Positions 1 to 64,000 of a stretch of DNA of 64,000 nt are shown one piece after another. Each line of letters begins with the position of its first letter. Position 1 is the stretch's first letter. Where the stretch lies: the NCBI RefSeq assembly GCF_003991155.1, contig NZ_CP031293.1; one strand, 5' to 3'. Origin of the DNA: Escherichia coli. Lineage in GTDB: Bacteria; Pseudomonadota; Gammaproteobacteria; Enterobacterales; Enterobacteriaceae. Made by a program: the position numbers and the translations under genes. The notes under the pieces are model-generated. The model did not search any database and had not been told where the DNA came from. It was given only the letters and a program-made list of their open reading frames with translations.

Positions 1-32
1 GCTTCCTGAACTTTCTTCTGACAGATCAATGG

Positions 33-1007
33 ATGCCAGTAATGATTAGCGGCGTGTTGTACGCCCTGTTAGCAGGGTTGATGTGGGGGCTTATTTTTGT
101 CGGGCCGTTGATCGTACCGGAATACCCGGCGATGTTGCAGTCGATGGGGCGTTATCTGGCGTTAGGGTTAATTGCGCTGCCCATTGCCTGGCTGGGACGC
201 GTGCGTCTGCGTCAGTTGGCGCGTCGCGACTGGCTTACCGCCTTGATGCTCACCATGATGGGCAACCTTATCTATTACTTCTGCCTTGCAAGTGCCATTC
301 AACGTACTGGCGCGCCTGTTTCCACGATGATTATCGGCACCCTGCCGGTGGTGATTCCCGTTTTTGCCAATCTGCTTTATAGCCAGCGCGACGGCAAACT
401 CGCATGGGGAAAACTCGCCCCGGCACTGGTTTGTATTGGCATCGGCCTGGCGTGTGTGAATATTGCTGAGTTAAACCACGGACTCCCCGATTTTGACTTG
501 GCACGTTATACCTCTGGCATCGTGCTGGCGTTAGTTTCCGTGGTCTGCTGGGCATGGTATGCCCTGCGCAACGCCCGCTGGCTGCGGGAAAATCCCGACA
601 AACATCCGATGATGTGGGCGACGGCGCAGGCGCTGGTCACGCTGCCGGTTTCTCTCATCGGCTATCTCGTCGCCTGTTACTGGCTGAATATGCAAACGCC
701 GGACTTCTCCTTACCCTTTGGCCCCCGTCCGCTGGTGTTTATTAGTCTGATGGTTGCGATAGCCGTGCTTTGCTCATGGGTTGGCGCACTCTGCTGGAAC
801 GTCGCCAGCCAGCGATTACCGACAGTGATTCTCGGGCCGCTGATTGTTTTCGAAACGCTGGCAGGTTTGCTGTACACCTTTTTACTCCGCCAGCAAATGC
901 CGCCGCTAATGACGCTGAGCGGTATCGCGCTGTTAGTGATTGGCGTGGTCATCGCGGTCAGAGCAAAACCAGAAAAACCTTTAACTGAATCTGTCTCAGA
1001 AAGTTGA
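33..1007 (+). CDS. ytfF: Inner membrane protein, DMT/EamA-like transporter family (YtfF)
   Basis: 324-aa ORF, highly hydrophobic multi-TM sequence; position immediately upstream of ytfE as in E. coli K-12 (from memory). True start may be a few codons inside the ORF. Confidence 0.8.
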   Translation: MPVMISGVLYALLAGLMWGLIFVGPLIVPEYPAMLQSMGRYLALGLIALPIAWLGRVRLRQLARRDWLTALMLTMMGNLIYYFCLASAIQRTGAPVSTMIIGTLPVVIPVFANLLYSQRDGKLAWGKLAPALVCIGIGLACVNIAELNHGLPDFDLARYTSGIVLALVSVVCWAWYALRNARWLRENPDKHPMMWATAQALVTLPVSLIGYLVACYWLNMQTPDFSLPFGPRPLVFISLMVAIAVLCSWVGALCWNVASQRLPTVILGPLIVFETLAGLLYTFLLRQQMPPLMTLSGIALLVIGVVIAVRAKPEKPLTESVSES

Positions 1008-1065
1008 CACGCTGGCAGTGAGTTAAATAAGCCTCTGCTACGTAAGGGTTATAGCTTTTGCCTTA

Positions 1066-1088
1066 AAGATGCATTTAAAATGCATCTT
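1066..1088. promoter_or_regulatory. NsrR operator (11-1-11 inverted repeat aagatgcatttaaaatgcatctt) in ytfE promoter
   Basis: Near-perfect palindrome seen in sequence about 27 bp upstream of the ytfE ATG; matches the known NsrR box of the ytfE promoter (established knowledge). Confidence 0.6.
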
Positions 1089-1114
1089 ATCTTATTAAGA
1101 ATGAGGTATCAGCT

Positions 1115-1777
1115 ATGGCTTATCGCGACCAACCTTTAGGTGAACTGGCGCTCTCTATTCCTCGCGCTTCGGCTCTGTTTCGTAAATATGATATGGATTA
1201 CTGCTGTGGCGGTAAGCAGACGCTGGCGCGCGCGGCGGCACGTAAAGAACTGGATGTTGAGGTCATTGAAGCCGAACTGGCAAAGCTTGCTGAACAACCG
1301 ATTGAGAAAGACTGGCGTAGCGCCCCGCTGGCGGAAATCATCGACCACATTATTGTGCGCTATCACGATCGCCATCGCGAGCAGCTGCCGGAGCTGATTC
1401 TGCAAGCGACTAAAGTCGAGCGCGTTCACGCCGACAAACCGAGCGTGCCAAAAGGGCTGACAAAATACCTGACTATGCTGCATGAAGAGCTTTCCAGCCA
1501 CATGATGAAAGAAGAGCAGATCCTCTTCCCGATGATCAAACAAGGCATGGGCAGCCAGGCAATGGGGCCAATCAGCGTAATGGAAAGCGAGCACGATGAA
1601 GCGGGTGAACTGCTGGAAGTAATCAAACACACTACCAATAACGTCACACCGCCGCCGGAAGCCTGCACCACCTGGAAAGCGATGTATAACGGCATTAATG
1701 AACTGATTGATGACCTGATGGAGCACATCAGCCTGGAAAATAATGTGCTGTTCCCGCGCGCACTGGCGGGTGAGTGA
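1115..1777 (+). CDS. ytfE: Iron-sulfur cluster repair di-iron protein YtfE (RIC)
   Basis: 220-aa ORF beginning [33 protein letters not shown], recognised as YtfE/RIC; hemerythrin-like His/Glu motifs. Confidence 0.92.
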
Positions 1778-1784
1778 TCTAAAA

Positions 1785-1809
1785 GCTGGATGGCATTGCG
1801 CCATCCAGC
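1785..1809. terminator. Hairpin (gctggatggc / gccatccagc) between convergent ytfE and cycA
   Basis: 10-bp perfect inverted repeat with 5-nt loop in the 44-bp gap between two convergent stop codons; no clear T-tract. Confidence 0.35.
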
Positions 1810-1821
1810 ATGATAATGCGG

Positions 1822-3234
1822 TTATTTCCGCAGTTCAGCAGCCCGCTTCTTACCAATAAACAACCAGCCCAACCCCAGCGCGATAAACCACAGCGGGGTA
1901 ACCAGCAGCGCCTGGCGAGTGTCATCTTCCAGTGTCAGCAACACGACCACGAACACAAAGAACGCCATACATACCCAGCACATCAGCTTGCCGAGCGGCA
2001 TCTTATAGATCGACTTCTCATGCAGATGAGGACGCTGTTTGCGGTACACCAGGTACGAGCAAAGGATAATCGTCCAGACGAACATAAACAGAATCGCGGA
2101 AACGGTCGTGATCATCGTGAACGCGCCAATCACGCTGGGATTCACATACAGCATCACCACGCCGCCGAGCAGACAGATGCAGGAGAAGGTCAGCCCTTTC
2201 GCGGGTACTGCGCGCTTAGAGAGTTTAGCGAACGCTTTCGGTGCCACACCTTCCTGGGCCAGACCAAACAGCATACGGCTGGTAGAGAAGACACCGCTGT
2301 TAGCGGAAGAAGCGGCAGAGGTCAGCACCACAAAGTTAATCACGCTGGCGGCAGCAGGCAGACCCACCAACACGAACAGTTCAACAAACGGGCTTTTCTC
2401 CGGGACTACCGAACTCCACGGCGTCACGGACATAATCACAATCAGCGCGAAGACGTAGAACATAATGATACGGATCGGAATGGAGTTAATCGCGCGTGGC
2501 AGTGATTTCTCTGGATCTTTGGTTTCCGCAGCGGTGGTACCTACCAGCTCAATCCCTACGAAAGCGAAAACCGCTATCTGGAATCCGGCAAAGAAGCCAC
2601 TTAAACCTTTCGGGAACCAGCCGCCATCATTCCACAAATGCGCGAATGACGCTTCCACACCGGTCGGTGACTGAAAGTGCATCGCCACCATGACCAGGCC
2701 GACGACTATCAGCGACACAATGGCGACGATTTTGATCATCGCAAACCAGAACTCCATCTCACCGAACATTTTCACGGTGGCGAGGTTAAGCGTCAGCAGC
2801 AGCACTATCACCGCCAGCGAGGCGACCCAGTCGGAGAGATCGGGGAACCAGAACTGAGCATAAGCCGTGATCGCCACCACGTCTGCCATACCGGTTACAA
2901 CCCAGCAGAACCAGTAAGTCCAGCCGGTGAAATATCCTGCCCACGGCCCGAGTAAATCGGAAGCGAAGTCACTAAAAGATTTGTATTCCAGATTCGAAAG
3001 CAGCAATTCCCCCATTGCCCGCATCACGAAAAAGAGCATAAAACCGATGATCATATAAACGAAAATGATCGACGGCCCGGCAAGGCTAATCGTTTTGCCG
3101 GACCCCATAAACAACCCTGTACCAATGGCACCGCCAATGGCAATAAGCTGAATATGTCGGTTTGTGAGATTGCGCCGTAGCGACTGTTCAGCCGGAGCCT
3201 GATCATCGGCAACGACTTTTACCTGATCTACCAT
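1822..3234 (-). CDS. cycA: D-serine/D-alanine/glycine:H+ symporter CycA (APC family)
   Basis: 470-aa ORF, APC-family amino acid permease sequence; synteny with ytfE and fklB. Confidence 0.92.
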   Translation of the reverse strand: MVDQVKVVADDQAPAEQSLRRNLTNRHIQLIAIGGAIGTGLFMGSGKTISLAGPSIIFVYMIIGFMLFFVMRAMGELLLSNLEYKSFSDFASDLLGPWAGYFTGWTYWFCWVVTGMADVVAITAYAQFWFPDLSDWVASLAVIVLLLTLNLATVKMFGEMEFWFAMIKIVAIVSLIVVGLVMVAMHFQSPTGVEASFAHLWNDGGWFPKGLSGFFAGFQIAVFAFVGIELVGTTAAETKDPEKSLPRAINSIPIRIIMFYVFALIVIMSVTPWSSVVPEKSPFVELFVLVGLPAAASVINFVVLTSAASSANSGVFSTSRMLFGLAQEGVAPKAFAKLSKRAVPAKGLTFSCICLLGGVVMLYVNPSVIGAFTMITTVSAILFMFVWTIILCSYLVYRKQRPHLHEKSIYKMPLGKLMCWVCMAFFVFVVVLLTLEDDTRQALLVTPLWFIALGLGWLFIGKKRAAELRK

Positions 3235-3542
3235 GTTTTTTTCTTCCTGTACCTGTCTGTGTTGTTCAGGCTCTACGGCCTTTAGTCAGTCTATGATACG
3301 ACGAATCTGTATCGGGACTCATCGATATTAGGTAACAATACGCGGGATGAATACTAAGATTTAGATCTAATGTTAATTTTATGTTTAAAGTAAGTGTCAT
3401 ATCACGGTGATAACGCGAAACAGCTCACAAAAATACACGCTTACAGGGTCTTTGCAACATAAAATAGCGCCGTTTGGCAAACTGAAGGAGTTATTGCTGA
3501 ATGCCTGCTCCCCTCTGGTTCGAAGGGAACAGAATGCGCTGC

Positions 3543-4163
3543 TTAGAGGATTTCCAGCAGTTCGACTTCAAACACCAGGGTGCTGAACGGAGGGATGGAC
3601 GCGCCAGCGCCGCGCTCGCCATATGCCAGTTCCTGCGGGATAGTCAGTTCCCATTTAGAACCTACCGGCATCAGAGTCAGTGCTTCAATCCAGCCAGGGA
3701 TCACACCATTAACCGGGAATTCAGCTGGCTCGCCGCGAGCAACGGAGCTGTCAAACACGGTGCCGTCGATCAGTTTTCCGGTGTAATGAACACGAACGCG
3801 GTCGGTACGTGCCGGAATTGCGCCTTCGCCCTGGTTGATCACGCGGAATTGCAGGCCAGATTCGGTGCTATTTACACCTTCTTTTTTGGCGTTTTCTTCC
3901 AGGTATTTCACACCTTCAGCAGCCATCGCCTGGAAACGCTGACGACGAACGGCATCGGCGCGTTCGTGGATTTCACGCAGCGCGCGGTGCACCACATCAA
4001 CCGGAACAGCCGGATGTTTGCCTTCCAGCGCATCGGCAATGCCTGCAACCAGTGCTTCTGGCAGCAGCCCTTCCAGGCCAGATTCACTCAGTTGTTGCCC
4101 TACCTGCAAACCAATGCCGTAGCTTGCTTGCGCTTCGATGGTGTCAAAAGTTGGGGTGGTCAT
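3543..4163 (-). CDS. fklB: FKBP-type peptidyl-prolyl cis-trans isomerase FklB
   Basis: ORF track gives 259 aa; conserved protein starts at internal [20 protein letters not shown] (206 aa) with FKBP domain at the C-terminus; start chosen accordingly. Confidence 0.9.
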
Positions 4164-4380
4164 CGTATTTCCTTTCTTAGGGTATAAAGTAGCGGGCAGC
4201 ATATCAGCCACACTTCTTTGGGTAAAACTTTGTCGCGGGAATGATGACAAATCCCGGGGAAAAAGAAACAATAGCAATATCCCGTATGAATATAATAAAG
4301 GCGGGTTTACCACGGACATCATAGCGTTAGCTTATTCATAGGCTATGATTGAGGAACAAGACGCGGAGCAGGAGGAAACC

Positions 4381-5019
4381 ATGCCCGGGCGCTTTGAACT
4401 AAAACCAACCCTGGAGAAAGTCTGGCACGCGCCGGACAATTTTCGCTTCATGGACCCGCTGCCGCCGATGCATCGTCGGGGGATCATTATTGCCGCCATT
4501 GTATTGGTAGTCGGATTTCTGCTTCCATCTGATGATACGCCCAACGCGCCAGTGGTGACGCGTGAAGCGCAGTTAGATATTCAGTCGCAATCACAACCAC
4601 CGACAGAAGAACAGCTGCGGGCGCAATTAGTCACGCCACAAAATGATCCTGATCAGGTGGCTCCGGTCGCTCCAGAACCAATACAGGAAGGCCAGCCAGA
4701 AGAGCAGCCGCAAACCACCCATACGCAACCATTCCAGCCAGATAGCGGAATTGATAATCAATGGCGCTCCTATCGTGTCGAACCCGGTAAAACGATGGCG
4801 CAGCTGTTCCGCGACCACGGACTGCCCGCTACCGATGTCTATGCCATGGCGCAGGTAGAAGGCGCGGGTAAGCCGCTGAGTAATTTGCAAAACGGGCAGA
4901 TGGTGAAAATCCGCCAGAACGCCAGCGGCGTGGTGACGGGCTTAACCATTGATACGGGGAATAATCAACAGGTCCTGTTTACCCGCCAGCCGGATGGCAG
5001 TTTTATTCGTGCGCGGTAG
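4381..5019 (+). CDS. ytfB: Cell division protein YtfB (OapA/LysM-like C-terminal domain)
   Basis: ORF 4345..5019; start set at [23 protein letters not shown] to give 212 aa; Pro/Gln-rich linker then C-terminal OapA-like domain. Confidence 0.8.
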
Positions 5020-5650
5020 ATGAAGGGTCAACCAAAAGCCAGCTAAGGATTGTCTCTTTGATGACCTTACGTCTGGCTTCCAGTGCCTGGGGTGAAACCA
5101 TACTGATGTGATAAACCAGGCCAAGCGTATGCTGGTTGATCAAATAATATCCCCCAAGCGCAGCAATATTAATATTCACCTGCAATGGGTCGATATCTGG
5201 CTTAAAAATATTGTGTTTCTTCCCTTCATCCAATAAGGATTCCATTAACTGCAAGTGCGCATGGTTAATTTCTAAAAGACGCTGTGACTTTGCATAATGC
5301 ACACCCTTACTTTGATTTTCACTATGCACAATTTTTAAAAACCAGGGATTAGAAATATAATAATCCCATGTAAAATCGATTATTTTCTCAATGGCTTTCT
5401 GTGGCGGAAGATCTGAGAAATCAAGGGCCTTTTCTTTTTGTCGAATATCGTTCCAGGTATATTCCAGTACTTCGATAAATAAATTTTCTTTATTACCAAA
5501 GTGGTGATAAACCGTCTGTTTACTGCACCCTGCTGCCTTGACAATATTATCGACTCTGGCCCCTTCGTAACCATATTCGGCAAATTCATTAACCGCGCAT
5601 AACAGCAGCTTTTCTTTCAGGCTCTGTACGTTGCTGGTATCAAGATACAT
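5003..5650 (-). CDS. TetR/AcrR-family transcriptional regulator, divergent from the catabolic operon
   Basis: N-terminal HTH signature ([28 protein letters not shown]) typical of TetR; start set at [11 protein letters not shown] (215 aa); AT-rich coding sequence; 3' end overlaps ytfB by 17 bp (convergent). Possibly the intact counterpart of the K-12 ytfA fragment (from memory, unverified). Confidence 0.8.
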
Positions 5651-5862
5651 AACGCTTCCCCACGACCTCTTCGTGGTGACTATCATAACCTGATTTGATT
5701 TCAGCTTCAGAAAAAAGGGCAAAAACTTGTACTTTCATCAGGTTATCAAATGTCCTGTGATCGCCATCGCATATCAACCAACTAGATGGTTGATCTTTTT
5801 ATCATCCAGTCGCAAGCTAATCATCACCAAGGAAACAAAATTCAAAAAAAGAGAGCTATTGT

Positions 5863-6654
5863 ATGAAATCCACTCGTCCTGTTGCCGTGATTACCGGAGC
5901 CGCTCGTGGTATTGGAAAGGGCTGTGCGCTGGAGCTTGCGCGTGGCGGATTTAATCTGCTGATTAATGATCGTCCGGATGCGGATAGCGTAGAAAAATTA
6001 CATGCCACACAACAAGAATGTCTGGCGGAAGGCGTGGAAGTGATTTGCTTCCCTGCTGATGTGGGCGATCTCTCCCTTCATGAAGAGATGCTCGACGCGG
6101 CGCAAAACCAGTGGGGACGTCTGGACTGTCTACTCAACAACGCAGGCATTTCAGTGAAAAAACGCGGTGACCTCCTCGACCTCGAACCAGACAGCTTCGA
6201 TCAAAACATTGCCATTAACACCCGCGCGCCGTTCTTCCTTGCTCAGGCATTCAGTAAGCGCTTACTGGCACAGCCGAAACCGGAAGCAGAACTGCCGCAC
6301 CGCTCGATTATTTTTGTCAGTTCCATCAACGCCATCATGCTGGCGATGAATCGCGGCGAATATACCATTGCCAAAACTGCCGTCTCCGCCGCAGCTCGTC
6401 TGTTTGCCGCTCGCCTTTGCAATGAACAAATTGGCGTTTATGAAGTGCGCCCTGGTCTCATCAAAACTGATATGACTATTCCGGCAACGGCTTATTACGA
6501 CGAACTGATTGCCAAAGGTCTGGTGCCGTGGGGACGTTGGGGTTATCCGGCTGATATTGCTTCCACTGTCCGCGCGATGGCGGAAGGTAAACTGATTTAC
6601 ACCTGCGGTCAGGCGGTTGCCATCGACGGCGGCTTAAGTATGCCGCGCTTCTGA
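5863..6654 (+). CDS. Short-chain dehydrogenase/reductase (SDR) family oxidoreductase
   Basis: 263-aa ORF with N-terminal TGAARGIGKG Rossmann motif and SDR-like catalytic region; first gene of the operon. Confidence 0.85.
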   Translation: MKSTRPVAVITGAARGIGKGCALELARGGFNLLINDRPDADSVEKLHATQQECLAEGVEVICFPADVGDLSLHEEMLDAAQNQWGRLDCLLNNAGISVKKRGDLLDLEPDSFDQNIAINTRAPFFLAQAFSKRLLAQPKPEAELPHRSIIFVSSINAIMLAMNRGEYTIAKTAVSAAARLFAARLCNEQIGVYEVRPGLIKTDMTIPATAYYDELIAKGLVPWGRWGYPADIASTVRAMAEGKLIYTCGQAVAIDGGLSMPRF

Positions 6655-6663
6655 GGCTGAATC

Positions 6664-7506
6664 ATGAGAGATCTGTTACAACGCCCGGATTTATTCAGTA
6701 TCAATACCGCAACACTGGGCTATAAAACGCCGCTACCCGCCATTATTGATGCCTGCGCCGCACGCGGTATTGGCGCAATTGCCCCCTGGCGCAGGGAGTT
6801 GCAGGGTGAAGATCTCCAGCAAATCGCCCGCCAGCTTGCTGCCAGTAACATAAACGTTTCCGGTTTGTGCCGTAGCACCTACTACACCGCACCGACGCTG
6901 GCGGAGCGCAAACTGGCGATTGACGATAACCGCCGGGCGCTGGACGACGCCGCTGTACTGAACGCTGCCTGTTATATGCAGGTGGTTGGCGGTCTGCCAA
7001 TGGGAACAAAAGATCTGTACGAAGCGCGGGAACAGGTGAAACAAGGGATTCGCCAGTTGCTGCCACATTCGAAAGATGTCGGTGTGCCAATTGCACTGGA
7101 GCCACTGCACCCGATGACTGCTGCCGATCGTTCTTGTCTGTGCACGTTACGTCAGGCGCTGGACTGGTGTGATGAACTCGATCCCGATGGCGAATTTGGC
7201 CTCGGCGTGGCGGTAGATGTCTACCATGTCTGGTGGGATCCGGATCTCGCCAGTCAGATCCTGCGTGCCGGAAAACGCATCCTCGCGTTTCATGTTTCCG
7301 ACTGGTTAGTGCCGACCACCGATCTGGTCAATGACCGTGGAATGCCGGGAGATGGTGTCATCAATATTCCGTCAATTCGTCGGCTGGTTGAAAACGCCGG
7401 ATTTAATGGCGCTATTGAACTGGAAATATTCTCACCGTATTGGTGGCAGCAAGATATTGACAGCACACTGGATATTAGCGTCGATCGCATCGCGCATTAT
7501 TGCTAA
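6664..7506 (+). CDS. Sugar-phosphate isomerase/epimerase-like TIM-barrel protein (xylose isomerase-like fold)
   Basis: 280-aa ORF; resembles the AP-endonuclease-2/xylose-isomerase-like TIM-barrel family (hydroxypyruvate isomerase, dehydroshikimate dehydratase, IolE-like). Family call from memory. Confidence 0.7.
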   Translation: MRDLLQRPDLFSINTATLGYKTPLPAIIDACAARGIGAIAPWRRELQGEDLQQIARQLAASNINVSGLCRSTYYTAPTLAERKLAIDDNRRALDDAAVLNAACYMQVVGGLPMGTKDLYEAREQVKQGIRQLLPHSKDVGVPIALEPLHPMTAADRSCLCTLRQALDWCDELDPDGEFGLGVAVDVYHVWWDPDLASQILRAGKRILAFHVSDWLVPTTDLVNDRGMPGDGVINIPSIRRLVENAGFNGAIELEIFSPYWWQQDIDSTLDISVDRIAHYC

Positions 7507-7515
7507 GGAATAATC

Positions 7516-8292
7516 ATGAGTGACCAACCCGTTCTGTTCAGCAGAGCGGCGGCTTCTTGCCGCCTGACATTGAACCGTGAAGATAAATGTCATGCTATTA
7601 ATGAAGAAATGATCGAATCTCTCGACCATTATTTAAATGAAATTGAAAATGACACGGCATTACGCTTAGTCGAATTAACGGCAACCGGCGATAAATTCTT
7701 TTGTGCGGGCGGCGATATTAAATCGTGGTCGGCCTATTCGCCATTAGATATGGGCAGAAAATGGATTAAACGCGGTAACGAGGTTTTTAATCGCCTGCGC
7801 AATTTACCCCAATTAACGGTTGCAAATCTCAACGGTCATACCATTGGCGGTGGGATTGAACTCGCCTTGTGCTGCGATATTCGTATTGCCCGCCCCGGCG
7901 CGAAATTCTCTAACCCGGAAGTGATGCTCGGCATGGTGCCTGGCTGGATGGGCATTGAACGCGTGCTTAATCAGGTTGGCCCGGTGGTCGGTCGCCAGAT
8001 GCTGATGCTGGGTAAACGCCTGACGGCGCAGGAAGCTCAGGCGGCGAATTTAATTGATGAAGTGGTAGAAAAAGAACAGGTGGAAAGCTGGATGGCGAAT
8101 CAGTTAGCGCAGCTGGAAAAATGCGGTCCGGTGGCGCTCGCACATATCAAGCAACTGATTCTGGCACTGGAAAATAAACATGCTGATTACCCGCACCAGT
8201 TACTGGCTGGATTAATGTCCGCCACTCAGGATTGCCAGCAGGCGACGCGCGCCTTTGCCGAAAAAAGTAGCGTGAGCTTCCAAAATCAATAA
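7516..8292 (+). CDS. Enoyl-CoA hydratase/isomerase (crotonase) family protein
   Basis: 258-aa ORF with crotonase-fold hallmarks (FCAGGDIK, GHTIGGGIELALCCDIRIA oxyanion-hole region). Confidence 0.85.
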   Translation: MSDQPVLFSRAAASCRLTLNREDKCHAINEEMIESLDHYLNEIENDTALRLVELTATGDKFFCAGGDIKSWSAYSPLDMGRKWIKRGNEVFNRLRNLPQLTVANLNGHTIGGGIELALCCDIRIARPGAKFSNPEVMLGMVPGWMGIERVLNQVGPVVGRQMLMLGKRLTAQEAQAANLIDEVVEKEQVESWMANQLAQLEKCGPVALAHIKQLILALENKHADYPHQLLAGLMSATQDCQQATRAFAEKSSVSFQNQ

Positions 8293-8301
8293 GGAAATTG
8301 T

Positions 8302-9843
8302 ATGCGTAAGATAACAACCACCGAGACACTGGCGGCGCAAATTCAGGACGGCGCAACCATTGCCATTAGCGGTAATGGCGGCGGAATGGTGGAAGCGGAC
8401 CATATTCTGGCTGCTATTGAAGCGCGTTTCCTGCAAACCGGACACCCGCGCGATCTGACATTAATCCACTCGCTGGGCATTGGCGATCGCGACTGCAAAG
8501 GCACTAACCGCTTCGCTCATGCAGATATGCTCAAACGCATCATTGCCGGGCACTTTACCTGGTCGCCCAAAATGCAGGCGCTGGTAAAAAATAACACGAT
8601 TGAAGCCTACTGCTTTCCTGGTGGCGTGATTCAGGCACTGCTACGGGAGATCGGCGCCGGACGTCCGGGGCTTTTTACCCACGTTGGGCTGGGATCGTTT
8701 GTTGATCCACGCAATGGCGGCGGTAAGTCGAATGAATGCACGACCGACGACCTGGTAGAACTGATTGAAATCGATGGTGAAACCAAACTTCGTTATCGCC
8801 CTTTCAAAGTGGATTACGCGATTTTGCGTGGCACTTATGCCGATCCACGAGGCAACGTCAGCCTCGAAGAAGAGGCGATTGATATGGATAGCTATTCGAT
8901 GGCGCTGGCAGCACACAACAGCGGCGGCAAAGTGTTCGTACAGGTACGCGATGTGCTGGAAGCTGGCGCGATTGAACCACGCCGGGTCAAATTACCGGGC
9001 ATTCTGGTTGATGGCATCGTTGAACACCGCGAACAACCGCAAACCTATCTTGGCGGTTACGACCTGACCATTAGCGGTCAACATCGCCGTCTGAGTTCTA
9101 ACGACGCTATTGAACTGGTTAGTCATCCAGTACGCCGCCTGATTGCCCGTCGGGCAGCACGCGAACTGGTGGCTGGCGCTTCAACCAACTTTGGCTTTGG
9201 TATTCCTGGCGGTATTCCAGGCGTAGCGCTGCGCGAAGGCGTTCCTTACCAAAGTTTATGGCTGAGCGTCGAGCAAGGTGTACATAACGGCATGATGCTG
9301 GATGATGCGTTCTTCGGCTGCGCCCGCAACGCCGACGCCATTATTCCATCACTCGATCAATTTGAGTTCTACAGTGGCGGAGGGATCGATATCACCTTCC
9401 TCGGCATGGGAGAGATGGATCAGTACGGTAACGTCAACGTCTCCCATCTCAATGGCAATCTGATTGGCCCCGGCGGATTTCTCGAAATTGCGCAAAACGC
9501 CCGTAAAGTGGTGTTCTGCGGCACGTTCGACGCCAAAGGTAGCAAGATCGATGTAACGCCAGATGGCTTGCATATCGCCCAGTCAGGTCAAATCCCTAAA
9601 CTGGTTACCCAGGTGGAAAAAATCACTTTTAGCGCCGCCTACGCACAGCAAAGCGGTCAGGAAGTGTTGTATATCACTGAACGTGCAGTATTCCAGTTAA
9701 CGGCAGAAGGCGTTGAATTAATTGAAATCGCACCGGGTGTGGAGATTGAGCGCGACATTCTGCCGTATATGGCTTTCCGTCCAATTATCAAGCACCCACG
9801 CCTGATGGAAAGTAGCCTGTTTACGCCGATGGAGGATGCATGA
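8302..9843 (+). CDS. Family-I CoA-transferase (acyl-CoA:acetate/3-ketoacid CoA-transferase, YdiF/Pct-like, fused subunits)
   Basis: 513-aa ORF; shares conserved blocks with E. coli YdiF and propionate CoA-transferase (FVDPR, YITERAVF, LIEIAPGV) as recalled from memory. Confidence 0.8.
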   Translation: MRKITTTETLAAQIQDGATIAISGNGGGMVEADHILAAIEARFLQTGHPRDLTLIHSLGIGDRDCKGTNRFAHADMLKRIIAGHFTWSPKMQALVKNNTIEAYCFPGGVIQALLREIGAGRPGLFTHVGLGSFVDPRNGGGKSNECTTDDLVELIEIDGETKLRYRPFKVDYAILRGTYADPRGNVSLEEEAIDMDSYSMALAAHNSGGKVFVQVRDVLEAGAIEPRRVKLPGILVDGIVEHREQPQTYLGGYDLTISGQHRRLSSNDAIELVSHPVRRLIARRAARELVAGASTNFGFGIPGGIPGVALREGVPYQSLWLSVEQGVHNGMMLDDAFFGCARNADAIIPSLDQFEFYSGGGIDITFLGMGEMDQYGNVNVSHLNGNLIGPGGFLEIAQNARKVVFCGTFDAKGSKIDVTPDGLHIAQSGQIPKLVTQVEKITFSAAYAQQSGQEVLYITERAVFQLTAEGVELIEIAPGVEIERDILPYMAFRPIIKHPRLMESSLFTPMEDA

Positions 9844-11921
9844 GCCAGCTTGATGACACCCTCCTTGATGCGCTGACACACGTCACTTTCCCAAAGGGTT
9901 TTGTGTCAGCAGAGCCAGCGTCAATTGTCACGGTTGAAGATGTCGATTACCCGATCTGGCAAGTTGATGCGCTAGTCGTTGGTAGCGGCGCAGCAGGATT
10001 ACGTGCGGCAGTTGAACTTAAACGCCGCCAGCAAAATGTGCTGATCGCCACCGCCGGGTTATATATGGGGACATCGGCATGTTCTGGCTCTGATAAACAG
10101 ACGCTGTTTACCGCCGCTACCGCGGGCAACGGCGATAACTTCGCCAAACTGGCGGAAGCACTGGCGAGCGGTGGGGCGATGGATCATGACACCGCTTATG
10201 TCGAAGCGGTAGGTTCTCTGCACACTCTTGGCGGGTTGCAATATCTTGGTCTGGAATTACCGGAAGATCGCTATGGCGCGATTCTTCGTTATCAAACCGA
10301 CCATGACGAAGCCGGGCGTGCAACCTCGTGTGGGCCGCGTACCTCAAGGTTAATGGTGAAAGTGCTGTTGGAAGAAGTACAGCGCCTCGCCATTCCAGTG
10401 TTGACCAGTGCAACAGTGATTAAACTGCTGCATCAGCGTGACGAAAACGGCGAAGACCGTGTGGCGGGGGCAATCCTCGCGACCGGTCATCGCGCCCTTA
10501 ACCCATGGGGGCTGGCAATTGTGACTGCGCCCAATGTGGTACTGGCAACAGGAGGGCCTGGCGAGCTTTATCGCGACAGTGTGTACCCACACAAATGTTT
10601 TGGCTCGCTGGGGCTGGCGCTGGAGGAAGGCCTGACACTAACTAATCTGACCGAAAGCCAGTTTGGTATAGGCACGCCGCGCAGCACGTTTCCGTGGAAT
10701 TTGTCCGGCACCTATGTGCAGGTGATCCCATATATCTATTCCGTGGATGCTGAGGGTAACGAGTATAACTTCCTCGCGGATTACTATCGCACCACCCAGG
10801 AGCTGGCTTCAAACATCTTCCGTAAAGGCTATCAGTGGCCGTTCCACGCCACGCGGGTAATGGATTTTGGCTCCAGCTTGTTAGATATGGCGGTGGCGCA
10901 AGAGCAGCAATCAGGGCGTCAGGTATTTATGGATTTCAATCGTAATCCTGTAGCGGTGCCTGGTGATTTGCCCTTCTCATTAGATCGACTGGACGACGAC
11001 GTTCGCGCGTATCTGGAAAATAACGACGCTCTGGCACCATCGCCCATCGAACGACTGCAACGAATGAATCCGCTGTCTATCTCGCTGTATAAGATGCACG
11101 GTTACGATCTCACCACGCAGCCATTGCAGTTTGCCATGAATAATCAGCACATGAATGGCGGCATTGAAGTCGATATCTGGGGACAAACATCTCTGCCCGG
11201 TTGTTTTGCAGTGGGGGAAGTTGCTGGCACACACGGCGTCACCCGACCTGGCGGCGCGGCGTTGAATGCCGGGCAGGTTTTTGCTGTTCGTCTGGCGCGC
11301 TTTATTGGTTGCACGCAAAAGCGGAATATTGATGGAGATATTGCACAGCTGGCAGCTCCGGCACTGGCTTCTATAAGAGAGATCATTACTCAGGCGCACG
11401 ATAACGGGACCGGGATGCCGTTGTCGATTGTGAGAGAAAAAATTCAGGCACGAATGTCTGACTATGCGGGATTTATTTGCCATGCCGATAAAGTTCGACG
11501 TGCCACTCGTGATGCCCTGCTATTGAGTGAATTTGTCCAACAGCATGGATTGGCAATCAAACATGTGGGCGAAGTTGCCGAGCTGTTTATGTGGCGGCAT
11601 ATGGCACTGACTTCTGCCGCCGTATTAACGCAATTGACGCATTATATTGACGCAGGTGGTGGTAGCCGGGGAGCACGTATTATTCTCGACAGTGATGGAA
11701 ATTCTATTCCGCAAACACGAAATGGTTTTTGTGATGCCTGGCGCTTTCGTTCAGAGCGTACTGAGGATAAAAAAGATAAACTACTTATTCATTATTGCAA
11801 CGGTATCTTTCACGTCAGAGAAACACCTGTTCGTGAGTTTCCTATTATCCGAGGTATTTGGTTTGAAAAAAACTGGCCTGGTTTTCTTAATGGGACAATT
11901 TACCAGCCACAGGATGAATGA
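9840..11921 (+). CDS. FAD-dependent oxidoreductase (fumarate reductase/succinate dehydrogenase flavoprotein-like superfamily), 693 aa
   Basis: Dinucleotide-binding motif VVGSGAAGLRAA near the N-terminus and a second glycine-rich FAD motif (AVGEVAGTHGVTRPGGAALNAG); ATGA overlap with upstream and downstream genes; the last ~90 codons are encoded by AT-rich DNA. Confidence 0.75.
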   Translation: MSQLDDTLLDALTHVTFPKGFVSAEPASIVTVEDVDYPIWQVDALVVGSGAAGLRAAVELKRRQQNVLIATAGLYMGTSACSGSDKQTLFTAATAGNGDNFAKLAEALASGGAMDHDTAYVEAVGSLHTLGGLQYLGLELPEDRYGAILRYQTDHDEAGRATSCGPRTSRLMVKVLLEEVQRLAIPVLTSATVIKLLHQRDENGEDRVAGAILATGHRALNPWGLAIVTAPNVVLATGGPGELYRDSVYPHKCFGSLGLALEEGLTLTNLTESQFGIGTPRSTFPWNLSGTYVQVIPYIYSVDAEGNEYNFLADYYRTTQELASNIFRKGYQWPFHATRVMDFGSSLLDMAVAQEQQSGRQVFMDFNRNPVAVPGDLPFSLDRLDDDVRAYLENNDALAPSPIERLQRMNPLSISLYKMHGYDLTTQPLQFAMNNQHMNGGIEVDIWGQTSLPGCFAVGEVAGTHGVTRPGGAALNAGQVFAVRLARFIGCTQKRNIDGDIAQLAAPALASIREIITQAHDNGTGMPLSIVREKIQARMSDYAGFICHADKVRRATRDALLLSEFVQQHGLAIKHVGEVAELFMWRHMALTSAAVLTQLTHYIDAGGGSRGARIILDSDGNSIPQTRNGFCDAWRFRSERTEDKKDKLLIHYCNGIFHVRETPVREFPIIRGIWFEKNWPGFLNGTIYQPQDE

Positions 11922-12418
11922 TATTGCAAAGGTTAATCACTATGCGAAATATAATTAGATCTATTAATGCTCTACTTGCAGCATTGAACATTACCATTTT
12001 GGCGATCATCGTGGCATGTGTGACGTGGCAGGTGGCTGCACGATTTATATTTACTAGTCCCAGTATTTTTACAGATGAACTCAGCCGTTTGCTCTTTATT
12101 TGTCTTGGACTTTTTGGTGGGGCATACACCGCAGGGCAAAACCGGCATCTGGCGATTGACCTGATACCTATGATGCTGAAAGGAAAAGCCCGACGTCATT
12201 TATTTTTGTGTATTCAGATTATCGTTATTATCTTCGCTACCATCATTATGGTATATGGTGGTGGGCTATTAACGATGGATACATTCGATTCAGGTCAGAC
12301 CTCGCCCGCTTTAGGCTGGCAAATGGGATATATCTATATGAGCATCCCGATGAGTGGTGTACTTATTATTATATACACCATAGATATGGTTTTAACCGAA
12401 CTTAAACAACCACTCTAA
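11918..12418 (+). CDS. TRAP transporter small permease subunit (DctQ-like)
   Basis: 166-aa hydrophobic ORF with about 4 predicted TM segments directly upstream of a DctM-like gene; an alternative start at the internal MRNIIRS is possible. Confidence 0.75.
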   Translation: MILQRLITMRNIIRSINALLAALNITILAIIVACVTWQVAARFIFTSPSIFTDELSRLLFICLGLFGGAYTAGQNRHLAIDLIPMMLKGKARRHLFLCIQIIVIIFATIIMVYGGGLLTMDTFDSGQTSPALGWQMGYIYMSIPMSGVLIIIYTIDMVLTELKQPL

Positions 12419-12460
12419 AGATAACAAACAACAACCAACCATAGTAGGAATGGAGAAATT

Positions 12461-13762
12461 ATGGATTACTGGTTACCGATTATTGTGTTATTTGGTGCCT
12501 TCTTTTTTATGTTGGCATTAGGTGTACCTATTGTTTATGCCATTGGTTTATCGACACTGGCATCAATTTCCACACAACTCGATTTCAACTCAGCATTGAG
12601 TGTGGTTTCCCAAAAGTTAGCCTCCGGGTTAGATAGTTTTACGTTGTTGGCAATCCCATTTTTTATCTTGTCTGGCAACATTATGAATCATGGAGGAATA
12701 GCGCGACGATTAATCAACTTTGCCCGTATTCTCGGCGGTCGTCTGCCAGGCTCACTTGCCCACTGTAATATTCTCGCCAATATGCTGTTCGGGGCAATTT
12801 CTGGTTCAGCCGTGGCTTCGGCGGCTGCGATGGGCGGCGTCATGCATCCGCAACAGGTTAAAGAGGGCTACGACCCGGCATTCAGTACTGCGGTTAACGT
12901 TGCCTCTGCCCCGACGGGTTTGCTTATTCCACCAAGTAATACGTTAATCGTCTATTCACTGGTCAGTGGTGGTACTTCTATTGCCGCACTGTTTCTGGCG
13001 GGTTATGTTCCGGGAATTTTGCTGGGTCTGGCACTGATGGTAATAGCCGGTATTATCGCGGTACGTCGCGGTTATCCAAAGCCAGAACGCCCGACTTTAC
13101 GCCAGGCTGGCGTTGCGATATGGATGGCTATCCCCAGTATTTTCCTGATTATTTTAATTATGGGGGGTGTATTAAGTGGTATTTTTACCCCGACAGAGGC
13201 CTCCGCAATTGCAGTAATTTATACCCTTTTCCTTGCACTGGTTCTTTATCGTGAAATCTCAGTTAAAGATTTACCTAAAATATTTCTGGAATCCGTTATT
13301 ACCACTGCAATTGTCTTGTTATTAATTGGTTCTTCGATGGGAATGTCATGGGCGATGTCAAACGCTGACGTTCCCTTCCTGATTCTCGATTTGCTTAACA
13401 CTATTTCTGACAACCCAATAATAATCCTGCTTATTATCAATATTATCCTGTTGATTATCGGCACTTTTATGGATATGACACCGGCGGTACTGATTTTTAC
13501 GCCGATATTTTTACCGGTTGTCACCGAACTGGGCATGGACCCGATTCACTTTGGTATTGTCATGGTACTGAACATGTGTATCGGTATTTGTACTCCGCCT
13601 GTAGGCAGTGTGTTATTTGTCGGTTGTAGTGTATCTAAATTACCGATTAATAAAATTATCAAACCTATGCTGCCATTTTATGCCGTGATGGTATTGGTGC
13701 TGGCAATGGTGACCTATATTCCGCAAATCAGTATGGCATTGCCAAGAGCACTGGGTTACTGA
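12461..13762 (+). CDS. TRAP transporter large permease subunit (DctM-like)
   Basis: 433-aa polytopic membrane protein with DctM-family features; AT-rich. Confidence 0.88.
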   Translation: MDYWLPIIVLFGAFFFMLALGVPIVYAIGLSTLASISTQLDFNSALSVVSQKLASGLDSFTLLAIPFFILSGNIMNHGGIARRLINFARILGGRLPGSLAHCNILANMLFGAISGSAVASAAAMGGVMHPQQVKEGYDPAFSTAVNVASAPTGLLIPPSNTLIVYSLVSGGTSIAALFLAGYVPGILLGLALMVIAGIIAVRRGYPKPERPTLRQAGVAIWMAIPSIFLIILIMGGVLSGIFTPTEASAIAVIYTLFLALVLYREISVKDLPKIFLESVITTAIVLLLIGSSMGMSWAMSNADVPFLILDLLNTISDNPIIILLIINIILLIIGTFMDMTPAVLIFTPIFLPVVTELGMDPIHFGIVMVLNMCIGICTPPVGSVLFVGCSVSKLPINKIIKPMLPFYAVMVLVLAMVTYIPQISMALPRALGY

Positions 13763-13814
13763 TGCGCATTCACTGGCGGCACCTGCCGCCATATTTATTA
13801 GAAAAGGAACATCT

Positions 13815-14786
13815 ATGAAAATAAAAGTATCCGCTGGCATTATCGGTGCTGTTCTTATGTTATCCGCAAGCCAGTCCTGGGCAGTGACATTAAAACTGAG
13901 TCATAATCAGGATAAGTCTCATCCTGTTCATAAAGCGATGGAGTTCTTTGCGAAAAAGAGCAAAGAGTACTCTAACGGTGATATTACTATTCGTATTTAT
14001 CCAAATGGAACATTGGGTACTCAACGAGAAACAATGGAGCTGATTCGTTCTGGCGCTATTCCACTGGTAAAAACCAACGCGGCAGAAATGGAAGCATTTG
14101 AAAATTCCTATAAATTATTTAGCCTGCCTTATTTGTTCCGCGATCGTGATCATTATTATCAGGTCATGCAGGGCGATATCGGGAGAAAAATCCTCGACTC
14201 AACGAAAAGCAAAGGTTATTTCGGGCTGACTTTTTATGATGGAGGCGCCCGCAGTTTCTACGGCAATAAACCAGTACTGAAACCAGACGATCTCAAAGGC
14301 ATGAAAGTCCGTGTCCAGCCAAGTCCTGGCGCAGTTGAAATGATCAAAGTCATGGGCGGTAACCCGACGCCACTGGATTACGGCGAGTTGTATACAGCCT
14401 TACAGCAGGGTGTGGTCGATATGGCAGAAAACAGCGTGATGGCGCTGACCACCATGCGTCACGGTGAAGTGGCAAAATCCTTCAGCCTTGACGAACACAC
14501 TATGGTTCCCGATGTGGTTCTGATGAGCAATGCTGCGTTTGATAAACTTAGCCCGGAAAATCAGGCAGTTATATTAAAAGCAGCTAAAGAATCAATGAGC
14601 TACATGAAAGACTTGTGGAGCGAGGAAGAGAAACAAGAATTTGCAAAACTGGATAAAATGGGCGTGAAAGTCTACCAGGTAGATAAAGCTCCGTTTATCG
14701 AGAAAGTACAGCCAATGTACGCAAACTTCGCTAAGGACAACCCAGCCCTTGCCCCAATGCTGGCTGATATTCAGGCAGCTAAGTAA
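13815..14786 (+). CDS. TRAP transporter periplasmic solute-binding protein (DctP/YiaO-like)
   Basis: 323-aa ORF with signal peptide (MKIKVSAGIIGAVLMLSASQSWA) and DctP-family sequence; last gene of the operon. Confidence 0.85.
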   Translation: MKIKVSAGIIGAVLMLSASQSWAVTLKLSHNQDKSHPVHKAMEFFAKKSKEYSNGDITIRIYPNGTLGTQRETMELIRSGAIPLVKTNAAEMEAFENSYKLFSLPYLFRDRDHYYQVMQGDIGRKILDSTKSKGYFGLTFYDGGARSFYGNKPVLKPDDLKGMKVRVQPSPGAVEMIKVMGGNPTPLDYGELYTALQQGVVDMAENSVMALTTMRHGEVAKSFSLDEHTMVPDVVLMSNAAFDKLSPENQAVILKAAKESMSYMKDLWSEEEKQEFAKLDKMGVKVYQVDKAPFIEKVQPMYANFAKDNPALAPMLADIQAAK

Positions 14787-14842
14787 TTATCTTCGTAGGG
14801 CTGCTTATTGTGGCCCTTATCGATATCTGCAAGTGCTCGCTA

Positions 14843-14877
14843 CAAAAGCAAAACGCCGACCAATGGTCGGCGTTTTT
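14843..14877. terminator. Bidirectional rho-independent terminator between the TRAP operon (+) and rplI (-)
   Basis: GC hairpin cgccgacc-aat-ggtcggcg flanked by an A-run upstream and a T-run downstream, read directly from the sequence. Confidence 0.6.
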
Positions 14878-14897
14878 ACGTCTCGTTGAATAACGAA

Positions 14898-15359
<462 letters not shown>

Positions 15360-15388
15360 TCAAAGTCGTATTAATGGACCGTGACCGA

Positions 15389-15935
<547 letters not shown>

Positions 15936-15941
15936 CAGAAA

Positions 15942-16355
<414 letters not shown>

Positions 16356-16663
16356 TTATTCAGCCTCCTGTCTGGGTCAGCCGAATCCCGGGGAGGCAAG
16401 GAACGTGTTAAAGGTCGGCTGAAAAATGACGCGTTATAGTACTGACATACCCCGCTAAACTCAAGGGCAGAGCCGAAATAAATCTCCCCTTTCGCAAATA
16501 ACCTCTAAACCGCTGATTTGGAGTTCATCACACTTCATCATGGTGTTTTTTTGAACAACTGCATCAGAAATGGTCACCATCAACTTCTTTATCATTGATT
16601 AAAATTAAATCAGAAGATCATCACAGAGGAGAGCACACAAAGTCAGCCGTCGAGGAGGTATCT

Positions 16664-16939
16664 ATGTTCAGTCGTGTTTTAGCCCTTCTGGCTGTGCTTT
16701 TGCTAAGTGCAAATACATGGGCAGCCATTGAAATTAATAACCACCAGGCCAGAAATATGGACGATGTGCAAAGCTTAGGCGTGATTTATATCAACCATAA
16801 CTTCGCCACTGAAAGTGAAGCACGTCAGGCATTAAATGAAGAGACAGATGCGCAGGGCGCAACGTACTACCACGTGATTCTGATGCGGGAACCGGGAAGT
16901 AACGGCAATATGCACGCCAGCGCGGATATTTATCGCTAG
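16664..16939 (+). CDS. yjfY: YdgH/BhsA/McbA-like (DUF1471) periplasmic protein YjfY
   Basis: ORF 16595..16939; start set at MFSRVLALLAVLLLSANTWA signal peptide (91 aa); followed by a strong terminator. Confidence 0.8.
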   Translation: MFSRVLALLAVLLLSANTWAAIEINNHQARNMDDVQSLGVIYINHNFATESEARQALNEETDAQGATYYHVILMREPGSNGNMHASADIYR

Positions 16940-16980
16940 CACCAGGTATAACCAACGAAACATTGCCATAGTTTGCTTTG

Positions 16981-17004
16981 CCCCCTTCGCAGGGGGCTTT
17001 TTTT
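16981..17004 (+). terminator. Rho-independent terminator downstream of yjfY
   Basis: cccccttcgcaggggg hairpin followed by a T7 run. Confidence 0.65.
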
Positions 17005-17067
17005 GAAAAACGGCTGCGGAATTAGACCAGTTATCTCCCGAAGAAGGAAATTTCCGCAGCGCGTGTT

Positions 17068-17754
17068 TTACTTCTGCCCGTAATAAGCGTTGGGACCATG
17101 CTTACGCATGAAGTGTTTATTCATAAGATAGCTGTCGATGTGATTCAGTTGCGGGTTTATACTGCGCGCAATCCACGCCATTTTCGCCACTTCTTCCATC
17201 ACCACCGCGTTATGCACCGCATCGTGGGCATCTTTCCCCCAGGCAAACGGCCCGTGCTGATACACCACAATTCCCGGCGTATGCAGCGGTTCAGCGCCAC
17301 CCAGCGTTTCGATAATCACTTTGCCGGTGTTCAGTTCATACTCGCCCTGCACCTCTTCTTCGCTTAACCCACGCGTACACGGGATGTCGCCAAAGAAGTA
17401 GTCGGCGTGCGTGGTGCCTAACGCCGGGATCGCCAGCCCCGCCTGCGCCCATGCGGTGGCATGAGTGGAGTGGGTATGGACAATGCCGCCAAGCGACGGG
17501 TAACGACGGTAGAGTTCGAGATGCGTCGCAGTATCGGAAGACGGGCGATACGCCCCTTCCACCACCTTGCCGCTCATATCAACCACCACCATATCGTCTG
17601 CTTTCATGGTTTCGTAGGCGACGCCGCTGGGCTTGATCACCACCAGCCCGCGTTCGCGGTCAATGGCGCTGACGTTGCCCCAGGTAAAGGTCACCAGCCC
17701 GTAGCGCGGCAGATCCATGTTGGCTTCAAACACCTGCTGTTTTAGCTTTTGCAT
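17068..17754 (-). CDS. ulaF: L-ribulose-5-phosphate 4-epimerase UlaF
   Basis: Class II aldolase/epimerase sequence; start at [21 protein letters not shown] (228 aa); last gene of the ulaABCDEF operon. Confidence 0.9.
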
Positions 17755-18608
17755 TATGCCGCCTCCACCATGCCTGCTTTGGCCATGCGCGCTTTCACCC
17801 AATCACGCGCTTTCGCCACTTCTGCCGCCGGGTCTTCCGCCGTTTCGCTCCACATCTCAATCAGGTACGGCCCGCAATAGCCACTCTGCTTGAGCGTTTC
17901 AAAGCAACGTTCGAAATCCACTACGCCTTCGCCAAACGGCACATTTTTGAAGACGCCTGGTTTGGTGTCTTTCACATGCACCGCGACGATATGCCCAATT
18001 CCGGCCTGCAATTCCATCTGCACGTCGTTGTCCCACGCCGACAGGTTGCCGATATCCGGGTAGAGCTGGAACCACGGGTTGTTGAGATAGTGCGCGTAGC
18101 CCAGCGCCTTGCTGATGGAGTTCATCAACGGATAATCCATGATCTCCATCGCCAGCGTCACCTGCGCACGGCTTGCCATCTCAACGCTCTCTTTCAGGCC
18201 GTCACGGAAACGACGACGCGTTTCGTTATTGGCTTCCTGATAATAAACGTCATAGCCCGCCAGCTGGATCACGCGAATACCAACGTCCTGGGCGAACTGG
18301 ATAGCTTTATGCATAATCTCCAGCCCCTGCGCCCGTACCGCGTCATCTTCGCTGCCCAGCGGGAAACGACGATGAGCAGAAAGGCACATGGAGGGCACGC
18401 GCACGCCGGTTTCAACAATCGCATTCACCAGCGCCAGACGCTGCTCGCGGCTCCAGTCGAGGCGCGACAGGCGATCGTCCGTTTCATCTACCGACATCTC
18501 GACAAAATCGAAGCCTAACGTTTTTGCCAGTTGCAGCCGTTCCAGCCAGCACTCCCCGGCGGGGAGCGCTTTTTCATAGATGCCAAGCGGGATTTGTTTG
18601 GACAACAT
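17754..18608 (-). CDS. ulaE: L-ribulose-5-phosphate 3-epimerase UlaE
   Basis: 284-aa [45 protein letters not shown]. Confidence 0.9.
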
Positions 18609-18617
18609 ATCCGCTCC

Positions 18618-19268
18618 TTAACCCCACAGTTCGGCGATGGAACGTTTGAACTGACGTGCGGCTTCCACCGGAGAAGCGGCATCACGGATACTACGGCCCG
18701 CGATAAAGACGTGAATCGGAATGCCTTTGAACAGCGGCAGATCTTCCAGCGCCAGGCCACCAGTGACGGTCACTTTGAAGCCCATATCGGAAAGACGTTT
18801 GATCGCGGTAATGTCCGCTTCGCCCCACGCTACGCCTGCGGCCTGTGCGTCACGGCTGCGGTGATAAACCACCTGCTGAATGCCTGCGTCGCGCCACTGC
18901 TGCGCCTGTTCCCAGGTCCAGTAACCGGTCAGTTCGATCTGCACGTCGCCGTTAAACTCTTTTGCCACGTCCAGCGCACCTTTGGCGGTGTTGATATCCG
19001 CACAGCAAATCACGGTCACCCAGTCAGCGTTGGCTTCGAAGCACATACGAGAAAGGATTTTGCCCGCATCGGCAATTTTGGCGTCTGCCAGTACGATTTT
19101 GTGCGGGTAAAGCGCTTTCAGGTCACGAACCGCACGCACGCCTTCGCCCACGCACAGAATGGTGCCCACTTCAATAATGTCGACTTCTTCGGCAATCAGG
19201 CGAGTGGTTTCGTAGGCGCTATCCATAGTCTGGTTGTCCAGCGCGACTTGCAACATCGGTAATGACAT
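18618..19268 (-). CDS. ulaD: 3-keto-L-gulonate-6-phosphate decarboxylase UlaD
   Basis: ORF track 268 aa; conserved start at [23 protein letters not shown] gives 216 aa. Confidence 0.9.
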
Positions 19269-19281
19269 CTTCAATTCCTTC

Positions 19282-19746
19282 TTAAGCTGCCGCGTTGGTG
19301 CGGTCAATGAGATCCAGTACTTCCTGCTCGGTACGGCAGGCACGTAAACGGTCGAAATTCTCTTCATCTTCAAACAGGTTGACGATCTGCATGATGCCCA
19401 CTTCCTGGTGGGTGTTGGCATCAACCGCCGCCATAGTGATGAGGATATCCACCGGGTCGTTATCTTCGTGGTTGAACTCCAGCGGCTTTTTCAGCGTCAC
19501 CAGCGCAAAACCGGTTTTCTTAACACCCTCTTCCGGGCGACCGTGCGGCATTGCCAGGCCTGGTGCGAGCACAAAGTACGGACCGTGCTGTTCAACCGCA
19601 TCCAGAATCGCCTGGTAGTAACGCGGCTCGACAACATCCGCCGCCACCAGCAGGTCAACGCCGATTTTCACTGCGTCCTGCCATGTCTCAGCTTCAGCCT
19701 GCAGACGGATAGATTTATTCTCCGCCAGCGAATCACGTAATTTCAT
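19282..19746 (-). CDS. ulaC: PTS ascorbate-specific EIIA component UlaC
   Basis: 154-aa [36 protein letters not shown]. Confidence 0.9.
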
Positions 19747-19755
19747 AGCGCGCCC

Positions 19756-20061
19756 TTACTTCACGTCCTGCGGGAAATGCGCTTTGATCACTTCCAGCAG
19801 TTTCGGGCCAAAGTCAGCAGGAGAGAGCATGTTGCGCACGCCAACCACATATTTGTTGCCGGTCACGGTGATTTCGCCCGCAATGTGCGTAGAAGCGATG
19901 ATGATATCCGCGCCGCTCAACTCGCTTTTGTATTCGCCAACCGCGCAGCTGTTTACCGTGTGGTCAATGTTCGACTGGGTTAAAAACTGGTCCACTTTCA
20001 TCTTCATGATCATGGAACTGCCTTGTCCGTTGCCACACACAGCCAGAATACGTACGGTCAT
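19756..20061 (-). CDS. ulaB: PTS ascorbate-specific EIIB component UlaB
   Basis: ORF 103 aa; start set at [16 protein letters not shown] (101 aa) with the active-site Cys. Confidence 0.9.
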
Positions 20062-20076
20062 AATCAAAACTCCTTA

Positions 20077-21531
<1,455 letters not shown>

Positions 21532-21822
21532 TCACTCTAATTTTCAAAAGTAATCACAACAAGATTATTTATGATTAAATGTGACGCGACCCGCAAATAA
21601 TTCCACATGGATAGAGTGGGATTCACACAACGAAACGATTATTCATTTAAATTCATTTAGTTAATTGAATTACACATTCCATTAAATCTTTCCATACTCA
21701 AAATCAACAACAACTTCCCTGGCAAAAAGTCAAAAAATGGTCATTGCCTTCCTGAAAAAATAGTGTCAGGATTAATCAAAACCAATCACATATTGATTCG
21801 AATTGAACTATCATGAAGGTAA
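21532..21822. promoter_or_regulatory. Divergent ulaA / ulaG promoter-operator region (UlaR-controlled)
   Basis: AT-rich 290-bp divergent intergenic region between ulaA and ulaG; regulation by UlaR is established knowledge; individual operator positions not resolved here. Confidence 0.5.
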
Positions 21823-21828
21823 ATGGCG

Positions 21829-22893
21829 ATGAGTAAAGTGAAAAGTATCACCCGAGAATCCTGGATCCTGAGCACTTTCCCGGAGTGGGGTAGCTGGCTG
21901 AATGAAGAAATTGAACAAGAGCAGGTCGCCCCTGGCACATTTGCGATGTGGTGGCTAGGCTGCACCGGGATCTGGCTAAAATCAGAAGGTGGCACCAACG
22001 TTTGCGTTGATTTCTGGTGCGGCACTGGCAAACAAAGTCACGGTAACCCGTTAATGAAACAGGGTCACCAGATGCAGCGCATGGCTGGCGTGAAAAAACT
22101 GCAGCCAAACCTGCGCACCACCCCGTTTGTTCTTGATCCGTTTGCGATTCGCCAGATCGACGCGGTACTGGCGACTCACGATCACAACGATCATATCGAC
22201 GTTAACGTCGCTGCTGCCGTGATGCAGAACTGTGCTGATGACGTACCGTTCATTGGACCGAAAACCTGCGTTGATTTGTGGATTGGCTGGGGTGTGCCGA
22301 AAGAACGTTGCATCGTGGTCAAACCAGGCGATGTCGTTAAAGTGAAAGACATTGAAATTCATGCGCTTGACGCTTTCGACCGTACTGCACTGATCACCCT
22401 ACCTGCCGATCAAAAAGCGGCTGGCGTACTGCCAGATGGCATGGACGATCGCGCAGTAAACTACCTGTTCAAAACCCCTGGCGGTTCCCTGTATCACAGT
22501 GGCGATTCCCACTACTCTAACTATTATGCGAAGCACGGTAACGAACATCAGATCGATGTGGCGTTAGGATCGTACGGTGAGAACCCACGCGGTATTACCG
22601 ACAAAATGACCAGCGCCGATATGCTGCGTATGGGTGAAGCCCTGAATGCGAAAGTGGTTATCCCGTTCCACCACGACATCTGGTCAAACTTCCAGGCCGA
22701 TCCGCAAGAAATCCGCGTGCTGTGGGAGATGAAAAAAGATCGTCTGAAGTATGGCTTCAAGCCGTTTATCTGGCAGGTGGGCGGCAAATTTACCTGGCCG
22801 CTGGATAAAGACAACTTCGAGTACCACTATCCGCGTGGTTTCGATGATTGCTTCACTATTGAACCGGATCTGCCGTTCAAGTCGTTCCTGTAA
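21829..22893 (+). CDS. ulaG: L-ascorbate-6-phosphate lactonase UlaG (metallo-beta-lactamase fold)
   Basis: Start at [21 protein letters not shown] (354 aa); HxHxDH metal-binding motif ([10 protein letters not shown]). Confidence 0.9.
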
Positions 22894-23000
22894 TCTGTCG
22901 TTTATACCGGATAGCGTGGAGTAGTTCGCGCTATCCGGCGTAGTATTTCCTGGCTATTTCAAATATCATCTAAAAAAATCAAATTTTATCGGAATAGCTC

Positions 23001-23756
23001 ATGACTGAAGCACAAAGACATCAAATCCTCCTGGAAATGCTCGCACAATTGGGCTTTGTGACCGTTGAGAAAGTCGTTGAGCGTCTGGGAATTTCGCCTG
23101 CCACTGCACGACGCGATATCAATAAACTTGACGAAAGCGGCAAACTGAAAAAAGTGCGCAATGGCGCAGAAGCTATTACCCAGCAGCGCCCACGCTGGAC
23201 GCCGATGAATCTGCATCAGGCGCAGAATCACGATGAAAAAGTACGTATTGCTAAAGCGGCCTCGCAGCTGGTTAATCCGGGCGAAAGCGTAGTCATCAAC
23301 TGCGGCTCCACCGCGTTTCTGCTTGGGCGGGAAATGTGTGGCAAGCCAGTGCAAATCATCACTAATTATCTACCGCTGGCAAATTACCTGATCGATCAGG
23401 AGCATGACAGCGTGATCATTATGGGCGGACAGTACAACAAAAGTCAGTCCATCACTTTAAGCCCGCAGGGCAGCGAAAACAGTCTCTATGCCGGGCACTG
23501 GATGTTTACCAGCGGCAAAGGGCTGACAGCAGAAGGGTTGTATAAAACCGATATGTTGACGGCAATGGCAGAGCAGAAGATGCTGAGCGTGGTAGGGAAA
23601 CTGGTGGTACTGGTTGATAGCAGTAAGATTGGCGAACGCGCGGGAATGCTTTTTAGCCGTGCCGATCAAATCGATATGCTGATCACCGGCAAAAATGCTA
23701 ACCCGGAAATCCTGCAACAGCTGGAAGCGCAAGGGGTCAGCATTCTGCGTGTTTAA
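23001..23756 (+). CDS. ulaR: DeoR-family transcriptional repressor UlaR
   Basis: 251-aa [46 protein letters not shown] (DeoR HTH). Confidence 0.9.
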
Positions 23757-24502
23757 AGATGCTGGCGGAAAAATGTCACGGCAGCATCTAATGCCTCAGG
23801 CGTAATGCGGTGACGCACGCCAGGCTGCCATGAACAGGTTAGCAGTTTATCCCGTCCCGTCTCGCTTAAGGCCTGCTGCAAACGTAGTGATTCGTCGGCA
23901 GGCACGACGTCGTCGTCAAGGCCATGCCACAGCAGTAGAGGTCTGTCAGCAAGTTGTTCCTGGTGGTTTGTCGCTTCCCACTCTGCCAGCGGCGCGACAA
24001 TGTTATTGAATTCATTCTGCTGTGCTGCCGTTTCAGGTATCAGCGGTGGAAACAGTGAACGGGCGAGCGATGTAAAATAGCCCGATCCCATCATGCTGGC
24101 GGTACATTTCACCGTGGGGTGGCGAGCGGTAATTCCCAGTGCCGTCATCGCGCCCATCGACGCGCCACCGACTGCCAGACGGTCATCACGCAGCCAGTTT
24201 TCTTCGGCTATTGCCGCACGTAAGGTAGTGAATTCCTGCATACTTTGTAGCAAGATTTGCCAGAATTGATTTAACCGCCGCGCTGCGTCGCCACTAAAAC
24301 GGCTACCGTGATCGGGCGCATCCGGCATGATCACCCGCAAACCAGCCTGCGCCAGCGCAACGGCAAAATAGCTATACACCAGACTGGACGAAGTAAAGCC
24401 GTGATAAAAAATCACACACGGTAACGGGGTATCTTTTTGCCCGACAGGATAAGCATGAAGAACGGGAGTATCTGCCAGCTCGCGTGATTCTATTTCAATC
24501 AT
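23753..24502 (-). CDS. yjfP: Esterase YjfP (alpha/beta hydrolase)
   Basis: 249-aa ORF with GGASMG nucleophile-elbow-like motif; convergent with ulaR, 4-bp overlap. Confidence 0.85.
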
Positions 24503-24683
24503 CTGTCTCTCCTTTTTGTCTGGTATGACATGAAGAAATCCTTAGCACAAGTTTCTGCTGGCGGTATTAGTTCATAATGTTGAGATGTGGGTTACGCTTT
24601 CGTCACGTTTTCATTCGAAAATCGCGTACCAGGTAACAATTCGGGAACATTCCCCCAAAGTTAAATTAATAAGGCACTACACT

Positions 24684-25013
24684 ATGGTTAGCAGGAAACG
24701 TAATAGCGTTATTTACCGGTTTGCCAGTTTATTATTGGTGTTGATGTTAAGTGCCTGTAGCGCACTGCAAGGTACGCCACAGCCAGCACCGCCAGTAACC
24801 GACCATCCGCAAGAGATTCGCCGCGACCAGACGCAAGGGTTACAGCGAATAGGTAGCGTAAGCACGATGGTTCGGGGTTCTCCGGATGACGCATTAGCAG
24901 AAATCAGAGCGAAAGCTGTCGCTGCAAAAGCTGATTATTACGTTGTCGTCATGGTGGACGAAACCATCGTGACAGGACAGTGGTATTCACAAGCCATTTT
25001 GTACCGTAAATAA
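24684..25013 (+). CDS. bsmA: Biofilm stress and motility lipoprotein BsmA (YjfO), DUF1471
   Basis: ORF 24585..25013; start set at MVSRKRNSVIYRFASLLLVLMLSAC (lipobox LSAC), 109 aa. Confidence 0.8.
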   Translation: MVSRKRNSVIYRFASLLLVLMLSACSALQGTPQPAPPVTDHPQEIRRDQTQGLQRIGSVSTMVRGSPDDALAEIRAKAVAAKADYYVVVMVDETIVTGQWYSQAILYRK

Positions 25014-25161
25014 ATCAGACAACTTACATAGTCAGCTTTACATTGCTTTGCGTCCCTATGCGTTTACCTGTGCACAATAAATTACCGGCTGGAAGCTCGG
25101 GCGTTTATTACCGCGATGGAATGCCCTGCAACATGTGGGGAAACGAAAAATGGAGCTGACG

Positions 25162-25437
25162 ATGAAACAATTACTTGCCTCACCCTCGCTGCAATTAGTG
25201 ACTTATCCTGCGAGCGCCACGGCACAGTCTGCAGAATTCGCCAGTGCTGACTGCGTGACGGGCCTGAATGAAATAGGTCAGATCTCAGTTAGCAATATTT
25301 CAGGGGATCCGCAGGACGTGGAACGTATCGTGGCGTTAAAGGCCGATGAACAAGGTGCGTCATGGTACCGCATTATTACCATGTACGAAGACCAGCAGCC
25401 TGATAACTGGCGCGTACAGGCGATACTGTATGCGTGA
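25162..25437 (+). CDS. yjfN: DUF1471-family small secreted protein YjfN
   Basis: ORF 25135..25437; start set at MKQLLASPSLQLVTYPASATA (91 aa). Confidence 0.75.
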   Translation: MKQLLASPSLQLVTYPASATAQSAEFASADCVTGLNEIGQISVSNISGDPQDVERIVALKADEQGASWYRIITMYEDQQPDNWRVQAILYA

Positions 25438-25461
25438 GTATCATCTACTGCAAATGAACAA

Positions 25462-25495
25462 TGCCGGATGCGGCGCGAGCGCCTTGTCCGGCCTA
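25462..25495. repeat. REP (repetitive extragenic palindromic) element
   Basis: gccggatgcggcgcgagcgccttgtccggcctac closely matches the E. coli REP consensus; lies between convergent yjfN and aidB. Confidence 0.55.
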
Positions 25496-25553
25496 CAATT
25501 TTAAAATATTTCATTTAGTTAATCGAAACCAGCGTCGCATCAGTCGTATACGC

Positions 25554-27179
25554 TTACAAACACACTCCTCCCGTCGCCCGCAGCAATAAATCATTCTGGA
25601 TCTGCTCTGACAACCGTACGCCGCCGCGCGTATCTAACATCACCTGACACCACGCCTGCGCCATTGGCGGAGAGGCATATTTCAACATTTGCGCACCACA
25701 GCCCAGCAGGAATAGCTGATGAGTAATCTCTCGCCCCAGTTCTTCAGCAGGCTTACGCAGCTGCTGCTGTAAACGACGAACCGCGCGATCAAAATAGCGA
25801 TCCTGTCCTTTCACTTCCACAAATGCTTCCGACAATAAGTCGTATACGCCCGCTTGCTTATTGAGCACGCGCAGCACATCCAGGCACATAATGTTGCCGG
25901 AACCTTCCCAGATACTATTTACCGGCATCTCCCGGTAAAGCCGCGGCAGCTCGCTCTCCTCGCAATAACCAATGCCGCCCAGCACCTCCATCGCTTCGGC
26001 CATAAACGGCATACCTCGTTTGCAGATCACAAATTTCGCCGCAGGCGTAAATAAACGCGCCCACAGGGCTTCTTTGGCATCAGCACGCCGGTCCCACGCT
26101 CGCGCAAGACGAAACAGCAACGCCGTTTGACCTTCAAGCTGAAGCGCCATGCGACTTAAGACATGACGCATAAGGGGCTGTTGGATCAATGGATTACCAA
26201 AAACATGGCGTTGATGTGCATGATAAATCGCCAGCGAAAATGCACGGCGCATCATGGCATGGCTACCCAGGGCGCAATCAAAACGCGTCATCCCTCCCAT
26301 TTTCAGGATCAGACGAGTTCCTTCCCCTTCCTGCCCTAACAACCAGCCAATGGCATCCTGAAACTCCACTTCGCAACTGGCGTTAGAGCGATTACCCAGC
26401 TTATCTTTCAGCCGCTCGAGGCGAATCGCGTTGCGTTGCCCGTCAGGCAAAAAGCGCGGCACAAAAAAGCAGGACAAACCGCCCGTAGTCTGCGCCAGCA
26501 CCAGATGCGCATCGCTTTGCGGCACCGAGAAAAACCATTTATGCCCCACCAGCCGATAAGAGCCATCTTCCAGGCGCTCTGCGCGGGTGGTGTTGCTCAT
26601 GACATCGGAACCGCCCTGCTTTTCCGTCATTCCCATGCCAATCAACAAACCGCGTTTTTGCCCACCTGGCAATAAGTGAGAATCGTAGCGATCGCTCAAC
26701 AGCGGCGTGGTCCAGTCCTGAAACGGCGCGGGTAACATCTGTAACAGCAATGGCGTGGCGGCAAAGGTCATGGTTATCGGACATAACGACCCAGCCTCAA
26801 CCTGCGCATGTAACATAAAACGCGCCGCGCGCGCCACAAATGCGCCGGAGCGAGCGTCTTCTTCCCAGGCAAGATTGTGCACCCGATTGGTACATAGCGC
26901 CTGCATCAGCAGGTGCCAGGCGGGGTGAAAACGCACATCGTCCAGACGGCGTCCTTGCGCATCGTAGCGCAATAATTCAGGCGGATTCACATTCGCCAGC
27001 CGCCCCAGTTCAAGGGATTCAGCCGTCCCTAACTGCTGACCAATACTGGCTAGAAAATCGCTATCCCAGCCAGCACCTTCACGCGTTACCGCTTCGCAGA
27101 GCGCGCCATCAGACAGGTATAAATTGCTGTTATTTAATGGTATAGGTTGATTAAAAACGGTGTGAGTTTGCCAGTGCAC
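25554..27179 (-). CDS. aidB: Adaptive-response protein AidB (acyl-CoA dehydrogenase family)
   Basis: ORF track 547 aa; conserved N-terminus begins at the GTG codon of V-HWQTHTVFNQPIPLNNSNLY (541 aa). Confidence 0.9.
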   Translation of the reverse strand: MHWQTHTVFNQPIPLNNSNLYLSDGALCEAVTREGAGWDSDFLASIGQQLGTAESLELGRLANVNPPELLRYDAQGRRLDDVRFHPAWHLLMQALCTNRVHNLAWEEDARSGAFVARAARFMLHAQVEAGSLCPITMTFAATPLLLQMLPAPFQDWTTPLLSDRYDSHLLPGGQKRGLLIGMGMTEKQGGSDVMSNTTRAERLEDGSYRLVGHKWFFSVPQSDAHLVLAQTTGGLSCFFVPRFLPDGQRNAIRLERLKDKLGNRSNASCEVEFQDAIGWLLGQEGEGTRLILKMGGMTRFDCALGSHAMMRRAFSLAIYHAHQRHVFGNPLIQQPLMRHVLSRMALQLEGQTALLFRLARAWDRRADAKEALWARLFTPAAKFVICKRGMPFMAEAMEVLGGIGYCEESELPRLYREMPVNSIWEGSGNIMCLDVLRVLNKQAGVYDLLSEAFVEVKGQDRYFDRAVRRLQQQLRKPAEELGREITHQLFLLGCGAQMLKYASPPMAQAWCQVMLDTRGGVRLSEQIQNDLLLRATGGVCL

Positions 27180-27262
27180 TGTGTCTCCCTCCATCAATGG
27201 CAGTCACCATTAGTATGGTCACTGCCATGGATTCATGACAGAAAGAGATTGCTAAAACATTC

Positions 27263-28426
27263 TTATCCAGCAATGTAATGCGGAACGAAACGTGAGGTGT
27301 CTTTGGTGATCAGCGTGTTATCTTCACGGATCCCCATTCCGCACGCTTCATCATCGACAATCCAGCTACCGATGAGTGTGTAGCTATCGCCAAATCGCGG
27401 CAGAGGTTGAAACGCCTGGTAGATCATCGGTTCATCGGCGTAATCACCATCAGCGTGGTCAACGACGTTATTCTGACCGTCGAAAATGGTGACGTTGCCG
27501 CCTTCGCGCGAGTAGATCGGTTTACGCACATAGCTTTCGCCAGCGGCAATCTGCGATTTTTCACCCTCAAACCAGGATGCAAGAAGGTTAGGATGACCAG
27601 GGAAGAAGCGCCAAAGCAGCGGCATTAGCCCTTTATTACTCAAGATACTTTTCCATAACGGCTCCACCCATTGCTCGCGACGCTTGCGCAGCAGCGGACC
27701 GTTATCGTCACGCATCATCCACTCCAGCGGATACAGCTTAAATGCACGCTGGATGACATTATCATCAAGATCGGTCAGTACGCCGCCGACGCCCAAACCG
27801 AGATCTTCAATGTAGATAAACCGCGACTCCTGCCCTGCCTGCTGGGCGCAGTCCTGCAAGTACAGCACGGTACTCCTGTCTTCATCGGTGTCCTGACAGC
27901 AGCAAAAATAAAACGGTTCCCGACTGTAAAGCTCACTAAAGCGCGAAATCAGGCGTTCCTGAATGGCATTGTACTGATCGGCATCACGCGGAACAATGCC
28001 GCTGCGCCGGGCATCTTCCAGCCACAGCCACTGGAAATAAGCCGACTCGTACAATGAAGTTGGCGTATCGGCGTTGTACTCCAGCAGCTTCACCGGCGCA
28101 TTACCACACCAGGCAAAATCCATCCGGCCATACAACGAAGGATCGCGTGCGCGCCAGCTTTCGGCGATCACATCCCAGTACAACGGCGGGATCGCCAGTT
28201 GCGTCAGGATCTCTTCATCTTTAACCGCGCGATCCACCACCTCAAGGCACATCTGATGCAGTTCCGCAGTCGGTTTTTCGATCTGCTCTTCAATCTGGCG
28301 CAGAGTAAAACGGTAAGCCCGACTCTCGTCCCAATAGATTTCATTGTCGATGATATGAAAGTCAAATCCGTTATCGGCGGCAATCCGGTCCAGATCCCGC
28401 CGCACAGGAACATTGTGTCTCAGCAT
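27263..28426 (-). CDS. yjfC: Glutathionylspermidine synthase-like ATP-grasp protein YjfC
   Basis: ORF 392 aa; start set at MLRHNVPVRRDLDRIAADNGFDFH (387 aa). Confidence 0.85.
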   Translation of the reverse strand: MLRHNVPVRRDLDRIAADNGFDFHIIDNEIYWDESRAYRFTLRQIEEQIEKPTAELHQMCLEVVDRAVKDEEILTQLAIPPLYWDVIAESWRARDPSLYGRMDFAWCGNAPVKLLEYNADTPTSLYESAYFQWLWLEDARRSGIVPRDADQYNAIQERLISRFSELYSREPFYFCCCQDTDEDRSTVLYLQDCAQQAGQESRFIYIEDLGLGVGGVLTDLDDNVIQRAFKLYPLEWMMRDDNGPLLRKRREQWVEPLWKSILSNKGLMPLLWRFFPGHPNLLASWFEGEKSQIAAGESYVRKPIYSREGGNVTIFDGQNNVVDHADGDYADEPMIYQAFQPLPRFGDSYTLIGSWIVDDEACGMGIREDNTLITKDTSRFVPHYIAG

Positions 28427-28428
28427 GA

Positions 28429-29067
28429 TTAGCCTCCCCAATGCCCACGGGCGCTGGAAGAACGACCATAGCCGCCGCGAGAAACGGTTGACGCTTTTTT
28501 GGTGGTAAAGCCGCCCGAAGAGTAAGACTCTTTTTTGCCAGAACCGGAGCGCCAGGAGTAATCACCGGAAGTGTTGCGCCAGACGGGGCGGGAAGCAAAT
28601 GAGGATCCGCCGCTGTTATAGACGAACGGCTCATCGCGATCTTTACGAATAACCCGGCTTAACAAAAATCCAGAAACGACCGGGATCCAACTCTGTTCAA
28701 CATTGTCGTAGTAACAATTTTCATACTTAGACTGACAATTCTGCTGAGTCATATTCTTCGGAACATCGGCATAAAACGCCGCTTTGGCGTTGTTCCAGCC
28801 ATGAGCACAGATATCTGAATTATTACCGTCATCAATACAATCCTGCACAGTCGAGTAAAACGTTCCGTCGCCGTCGTTATCGACATCGCCACTATCGCCA
28901 CAACCTTTCAATACGAAAAAAGCGGCACCGCCCATTAGCGCCAACGTTAAGTATTTTTGTGCGTAGCGATTGCGACGCGGTTCAAAAGGATTATTCGGTC
29001 TGCCAATGCGACTGATCGCTCCGTGACCAATTTTACTGTTATTTCTTGATTTGCGTTTTCTGGCCAT
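28429..29067 (-). CDS. yjfM: DUF1190-family protein YjfM with Gly/Ser-rich C-terminal tail
   Basis: 212-aa ORF; N-terminal hydrophobic segment, Cys-containing central region, low-complexity G/S/R-rich C-terminus. Confidence 0.8.
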   Translation of the reverse strand: MARKRKSRNNSKIGHGAISRIGRPNNPFEPRRNRYAQKYLTLALMGGAAFFVLKGCGDSGDVDNDGDGTFYSTVQDCIDDGNNSDICAHGWNNAKAAFYADVPKNMTQQNCQSKYENCYYDNVEQSWIPVVSGFLLSRVIRKDRDEPFVYNSGGSSFASRPVWRNTSGDYSWRSGSGKKESYSSGGFTTKKASTVSRGGYGRSSSARGHWGG

Positions 29068-29076
29068 GATCGTCCA

Positions 29077-29475
29077 TTACCATGTCATACAAGCTGCGTT
29101 AAAAATACCACCAGCCAGTGCGGCGGTTCCCATAAACATTCCTGCTGCGGTATTGTGATTAATAATTTTTTCGCTTAATGCGGGCATATAAAGTCTGACG
29201 CCAGCAAAAACGAGTAACTGAATCACCAGTGCAATCCCGCCCCAGGCGAAATAATCCGGAATACTCACCGCATTGATTGCCGCACTGGATAAGGGGATCA
29301 CGTAACCCAACAATGTACCGCTGAATGCCAGTGACGCCGCGGTATTATTGTTTTTGATTAATTGCCATTCGTTGTGCGGTGTAATTTTGGAGTAGATAAA
29401 CAGAAAAATAATCACCATAGCCACGCCAATAAAAAAATAGGCGCTAAAGGCAAGAAGTGAATCCAGTATATGCAT
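29077..29475 (-). CDS. yjfL: DUF350-family inner membrane protein YjfL
   Basis: ORF 159 aa; start set at MHILDSLLAFSAYFFIGVAMVIIF (132 aa), 4 predicted TM segments. Confidence 0.75.
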   Translation of the reverse strand: MHILDSLLAFSAYFFIGVAMVIIFLFIYSKITPHNEWQLIKNNNTAASLAFSGTLLGYVIPLSSAAINAVSIPDYFAWGGIALVIQLLVFAGVRLYMPALSEKIINHNTAAGMFMGTAALAGGIFNAACMTW

Positions 29476-29492
29476 CGTAAACGTCCTTGTAA

Positions 29493-30152
29493 TTAACCAA
29501 TAATATGAAGTGATGTCAGCGGGATATCGACACCCAGCGCGCGCGAAAATAACCACTCTGGCTCGCCGAGATCGTTAAAAGATTCCTCACCATTTAGCAG
29601 CAAATATTCGTAAGTATCTTCGGTTACTTGCCGTTGGTAGCCCATGGTAAAATTATGCACTTCCCATTTGGCATGGTTTTGATTTTCTACTTTTTCCAGC
29701 ATGTAGACGGGTTCGATATTTCCCGGTTCTTCGCTGTTAAAAAATCGCTGCCAGCGTTTTTCCTGCCAGTTTAAGGTCATTGCCCCCATCGCTTTGGCAT
29801 TGATCGTCTCGCGCCAGTGACTCTCTTTACTGATACCGTAGCTCTCTTCATAGACAAAGAGCTTGATATCATCAATGTCATCAATATTTTCGCCGCCGGT
29901 GGTATTGATTTGCAGAAACTCATCGCCTGAAGTGTAGTAGCGGAAAATCTGGCTACCGCCGCCCAGATCGATGCGGCTGACGGCGGCTACCGTAAATTCC
30001 TCACCCGGCAGCGCAATCAGCAATTCATCTTCCAGCAAACGAAACGCTAACGTGTCGAGCGTAAAGCCACTATTGAGATGAAGTCCCAGCGGACCACGAG
30101 CGATAGCAGGCTTATTATCCTTGCCAAACAGACGCTGGAAAAAACCAGACAT
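29493..30152 (-). CDS. yjfK: DUF2491-family protein YjfK
   Basis: 219-aa ORF; synteny yjfI-yjfJ-yjfK-yjfL-yjfM-yjfC. Confidence 0.8.
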   Translation of the reverse strand: MSGFFQRLFGKDNKPAIARGPLGLHLNSGFTLDTLAFRLLEDELLIALPGEEFTVAAVSRIDLGGGSQIFRYYTSGDEFLQINTTGGENIDDIDDIKLFVYEESYGISKESHWRETINAKAMGAMTLNWQEKRWQRFFNSEEPGNIEPVYMLEKVENQNHAKWEVHNFTMGYQRQVTEDTYEYLLLNGEESFNDLGEPEWLFSRALGVDIPLTSLHIIG

Positions 30153-30201
30153 ATTTTATCCTTATAATAGTTGCCAGCCTTGCAGTGAGGCTGGCAAAAA
30201 A

Positions 30202-30900
30202 TTACTCGCCCTGTTGGCGTTGCAGTCTTGCTAATACATCCTGGGCGCTACTTTTATTGCTACCGCCAATTCCGGCTTCCGCCAGCTTTTCATCGAGATC
30301 GCGACCGTCTGCGACTTTTTCCAACTGTGCGGCAGCATCCAGGCGAGCCTGACGTTCGGCCTGACGCGTTTGCAGGCGTTTTAAGGATTCTGCCGCTGTC
30401 GAAACGCTGGAAGATGCGCCAACGGTAGAGGTCGTTACAGCCTGTTGTGCACGCTGCATGGCTTCAGTGGCTTTAACGACTTCCATTTGCTGCTCAAACT
30501 GAGCGATACGCTGCGCTGTCGCTGTAACTGCTTTTTCCACGCCATCACGAGAGACTTCCAGATTCGACAACACTTGCTCTTCAGCGGTAATGAGATTCTC
30601 AAGGCGCGCGATTTCTTCAGCAACTTCGTTAATCAACGACGGATTCACGTTCTTGCTTAACGCTTCCAGCGCACGAGCTTCCAGACTGGCTTTGCGCTCA
30701 CGTAAATCTTTCAGCTTATCGTGACTTAATTTCACTCGCGCCAGCAGATCAACGCGAGATTTTCCGGCTTTATCGAGTTCAGCTTTAGCGTCACGAATAT
30801 GCTGTTCCAGCATGCGCACGCCCTGGGTTTCTTCAATGGACTCTTCCGCCTGGGAGATAAACGATTTCCCCAGCGTAAATAAACTTTTTAAAATCCCCAT
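30202..30900 (-). CDS. yjfJ: PspA/IM30-family protein YjfJ
   Basis: 232-aa ORF, coiled-coil-rich sequence (MGILKSLFTLGKSFISQAEESIEETQGVRMLEQHIRDAKAEL) typical of PspA/Vipp1. Confidence 0.85.
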   Translation of the reverse strand: MGILKSLFTLGKSFISQAEESIEETQGVRMLEQHIRDAKAELDKAGKSRVDLLARVKLSHDKLKDLRERKASLEARALEALSKNVNPSLINEVAEEIARLENLITAEEQVLSNLEVSRDGVEKAVTATAQRIAQFEQQMEVVKATEAMQRAQQAVTTSTVGASSSVSTAAESLKRLQTRQAERQARLDAAAQLEKVADGRDLDEKLAEAGIGGSNKSSAQDVLARLQRQQGE

Positions 30901-30918
30901 AAATACCCGTCCTTGTAA

Positions 30919-31320
30919 TTAGTGTGAATATTCTTCTGTAATTTCAGCCAGATCCAATGCGTTATCTACCAGCGAGGTTATCTCAAGCAGAATATCTTCA
31001 AGAGAAGATTTAAGCGATAACGCACCGAAAACAATGTAATACTCTTCCTGTTGCACGCTGGAGATCCCTACCGATGACAACGGCATCATCTTCTGATTTC
31101 TTAATAAGAAGGTATTAAATTCATCTGGATTGCTGATACTACTTACCGGACAAATAAAGGTTTCGATAATCATTTGGCGGGAAGTAAATAGAATATTGAT
31201 TTGCAAATCGCCATAATCATTCATTTTAATAATTAATGCGTTCTCGCTATTTGTTACATCAATATTTTGTTCAGGTACAGTTTGCAGCGCCGTCGCCAGC
31301 GCCAACGGATTCCATGTCAT
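30919..31320 (-). CDS. yjfI: DUF2170-family protein YjfI
   Basis: 133-aa ORF; first gene of the yjfIJKLMC cluster, AT-rich upstream region. Confidence 0.8.
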   Translation of the reverse strand: MTWNPLALATALQTVPEQNIDVTNSENALIIKMNDYGDLQINILFTSRQMIIETFICPVSSISNPDEFNTFLLRNQKMMPLSSVGISSVQQEEYYIVFGALSLKSSLEDILLEITSLVDNALDLAEITEEYSH

Positions 31321-31400
31321 ATATTATTCCATATAAATTAAGTTTAAATATTAATAAAATGAATATTTGCAGTACGTAATTATCTTACCAGCTATAGACA

Positions 31401-31426
31401 AAAAAAAACCATCCAAATCTGGATGG
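31401..31426 (-). terminator. Rho-independent terminator downstream of rlmB
   Basis: On the minus strand: hairpin ccatccagatttggatgg followed by a T8 run (plus-strand a8 at 31401..31408). Confidence 0.55.
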
Positions 31427-31446
31427 CTTTTCATAATTCCGAGAAA

Positions 31447-32178
31447 TTAGCTACGCTGGCGTACCGCTTCAAATAAGCAAATGCCTGTCGCCACAGAAAC
31501 GTTCAGCGAAGAAACACTTCCTGCCATGGGGATGCTGATCAACTCATCGCAATGTTCACGGGTCAGGCGACGCATGCCTTCACCTTCTGCGCCCATCACC
31601 AGTGCCAGCCGTCCGGTCATTTTGCTCTGATAGAGTGTATGATCCGCCTCGCCTGCCGTACCGACGATCCAGATATTCTCTTCCTGCAACATACGCATGG
31701 TGCGCGCCAGATTAGTCACCCGAATCAGCGGAACGCTTTCTGCCGCACCACAGGCCACTTTTTTCGCCGTGGCGTTGAGCTGTGCGGAGCGATCTTTCGG
31801 CACAATCACCGCATGAACACCAGCGGCGTCCGCGCTACGCAGGCACGCGCCGAGGTTGTGCGGATCGGTTACGCCGTCGAGGATCAGCAGGAACGGTTGA
31901 TCGAGCGAAGCGATCAGATCCGGCAGATCGTTTTCCTGATACTGCCGTCCTGGCTTCACACGAGCGATAATGCCCTGATGCACGGCACCGTCGCTTTTCT
32001 CGTCGAGATATTGGCGGTTTGCCAGCTGGATAACCACGCCCTGGGACTCAAGGGCGTGAATCAGCGGCAACAGACGTTTATCTTCACGGCCTTTTAAAAT
32101 AAAGACTTCCTGAAAACGTTCAGGGGCGCGCTCCAGCAGGGCCTGCACTGCGTGGATGCCGTAAATCATTTCGCTCAT
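31447..32178 (-). CDS. rlmB: 23S rRNA (guanosine2251-2'-O)-methyltransferase RlmB
   Basis: 243-aa SpoU-family methyltransferase sequence; downstream of rnr. Confidence 0.92.
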
Positions 32179-32268
32179 TAATGTACTCGTTGTTTACGTT
32201 TTGCCGGGAGCGCCACGCTTGCCCGGCCTACGGATAATTCACCCTCTTCTGTTTGAAGAGGGTAATGA

Positions 32269-34710
32269 TCACTCTGCCACTTTTTTCTTCGCCGCACGCT
32301 TCGCTTTGGTCGCTGCGGCTATTTTCTGCGTTTTCGCCGATGGCTTTTTCGCTTTTCTCGCGTCTTTCTTCGCCGCTTTCGGCTTCGGTTTTTTCTCGCC
32401 GCGGAAGGCGCTGTCTGGCTCAAAGTTTACCTTTTTACCGACCTGACGACGCTTGCCGCCTTTTTTGCCTGCATCGCCTTTTTTCGCTTTCTCGCGCGCC
32501 GTTTTACCGACGTTGCGCGGTGCGCGTTCGCTGGAGATCAGGCTAAAGTCGATTTTACGCTCGTCCATATTAACCGCTTCGACGCGAACTTCCACGCGAT
32601 CGCCCAGGCGATAAGTCTGGCCGCTGGATTCACCCATCAGGCGTTGCCCTACCTGGTCAAAGCGATAGTAGTCATTGTCCAGCGAAGAGACATGGACCAG
32701 ACCATCAATGAACAAGTCGTCCAGACGGACGAAGAAGCCAAAGCCAGTGACGCTGGAAATTACGCCTTTAAAGACGTTACCTACCTGGTCGAGCATGAAG
32801 TCACACTTCAGCCAGTCAGCTACATCGCGTGTTGCTTCGTCGGCACGACGTTCCGCCATCGAACAGTGCTGACCCAGTTGCAGCATCTCTTCCATCGAAT
32901 AATGGTAGCCGCCGGTTTCAGTGGTGTTGCCCTGATGCCCCTGCTCTTTCGCCAGCAGATATTTAATGGCGCGGTGCAGCGTCAGGTCAGGATAACGACG
33001 AATCGGCGAAGTAAAGTGCGCATAGGACTGCAATGCCAGACCGAAGTGACCACGGTTTTCCGGATCGTAAATCGCCTGTTTCATCGAGCGCAGCAGCATG
33101 GTTTGCAGCATTTCTGCGTCAGGACGATCGGCAACCGACTCCAGCAACTCCGCGTAATCACGCGGTTCCGGCTTGTTACCGCCCGGCAGTTCCAGCCCCA
33201 GCTCCGCCAGCACTGAACGGAAAGAGGTAATCGCTTCGGTGCTCGGCTTATCGTGAATACGGAATAGTGCTGGTTCTTTGGCTTTCTCAACGAAACGCGC
33301 CGCCGAGATATTCGCCAGAATCATGCATTCTTCAATTAACTTGTGGGCGTCGTTACGCTGAGTCTGTTCGATACGTTCAATACGGCGTTCAGCGTTGAAA
33401 ATGAACTTCGCTTCTTCGCTCTCAAATGAGATCCCACCGCGTTCTTCACGGGCTTTATCCAGCACTTTATAGAGGTTATGCAACTCTTCGAGATGCTTAA
33501 CCAGCGGGGCGTACTGCTCGCGCAGATCCTGATCGCCCTGCAGAATATGCCAGACTTTGGTGTAGGTCAGACGTGCGTGAGAGCTCATTACCGCTTCATA
33601 GAATTTGTAGCCAGTCAGGCGGCCTTTCGACGAAACCGTCATCTCGCACACCATACACAGGCGGTCTACCTGCGGGTTGAGCGAGCACAGGCCGTTAGAG
33701 AGCACTTCCGGCAGCATCGGGATAACCTGCGAAGGGAAGTACACCGACGTACCACGGTTACGCGCTTCTCTGTCCAGCGGTGTTGGCGGACGCACATAGT
33801 AGCTGACGTCGGCAATCGCGACCCATAAACGCCAGCCGCCGCCGCGTTTTTTCTCACAGTAAACTGCATCGTCAAAGTCACGGGCGTCTTCGCCATCAAT
33901 GGTGACCAGCGGTAAATCGCGCAAATCGACACGGCCCGCTTTTGCTTCTTCCGGCACTTCTTCTTTCAGCCCGGCAACTTGTTGCTCAACAGCCTGCGGC
34001 CAGATATACGGAATTTCATGGGTACGCAGAGCGATATCAACCGCCATGCCGGTGCCCATATTGTCGCCAAGTACTTCGACGATTTTACCCACCGCTTTGG
34101 TACGGCGAGTCGGGCGTTGGGTCAGTTCAACCACCACCACAAAGCCCATCCGCGCGCCCATGATCTGATCGGGCGGGATTAAGATATCGAAGCTCAAACG
34201 ACTGTCGTCAGGAACCACAAAGCCGACGCCCGCTTCGGTAAAGTAGCGACCAACAATCTGGCTGGTTTTTGGCACCAGTACGCGGACAATACGCGCTTCA
34301 CGACGACCTTTACGGTCAGCGCCCAGCGGCTGCGCCAGCACCTGATCGCCATGAATGCAGGTTTTCATCTGCTCGCTGGAGAGATACAAATCATCTTTAC
34401 GCCCTTCAACCCGCAGAAAGCCGTAGCCATCACGGTGGCCAATAACGGTACCTTTCACCAGGTCGAGGCGTTCCGGCAGCGCATAGCACTGACGACGAGT
34501 GAAGACCAGTTGACCATCGCGCTCCATCGCGCGCAGGCGGCGACGCAGGCCTTCAAGCTGCTCTTCGCCTTCAATGTGCAGTTCTACCGCCAGCTCATCA
34601 CGGCTGGCCGGTTTTTCACGTTTGGTTAAATGTTCGAGGATAAATTCCCGACTAGGGATGGGATTCGCGTATTTTTCAGCTTCGCGTTCCTGGAAAGGAT
34701 CTTGTGACAT
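32269..34710 (-). CDS. rnr: Ribonuclease R (RNB-family 3'-5' exoribonuclease) with lysine-rich C-terminal tail
   Basis: ORF 827 aa; conserved start at [21 protein letters not shown] (813 aa); RNB and S1 domains then a K/A-rich basic tail. Confidence 0.92.
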
Positions 34711-34748
34711 CTCGGTTCCTCCGTTGTCATCTCTGATGAAGATTTTCG

Positions 34749-35174
34749 TCACTCCACCAGCAATAATTTATAAAGCGGTTGATTCTCTTCAACCAAATCG
34801 GCAAGCGTGTAGTTATCCAGTTCCGTAAGAAAACTTTGCACGGCCTTAGAAAGCGCCTGTTTCAACCGACAGGCAGGTGTAATGTGGCAAAACTCACTGC
34901 TGCAATTCACCAGCGATAAGGGCTCCAGCTCGCGCACCACATCACCAATACGTATCGCACTCGCCGGTTTACCCAGACGAATGCCGCCATTTTTTCCACG
35001 AACAGCAGTCACGTAGCCGGCACGACTAAGTTGATTGATTATTTTGACCATATGATTACGGGAGACGCCGTAGACGTCAGTCACTTCAGAAATACTGGTC
35101 ATCCGCCCTTCAGGCAATGACGCCATGTAGATCAGCGCACGTAATCCGTAATCAGTGAAACTCGTTAACTGCAC
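34749..35174 (-). CDS. nsrR: Nitric-oxide-sensing transcriptional repressor NsrR (Rrf2 family)
   Basis: 141-aa [53 protein letters not shown]. Confidence 0.92.
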
Positions 35175-35378
35175 ATCAACCTCAAAAGGGAAATCGGGAA
35201 AAAATACATTTATATTGATGATAAACCAGCCACAAGCTGTGTCGCTAATTTATTTCAGTTCGGGGAAGGAAAAAAGCGAGGATTTAACACTGTGTCGGAA
35301 AGCGTAATGGCTTAACCGACACAGCAATGTATCACACTGTTAGCCCGGCAGGCAAAATATCTGCCAGGCGTACCAGAA

Positions 35379-36680
<1,302 letters not shown>

Positions 36681-36700
36681 TCAAAATCACCGTTTGCTTA
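36681..36700. promoter_or_regulatory. Possible PurR-box-like sequence at the purA 5' end
   Basis: Minus-strand sequence aagcaaacggtgattttga partially matches the PurR operator half-site GCAAACG; tentative. Confidence 0.3.
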
Positions 36701-36780
36701 AAAATGGATTCTACCATCGCTTTTTCAGAGTTACAGCACTTTTTGCACTCAAAAATGACCTCGATCAGTCTGTTTTTTGT

Positions 36781-36978
36781 TCAGCCAATCGTTTTCCTCA
36801 ACATGTAGTAGACCACAACGCCCGCAACCACAAGTCCACCGCCAAAACGACGTAAAATATTATCGGGCAAATTGGTCATCGCAGAGATCATCTTCTTCCA
36901 TGCCTTCGGGTAAAGCATCGGCCCTAAACCTTCCAGCACCAAAACCAGGGCAAGCGCCAGCCAGATTGTCGAATTCAT
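36781..36978 (-). CDS. yjeT: Small membrane protein YjeT (DUF2065)
   Basis: 65-aa ORF MNSTIWLALALVLVLEGLGPMLYPKAWKKMISAM; located downstream of hflC. Confidence 0.75.
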   Translation of the reverse strand: MNSTIWLALALVLVLEGLGPMLYPKAWKKMISAMTNLPDNILRRFGGGLVVAGVVVYYMLRKTIG

Positions 36979-36993
36979 TGATTATCCTTATAG

Positions 36994-37030
36994 AAAAAGA
37001 AAACCACCGACATCCCTGAGGATGCGGTGG
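36994..37030 (-). terminator. Putative rho-independent terminator downstream of hflC
   Basis: On the minus strand: imperfect GC-rich hairpin (ccaccgcatcc ... ggatgtcggtgg) followed by a ttttctttttc run. Confidence 0.45.
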
Positions 37031-37059
37031 CTTTATTGACCTGTACCGCAGTCGTTATA

Positions 37060-38064
37060 TTAACGCGTTGCGGAAGTCGGCGTCTTCATGTAGCGGAAGA
37101 AATCGCTATCCGGGCTCATGACCATCACGTCCTGATTGCCAGAGAAGCTGTTCTCATAAGCACGCAGGCTACGGATGAATGCGTAGAAGTCTGGATCTTT
37201 ACTGAATGCATCAGCAAACAGTTTGGCTGCTTCGGCATCGCCTTCACCACGCATGATGCGGCCCTGACGCTCAGCTTCTGCCAGCGTTCTGGTCACTTCA
37301 TAGTCGGCAGTTGCACGCAGTTTTTCCGCTTCTTCCTGACCTTGTGAACGGTGACGACGCGCTACCGCTTCACGCTCGGCGCGCATACGGTTGTAGATCG
37401 CTTCAGACACTTCGGTCGGCAGGTTGATCTGCTTAATTCGCACATCGACAACTTCAATACCCAGCGCCGCCATACTGTTCGGGTTGATGACCGGAACTTT
37501 GCCCTTCGTCTCAGCCGTTACGCGCTCTGCCGCTTCGGCAATGGCGTTATCTGCCGCCGGGGTAGTAACTTCATCTTCTGTACCCGCAGAACCGGAGTTC
37601 AGCGCGTCACGTACTTCGAGGGTCAGACGACCACGGGAATCGGTGACGATGTCTTTCACGTCCAGGCGACCAATTTCAGAACGCAGACGGTCAGAGAACT
37701 TACGTTTCAACAGCACTTCCGCTTGCGAAATGTCGCCACCGCCCGTTGCCAGGTAGTAACGGCTGAAATCGCTGATGCGCCATTTGATGTAAGAGTCGAC
37801 GATCAGGTCTTTCTTCTCTTTGGTCACAAAGCGGTCGGCCTGGTTGTCCATGGTCTGAATACGTGCGTCGAGCATTTTCACCGTTTCAATGAACGGTATC
37901 TTGAAATGCAGACCCGGCTCATAAACCAGAGGTTTGTTGTCATCGTCACGCAGTACCTTACCAAAACGCAGCGTAATACCGCGCTCACCTTCTTTGACGA
38001 CAAAGACAGACATGTAAAGCACTACCAGCACGATGATGATAATCGCGATAACTGACTTACGCAT
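37060..38064 (-). CDS. hflC: FtsH protease modulator HflC (SPFH/band-7)
   Basis: 334-aa ORF MRKSVIAIIIIVLVVLYMSVFVVKEGERGITLRFGKV. Confidence 0.93.
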   Translation of the reverse strand: MRKSVIAIIIIVLVVLYMSVFVVKEGERGITLRFGKVLRDDDNKPLVYEPGLHFKIPFIETVKMLDARIQTMDNQADRFVTKEKKDLIVDSYIKWRISDFSRYYLATGGGDISQAEVLLKRKFSDRLRSEIGRLDVKDIVTDSRGRLTLEVRDALNSGSAGTEDEVTTPAADNAIAEAAERVTAETKGKVPVINPNSMAALGIEVVDVRIKQINLPTEVSEAIYNRMRAEREAVARRHRSQGQEEAEKLRATADYEVTRTLAEAERQGRIMRGEGDAEAAKLFADAFSKDPDFYAFIRSLRAYENSFSGNQDVMVMSPDSDFFRYMKTPTSATR

Positions 38065-38066
38065 CG

Positions 38067-39326
38067 TTATTCCCCCTGACGCTGGTAGTCGTTACGCTGC
38101 GCGTTGGCGCGGCGTTGGTCCATAATATCGCCCTGACTGGTGGACGACGTGTTGCTTGCTCCACTGGTTGTGGAGGAAGAGGCTGGCGGCAGACGCAGCA
38201 GATTGCTGGCACCGTTATCGCTCTTCGCTGCAGGGGCGTTACCACCTTTCAGCATCTGGTCTAACGGCAGAACCATCAGGTTGCCACCTTTGTCGTTAAC
38301 CAGCACTTTGCGGGTGTTACCCAACACTTTTTCCATCGTCTCGATATACAGACGCTCGCGAGTAATTTCCGGCGCAGCTTTATATTCCGGCAGAAGTTTA
38401 GCAAAGCGCGCCACTTCACCCTGAGCTTCCAGGATGGTCTGGGCCTTGTACGCACGCGCCTCTTCGAGGATACGTTGCGCCTGACCGTTCGCACGCGGCT
38501 GAACTTCGTTGGTATACGCTTCTGCTTCACGAATGTATTGCTGTTCGTTTTCACGCGCGGCAATCGCATCGTCAAACGCCGCTTTTACTTCTTCCGGCGG
38601 ACGAGCTGCCTGGAAGTTGACGTCCAGCAGAGTGATACCCATATCATACGGACGAATCGTCTCTTCCAGTTCGCGCTGGGTATCGCTACGAATCACGGTA
38701 CGACCTTCCGTCAGAATGCGGTCCATGGTGTATTTACCGATAACCCCGCGCAGGGCGCTGTCGGTAGCCTGACGCAGACTGTCATCCGGGCTGGTCACGC
38801 TATACAGATATTTTTCCGGATCGGTGACGCGGTACTGCACGTTCATCTCAACGCGCACTACGTTCTCGTCCGACGTCAGCATCACACCAGAAGCTGCCAG
38901 TTCACGCACGGCTTCCACGTTCACCGGTTTGACTTCGTCGATAAACGTCGGTTTCCAGTTCAGACCCGGCTCAACCAGATGGCTGAATTTACCAAAGCGT
39001 GTTACCACGCCACGTTCGGCTTCTTTAATGGTATAGAAACCACTGGCCGCCCAGATAATGACAATCGCTGCCGCTGCGATGGTAACGACACGACCGCCAA
39101 GCTGCGGGCGTGGGCCTTGCGATGAACTGCCACCGCCAGATCCGGTGCCTTTACCGCCGCCCAGACCACCGAGCTTTTTGCTCAGCTTGCGGAAGATATC
39201 ATCTAAATCAGGTGGCCCTTGATCGCGACCGCCTTTGTTTCCATTTCCCTCAGAGTTGCCGCCAGGTTTGCTGCTTCCCCACGGGTCGCGGTCTTGTCCG
39301 TTATTACCGGGCTGATTCCACGCCAT
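38067..39326 (-). CDS. hflK: FtsH protease modulator HflK (SPFH/band-7)
   Basis: 419-aa ORF with Gly-rich N-terminus MAWNQPGNNGQDRDPWGSSKPGGNSEGNGNKGG. Confidence 0.93.
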   Translation of the reverse strand: MAWNQPGNNGQDRDPWGSSKPGGNSEGNGNKGGRDQGPPDLDDIFRKLSKKLGGLGGGKGTGSGGGSSSQGPRPQLGGRVVTIAAAAIVIIWAASGFYTIKEAERGVVTRFGKFSHLVEPGLNWKPTFIDEVKPVNVEAVRELAASGVMLTSDENVVRVEMNVQYRVTDPEKYLYSVTSPDDSLRQATDSALRGVIGKYTMDRILTEGRTVIRSDTQRELEETIRPYDMGITLLDVNFQAARPPEEVKAAFDDAIAARENEQQYIREAEAYTNEVQPRANGQAQRILEEARAYKAQTILEAQGEVARFAKLLPEYKAAPEITRERLYIETMEKVLGNTRKVLVNDKGGNLMVLPLDQMLKGGNAPAAKSDNGASNLLRLPPASSSTTSGASNTSSTSQGDIMDQRRANAQRNDYQRQGE

Positions 39327-39411
39327 GTTTGTGCTCCATATTTGTTATGCGGTGATCCCTGTTGTCTTTCGACGCCAGAGGATATGACTCCACGCTTCAG
39401 ACGCTACGCCG

Positions 39412-40692
39412 TTAGATCAAGTAATCGATCAACGCCGGTTCTTGTTTGCAGAGGCGACGCCAGTCAACGATCGGCATACGAACTTGCAGACTTACGCTGC
39501 CGTCCTCCTCCATCCACTCTTTTTCTATTGCCTGAAGCTGATAAAAACGACTTCTCAGACGCCCTTCCTGCGGTGGCAGACGCAATGTATGCTGCGCCAC
39601 CTCGCCGGAAAGCCGCTCCGTCAAAGCCTGAAAAAGCTGTGGTATCCCCGCTCCGGTCTGTGCGGAAAGCCAGACACGGATCGGTTTGTTCTCTTCGTCC
39701 CGATCAATACGCGGTTCGAAATCTTCCAGCATATCGATCTTGTTCATCACCAGCAGGGTTGGGATCTCGTGAGCGTCGATCTCTTCAAGAACCGTATTCA
39801 CCGCTTCGATGTTTTCTTGTACACGCACATCCGCCGCGTCAATGACGTGCAGCAGTAATGTGGCTTGCCGCGTCTCTTGTAACGTGGCTTTAAATGCCGC
39901 CACCAGATCGTGCGGCAGGTGGCGAATAAACCCTACGGTATCTGCAAGTACGGTTTCACCGACATCCGCGACGTCAATACGCCGCAACGTCGGGTCGAGG
40001 GTGGCAAACAACTGGTCTGCCGCGTAGACCCGCGCTTCGGTGATGCGATTGAAAAGGGTAGATTTACCGGCGTTGGTATATCCCACCAGCGAAACAGTAG
40101 GAACGTCGGCTTTGATACGCGATTGCCGCCCCTGCTCACGCTGCTTTTCAACTCTTTCCAGGCGCGACTGTATCTGCACGATGCGATTACGCAACAAACG
40201 ACGGTCGGTTTCGAGCTGGGTTTCACCCGGACCACGCAAACCTATCCCGCCTTTCTGTCTTTCAAGGTGGGTCCAGCCACGCACCAGGCGCGTAGCCAGA
40301 TGGCGCAACTGCGCCAGCTCAACCTGCAACTTACCCTCATGGGTACGCGCACGTTGGGCGAAAATATCTAAAATAAGGCCGGTGCGGTCGATAACACGAC
40401 ACTCGCACAAACGCTCCAGGTTACGCTCTTGCGCCGGGCTCAGGGCATGGTCAAAAAGAACGACCGAAGCACCCGTCGCTTTGACAGCTTCCGCAATTTC
40501 AACTGCTTTACCTTCACCTACAAAATACTTTGGGTGCGGCGCTTTACGGCTACCGGTAATCACCTGCAATGCTTCGACACCGGCGGAAGAGACCAGAGAT
40601 TCAAACTCCTGGAGGTCTTCCATATCTTTGTCTTGCGTAAAATAGATGTGTACCAGTACCGCCTGCTCACCAGCATCATAACGGTCAAACAA
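39412..40692 (-). CDS. hflX: GTPase HflX
   Basis: 426-aa ORF with P-loop ([12 protein letters not shown]) and Obg/HflX-type N-terminal domain. Confidence 0.93.
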
Positions 40693-40768
40693 GCGTATAA
40701 CCCTCTAAATAGATCAGCGGGGAACGCAGGATCGCTGGCTCCCCGTGTAAAAAAAACAGCCCGAAACC

Positions 40769-41089
<321 letters not shown>

Positions 41090-41162
41090 TTATATGCTTA
41101 TTTGTACTTTGAACCTTTCGATTCTGAAAAAATTGCGCACGATACGTCTCAATTGTACACAT

Positions 41163-42113
41163 TCAGCCTGCGATAGCACCAACAACCTGTAATACTTCGT
41201 CACGCGCTTGTTCTGGTTTTTCACTGTCAAGCCAGTGAACCCCTTCCCAACCACGCAGCCAGGTTATCTGCCGCTTCGCCAACTGTCTCGTGGCGCAAAC
41301 ACCTCGATAAACCATTTCATCGTATGAGATTTCGCCTTCAAGGTAAGACCACATCTGGCGATAACCCACGCAACGAATGGAAGGCAAGTCCGTATGCAAA
41401 TCTCCTCGGGCAAAAAGCGCCCGGACTTCTGCTTCAAAACCTGAAGCCAACATCTGATGAAAACGCTGCTCAATTCGTTGATGGAGCAGTTCACGACTCG
41501 CCGGGGCGATGGCGAACTGATGCACCTGATACGGTAGAGCGTCTCCTGACGTTTGCGTCAGTTCCGTTAAAGTTTTACCCGAAATGAAAAAAACTTCCAG
41601 TGCCCGGGAAAGCCTTTGTGGATCATTTGGATGAATCCTTGCTGCCGCAACCGGATCGATCTCCTGAAGTTGACGATGCAATGACTCCCAACCTTGCTCT
41701 GCCGCCTGTTGCTCAATTCTGGCCCGCACTTCCGGGTCTGCCGACGGTAGCGGCGACAACCCTTCCAGCAATGCCTTGAAATACAACATCGTACCGCCCA
41801 CTAACAGTGGGATCCGCCCCGCTGCGGTGATATCGGCCATTTCCGCCAGCGCATCGCGGCGAAAATCAGCAGCCGAGTAAGCCTGCGACGGATCGCGAAT
41901 ATCCAGCAATCGGTGCGGCGCGGCGAGTAACTCTTCAGCGTTCGGCTTCGCCGTCCCGATATCCATCCCTTTGTAAATAAGGGCAGAATCAACGCTTATC
42001 AACTCTACTGGTAAAATTTTACGCAGCTCAATGGCTAACGCCGTTTTACCGGAGGCCGTCGGCCCCATCAAAAAAATCGCCTTAGGCAGGCTCGCCTTAC
42101 TGATATCACTCAT
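41163..42113 (-). CDS. miaA: tRNA dimethylallyltransferase MiaA
   Basis: 316-aa ORF with P-loop GPTASGKT; overlaps the mutL 3' end by 8 bp. Confidence 0.93.
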
Positions 42114-43953
42114 CTTTCAGGGCTTTTATCGCCGGATGTAAATCAACAGATTGTAACAGACCACCCGGCGGCGTTTTCACAAGTTGCGGACATAACCGTT
42201 CCACGTCCGCCAGCAGGGTTATGGCCTGTGCCATTGACCACTGCGCATGTTCGCTCATCAGATTTCGTGCAATCCACTGCGCAATATTGCCAGGTTCGAA
42301 TACGGACTGCTTCGCCAGGTAGCCTATCAGTTCAGGAATCAAGATTTGTAAATTTTGTTGGCGTAAGGGTAAAGGCACGGCCCTGATGGTCACATGCTGT
42401 GCATCGGACTGGAAATCAATACCCAATTCCGCCAGGGCAGACTGCGCTTTTTCTAATGCCGATTTTTCTTCGCCAGAAACTTTTAGCCGCAGCGGAATCA
42501 GCAACGGCTGGGCGCAAACTGGCGCTTCACCCGGCGTCAGTTGCGCCTGACGCAGCCAACGTTCTGCCACTGGCAAGGCTAAAAGTGAAATGTTGCCGTC
42601 GCGCTCCAGCAACGCACAGTCGGAATGGACGATAGTCAGTACCCGACCAAAACTCTGACTGTTCGCCGCAAGTGCAGGTTCCTGCGGTTCTGGCGCTTTT
42701 GGTTTTTGCATCGGCGCGGGCGTTTGCAAAAGCTGGCGATACACTTCACCTTGCTGTTTCTGGTAGCCTGGCTGCGCATTCGGCCAGGGGGCAGCCGGAC
42801 GACTGCCTGAGGAGGGCGCAGGAGTGTAACGCGGAGCTACTGGCTCACGAACTGCCGGTTCAGCAAAATGATTGCGCCCCGCCGCCACGCGGTTTTCCGG
42901 AATAGCACGCGGTGCAGGTTGGGGTTCATCGTCCAGCGGTAGCGGTGTTTCCAGTTGCTGCTGTAACACGCTCAGCACGCCCTGATAGATAAAGTCATGC
43001 ACCAGACGCGACTGATGAAAACGCACTTCGTGTTTGGCGGGGTGCACGTTGACGTCCACCTGATGTGGGTCGATCTCCAGATACAGCACAAATGCCGGTT
43101 GCTGATCGGCCCCCAGTTTGTCTTCGCAGGCCTGGCGGATCGCGTGATTGATCAGGCGATCGCGCATCATGCGACCATTCACGTAGCAATACTGAATTTC
43201 CGCCAGTGCGGGCGTAGTGTGATTTGGATCGGCCACCCAGCCGCGCAGCATGAGATCGCCGTGTTGCCATTCAATCGCCAGCGCTTGTTCGAGAAAAGCG
43301 GTGCCGCAAATCGCGCCTAAGCGCCGTTCTTTTTGCCCGCCTTCCGGCACTGCGCGGTACTGACGCACAATTTTACCGTTATGCGACAGGTTGATCGTGA
43401 CGTCGAAACGCGCCAGCGCAATGCGGCGAATAATTTCATCGATATGGTTAAATTCGGTTTTCTCGGTGCGCAGGAATTTGCGCCGCGCCGGGGTGTTGTA
43501 GAACAGATCCAGCACCTCCAGCGTCGTTCCCACCGGATGCGCCGCCGGTTTAACCGTCACGTCCATATCGCGCCCTTCGGCATAGGCCTGCCAGGCTTCC
43601 TGTTGTTCTGCGGTGCGTGAAGTGAGCGTCAGGCGGGAAACCGAACTGATACTCGCCAGCGCCTCACCGCGAAAGCCCAGGCTGATAATGGCTTCGAGAT
43701 CGTCCAGAGAGGCGATTTTACTGGTGGCATGACGAGCCAGCGCCAGCGCCAGCTCATCTTTTTTGATACCGCAGCCGTTATCACGAATGCGGATAAGTTT
43801 CGCCCCACCGCGTTCGATATCAATATCGATACGCGTCGCACCTGCATCGAGGCTGTTTTCCACCAGTTCTTTGACTACCGACGCAGGTCGCTCGACCACC
43901 TCACCTGCGGCAATCTGGTTCGCCAGTTGTGGCGGTAAGACCTGAATTGGCAT
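42106..43953 (-). CDS. mutL: DNA mismatch repair protein MutL
   Basis: ORF 616 aa; conserved start [38 protein letters not shown] (GHKL ATPase), 615 aa. Confidence 0.93.
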
Positions 43954-43962
43954 CAATCGTCC

Positions 43963-45294
43963 TTAGTTTGGCAGCGTGCGATCTGGCGTCGTCACCGTAC
44001 TGGCCGTTTGTGCCGTTGCACCCTGCGGCGCAGATTGCATCGGATGCGCAAGGAAATAATTGCGCAGACCTTTATAAATGGCTTCTGCCAGCTGTTGTTG
44101 GTAATCGTCGCTCGCCAGCAAACGTTCTTCGCTGTTGTTGCTGATAAAACCGGTTTCGACCAGTACTGATGGGATATCCGGCGAACGCAGAACGCCAAGG
44201 CTGGCGTGTTCTGGTCGACGTTTATGAATTTCGCCAATGCGTTGCAACTGACTGATCATACTGGTCGCTACATCATACCCTACCCGCTGGGAATGACCGA
44301 ACTGTAAATCCAGCACCGCCTGGCTTAAATAGGGGTCAGACTGACTGTTCGCCAGCACATCGCCCGCTCCGCCCAGTAGCTCCGACTGTTTCTCATGCTG
44401 TTCCAGCCAGCTTGCCATCTCGCTGTTTGCACGACGGTTAGAGAGCACCCATACGGAAGCGCCAGTCGCACTGCGGTTCGGTGCGGCATCAGCGTGAATC
44501 GACACGAGGAAATTGGCGTTTTGCTTACGTGCCACATCGCTGCGCCCCATCACCGAGATAAAGTAATCCCCGTCACGGGTTAAAACGCCTTTAAACATCG
44601 GATCGTCATTGAGCAAAGTACGCAATTTACGCGCGATGGCGATGGTGACATTTTTCTCCCGCGTACCACCGGGGCCGATAGCGCCAGGGTCCTGACCGCC
44701 GTGTCCGGCATCAATAGCGATGATAATTTTATCGCCTGTGTTAGCCGTCGCGCGCGTTGCCGGACGCGTTACCGTATTACTGCTGATAACCCCCGTAGTG
44801 CGGTTACTTTCGGTTTTAAACGGATTGCGCGCCGGTTCGCTGGCGCGCGGTGCGACAACCGCAGGCGTTTCAACGCGTTTCGCAACCACTGGCGGAGGCG
44901 GTGGCGGCGCATCGGCGTTAATCGTAAAGACAACAGTGTAATTGCTGCCATTCTGCCGCTTCACCGCTTCGGTTTTACCGTTTTCGGTGAGATCGACCAC
45001 CAGCCGTAGCGTTTGTGCATCTTTAGGCGTTCCGGAGCGAATCGCCTTCACCAGATTATTGCCGCTAAACAACAACGGCAGCCCCTGAATTACCCCCGTT
45101 TGTTTGATATCGAGCGCCACGGTGCGTTTGCTTTGATGGCTAAACGCATAATCAGGATCGCCAATAAAACTCAACGTTATCCGCGCCTGTTGGTTGCCGT
45201 TAGAAACCTGAATATCAGAGAGCGTCGCGGCACCCACCTGCGCGCACAGCAGCAGCAACGTCGCTACCAACCAATTTCTGATGCGATACATCAT
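43963..45294 (-). CDS. amiB: N-acetylmuramoyl-L-alanine amidase AmiB
   Basis: ORF 448 aa; start set at [23 protein letters not shown] (signal peptide); Pro-rich linker then Amidase_3 domain. Exact start uncertain by a few codons. Confidence 0.88.
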
Positions 45295-45312
45295 CCCGCC
45301 ACCTTTCAAAGG

Positions 45313-47291
<1,979 letters not shown>

Positions 47292-47293
<2 letters not shown>

Positions 47294-48431
47294 GTCAGAG
47301 CCCCTCGATCTCAATCAGTTAGCGCAAAAAATTAAACAGTGGGGGCTGGAACTGGGCTTTCAGCAGGTAGGTATTACCGATACCGATCTCAGCGCGTCCG
47401 AGCCCAAACTGCAAGCATGGCTGGACAAACAATACCACGGCGAAATGGACTGGATGGCGCGTCACGGTATGCTGCGTGCTCGTCCTCACGAATTATTGCC
47501 CGGTACGCTGCGCGTGATCAGCGTGCGGATGAATTACCTTCCTGCTAACGCCGCATTTGCCAGCACGCTGAAAAATCCCAAACTCGGCTATGTTAGCCGT
47601 TATGCGCTGGGCCGTGACTATCACAAGCTTCTGCGCAACCGACTCAAAAAGCTGGGCGAGATGATTCAGCAACATTGTGTTTCGCTGAATTTTAGACCGT
47701 TTGTCGATTCTGCGCCTATTCTCGAGCGCCCGTTAGCTGAAAAAGCAGGTCTTGGCTGGACAGGTAAGCACTCACTTATCCTCAATCGCGAGGCCGGTTC
47801 GTTCTTTTTTTTAGGCGAATTGCTGGTCGATATTCCGCTGCCCGTGGATCAACCAGTCGAGGAAGGATGCGGTAAATGCGTGGCCTGTATGACGATTTGC
47901 CCGACCGGTGCCATCGTCGAGCCATATACCGTCGATGCTCGCCGCTGTATCTCTTATCTCACCATCGAACTGGAAGGGGCGATCCCGGAAGAGTTGCGAC
48001 CGTTAATGGGAAACCGTATTTACGGTTGCGATGACTGCCAGCTTATCTGCCCGTGGAATCGCTATTCGCAACTCACTACAGAAGACGATTTCAGCCCGCG
48101 TAAGCCGCTACACGCACCGGAACTCATTGAGTTATTCGCCTGGAGTGAAGAGAAGTTTTTAAAAGTCACGGAAGGTTCGGCGATTCGCCGTATAGGTCAC
48201 CTGCGTTGGCTGCGTAATATTGCCGTAGCCTTAGGCAATGCGCCCTGGGATGAAACGATTCTGGCGGCGCTGGAAAGTCGTAAAGGTGAGCACCCACTTC
48301 TTGATGAGCACATAGCGTGGGCGATTGCGCAGCAAATCGAGAGGCGAAATGCGTGCGTGGTCGAAGTGCAATTACCGAAAAAACAGCGTCTGGTTCGGGT
48401 GATTGAAAAAGGGTTACCGCGTGACGCCTGA
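47292..48431 (+). CDS. queG: Epoxyqueuosine reductase QueG (4Fe-4S, cobalamin-dependent)
   Basis: ORF 415 aa; conserved start at MSEPLDLNQLAQKIKQWGLELGF (379 aa); two CxxCxxCxxxCP ferredoxin motifs. Confidence 0.88.
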
Positions 48432-48700
48432 TTCATCCACAGCTTGTGAATAAAAATAAAAACGCATTGCAATTCAAGCCGGAAAAAATCGTCAAGTGAT
48501 CGATACGACAAAACGAAATCTTAATTTTTAACTTATCTATCAATAGGTTAAAAAAATACTATTCACCGTGCGAAGTTTCTTTGAAATTAAGATTACGGCC
48601 TGAGGCTGTGGATAACTCTGTTTACAAGAGTTTGTCAGAGACAACAAAAACCAGCAATACCGCATCGCGTCGCTGTGGATATTTTATTGAGAGAAGAATT

Positions 48701-48776
<76 letters not shown>

Positions 48777-48811
48777 TTGGGTGGTCTGTGCTTTACAGCA
48801 CTTTCAAATTT

Positions 48812-48887
<76 letters not shown>

Positions 48888-48923
48888 TTGGGTGGTCTGT
48901 GCTTTGCAGCACTTTTCAAATTT

Positions 48924-48999
<76 letters not shown>

Positions 49000-49209
49000 G
49001 TACTACTTAATTTTGCTTTCGTAATTTTCGCATTTCTGCGTCGTTACGGGAGGCGCATTATACGAGAAATCTTTCCCTCTGCAACCCCCCTAAAAAATTT
49101 TTTTTGAGTTTTTATCTCAAGTGCTGAAATTATCAGCAAGACGTTCAATTTAGCGTCAAAATCACGCCGCCGCAAGTGGATTCCGGCGCTTACGTGACCA
49201 GGAAAAATT

Positions 49210-49755
49210 TTACAGCTTGATAAAATGCTCGCGGTAGTAAGCCAGCTCCGCCACCGATTCACGGATATCATCCATCGCCTGATGCGTCCCCTGCTTGGTA
49301 AAGCCGTCAAGAATTTCCGGCTTCCAGCGGCGCGCCAGCTCTTTCAGGGTGCTAACATCGAGATAGCGGTAGTGGAAGTAGGCTTCCAGCTCCGGCATGT
49401 ATTTAAACAGGAAGCGACGGTCCTGACCGATGCTGTTACCACAAATCGGCGATTTTCCCGCAGGCACCCACTGTTTTAAGAATTCGAGCGTTGCCAGTTC
49501 AGCTTCACGATCGCCCATCGTGCTCGCTTTCACGCGCTCCACCAGCCCGCTGGCGGTATGGGTGCGCACGTTCCAGTCATCCATCAGCGCCAGCTGTTCA
49601 TCGGACTGATGTACTGCAATGGTCGGCCCTTCTGCCAGAATATTCAGGTTGGCATCGGTCACCAGCGTGGCAATCTCAATAATGCGATCGCGCTCGGGAT
49701 CCAGACCGGTCATCTCAAGATCGATCCAAATCAGGTTGTTTTCATTGGCACTCAT
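49210..49755 (-). CDS. orn: Oligoribonuclease
   Basis: ORF 229 aa; conserved start at [27 protein letters not shown] (181 aa), DEDDh exonuclease. Confidence 0.92.
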
Positions 49756-49849
49756 GCTATTTTCCACCCATTCACAGTGACTATATTGATCCACAATTGC
49801 GTGTATCATAGATGTTTTGCCCATCAGGGGCGACCAGGAGTCTGTACGA

Positions 49850-50902
49850 TTGAGTAAAAATAAACTCTCCAAAGGCCAGCAGCGCCGCGTGAACGCCAAT
49901 CACCAGCGTCGTCTTAAAACGTCTAAGGAGAAGCCCGACTACGACGACAATCTGTTTGGCGAGCCTGATGAAGGTATCGTCATCAGCCGCTTTGGTATGC
50001 ACGCTGATGTGGAATCCGCAGATGGCGACGTTCACCGCTGCAATATTCGCCGTACCATCCGTTCGCTGGTGACCGGCGACCGCGTAGTCTGGCGTCCGGG
50101 TAAACCGGCGGCGGAAGGAGTAAATGTCAAAGGGATCGTGGAAGCGGTGCATGAGCGCACCTCGGTGTTGACGCGTCCGGATTTCTACGACGGCGTGAAA
50201 CCTATTGCCGCCAACATCGACCAGATTGTCATTGTCTCCGCCATTTTGCCGGAGCTGTCGCTCAATATTATCGACCGTTACCTGGTGGCCTGCGAAACCT
50301 TGCAGATTGAGCCGATTATTGTGCTCAACAAGATAGACCTGCTGGACGACGAAGGCATGGAGTTCGTCAACGAGCAGATGGATATCTACCGCAATATCGG
50401 TTATCGCGTATTGATGGTTTCCAGTCATACTCAGGATGGGCTGAAACCGCTGGAAGAGGCGTTGACCGGGCGCATCAGCATTTTTGCCGGGCAGTCTGGC
50501 GTCGGTAAATCCAGCCTGCTGAACGCGCTGCTGGGGCTGCAAAAAGAGATCCTGACCAACGATGTCTCTGACAACTCGGGTCTCGGTCAGCACACCACGA
50601 CCGCCGCTCGGCTGTATCACTTCCCGCACGGCGGTGATGTGATTGACTCCCCAGGAGTGCGTGAGTTCGGCCTCTGGCACCTGGAGCCGGAACAAATCAC
50701 TCAGGGCTTTGTCGAATTCCATGACTACTTAGGTCTGTGTAAATATCGCGATTGCAAACACGATACCGATCCGGGCTGCGCTATCCGGGAAGCGGTTGAG
50801 GAAGGGAAAATCGCGGAAACCCGTTTCGAAAACTATCACCGTATTCTGGAAAGCATGGCGCAGGTAAAAACGCGTAAAAACTTTTCTGATACGGATGACT
50901 GA
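49850..50902 (+). CDS. rsgA: Small ribosomal subunit biogenesis GTPase RsgA (YjeQ)
   Basis: ORF track starts upstream; conserved N-terminus (M)[20 protein letters not shown] begins at a TTG codon (350 aa); circularly permuted GTPase motifs and C-terminal Zn-finger cysteines. Confidence 0.88.
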
Positions 50903-50997
50903 CAATTAAGCTAACCGTCGTTAGAATCGTCCCCTTTTTTCAGGATCCGGCATGTAGGCCGGATCAGGAACGACAAAACAATGGCCTGGAGGCTACC

Positions 50998-51966
50998 TTG
51001 TTAAATTCATTTAAACTTTCGCTACAGTACATTCTGCCGAAACTATGGCTTACTCGCCTGGCGGGTTGGGGCGCAAGCAAGCGGGCAGGATGGCTGACAA
51101 AACTGGTTATCGATCTGTTCGTTAAATACTACAAGGTCGACATGAAAGAGGCGCAAAAGCCGGATACCGCCAGCTACCGCACCTTTAACGAATTCTTTGT
51201 CCGTCCGCTGCGTGACGAAGTACGCCCAATCGATACCGATCCGAATGTACTGGTTATGCCTGCCGATGGCGTTATCAGCCAGTTGGGTAAAATCGAAGAA
51301 GATAAAATCCTGCAAGCCAAAGGCCACAACTACAGCCTCGAAGCCCTGCTGGCAGGCAACTATCTGATGGCGGACCTGTTCCGCAACGGTACGTTTGTGA
51401 CCACTTACCTCTCCCCGCGTGACTACCACCGCGTACACATGCCGTGCAACGGTATTCTGCGTGAGATGATCTACGTGCCGGGCGATCTCTTTTCCGTTAA
51501 CCATCTCACCGCTCAGAACGTGCCGAATCTGTTTGCCCGTAACGAACGCGTGATCTGCCTGTTCGATACCGAATTTGGCCCAATGGCGCAGATTCTGGTC
51601 GGGGCGACGATTGTAGGCAGCATTGAGACGGTCTGGGCGGGCACCATTACGCCGCCGCGCGAAGGTATCATCAAGCGCTGGACCTGGCCTGCCGGGGAAA
51701 ACGACGGTTCTGTGGCACTGCTGAAAGGCCAGGAAATGGGTCGCTTTAAACTCGGTTCCACCGTTATCAACCTGTTTGCACCGGGTAAAGTGAATCTGGT
51801 TGAGCAACTGGAAAGCCTGTCTGTCACGAAAATTGGCCAGCCGCTGGCAGTATCTACCGAAACCTTTGTTACGCCAGACGCTGAACCCGCCCCGCTTCCT
51901 GCTGAAGAGATCGAAGCAGAACACGACGCCAGCCCATTGGTTGACGACAAAAAAGACCAGGTCTAA
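50998..51966 (+). CDS. psd: Phosphatidylserine decarboxylase proenzyme
   Basis: 322-aa [39 protein letters not shown] with LGST self-cleavage motif near the C-terminus. Confidence 0.93.
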
Positions 51967-51987
51967 TCCATCAAAGGAAACGCTGAC

Positions 51988-54900
51988 GTGCGCCTGATTA
52001 TCACTTTTCTGATGGCCTGGTGCCTCAGTTGGGGGGCGTACGCCGCGACGGCCCCCGATAGCAAACAAATCTCACAAGAACTGGAGCAGGCAAAAGCGGC
52101 GAAACCCGCGCAACCGGAAGTCGTAGAGGCGCTCCAGTCTGCCTTAAATGCGCTTGAGGAACGAAAAGGTTCCCTTGAGCGCATCAAGCAATATCAAGAA
52201 GTCATTGATAATTATCCGAAACTCTCCGCTACTCTGCGCGCGCAATTAAACAACATGCGTGACGAGCCGCGCAGCGTGTCACCGGGAATGTCTACCGACG
52301 CGCTGAATCAGGAAATTCTCCAGGTCAGCAGCCAGTTGCTGGATAAAAGCCGTCAGGCCCAGCAAGAGCAGGAACGCGCCCGCGAGATTGCCGATTCGCT
52401 GAATCAACTGCCGCAACAGCAAACCGATGCCCGCCGTCAGTTAAATGAAATCGAGCGCCGCCTGGGGACGCTTACCGGCAATTCCCCGCTCAATCAGGCA
52501 CAAAATTTCGCGTTGCAGTCTGACTCCGCACGCCTGAAAGCGCTCGTCGATGAACTGGAACTGGCGCAGCTGTCCGCCAATAACCGCCAGGAATTAGCGC
52601 GTTTACGCTCAGAGCTGGCGGAAAAAGAGAGCCAGCAACTGGATGCATATTTGCAGGCCTTACGTAATCAGTTGAACAGCCAACGTCAGCTTGAGGCGGA
52701 GCGGGCGCTGGAAAGTACCGAATTACTGGCAGAAAACAGTGCCGATTTGCCGAAAGATATCGTCGCGCAATTCAAAATTAACCGCGAACTATCGGCAGCG
52801 CTGAATCAACAGGCGCAGCGGATGGATCTCGTTGCCTCGCAACAGCGTCAGGCTGCCAGCCAGACGTTACAGGTCCGGCAGGCGTTGAATACGCTGCGTG
52901 AACAGTCGCAATGGCTGGGCTCGTCCAACCTGCTCGGCGAAGCGTTGCGGGCGCAGGTGGCACGGCTGCCGGAAATGCCAAAACCACAACAACTTGATAC
53001 CGAAATGGCGCAGTTGCGTGTGCAACGGTTACGTTATGAGGATCTGCTTAATAAACAGCCGCAGCTAAGGCAAATTCATCAGGCCGACGGTCAGCCGCTG
53101 ACCGCCGAGCAAAACCGTATTCTGGAAGCACAGCTACGCACTCAGCGTGAGTTGCTGAACTCATTGTTGCAGGGTGGAGACACGCTACTGCTGGAACTGA
53201 CCAAGCTGAAAGTCTCCAACGGGCAACTGGAGGATGCGCTGAAAGAGGTGAATGAAGCGACGCACCGCTATCTGTTCTGGACCTCTGACGTGCGCCCAAT
53301 GACCATCGCCTGGCCGCTGGAAATCGCCCAGGATCTGCGTCGTCTCATTTCGCTGGACACCTTCAGTCAGTTGGGCAAAGCCAGTGTGATGATGCTGACC
53401 AGTAAAGAGACAATTTTACCGCTGTTTGGCGCGTTGATTCTGGTCGGTTGCAGTATTTACTCACGCCGCTATTTCACCCGTTTTCTTGAACGTTCGGCGG
53501 CGAAAGTCGGCAAAGTGACTCAGGATCACTTCTGGCTGACGTTACGCACTCTTTTCTGGTCGATTCTCGTCGCGTCACCGCTACCGGTGCTGTGGATGAC
53601 GCTGGGTTACGGCTTGCGCGAGGCGTGGCCTTATCCGCTGGCGGTAGCGATTGGTGATGGCGTAACAGCCACCGTACCGCTGCTATGGGTAGTGATGATT
53701 TGCGCTACCTTTGCCCGCCCGAACGGCTTATTTATCGCTCATTTTGGCTGGCCGCGCGAACGGGTTTCCCGTGGGATGCGCTACTACCTGATGAGCATTG
53801 GGCTTATCGTGCCGCTGATTATGGCGCTGATGATGTTCGATAATCTCGACGACCGCGAGTTTTCCGGTTCGCTGGGACGGCTTTGCTTTATCCTCATTTG
53901 CGGTGCGCTGGCGGTGGTCACTCTCAGTCTGAAAAAGGCCGGGATCCCGCTGTATCTCAACAAAGAAGGCAGCGGTGACAACATTACCAACCATATGCTG
54001 TGGAACATGATGATTGGCGCACCGCTGGTTGCCATTCTGGCGTCGGCGGTGGGTTATCTGGCAACGGCGCAGGCACTGTTAGCGAGGCTTGAAACCTCGG
54101 TTGCCATCTGGTTCCTGCTACTAGTGGTTTATCACGTTATCCGCCGCTGGATGCTGATCCAGCGCCGCAGGCTGGCGTTTGACCGGGCGAAGCATCGCCG
54201 GGCAGAGATGTTAGCGCAACGTGCGCGTGGCGAAGAGGAAGCGCATCATCACAGTAGCCCGGAAGGGGCAATTGAAGTAGATGAAAGCGAAGTCGATCTC
54301 GATGCCATCAGTGCGCAATCCTTGCGGCTGGTGCGCTCAATTTTGATGTTGATCGCCCTGCTTTCGGTCATTGTGCTGTGGTCAGAAATCCATTCCGCTT
54401 TCGGCTTCCTCGAAAATATTTCGCTGTGGGATGTCACCTCCACGGTACAGGGCGTAGAAAGTCTGGAGCCGATTACCCTCGGTGCGGTGCTGATTGCCAT
54501 TCTGGTGTTTATCATCACCACGCAGCTGGTGCGCAACCTGCCCGCGCTGCTGGAACTGGCGATTTTGCAGCACCTGGATTTAACGCCGGGTACGGGCTAC
54601 GCCATCACCACCATCACCAAATATCTGCTGATGCTGATTGGCGGGCTGGTCGGCTTCTCAATGATTGGTATTGAGTGGTCGAAATTGCAGTGGCTGGTCG
54701 CCGCGCTCGGTGTTGGTCTCGGTTTTGGTTTGCAGGAAATTTTCGCCAACTTTATCTCTGGCCTGATCATCCTGTTCGAAAAACCGATTCGCATTGGCGA
54801 TACGGTAACGATCCGCGATCTTACTGGTAGCGTGACGAAAATTAACACCCGCGCCACCACCATCAGCGACTGGGACCGTAAAGAGATAATCGTGCCGAAC

Positions 54901-55311
54901 AAGGCGTTTATTACCGAGCAGTTTATCAACTGGTCGCTCTCTGACTCGGTCACGCGCGTGGTGTTGACGATTCCGGCCCCTGCCGATGCCAACAGTGAAG
55001 AAGTGACGGAAATCCTGCTCACCGCAGCGCGTCGCTGCTCGCTGGTGATCGACAACCCGGCACCGGAAGTCTTCCTGGTGGATCTGCAACAGGGGATTCA
55101 GATTTTCGAGCTGCGTATTTACGCCGCTGAGATGGGTCACCGTATGCCGCTACGCCATGAGATCCACCAGCTAATTCTGGCAGGCTTCCATGCCCACGGT
55201 ATCGATATGCCATTCCCGCCCTTCCAGATGCGTCTGGAAAGCCTCAACGGTAAACAAACGGGGAGAACGCTGACGTCTGCGGGCAAAGGTCGTCAGGCGG
55301 GAAGTTTATAA
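51988..55311 (+). CDS. mscM: Miniconductance mechanosensitive channel MscM (YjeP; MscS family with large periplasmic coiled-coil domain)
   Basis: 1107-aa ORF; signal peptide, Gln-rich coiled-coil N-terminal domain, multiple TM segments and C-terminal MscS domain. Confidence 0.9.
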   Translation: MRLIITFLMAWCLSWGAYAATAPDSKQISQELEQAKAAKPAQPEVVEALQSALNALEERKGSLERIKQYQEVIDNYPKLSATLRAQLNNMRDEPRSVSPGMSTDALNQEILQVSSQLLDKSRQAQQEQERAREIADSLNQLPQQQTDARRQLNEIERRLGTLTGNSPLNQAQNFALQSDSARLKALVDELELAQLSANNRQELARLRSELAEKESQQLDAYLQALRNQLNSQRQLEAERALESTELLAENSADLPKDIVAQFKINRELSAALNQQAQRMDLVASQQRQAASQTLQVRQALNTLREQSQWLGSSNLLGEALRAQVARLPEMPKPQQLDTEMAQLRVQRLRYEDLLNKQPQLRQIHQADGQPLTAEQNRILEAQLRTQRELLNSLLQGGDTLLLELTKLKVSNGQLEDALKEVNEATHRYLFWTSDVRPMTIAWPLEIAQDLRRLISLDTFSQLGKASVMMLTSKETILPLFGALILVGCSIYSRRYFTRFLERSAAKVGKVTQDHFWLTLRTLFWSILVASPLPVLWMTLGYGLREAWPYPLAVAIGDGVTATVPLLWVVMICATFARPNGLFIAHFGWPRERVSRGMRYYLMSIGLIVPLIMALMMFDNLDDREFSGSLGRLCFILICGALAVVTLSLKKAGIPLYLNKEGSGDNITNHMLWNMMIGAPLVAILASAVGYLATAQALLARLETSVAIWFLLLVVYHVIRRWMLIQRRRLAFDRAKHRRAEMLAQRARGEEEAHHHSSPEGAIEVDESEVDLDAISAQSLRLVRSILMLIALLSVIVLWSEIHSAFGFLENISLWDVTSTVQGVESLEPITLGAVLIAILVFIITTQLVRNLPALLELAILQHLDLTPGTGYAITTITKYLLMLIGGLVGFSMIGIEWSKLQWLVAALGVGLGFGLQEIFANFISGLIILFEKPIRIGDTVTIRDLTGSVTKINTRATTISDWDRKEIIVPNKAFITEQFINWSLSDSVTRVVLTIPAPADANSEEVTEILLTAARRCSLVIDNPAPEVFLVDLQQGIQIFELRIYAAEMGHRMPLRHEIHQLILAGFHAHGIDMPFPPFQMRLESLNGKQTGRTLTSAGKGRQAGSL

Positions 55312-55660
55312 GGTTTTGTAGCCGGATAGTCTCATCCGGCTCACCAACAAAACAGATAGCGCAGGGAAAACTGCCACAGCCAATAGAAGAGCATTATTGA
55401 AATAACAAAATATTGCCAAAGAGAGTGCTGTTTCTTCCAAATAACAGCATAAATATATGGGATGAATAATGGTAAGGTCATTATAATACCAACTGGGCGA
55501 ATATCATCATTCTCAAGATATGTCATAACATCACAAACATTATTAATTCCTCTACCGTCGATAAACCACTCTTTGTCTTGAACAGATAAAAAATCTATCC
55601 AAAATATGCTTATAACAAACCAGATAAGGTTAAGGGAAAATGATTTCCAGTTCATCATAG
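55240..55660. repeat. Segmental duplication copy A (mscM 3' end + terminator hairpin + yjeO)
   Basis: DNA-level similarity to 57440..57852 read directly (e.g. acggtaaacaaacggggagaacgctgacgtctgcggg versus acggtaagcaaacggggtgaacgctgacctctgcggc; shared aaggttttgtagc.ggat.gtctcatccggc hairpin). Boundaries approximate. Confidence 0.6.
55341..55658 (-). CDS. yjeO: Small inner membrane protein, YjeN/YjeO paralog family (copy adjacent to mscM)
   Basis: 105-aa ORF with 2-3 TM segments; paralogous to the ORF at 57538..57852 (conserved DKEW, YLENDD, IMTLPLF, YWLWQF, LRY.FC blocks); start overlaps the upstream 237-aa gene (ATGA). yjeO versus yjeN assignment is from K-12 gene order (memory). Confidence 0.7.
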   Translation of the reverse strand: MMNWKSFSLNLIWFVISIFWIDFLSVQDKEWFIDGRGINNVCDVMTYLENDDIRPVGIIMTLPLFIPYIYAVIWKKQHSLWQYFVISIMLFYWLWQFSLRYLFCW

Positions 55661-56368
55661 ATTATTCATTATTTTCATTAAAGCAGTTTTCTTTTCAAGA
55701 ATACGTCGACCATATTCACTGTATTCTCTCTGATGGGATCCTTTCGGTGCTGCAATGGAGTCTATAATATCTTGTTTATTTCTTTCAATACCACGGTTGT
55801 ATCGGGAGCCGACTACAATTAACTGCTCATCCGTTAAATTAGTGGTGTCACCTATTTCCGGATAGTCATAATGTATAAGGTCTCGTAAATGAAATGCTAC
55901 CACTCTAATGTTGAAGCGGTCATTTAGTAAGCACTGGGAAAGTTGGAACTGCTCAAAGGATGACAAAAGATCTGGATGTATCCCTATAGTCCTGGCTGCA
56001 ACGCCTAACTGTATTGCGACAGAACCGACTGAAGTAGAGTTTGAGTAGGTATTGCCTCCTCTCTTTGAAACGGCCTCTAGGATTATTTTTAATTGCAGCA
56101 CCCCCACTGGTTTAAATCTTTCTGGCATTCCGCCAACCTCAGCAGCCGCAACGCCCGCAAGTAATAATAACGGGATTTGCGCCTCTTTGGCATATTGCCA
56201 CAACATATCACGGTGATAAATCAACCATGATGTTTTATATAACCATAAGTGTGCAGTCCCCGTGCTGAATGTCCAATTAGTCGGAAGAAAACGCCATCGA
56301 AAATAATCAATGCCATTCCATTTAGGAAAGCCTAATTCATCAACTTCGCAAAAAATAAGATTATTCAT
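55655..56368 (-). CDS. Hypothetical protein, 237 aa, tentative lysozyme-like (GH23/SLT-like) motifs; no signal peptide
   Basis: Intact ORF with AT-rich composition; ordered motifs AAAEVGG ... GSVAIQLG ... NIRVVAFHL ... VGSRYNRG resemble the E-S / G-L-M-Q / A-Y-N-x-G blocks of lytic transglycosylases (manual inspection only); translationally coupled to yjeO. Confidence 0.55.
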   Translation of the reverse strand: MNNLIFCEVDELGFPKWNGIDYFRWRFLPTNWTFSTGTAHLWLYKTSWLIYHRDMLWQYAKEAQIPLLLLAGVAAAEVGGMPERFKPVGVLQLKIILEAVSKRGGNTYSNSTSVGSVAIQLGVAARTIGIHPDLLSSFEQFQLSQCLLNDRFNIRVVAFHLRDLIHYDYPEIGDTTNLTDEQLIVVGSRYNRGIERNKQDIIDSIAAPKGSHQREYSEYGRRILEKKTALMKIMNNL

Positions 56369-56510
56369 TTAAAGTCCCTTATTAAAATCATTCCCAGAAT
56401 GAAGAATAGTACTATCATCAGAAAAACTGATTTGTGATGGGACAGACAAAAAATATAAAAAAGGGTTCGACTTAAGATAATCAAGATAAAACATATATAC
56501 CCAATAAACC

Positions 56511-56939
56511 TCAAGATGCGGGTGTGAGCACCTGAAAGTGATCGTTAATTCGGGATGTCAGAGAGTCCGCTATATCCGGCAGCGTCTGGTTAAAAAAGAC
56601 AGAAAAACGGGATACATTATATTCATGAATGGTTTTATATTCGCAGATTAGCGGTGACGTCAGTGCTTTCAGATTCAGCGCCCCCATGATATTCAGGCGT
56701 GTGCGGCAGCCTGTTGTTTTTACTGCTTTTTTCTGGCCTTTACGTATCCAGCCATAGCTGATTTTAGTGGCCTGAGTCGGATGGACTCCATCAATAAAAA
56801 GAACCGGTTCATCACCCACAGTTATTTTCAGTTCCTCATAATATTCAATGAATTGCCTTTGTTTCTCTTCACTGAATTTATGGGGGACGCCTGACGGTTT
56901 TTTGTAGGTGAAACCATTACGATGCAGCCACTTATTCAT
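56511..56939 (-). pseudogene. IS630-family transposase fragment (C-terminal part)
   Basis: 142-aa ORF MNKWLHRNGFTYKKPSGVPHKFSEEKQRQFIEYYEEL, separated by a frameshift or gap from the N-terminal fragment. Confidence 0.6.
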
Positions 56940-57031
56940 CCCCGGAATGCTGAAAATGATGTTCCATGTCCGGGTGATAAACGCAATAACATCGCGGGTA
57001 TGGTGAAATAAATTATCGGATAACTGGCTGA

Positions 57032-57328
57032 TTAAAAGGCCGTTTGTTCAGCACTGAGTTTGCTGTCTGAGCCGCCGTTTTCGGGCTTCAGTTTTCCTTT
57101 ATTCAGGAATTCGCTGATATGGTGATCAATCGTTGTCTGATGCAAGCGTAAAGCCTGAGCAATCATGGCAGAACTCCAGCCTTCGGAAACCAGAAGAATG
57201 GCTTTAATACGATCTCTGACTCGCCCGTCACGACTGGAATCATGAAGGCGTTCAAGTTCAGCTTTTTGTTGCTCAGTAATGAATATTTTCATGTTGGACA
57301 GCATGATCTTCTGTTGCTGAAAAATCAA
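57032..57328 (-). pseudogene. IS630-family transposase fragment (N-terminal HTH part)
   Basis: 98-aa ORF with HTH region; no contiguous reading frame with the downstream fragment. Confidence 0.6.
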
Positions 57329-57439
57329 GCATCTTCAATGATCACGGGTATATAAGGTGAATATTTATTGTTTTTAATATAAAAATCGCTTGCCCAACTT
57401 ACAGAGTGACTGCAAGCTGGATAATATACTCGTCATACT

Positions 57440-57852
57440 TCAGAACGGTAAGCAAACGGGGTGAACGCTGACCTCTGCGGCTAAAGCGCGCCAGGACGGC
57501 GGTATATAAGGTTTTGTAGCAGGATGGTCTCATCCGGCTACAAACAAAACTGATAGCGCAGAAAAAACTGCCACAGCCAGTAGCCGAAAATCACAAGCGC
57601 GGTGGCATACATAAACCAGCCGCGTTTTTTTCGCCACAAAGCGAACCAGAGAAAAGGGAAAAAGAGCGGTAACGTCATTATCACACCGACATCGCGGGTA
57701 TCATCATTTTCCAGATACTCCAGCACATGGCAGATATTTTTAACCCCACCTTCATCAATCATCCACTCTTTGTCCAGCGTGGAAGTGATGACTATCTAGG
57801 GGATCGCTACAACAAACCAGATGCAGCATAAGACAAACGTGCGCGCACTCAT
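57440..57852. repeat. Segmental duplication copy B (fossil of mscM 3' end + hairpin + yjeN)
   Basis: See copy A; copy B carries about 60 bp homologous to the last codons of mscM although no mscM gene is adjacent. Boundaries approximate. Confidence 0.6.
57538..57852 (-). pseudogene. yjeN: YjeN/YjeO-family small membrane protein with in-frame TAG at codon 19 (possible pseudogene or 74-aa N-truncated product)
   Basis: Reading from ATG at 57852 gives MSARTFVLCCIWFVVAIP-stop(TAG, 57796..57798)-IVITSTLDKEWMIDEGG...; the stop aligns with a Trp in the paralog at 55341..55658; ORF track reports only the 74-aa downstream frame 57538..57762. Confidence 0.5.
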
Positions 57853-57949
57853 AAGATAACCCGTAGTTTAATTTCGCTATAGCGCATACGAAATCCCACT
57901 AATTCCCTGTCATTGCGCCCTATCGTCAGGCAGACGATAGGGCATCGGG

Positions 57950-59452
57950 TTATTCCACCGCCCACTGCGGATTTTTTGCCACTCTGCTGCAATAGTTCTG
58001 GTAAATCGCCATCGCTAACAGCGAGAAGAAGACAGGGCCGCCAATCATCCACAATGTGCTGTCCCAGTCTCCGGCTTCAACCACAGGTTGAAAGATGGTG
58101 AAGACGTTCGCAAATGTCACAACCAGTACGACAACCACCGTCGCAATCATTGCCGACATACGCGTTTTGAAAATCACAAACGGTCTGTCGAGATCCTGAC
58201 GTGCTTTAAAGAATGGGAAAGCCAGCGCGAGGAACAAGTAAGGAAGCGTCATAGACACGTTCGCCATCAGAGTCAGTTTGTTAAAGAACGCCGATGCGGT
58301 GCCACCGCCAAACGAAACCAGCAGGATGAAGACAGTAACCAGCCCGCACTGCATCCACATGGCGATAGACGGCATACCCATCGTATTCAGGCGCGTCATC
58401 GGTTCCGGCCACAATGCTTTCGGCGTTCCCTGGATGATGGCTTTCAGCGGTGAATAGCAAAGCGTAAAGAACGCACCGGTATAAGCGAGGAACATCGAAA
58501 GCCCGGTAATACGCGCAAACCATACGCCCAGCGACAATGACGCTTCTGGTGACAAATGCAGTGCGTTACCCAGCGTCACCCCGAGGCTCTTCATCAGCAC
58601 ATAGGTAATATTGCCGAGGTTAACGGAACCATTACTTAATACCTGCTGCCAGTTTGTGCTGACGCCCCATAAAAATATTGCCAGCGAATAACCGATTGAA
58701 ATAACAATAGCGGCAAAAACAATACCTTTGGCAAAGTTCTTTTCTGGATTTTCCGTTTTATCGACCAGACCACCAACCGCTTCAATTCCGCCATAGGCAA
58801 AAATAGCAAATACCACAAACGATAGCATTGCCAGACCGGACTGATAACCTGGATTCGGTGATGCAAGGAAATTAATATCCTGCGCGAAATGCCCACCATT
58901 TAATAACAAAATAGTAATGCTTACTAACAGCAATACTAAATTCAGACACATTACTGCAATACCGCCCACCGCAGTAATGCGGGCAATTTTATTAATCCCC
59001 TTTGAAGCAACGACGGTGACCAGAATCATCCATGCCACTGCCAGCAGACCAACCACCTGCGTAGGCTCCAGTCCGGCAATACGCCAGTGCTGGGTCATGT
59101 CGCTACCATAGAGGAATGTTGAGAACGGTACCCAAACTTTCGCGGAGGTACTCACCATCCAGATGATATAAGAGGAAAACCACATAAACGTACCAATGAA
59201 GGCAAAACGTGGTCCGACACTATTATTCATCCATGAATAGATACCGCCTTCTTCTTTGCGATAAGCAGCGCCCATTTCAGCCATCATTAAGGCGAATGGA
59301 ATAAAGAATAACAATGCAGAAAATATATAAAAGGGAATCGCACTATAACCCATTAAGTAATAAGCCGATGGGCTATTGGCAAATCCAAATACGGAAGTAA
59401 AGATCATCAATATGAGTCCTATCAGACTCATCTTTTTTATCGTGTGAGGCAT
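57950..59452 (-). CDS. yjeM: APC-family amino acid transporter YjeM
   Basis: ORF 530 aa; start set at MPHTIKKMSLIGLILMIFTSVFGF (500 aa); polytopic membrane protein. Confidence 0.88.
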   Translation of the reverse strand: MPHTIKKMSLIGLILMIFTSVFGFANSPSAYYLMGYSAIPFYIFSALLFFIPFALMMAEMGAAYRKEEGGIYSWMNNSVGPRFAFIGTFMWFSSYIIWMVSTSAKVWVPFSTFLYGSDMTQHWRIAGLEPTQVVGLLAVAWMILVTVVASKGINKIARITAVGGIAVMCLNLVLLLVSITILLLNGGHFAQDINFLASPNPGYQSGLAMLSFVVFAIFAYGGIEAVGGLVDKTENPEKNFAKGIVFAAIVISIGYSLAIFLWGVSTNWQQVLSNGSVNLGNITYVLMKSLGVTLGNALHLSPEASLSLGVWFARITGLSMFLAYTGAFFTLCYSPLKAIIQGTPKALWPEPMTRLNTMGMPSIAMWMQCGLVTVFILLVSFGGGTASAFFNKLTLMANVSMTLPYLFLALAFPFFKARQDLDRPFVIFKTRMSAMIATVVVVLVVTFANVFTIFQPVVEAGDWDSTLWMIGGPVFFSLLAMAIYQNYCSRVAKNPQWAVE

Positions 59453-59670
59453 GAAACCATCCTTCATTTCAGCGCGTGTATAAAACGCGCCCACTGAACT
59501 GCACTGCCCAACATTGAGCGGGCAGCGTAAAAACCAATACAAAATTGATACCTGGATGATATCAAATATCCAGTCTTAAATTGTGGCCTTTAGCGGAAAA
59601 ATGAAAACATATGCTACAGAATGGCGCTTATCACGCCATTCTTCGCGGTTAATTCAGTAATTTTTCAGAA

Positions 59671-60648
59671 TTATGCCCGGTCAACGCTAAAGGCGATGAC
59701 TTCAGCCAGTGTCTCCGCGCCCAGCGCCAACATCACCAGACGATCAACACCTAATGCCACGCCGGAACAGTCAGGCATACCGACTTTCAAGGCTTCAATC
59801 AGATTCTGGTCAATGGGGTGCTGCGGCAAACCGCGCGCCGCGCGCTTACGGTTATCTTGTTCAAAGCGTTGTTGCTGCTCACGGGCATCCGTCAATTCAT
59901 GGAAACCATTCGCCAGCTCAATACCTTTATAATAAACCTCAAAGCGTTCAGCGACCCGATGATCTTCGGTACTGATTTGCGCCAGTGATGCCTGGCTGGC
60001 TGGAAAGTGGTACACAAAGGTCGGTTTTTCTTTACCAATATTTGGCTCTACGCCAAAGGTAAACAGCAATTGTAGCAACGTGTCGCGGTCTTCTTCAGTA
60101 TCGGCAACGTTGCTCAAATCCAGTTTCGCTGCCACTTCCCGCAGTTGCGTTTTGTCGGCAGAGAGTGGGTCAATTTCCAGATAACGCAAGAAAGCTTGTT
60201 GATAAGAAAGGCTTTCTGCTGCCGGGCAGTCCAGCACCTGTTGCAAGAGATCGTCCACCTCGTTCATCAACCGGTACATATCATAGTGCGGTCGATACCA
60301 CTCAAGCATAGTGAACTCAGGGTTGTGATAACGCCCCATCTCTTCATTACGGAAGCTGCGGCACAGCTGGAATACCGGCCCACAACCGGCAACCAGCAGG
60401 CGCTTCATATGGTATTCCGGGCTGGTCATTAACCAGAGATTCATCCCCTGCGAATGCCCGGGGCCAACGAAACGTGTCTCAAACGGGACCAAATGAATAT
60501 CGGTTACCGTCGCCTGGCTCATACAAGGCGTCTCCACCTCCAGCACTCCACGATCGGCAAAGAAACGACGGATCTCCGCCATAATCGCCGCGCGTTTTAA
60601 TAAGTTAGGAATGGATGCGCTCGGCTGCCAGGATGCCGTTTCGCTCAT
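59671..60648 (-). CDS. epmA: Elongation factor P--(R)-beta-lysine ligase EpmA (PoxA)
   Basis: ORF 340 aa; conserved start at [30 protein letters not shown] (325 aa); class II aaRS-like (LysRS paralog) motifs. Confidence 0.9.
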
Positions 60649-60823
60649 AGTTAAATCTCCAGTTTTTGACAAGGGCACGAAGTCTACTCGCAACGCGACG
60701 GCGAGACAAATTTTACGCAGGAATCAAACAACGGTGGGCAGTGACTAAAAAAAGCACGATCTGATGGTTTAGTAATTAAATTAATCATCTTCAGTGATAA
60801 TTTAGCCCTCTTGCGCACTAAAA

Positions 60824-60843
60824 AAATCGATCTCGTCAAATTT
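60824..60843. promoter_or_regulatory. Putative FNR site in the frdA promoter (aaatcgatctcgtcaaattt)
   Basis: Imperfect FNR-like dyad (TCGAT-N4-TCAAA) about 20 bp upstream of a TATACT -10-like hexamer (60862..60867); consistent with known anaerobic FNR activation of frdABCD. Confidence 0.4.
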
Positions 60844-60972
60844 CAGACTTATCCATCAGACTATACTGTTGTACCTATAAAGGAGCAGTGGAATAGCGTT
60901 CGCAGACCGTAACTTTCAGGCACTTACCCTGAAGTACGGGGCTGTGGGATAAAAACAATCTGGAGGAATGTC

Positions 60973-62773
60973 GTGCAAACCTTTCAAGCCGATCTTGCCA
61001 TTGTAGGCGCCGGTGGCGCGGGATTACGTGCTGCAATTGCTGCCGCGCAGGCAAATCCAAATGCAAAAATCGCACTAATCTCAAAAGTATACCCGATGCG
61101 TAGCCATACCGTTGCTGCAGAAGGGGGCTCCGCCGCTGTCGCGCAGGATCATGACAGCTTCGAATATCACTTTCACGATACAGTAGCGGGTGGCGACTGG
61201 TTGTGTGAGCAGGATGTCGTGGATTATTTCGTCCACCACTGCCCAACCGAAATGACCCAACTGGAACTGTGGGGATGCCCATGGAGCCGTCGCCCGGATG
61301 GTAGCGTCAACGTACGTCGCTTCGGCGGCATGAAAATCGAGCGTACCTGGTTCGCCGCCGATAAGACCGGCTTCCATATGCTGCACACGCTGTTCCAGAC
61401 CTCTCTGCAATTCCCGCAGATCCAGCGTTTTGACGAACATTTCGTGCTGGATATTCTGGTTGATGATGGTCATGTTCGCGGCCTGGTAGCAATGAACATG
61501 ATGGAAGGCACGCTGGTGCAGATCCGTGCTAACGCGGTCGTTATGGCTACCGGCGGTGCGGGTCGCGTTTATCGTTACAACACCAACGGCGGCATCGTTA
61601 CCGGTGACGGTATGGGTATGGCGCTAAGCCACGGCGTTCCGCTGCGTGACATGGAATTCGTTCAGTATCACCCAACCGGTCTGCCAGGTTCCGGTATCCT
61701 GATGACAGAAGGCTGCCGCGGTGAAGGTGGTATTCTGGTCAACAAAAATGGCTACCGTTATCTGCAAGATTACGGCATGGGCCCGGAAACTCCGCTGGGC
61801 GAGCCGAAAAACAAATATATGGAACTGGGTCCACGCGACAAAGTTTCTCAGGCCTTCTGGCACGAATGGCGTAAAGGCAACACTATCTCCACGCCGCGTG
61901 GCGATGTGGTTTATCTCGACCTGCGTCACCTCGGCGAGAAAAAACTGCATGAACGTCTGCCGTTCATCTGCGAACTGGCGAAAGCGTACGTTGGCGTCGA
62001 TCCGGTTAAAGAACCGATTCCGGTACGTCCGACCGCGCACTACACCATGGGCGGTATCGAAACCGATCAGAACTGTGAAACCCGCATTAAAGGTCTGTTC
62101 GCCGTGGGTGAATGTTCCTCTGTTGGTCTGCACGGTGCGAACCGTCTGGGCTCCAACTCGCTGGCGGAACTGGTGGTCTTCGGTCGTCTGGCCGGTGAGC
62201 AAGCTATGGAACGCGCATCTACTGCCGGTAATGGCAACGATGCAGCAATCAATGCTCAGGTTGCTGGCGTTGAACAGCGCCTGAAAGATCTGGTTAACCA
62301 GGATGGCGGCGAAAACTGGGCTAAGATCCGCGACGAAATGGGCATGGCCATGGAAGAAGGCTGCGGTATCTACCGTACGCCAGAACTGATGCAGAAAACC
62401 ATCGACAAGCTGGCAGAATTGCAGGAACGCTTCAAGCGCGTGCGCATCACCGACACTTCCAGCGTGTTCAACACCGACCTGCTCTACACCATTGAACTGG
62501 GTCACGGTCTGAACGTTGCTGAATGTATGGCGCACTCCGCAATGGCACGTAAAGAGTCCCGCGGCGCGCACCAGCGTCTGGACGAAGGTTGCACCGAGCG
62601 TGACGACGTCAACTTCCTCAAACACACCCTCGCCTTCCGCGATGCTGATGGCACGACTCGCCTGGAGTACAGCGACGTGAAGATTACTACGCTGCCGCCA
62701 GCTAAACGCGTTTACGGTGGCGAAGCGGATGCAGCCGATAAGGCGGAAGCAGCCAATAAGAAGGAGAAGGCGA

Positions 62774-62781
<8 letters not shown>
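60973..62781 (+). CDS. frdA: Fumarate reductase flavoprotein subunit
   Basis: 602-aa ORF starting at GTG ([29 protein letters not shown]); covalent-FAD His region SHTVAAEGG. Confidence 0.96.

Positions 62782-64000
<1,219 letters not shown>

Follow-up and report, generated by a model that had tools for sequence, protein, structure and literature searches.

The analyzed DNA, a stretch of 64,000 nucleotides from E. coli referred to here as the window, contains the interval between yjeM and mscM. Between these two anchor genes lie a yjeO ortholog interrupted by an amber codon, the tail of yjeN, and an island carrying a gene for a 237-aa protein together with a second gene of the DUF2645 family. 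The features of the interval are listed in Table 1.

Table 1. Features of the yjeM-mscM interval, with positions given in the coordinates of the window.
Feature	Position	Strand	Remark
mscM	51988-55311	+	intact, right-hand anchor
Copy B of the 141-nt repeat	55246-55386	-	3' end of the island DUF2645 gene, spacer, true mscM 3' end
Second DUF2645 gene	55341-55655	-	intact, overlaps the end of the 237-aa gene
Gene for the 237-aa protein	55655-56368	-	predicted GH23 lysozyme / lytic transglycosylase-like fold, no signal peptide
IS630-family transposase pseudogene	56511-57304	-	frameshifted
Copy A of the 141-nt repeat	57444-57583	-	yjeO 3' end, spacer, mscM 3' remnant
Remnant of the mscM 3' end	57444-57537		within copy A
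yjeO ortholog (DUF2645)	57538-57852	-	amber at codon 19
Residual 74-codon ORF	57538-57762	-	RefSeq 'YjeO family protein' WP_000564601.1
Amber TAG	57796-57798	-	in place of TGG (Trp19)
yjeN, last 45 nt	57849-57893	-	
yjeM	57950-59452	-	intact, left-hand anchor
epmA	beyond yjeM	-	

The ATG at 57852 starts a minus-strand frame of 104 codons in which codon 19 is TAG. The residues preceding this codon read MSARTFVLCCIWFVVAIP, and 85 sense codons follow it up to the terminal TAG at 57538-57540. Re-reading of the letters returned the same start and the same position of the stop as the original prediction. The first start codon past the amber is the ATG at 57762, which opens the residual ORF of 74 aa. 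After restoration of Trp19, the translation matched the Pfam family DUF2645 (PF10840) over residues 6-103 with E = 5e-39 and 133.3 bits (cut-off 25), and the 74-aa remainder scored 102.3 bits against the same model. Since the match spans both sides of the TAG, the frame represents one conserved gene and not a chance ORF. Three hydrophobic segments were recognized by hydropathy, at residues 5-25, 57-73 and 79-98, and the TAG falls inside the first and strongest of them, so that an uninterrupted frame of approximately 100-108 aa with three such segments is absent here.

The interrupted gene had been predicted to be yjeN, but it was identified as the ortholog of K-12 yjeO (b4158), with 89.8% nucleotide identity and the same length of 104 codons. 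Its identity to the intact 104-aa allele of VCSW7 (WP_001276182.1) was 98.7% at the nucleotide level. The gene order in K-12 is yjeM-yjeN-yjeO-mscM, and the gene with the TAG likewise sits between yjeM and mscM, as DUF2645 genes do (on the yjeM or epmA side) in Enterobacteriaceae. The conserved body that YjeN and YjeO were supposed to share could not be upheld either, as K-12 yjeN (b4157) reached only about 35% nucleotide identity in a forced alignment, and no similarity at the protein level. Judged by these comparisons, YjeN and YjeO are evidently not paralogs. What is left of yjeN in the window, placed by alignment to the 3' end of K-12 yjeN, includes the ATGA overlap with the yjeO start. 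In K-12 the start of yjeO overlaps the stop of yjeN, which suggests translational coupling.

K-12 yjeO and the present copy thus share the locus between yjeM and mscM and the Pfam family. The present copy differs in the amber at codon 19, in a substitution of Met5 by Thr and in having only a 45-nt yjeN tail upstream; it also belongs to another allele group, which carries a Dcm site at codons 18-19. In the NCBIfam collection, no family was found for YjeO, its 74-aa form, YjeN or the 237-aa protein, and Pfam gave no match for YjeN or the 237-aa protein.

Codon 19 is TGG in VCSW7, ECA64, GF3-3, E13S3, K-12, SCU-387, E. albertii and others, as well as in the paralog within the window, while Salmonella homologs have Leu at this position. 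With TGG across the Escherichia alleles and the paralog, and Leu in Salmonella, TGG is the ancestral codon. Both the alignment of the stop with a Trp codon of the paralog at 55341-55658 and its origin in a single G-to-A change had been predicted; the former was borne out and extended to all Escherichia orthologs examined, and the latter was supported by TGG in the orthologs and TAG here. The window therefore presents an in-frame stop at a codon that is sense in the orthologs, derived in one lineage.

The four nearest alleles (VCSW7, ECA64, GF3-3 and E13S3) all read ATCCCCTGGATA around this position, where the window reads ATCCCCTAGATA. Codons 18-19 of these alleles are CCC TGG, within an ancestral ATC CCC TGG ATA, and form a CCTGG motif, the only CCWGG (Dcm) site of the gene; yjeO alleles of the K-12 type lack it. 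In window coordinates, the ancestral CCTGG occupies 57796-57800 and now reads CCTAG. The mutated base, 57797, changed from G to A on the minus strand and from C to T on the plus strand, where it is the inner cytosine of CCAGG, the target of Dcm methylation. From this context we infer that deamination of 5-methylcytosine at 57797 on the plus strand was probably the route of mutation, which would have converted CCTGG to CCTAG and Trp19 to amber.

Amber hotspots in lacI were reportedly located at Dcm (CCWGG) sites by Coulondre, Miller, Farabaugh and Gilbert in 1978. The likeness to those hotspots lies in the change itself, since the same CCTGG becomes CCTAG when the inner, methylated C of CCAGG turns into T, and a TAG is created. 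The lacI hotspots, however, belong to a laboratory mutant spectrum, whereas the yjeO amber is an allele naturally fixed in a wild clone, and methylation of its site is putative.

The allele was found in 41 complete E. coli genomes, and among complete E. coli genomes the TAG was seen only in these. For 39 of them, identity was 100% across 601 nt at the gene, and the gene itself showed no variation; in the remaining two, SX4 and SX48, the allele is the same but for an added IS3. The sources of the 39 genomes include humans, cattle, poultry, pigs, dogs, wastewater and rivers on several continents. All 41 genomes were also 100% identical over a 6-kb flank from frd through epmA to yjeM, for which the next-best genome reached 99.5%. 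By this degree of identity, the 41 carriers are regarded as one clone. Beyond the complete genomes, the exact 74-aa product was encoded on 532 public contigs.

Three of the carrier strains, MRY15-117, MRY15-131 and CREC-544, have been published as ST457. The TAG together with the island can thus serve as a simple marker of the clone, which is ST457 for the three typed strains. Strain LWY24 (NZ_CP054556.1), typed by PCR-MLST, appears in the literature as ST93 (PMC8025056). The chromosome of LWY24 was 100% identical to those of the ST457 strains over the 6.6 kb compared, so either the typing or the record of this strain may be inconsistent.

The substitution at codon 5 (57838-57840, ATG to ACG) was likewise found in the clone and lies upstream of the TAG. 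It abolishes the alternative start behind the 100-aa forms of YjeO that appear in some annotations.

As for the consequences of the stop, translation from the ATG at 57852 would yield 18 residues and break off halfway through the first of the three membrane helices. Residues D27, K28, E29 and W30 were invariant in a 15-sequence alignment of the family, and all of them precede Met31. As they lie between the TAG and Met31, a product starting at Met31 loses all four of them in addition to helix 1. Full-length relatives are 100-108 aa long and all possess the first helix. Re-initiation at the ATG at 57762, 33 nt downstream of the TAG, would be inefficient, and the 74-aa product would be devoid of helix 1 and of the invariant D27-K28-E29-W30. 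With an early stop, a poor restart and the loss of both helix 1 and the motif, the allele is most likely null or, at best, weak. Loss of YjeO function is thus the expected outcome, and the TAG is very probably a genuine, heritable nonsense change that has put yjeO of a single E. coli clone out of function.

The original prediction rightly asked whether the gene is a pseudogene or yields a 74-aa form from the ATG at 57762, and the latter is indeed what RefSeq annotates. If re-initiation at 57762 yielded a truncated YjeO with some or all of the function, the gene would be shortened and not a pseudogene. Bacteria are known to re-initiate translation after a nearby stop, the restart codon is only 33 nt away from the TAG, and the remaining ORF, listed as a CDS, is uninterrupted and still reaches 102 bits with DUF2645. 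We nevertheless regard this outcome as improbable. The calculated anti-Shine-Dalgarno pairing was -3.0 kcal/mol for the ATG at 57762 and -3.2 kcal/mol for the annotated start, with a window-wide background mean of -2.8 kcal/mol. Neither start thus exceeds the background, and while this denies the internal ATG a recognizable signal, the scan cannot discriminate between the two. The loss of the strongest hydrophobic helix and of four invariant residues also speaks against a functional short form, and no natural full-length member of the family starts at the equivalent of this ATG. A natural start at the downstream ATG had been named as an observation that would overturn the prediction; K-12 YjeO, however, is 104 aa long, and both the Pfam model and the full-length homologs include helix 1.

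Two observations on SX4 and SX48 also bear on the 74-aa form. In this sublineage, an element of the IS3 family has landed precisely on the internal ATG and duplicated the 5-bp GGATG (57760-57764); it splits the ORF from its upstream sequence. The island DUF2645 gene of the same two genomes carries a change of TGG to TGA in the homologous Trp19 codon (55599 in the window), which could hint that the loss of helix 1 is tolerated. A point against the 74-aa form is that the island paralog has no Met at the equivalent position. The chance of a nonsense substitution landing in that Trp codon of the island gene was estimated at approximately 4-7%, and the second Trp19 stop is a probable coincidence. 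For this interrupted island gene, RefSeq calls an 85-aa ORF with the start codon ATA.

RefSeq/PGAP annotates WP_000564601.1 (74 aa) as a protein with no pseudogene flag, so that pan-genome tables list a broken gene among the intact ones. By passing this remnant on as an ordinary 'YjeO family protein', RefSeq probably over-calls a gene that is broken.

The island next to yjeO was considered as a possible cause of its loss. The island pair, consisting of the 237-aa gene and the second DUF2645 gene, was present in 44 of 5426 complete genomes, namely in the 41-genome clone, VCSW5/7 and GF3-3, and the island was also found in Escherichia sp. E13S3. An imperfect direct repeat of 141 nt (57583-57444 versus 55386-55246, 85% identity) flanks the insert of approximately 2.2 kb, and copy A was 97% identical to its counterpart in Escherichia sp. 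E13S3. The layout of the repeats fits acquisition of the island by recombination at the DUF2645-mscM junction. The mscM 3' remnant held by copy A is dead, and the IS630 transposase between the two copies is frameshifted.

The island DUF2645 gene showed about 50% amino acid identity to yjeO and matched the same Pfam family. Gene conversion from this paralog was tried as a source of the TAG and rejected, as the paralog of the same genome has TGG, and nucleotide identity between the two is no more than about 58% outside the last 46 nt.

According to the original prediction, the loss of yjeO might be functionally linked to the insertion, which carries a possible partner gene. The second part of this proposal was well founded, as the 237-aa gene proved to be a conserved partner of DUF2645 genes. 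The first part would require that the loss was favored or neutral because the island supplies a second DUF2645 gene and its partner, by redundancy or incompatibility, and this appears unlikely. Among four island-bearing lineages, yjeO is broken in two, the clone and GF3-3, by different mutations, and the island pair is a conserved unit, both of which are in line with such a link. On the other hand, VCSW5/7 and Escherichia sp. E13S3 keep yjeO intact despite the island, and absence of yjeO is common where the island is lacking. It is evident that yjeO need not be lost for the island to insert, and a link cannot be shown with so few lineages. The paralogs being only about 50% identical, redundancy is not evident. 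The island itself decays as well, with the stop in the DUF2645 gene of SX4 and an IS1 in the 237-aa gene of ECOD1.

The occurrence of yjeO in the species was assessed by sensitive blastn, which returned a match in 3029 of 5426 complete E. coli genomes; the gene is absent from 44% of them, and in many genomes without the island it is absent or, probably, frameshifted. In the O157:H7 strain TR01, yjeM adjoins mscM with nothing in between. In GF3-3, yjeO has been frameshifted independently. Frameshifted yjeO variants were common in public assemblies, for which the island status was unscored; many of these products have altered tails that begin at or near an A7 tract at codons 74-77, some of them in complete genomes. 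The tract (CGA AAA AAA CGC, approximately 57622-57633 in the window) is an apparent frameshift hotspot, although some of these frameshifts may be homopolymer sequencing errors. The yjeM-mscM interval of E. coli was found in at least five configurations: empty, with yjeO, with yjeN and yjeO, with yjeO and the island, and with yjeN, yjeO and the island.

Because E. coli can do without yjeO, the TAG allele persists, and it would have hitch-hiked to fixation in the clone. Taken by itself, the stop codon is a minor matter, representing one more lineage-specific pseudogene of an accessory gene, together with a textbook hotspot seen in nature.

Two further explanations of the stop were weighed. Production of full-length YjeO by read-through or by an amber suppressor is very unlikely: low-level natural read-through of UAG occurs in E. 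coli, but the basal level would give only trace protein; amber suppressors are rare in natural isolates, and the 64-kb window contains no suppressor tRNA, its only tRNA genes being three for tRNA-Gly. The possibility that the TAG is a sequencing or assembly error is practically nil, given an identical sequence in 39 genomes assembled independently in many laboratories, hosts and countries, the additional occurrence in SX4 and SX48, and the derived 74-aa protein on the 532 contigs. TGG in other genomes had been suggested as a sign of such an error, a suggestion answered by the number of complete genomes and contigs that carry the allele.

The neighboring gene pair proved to be a more useful outcome than the stop codon itself. 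The 237-aa family is spread over Enterobacterales and one betaproteobacterium, Advenella. It was analyzed at 15 loci from 10 genera (Cronobacter, Citrobacter, Enterobacter, Dickeya, Pectobacterium, Brenneria, Xenorhabdus, Photorhabdus, Advenella and Escherichia). At 15 of 15 loci, the 237-aa gene was followed directly by a co-oriented DUF2645 gene, with a gap or overlap of no more than 10 nt. An orphan hcp gene adjoins the pair in Dickeya, Pectobacterium, Xenorhabdus and Brenneria, and is not adjacent to it in Cronobacter, Citrobacter, Enterobacter, Photorhabdus, Advenella and Escherichia. In Cronobacter, Citrobacter and Enterobacter, the pair lies between epmA or yjeM and mscM, which corresponds to the yjeO site of E. 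coli.

An AlphaFold model of the 237-aa protein, based on 41 homologs, had a mean pLDDT of 89, and Foldseek assigned to it a GH23 lysozyme / lytic transglycosylase-like fold, with weak E-values. Two features are invariant across the family, namely Glu77, located where a helix ends, and a YNRG motif. The protein has no hydrophobic N-terminus, so that it combines a probable toxic enzymatic fold with the lack of a Sec signal. A search of the family profile against PDB sequences returned chance hits only, and the fold was reached via the structure model.

Together, the modeled fold and the gene adjacency suggest that the 237-aa protein may be a type VI peptidoglycan-hydrolase effector and the DUF2645 protein its immunity partner. 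We tentatively propose that DUF2645/YjeO proteins could be membrane-embedded immunity proteins for undescribed, Hcp-linked, GH23 lysozyme-like type VI effectors, a reading that may well give way to another; alternatively, DUF2645 may play a holin-like or some different accessory role.

The nearest known arrangement is the Tse3-Tsi3 (Tge1-Tgi1) system of Pseudomonas aeruginosa, a type VI muramidase with its immunity protein, which has no detectable sequence similarity to the putative 237-aa/DUF2645 effector-immunity pair. DUF2645 is a three-helix membrane protein, whereas immunity proteins of the Tsi3 type are periplasmic soluble proteins or lipoproteins. Orphan immunity genes without a toxin are known for T6SS, CDI and Rhs systems. 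The likeness to these consists in the fact that most E. coli have yjeO without a 237-aa partner, and that Citrobacter, Enterobacter and Cronobacter have the full pair at the same locus. The difference is that the upstream slot in K-12 is occupied by the unrelated yjeN, and that the immunity role of DUF2645 is putative. No relation was found between YjeN and the 237-aa family profile, and yjeN is thus not a degraded effector.

Under the proposed immunity function, E. coli yjeO would be an orphan immunity gene that stayed behind where the effector locus ancestrally lay, between yjeM and mscM. The clone would then have regained a full pair beside the orphan, and the orphan would have decayed by the Dcm-hotspot amber. 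If true, this would give a testable function to two uncharacterized families, namely DUF2645/YjeO, which includes a y-gene of K-12, and the lysozyme-like 237-aa family, for which Pfam has no model.

In the literature searched, which covered journals outside subscription access, no paper was found that mentions DUF2645 and none that ties yjeO to type VI secretion, although one text names both. The only functional note on yjeO that was found is its 2.6-fold induction in a sigma-E envelope-stress dataset.
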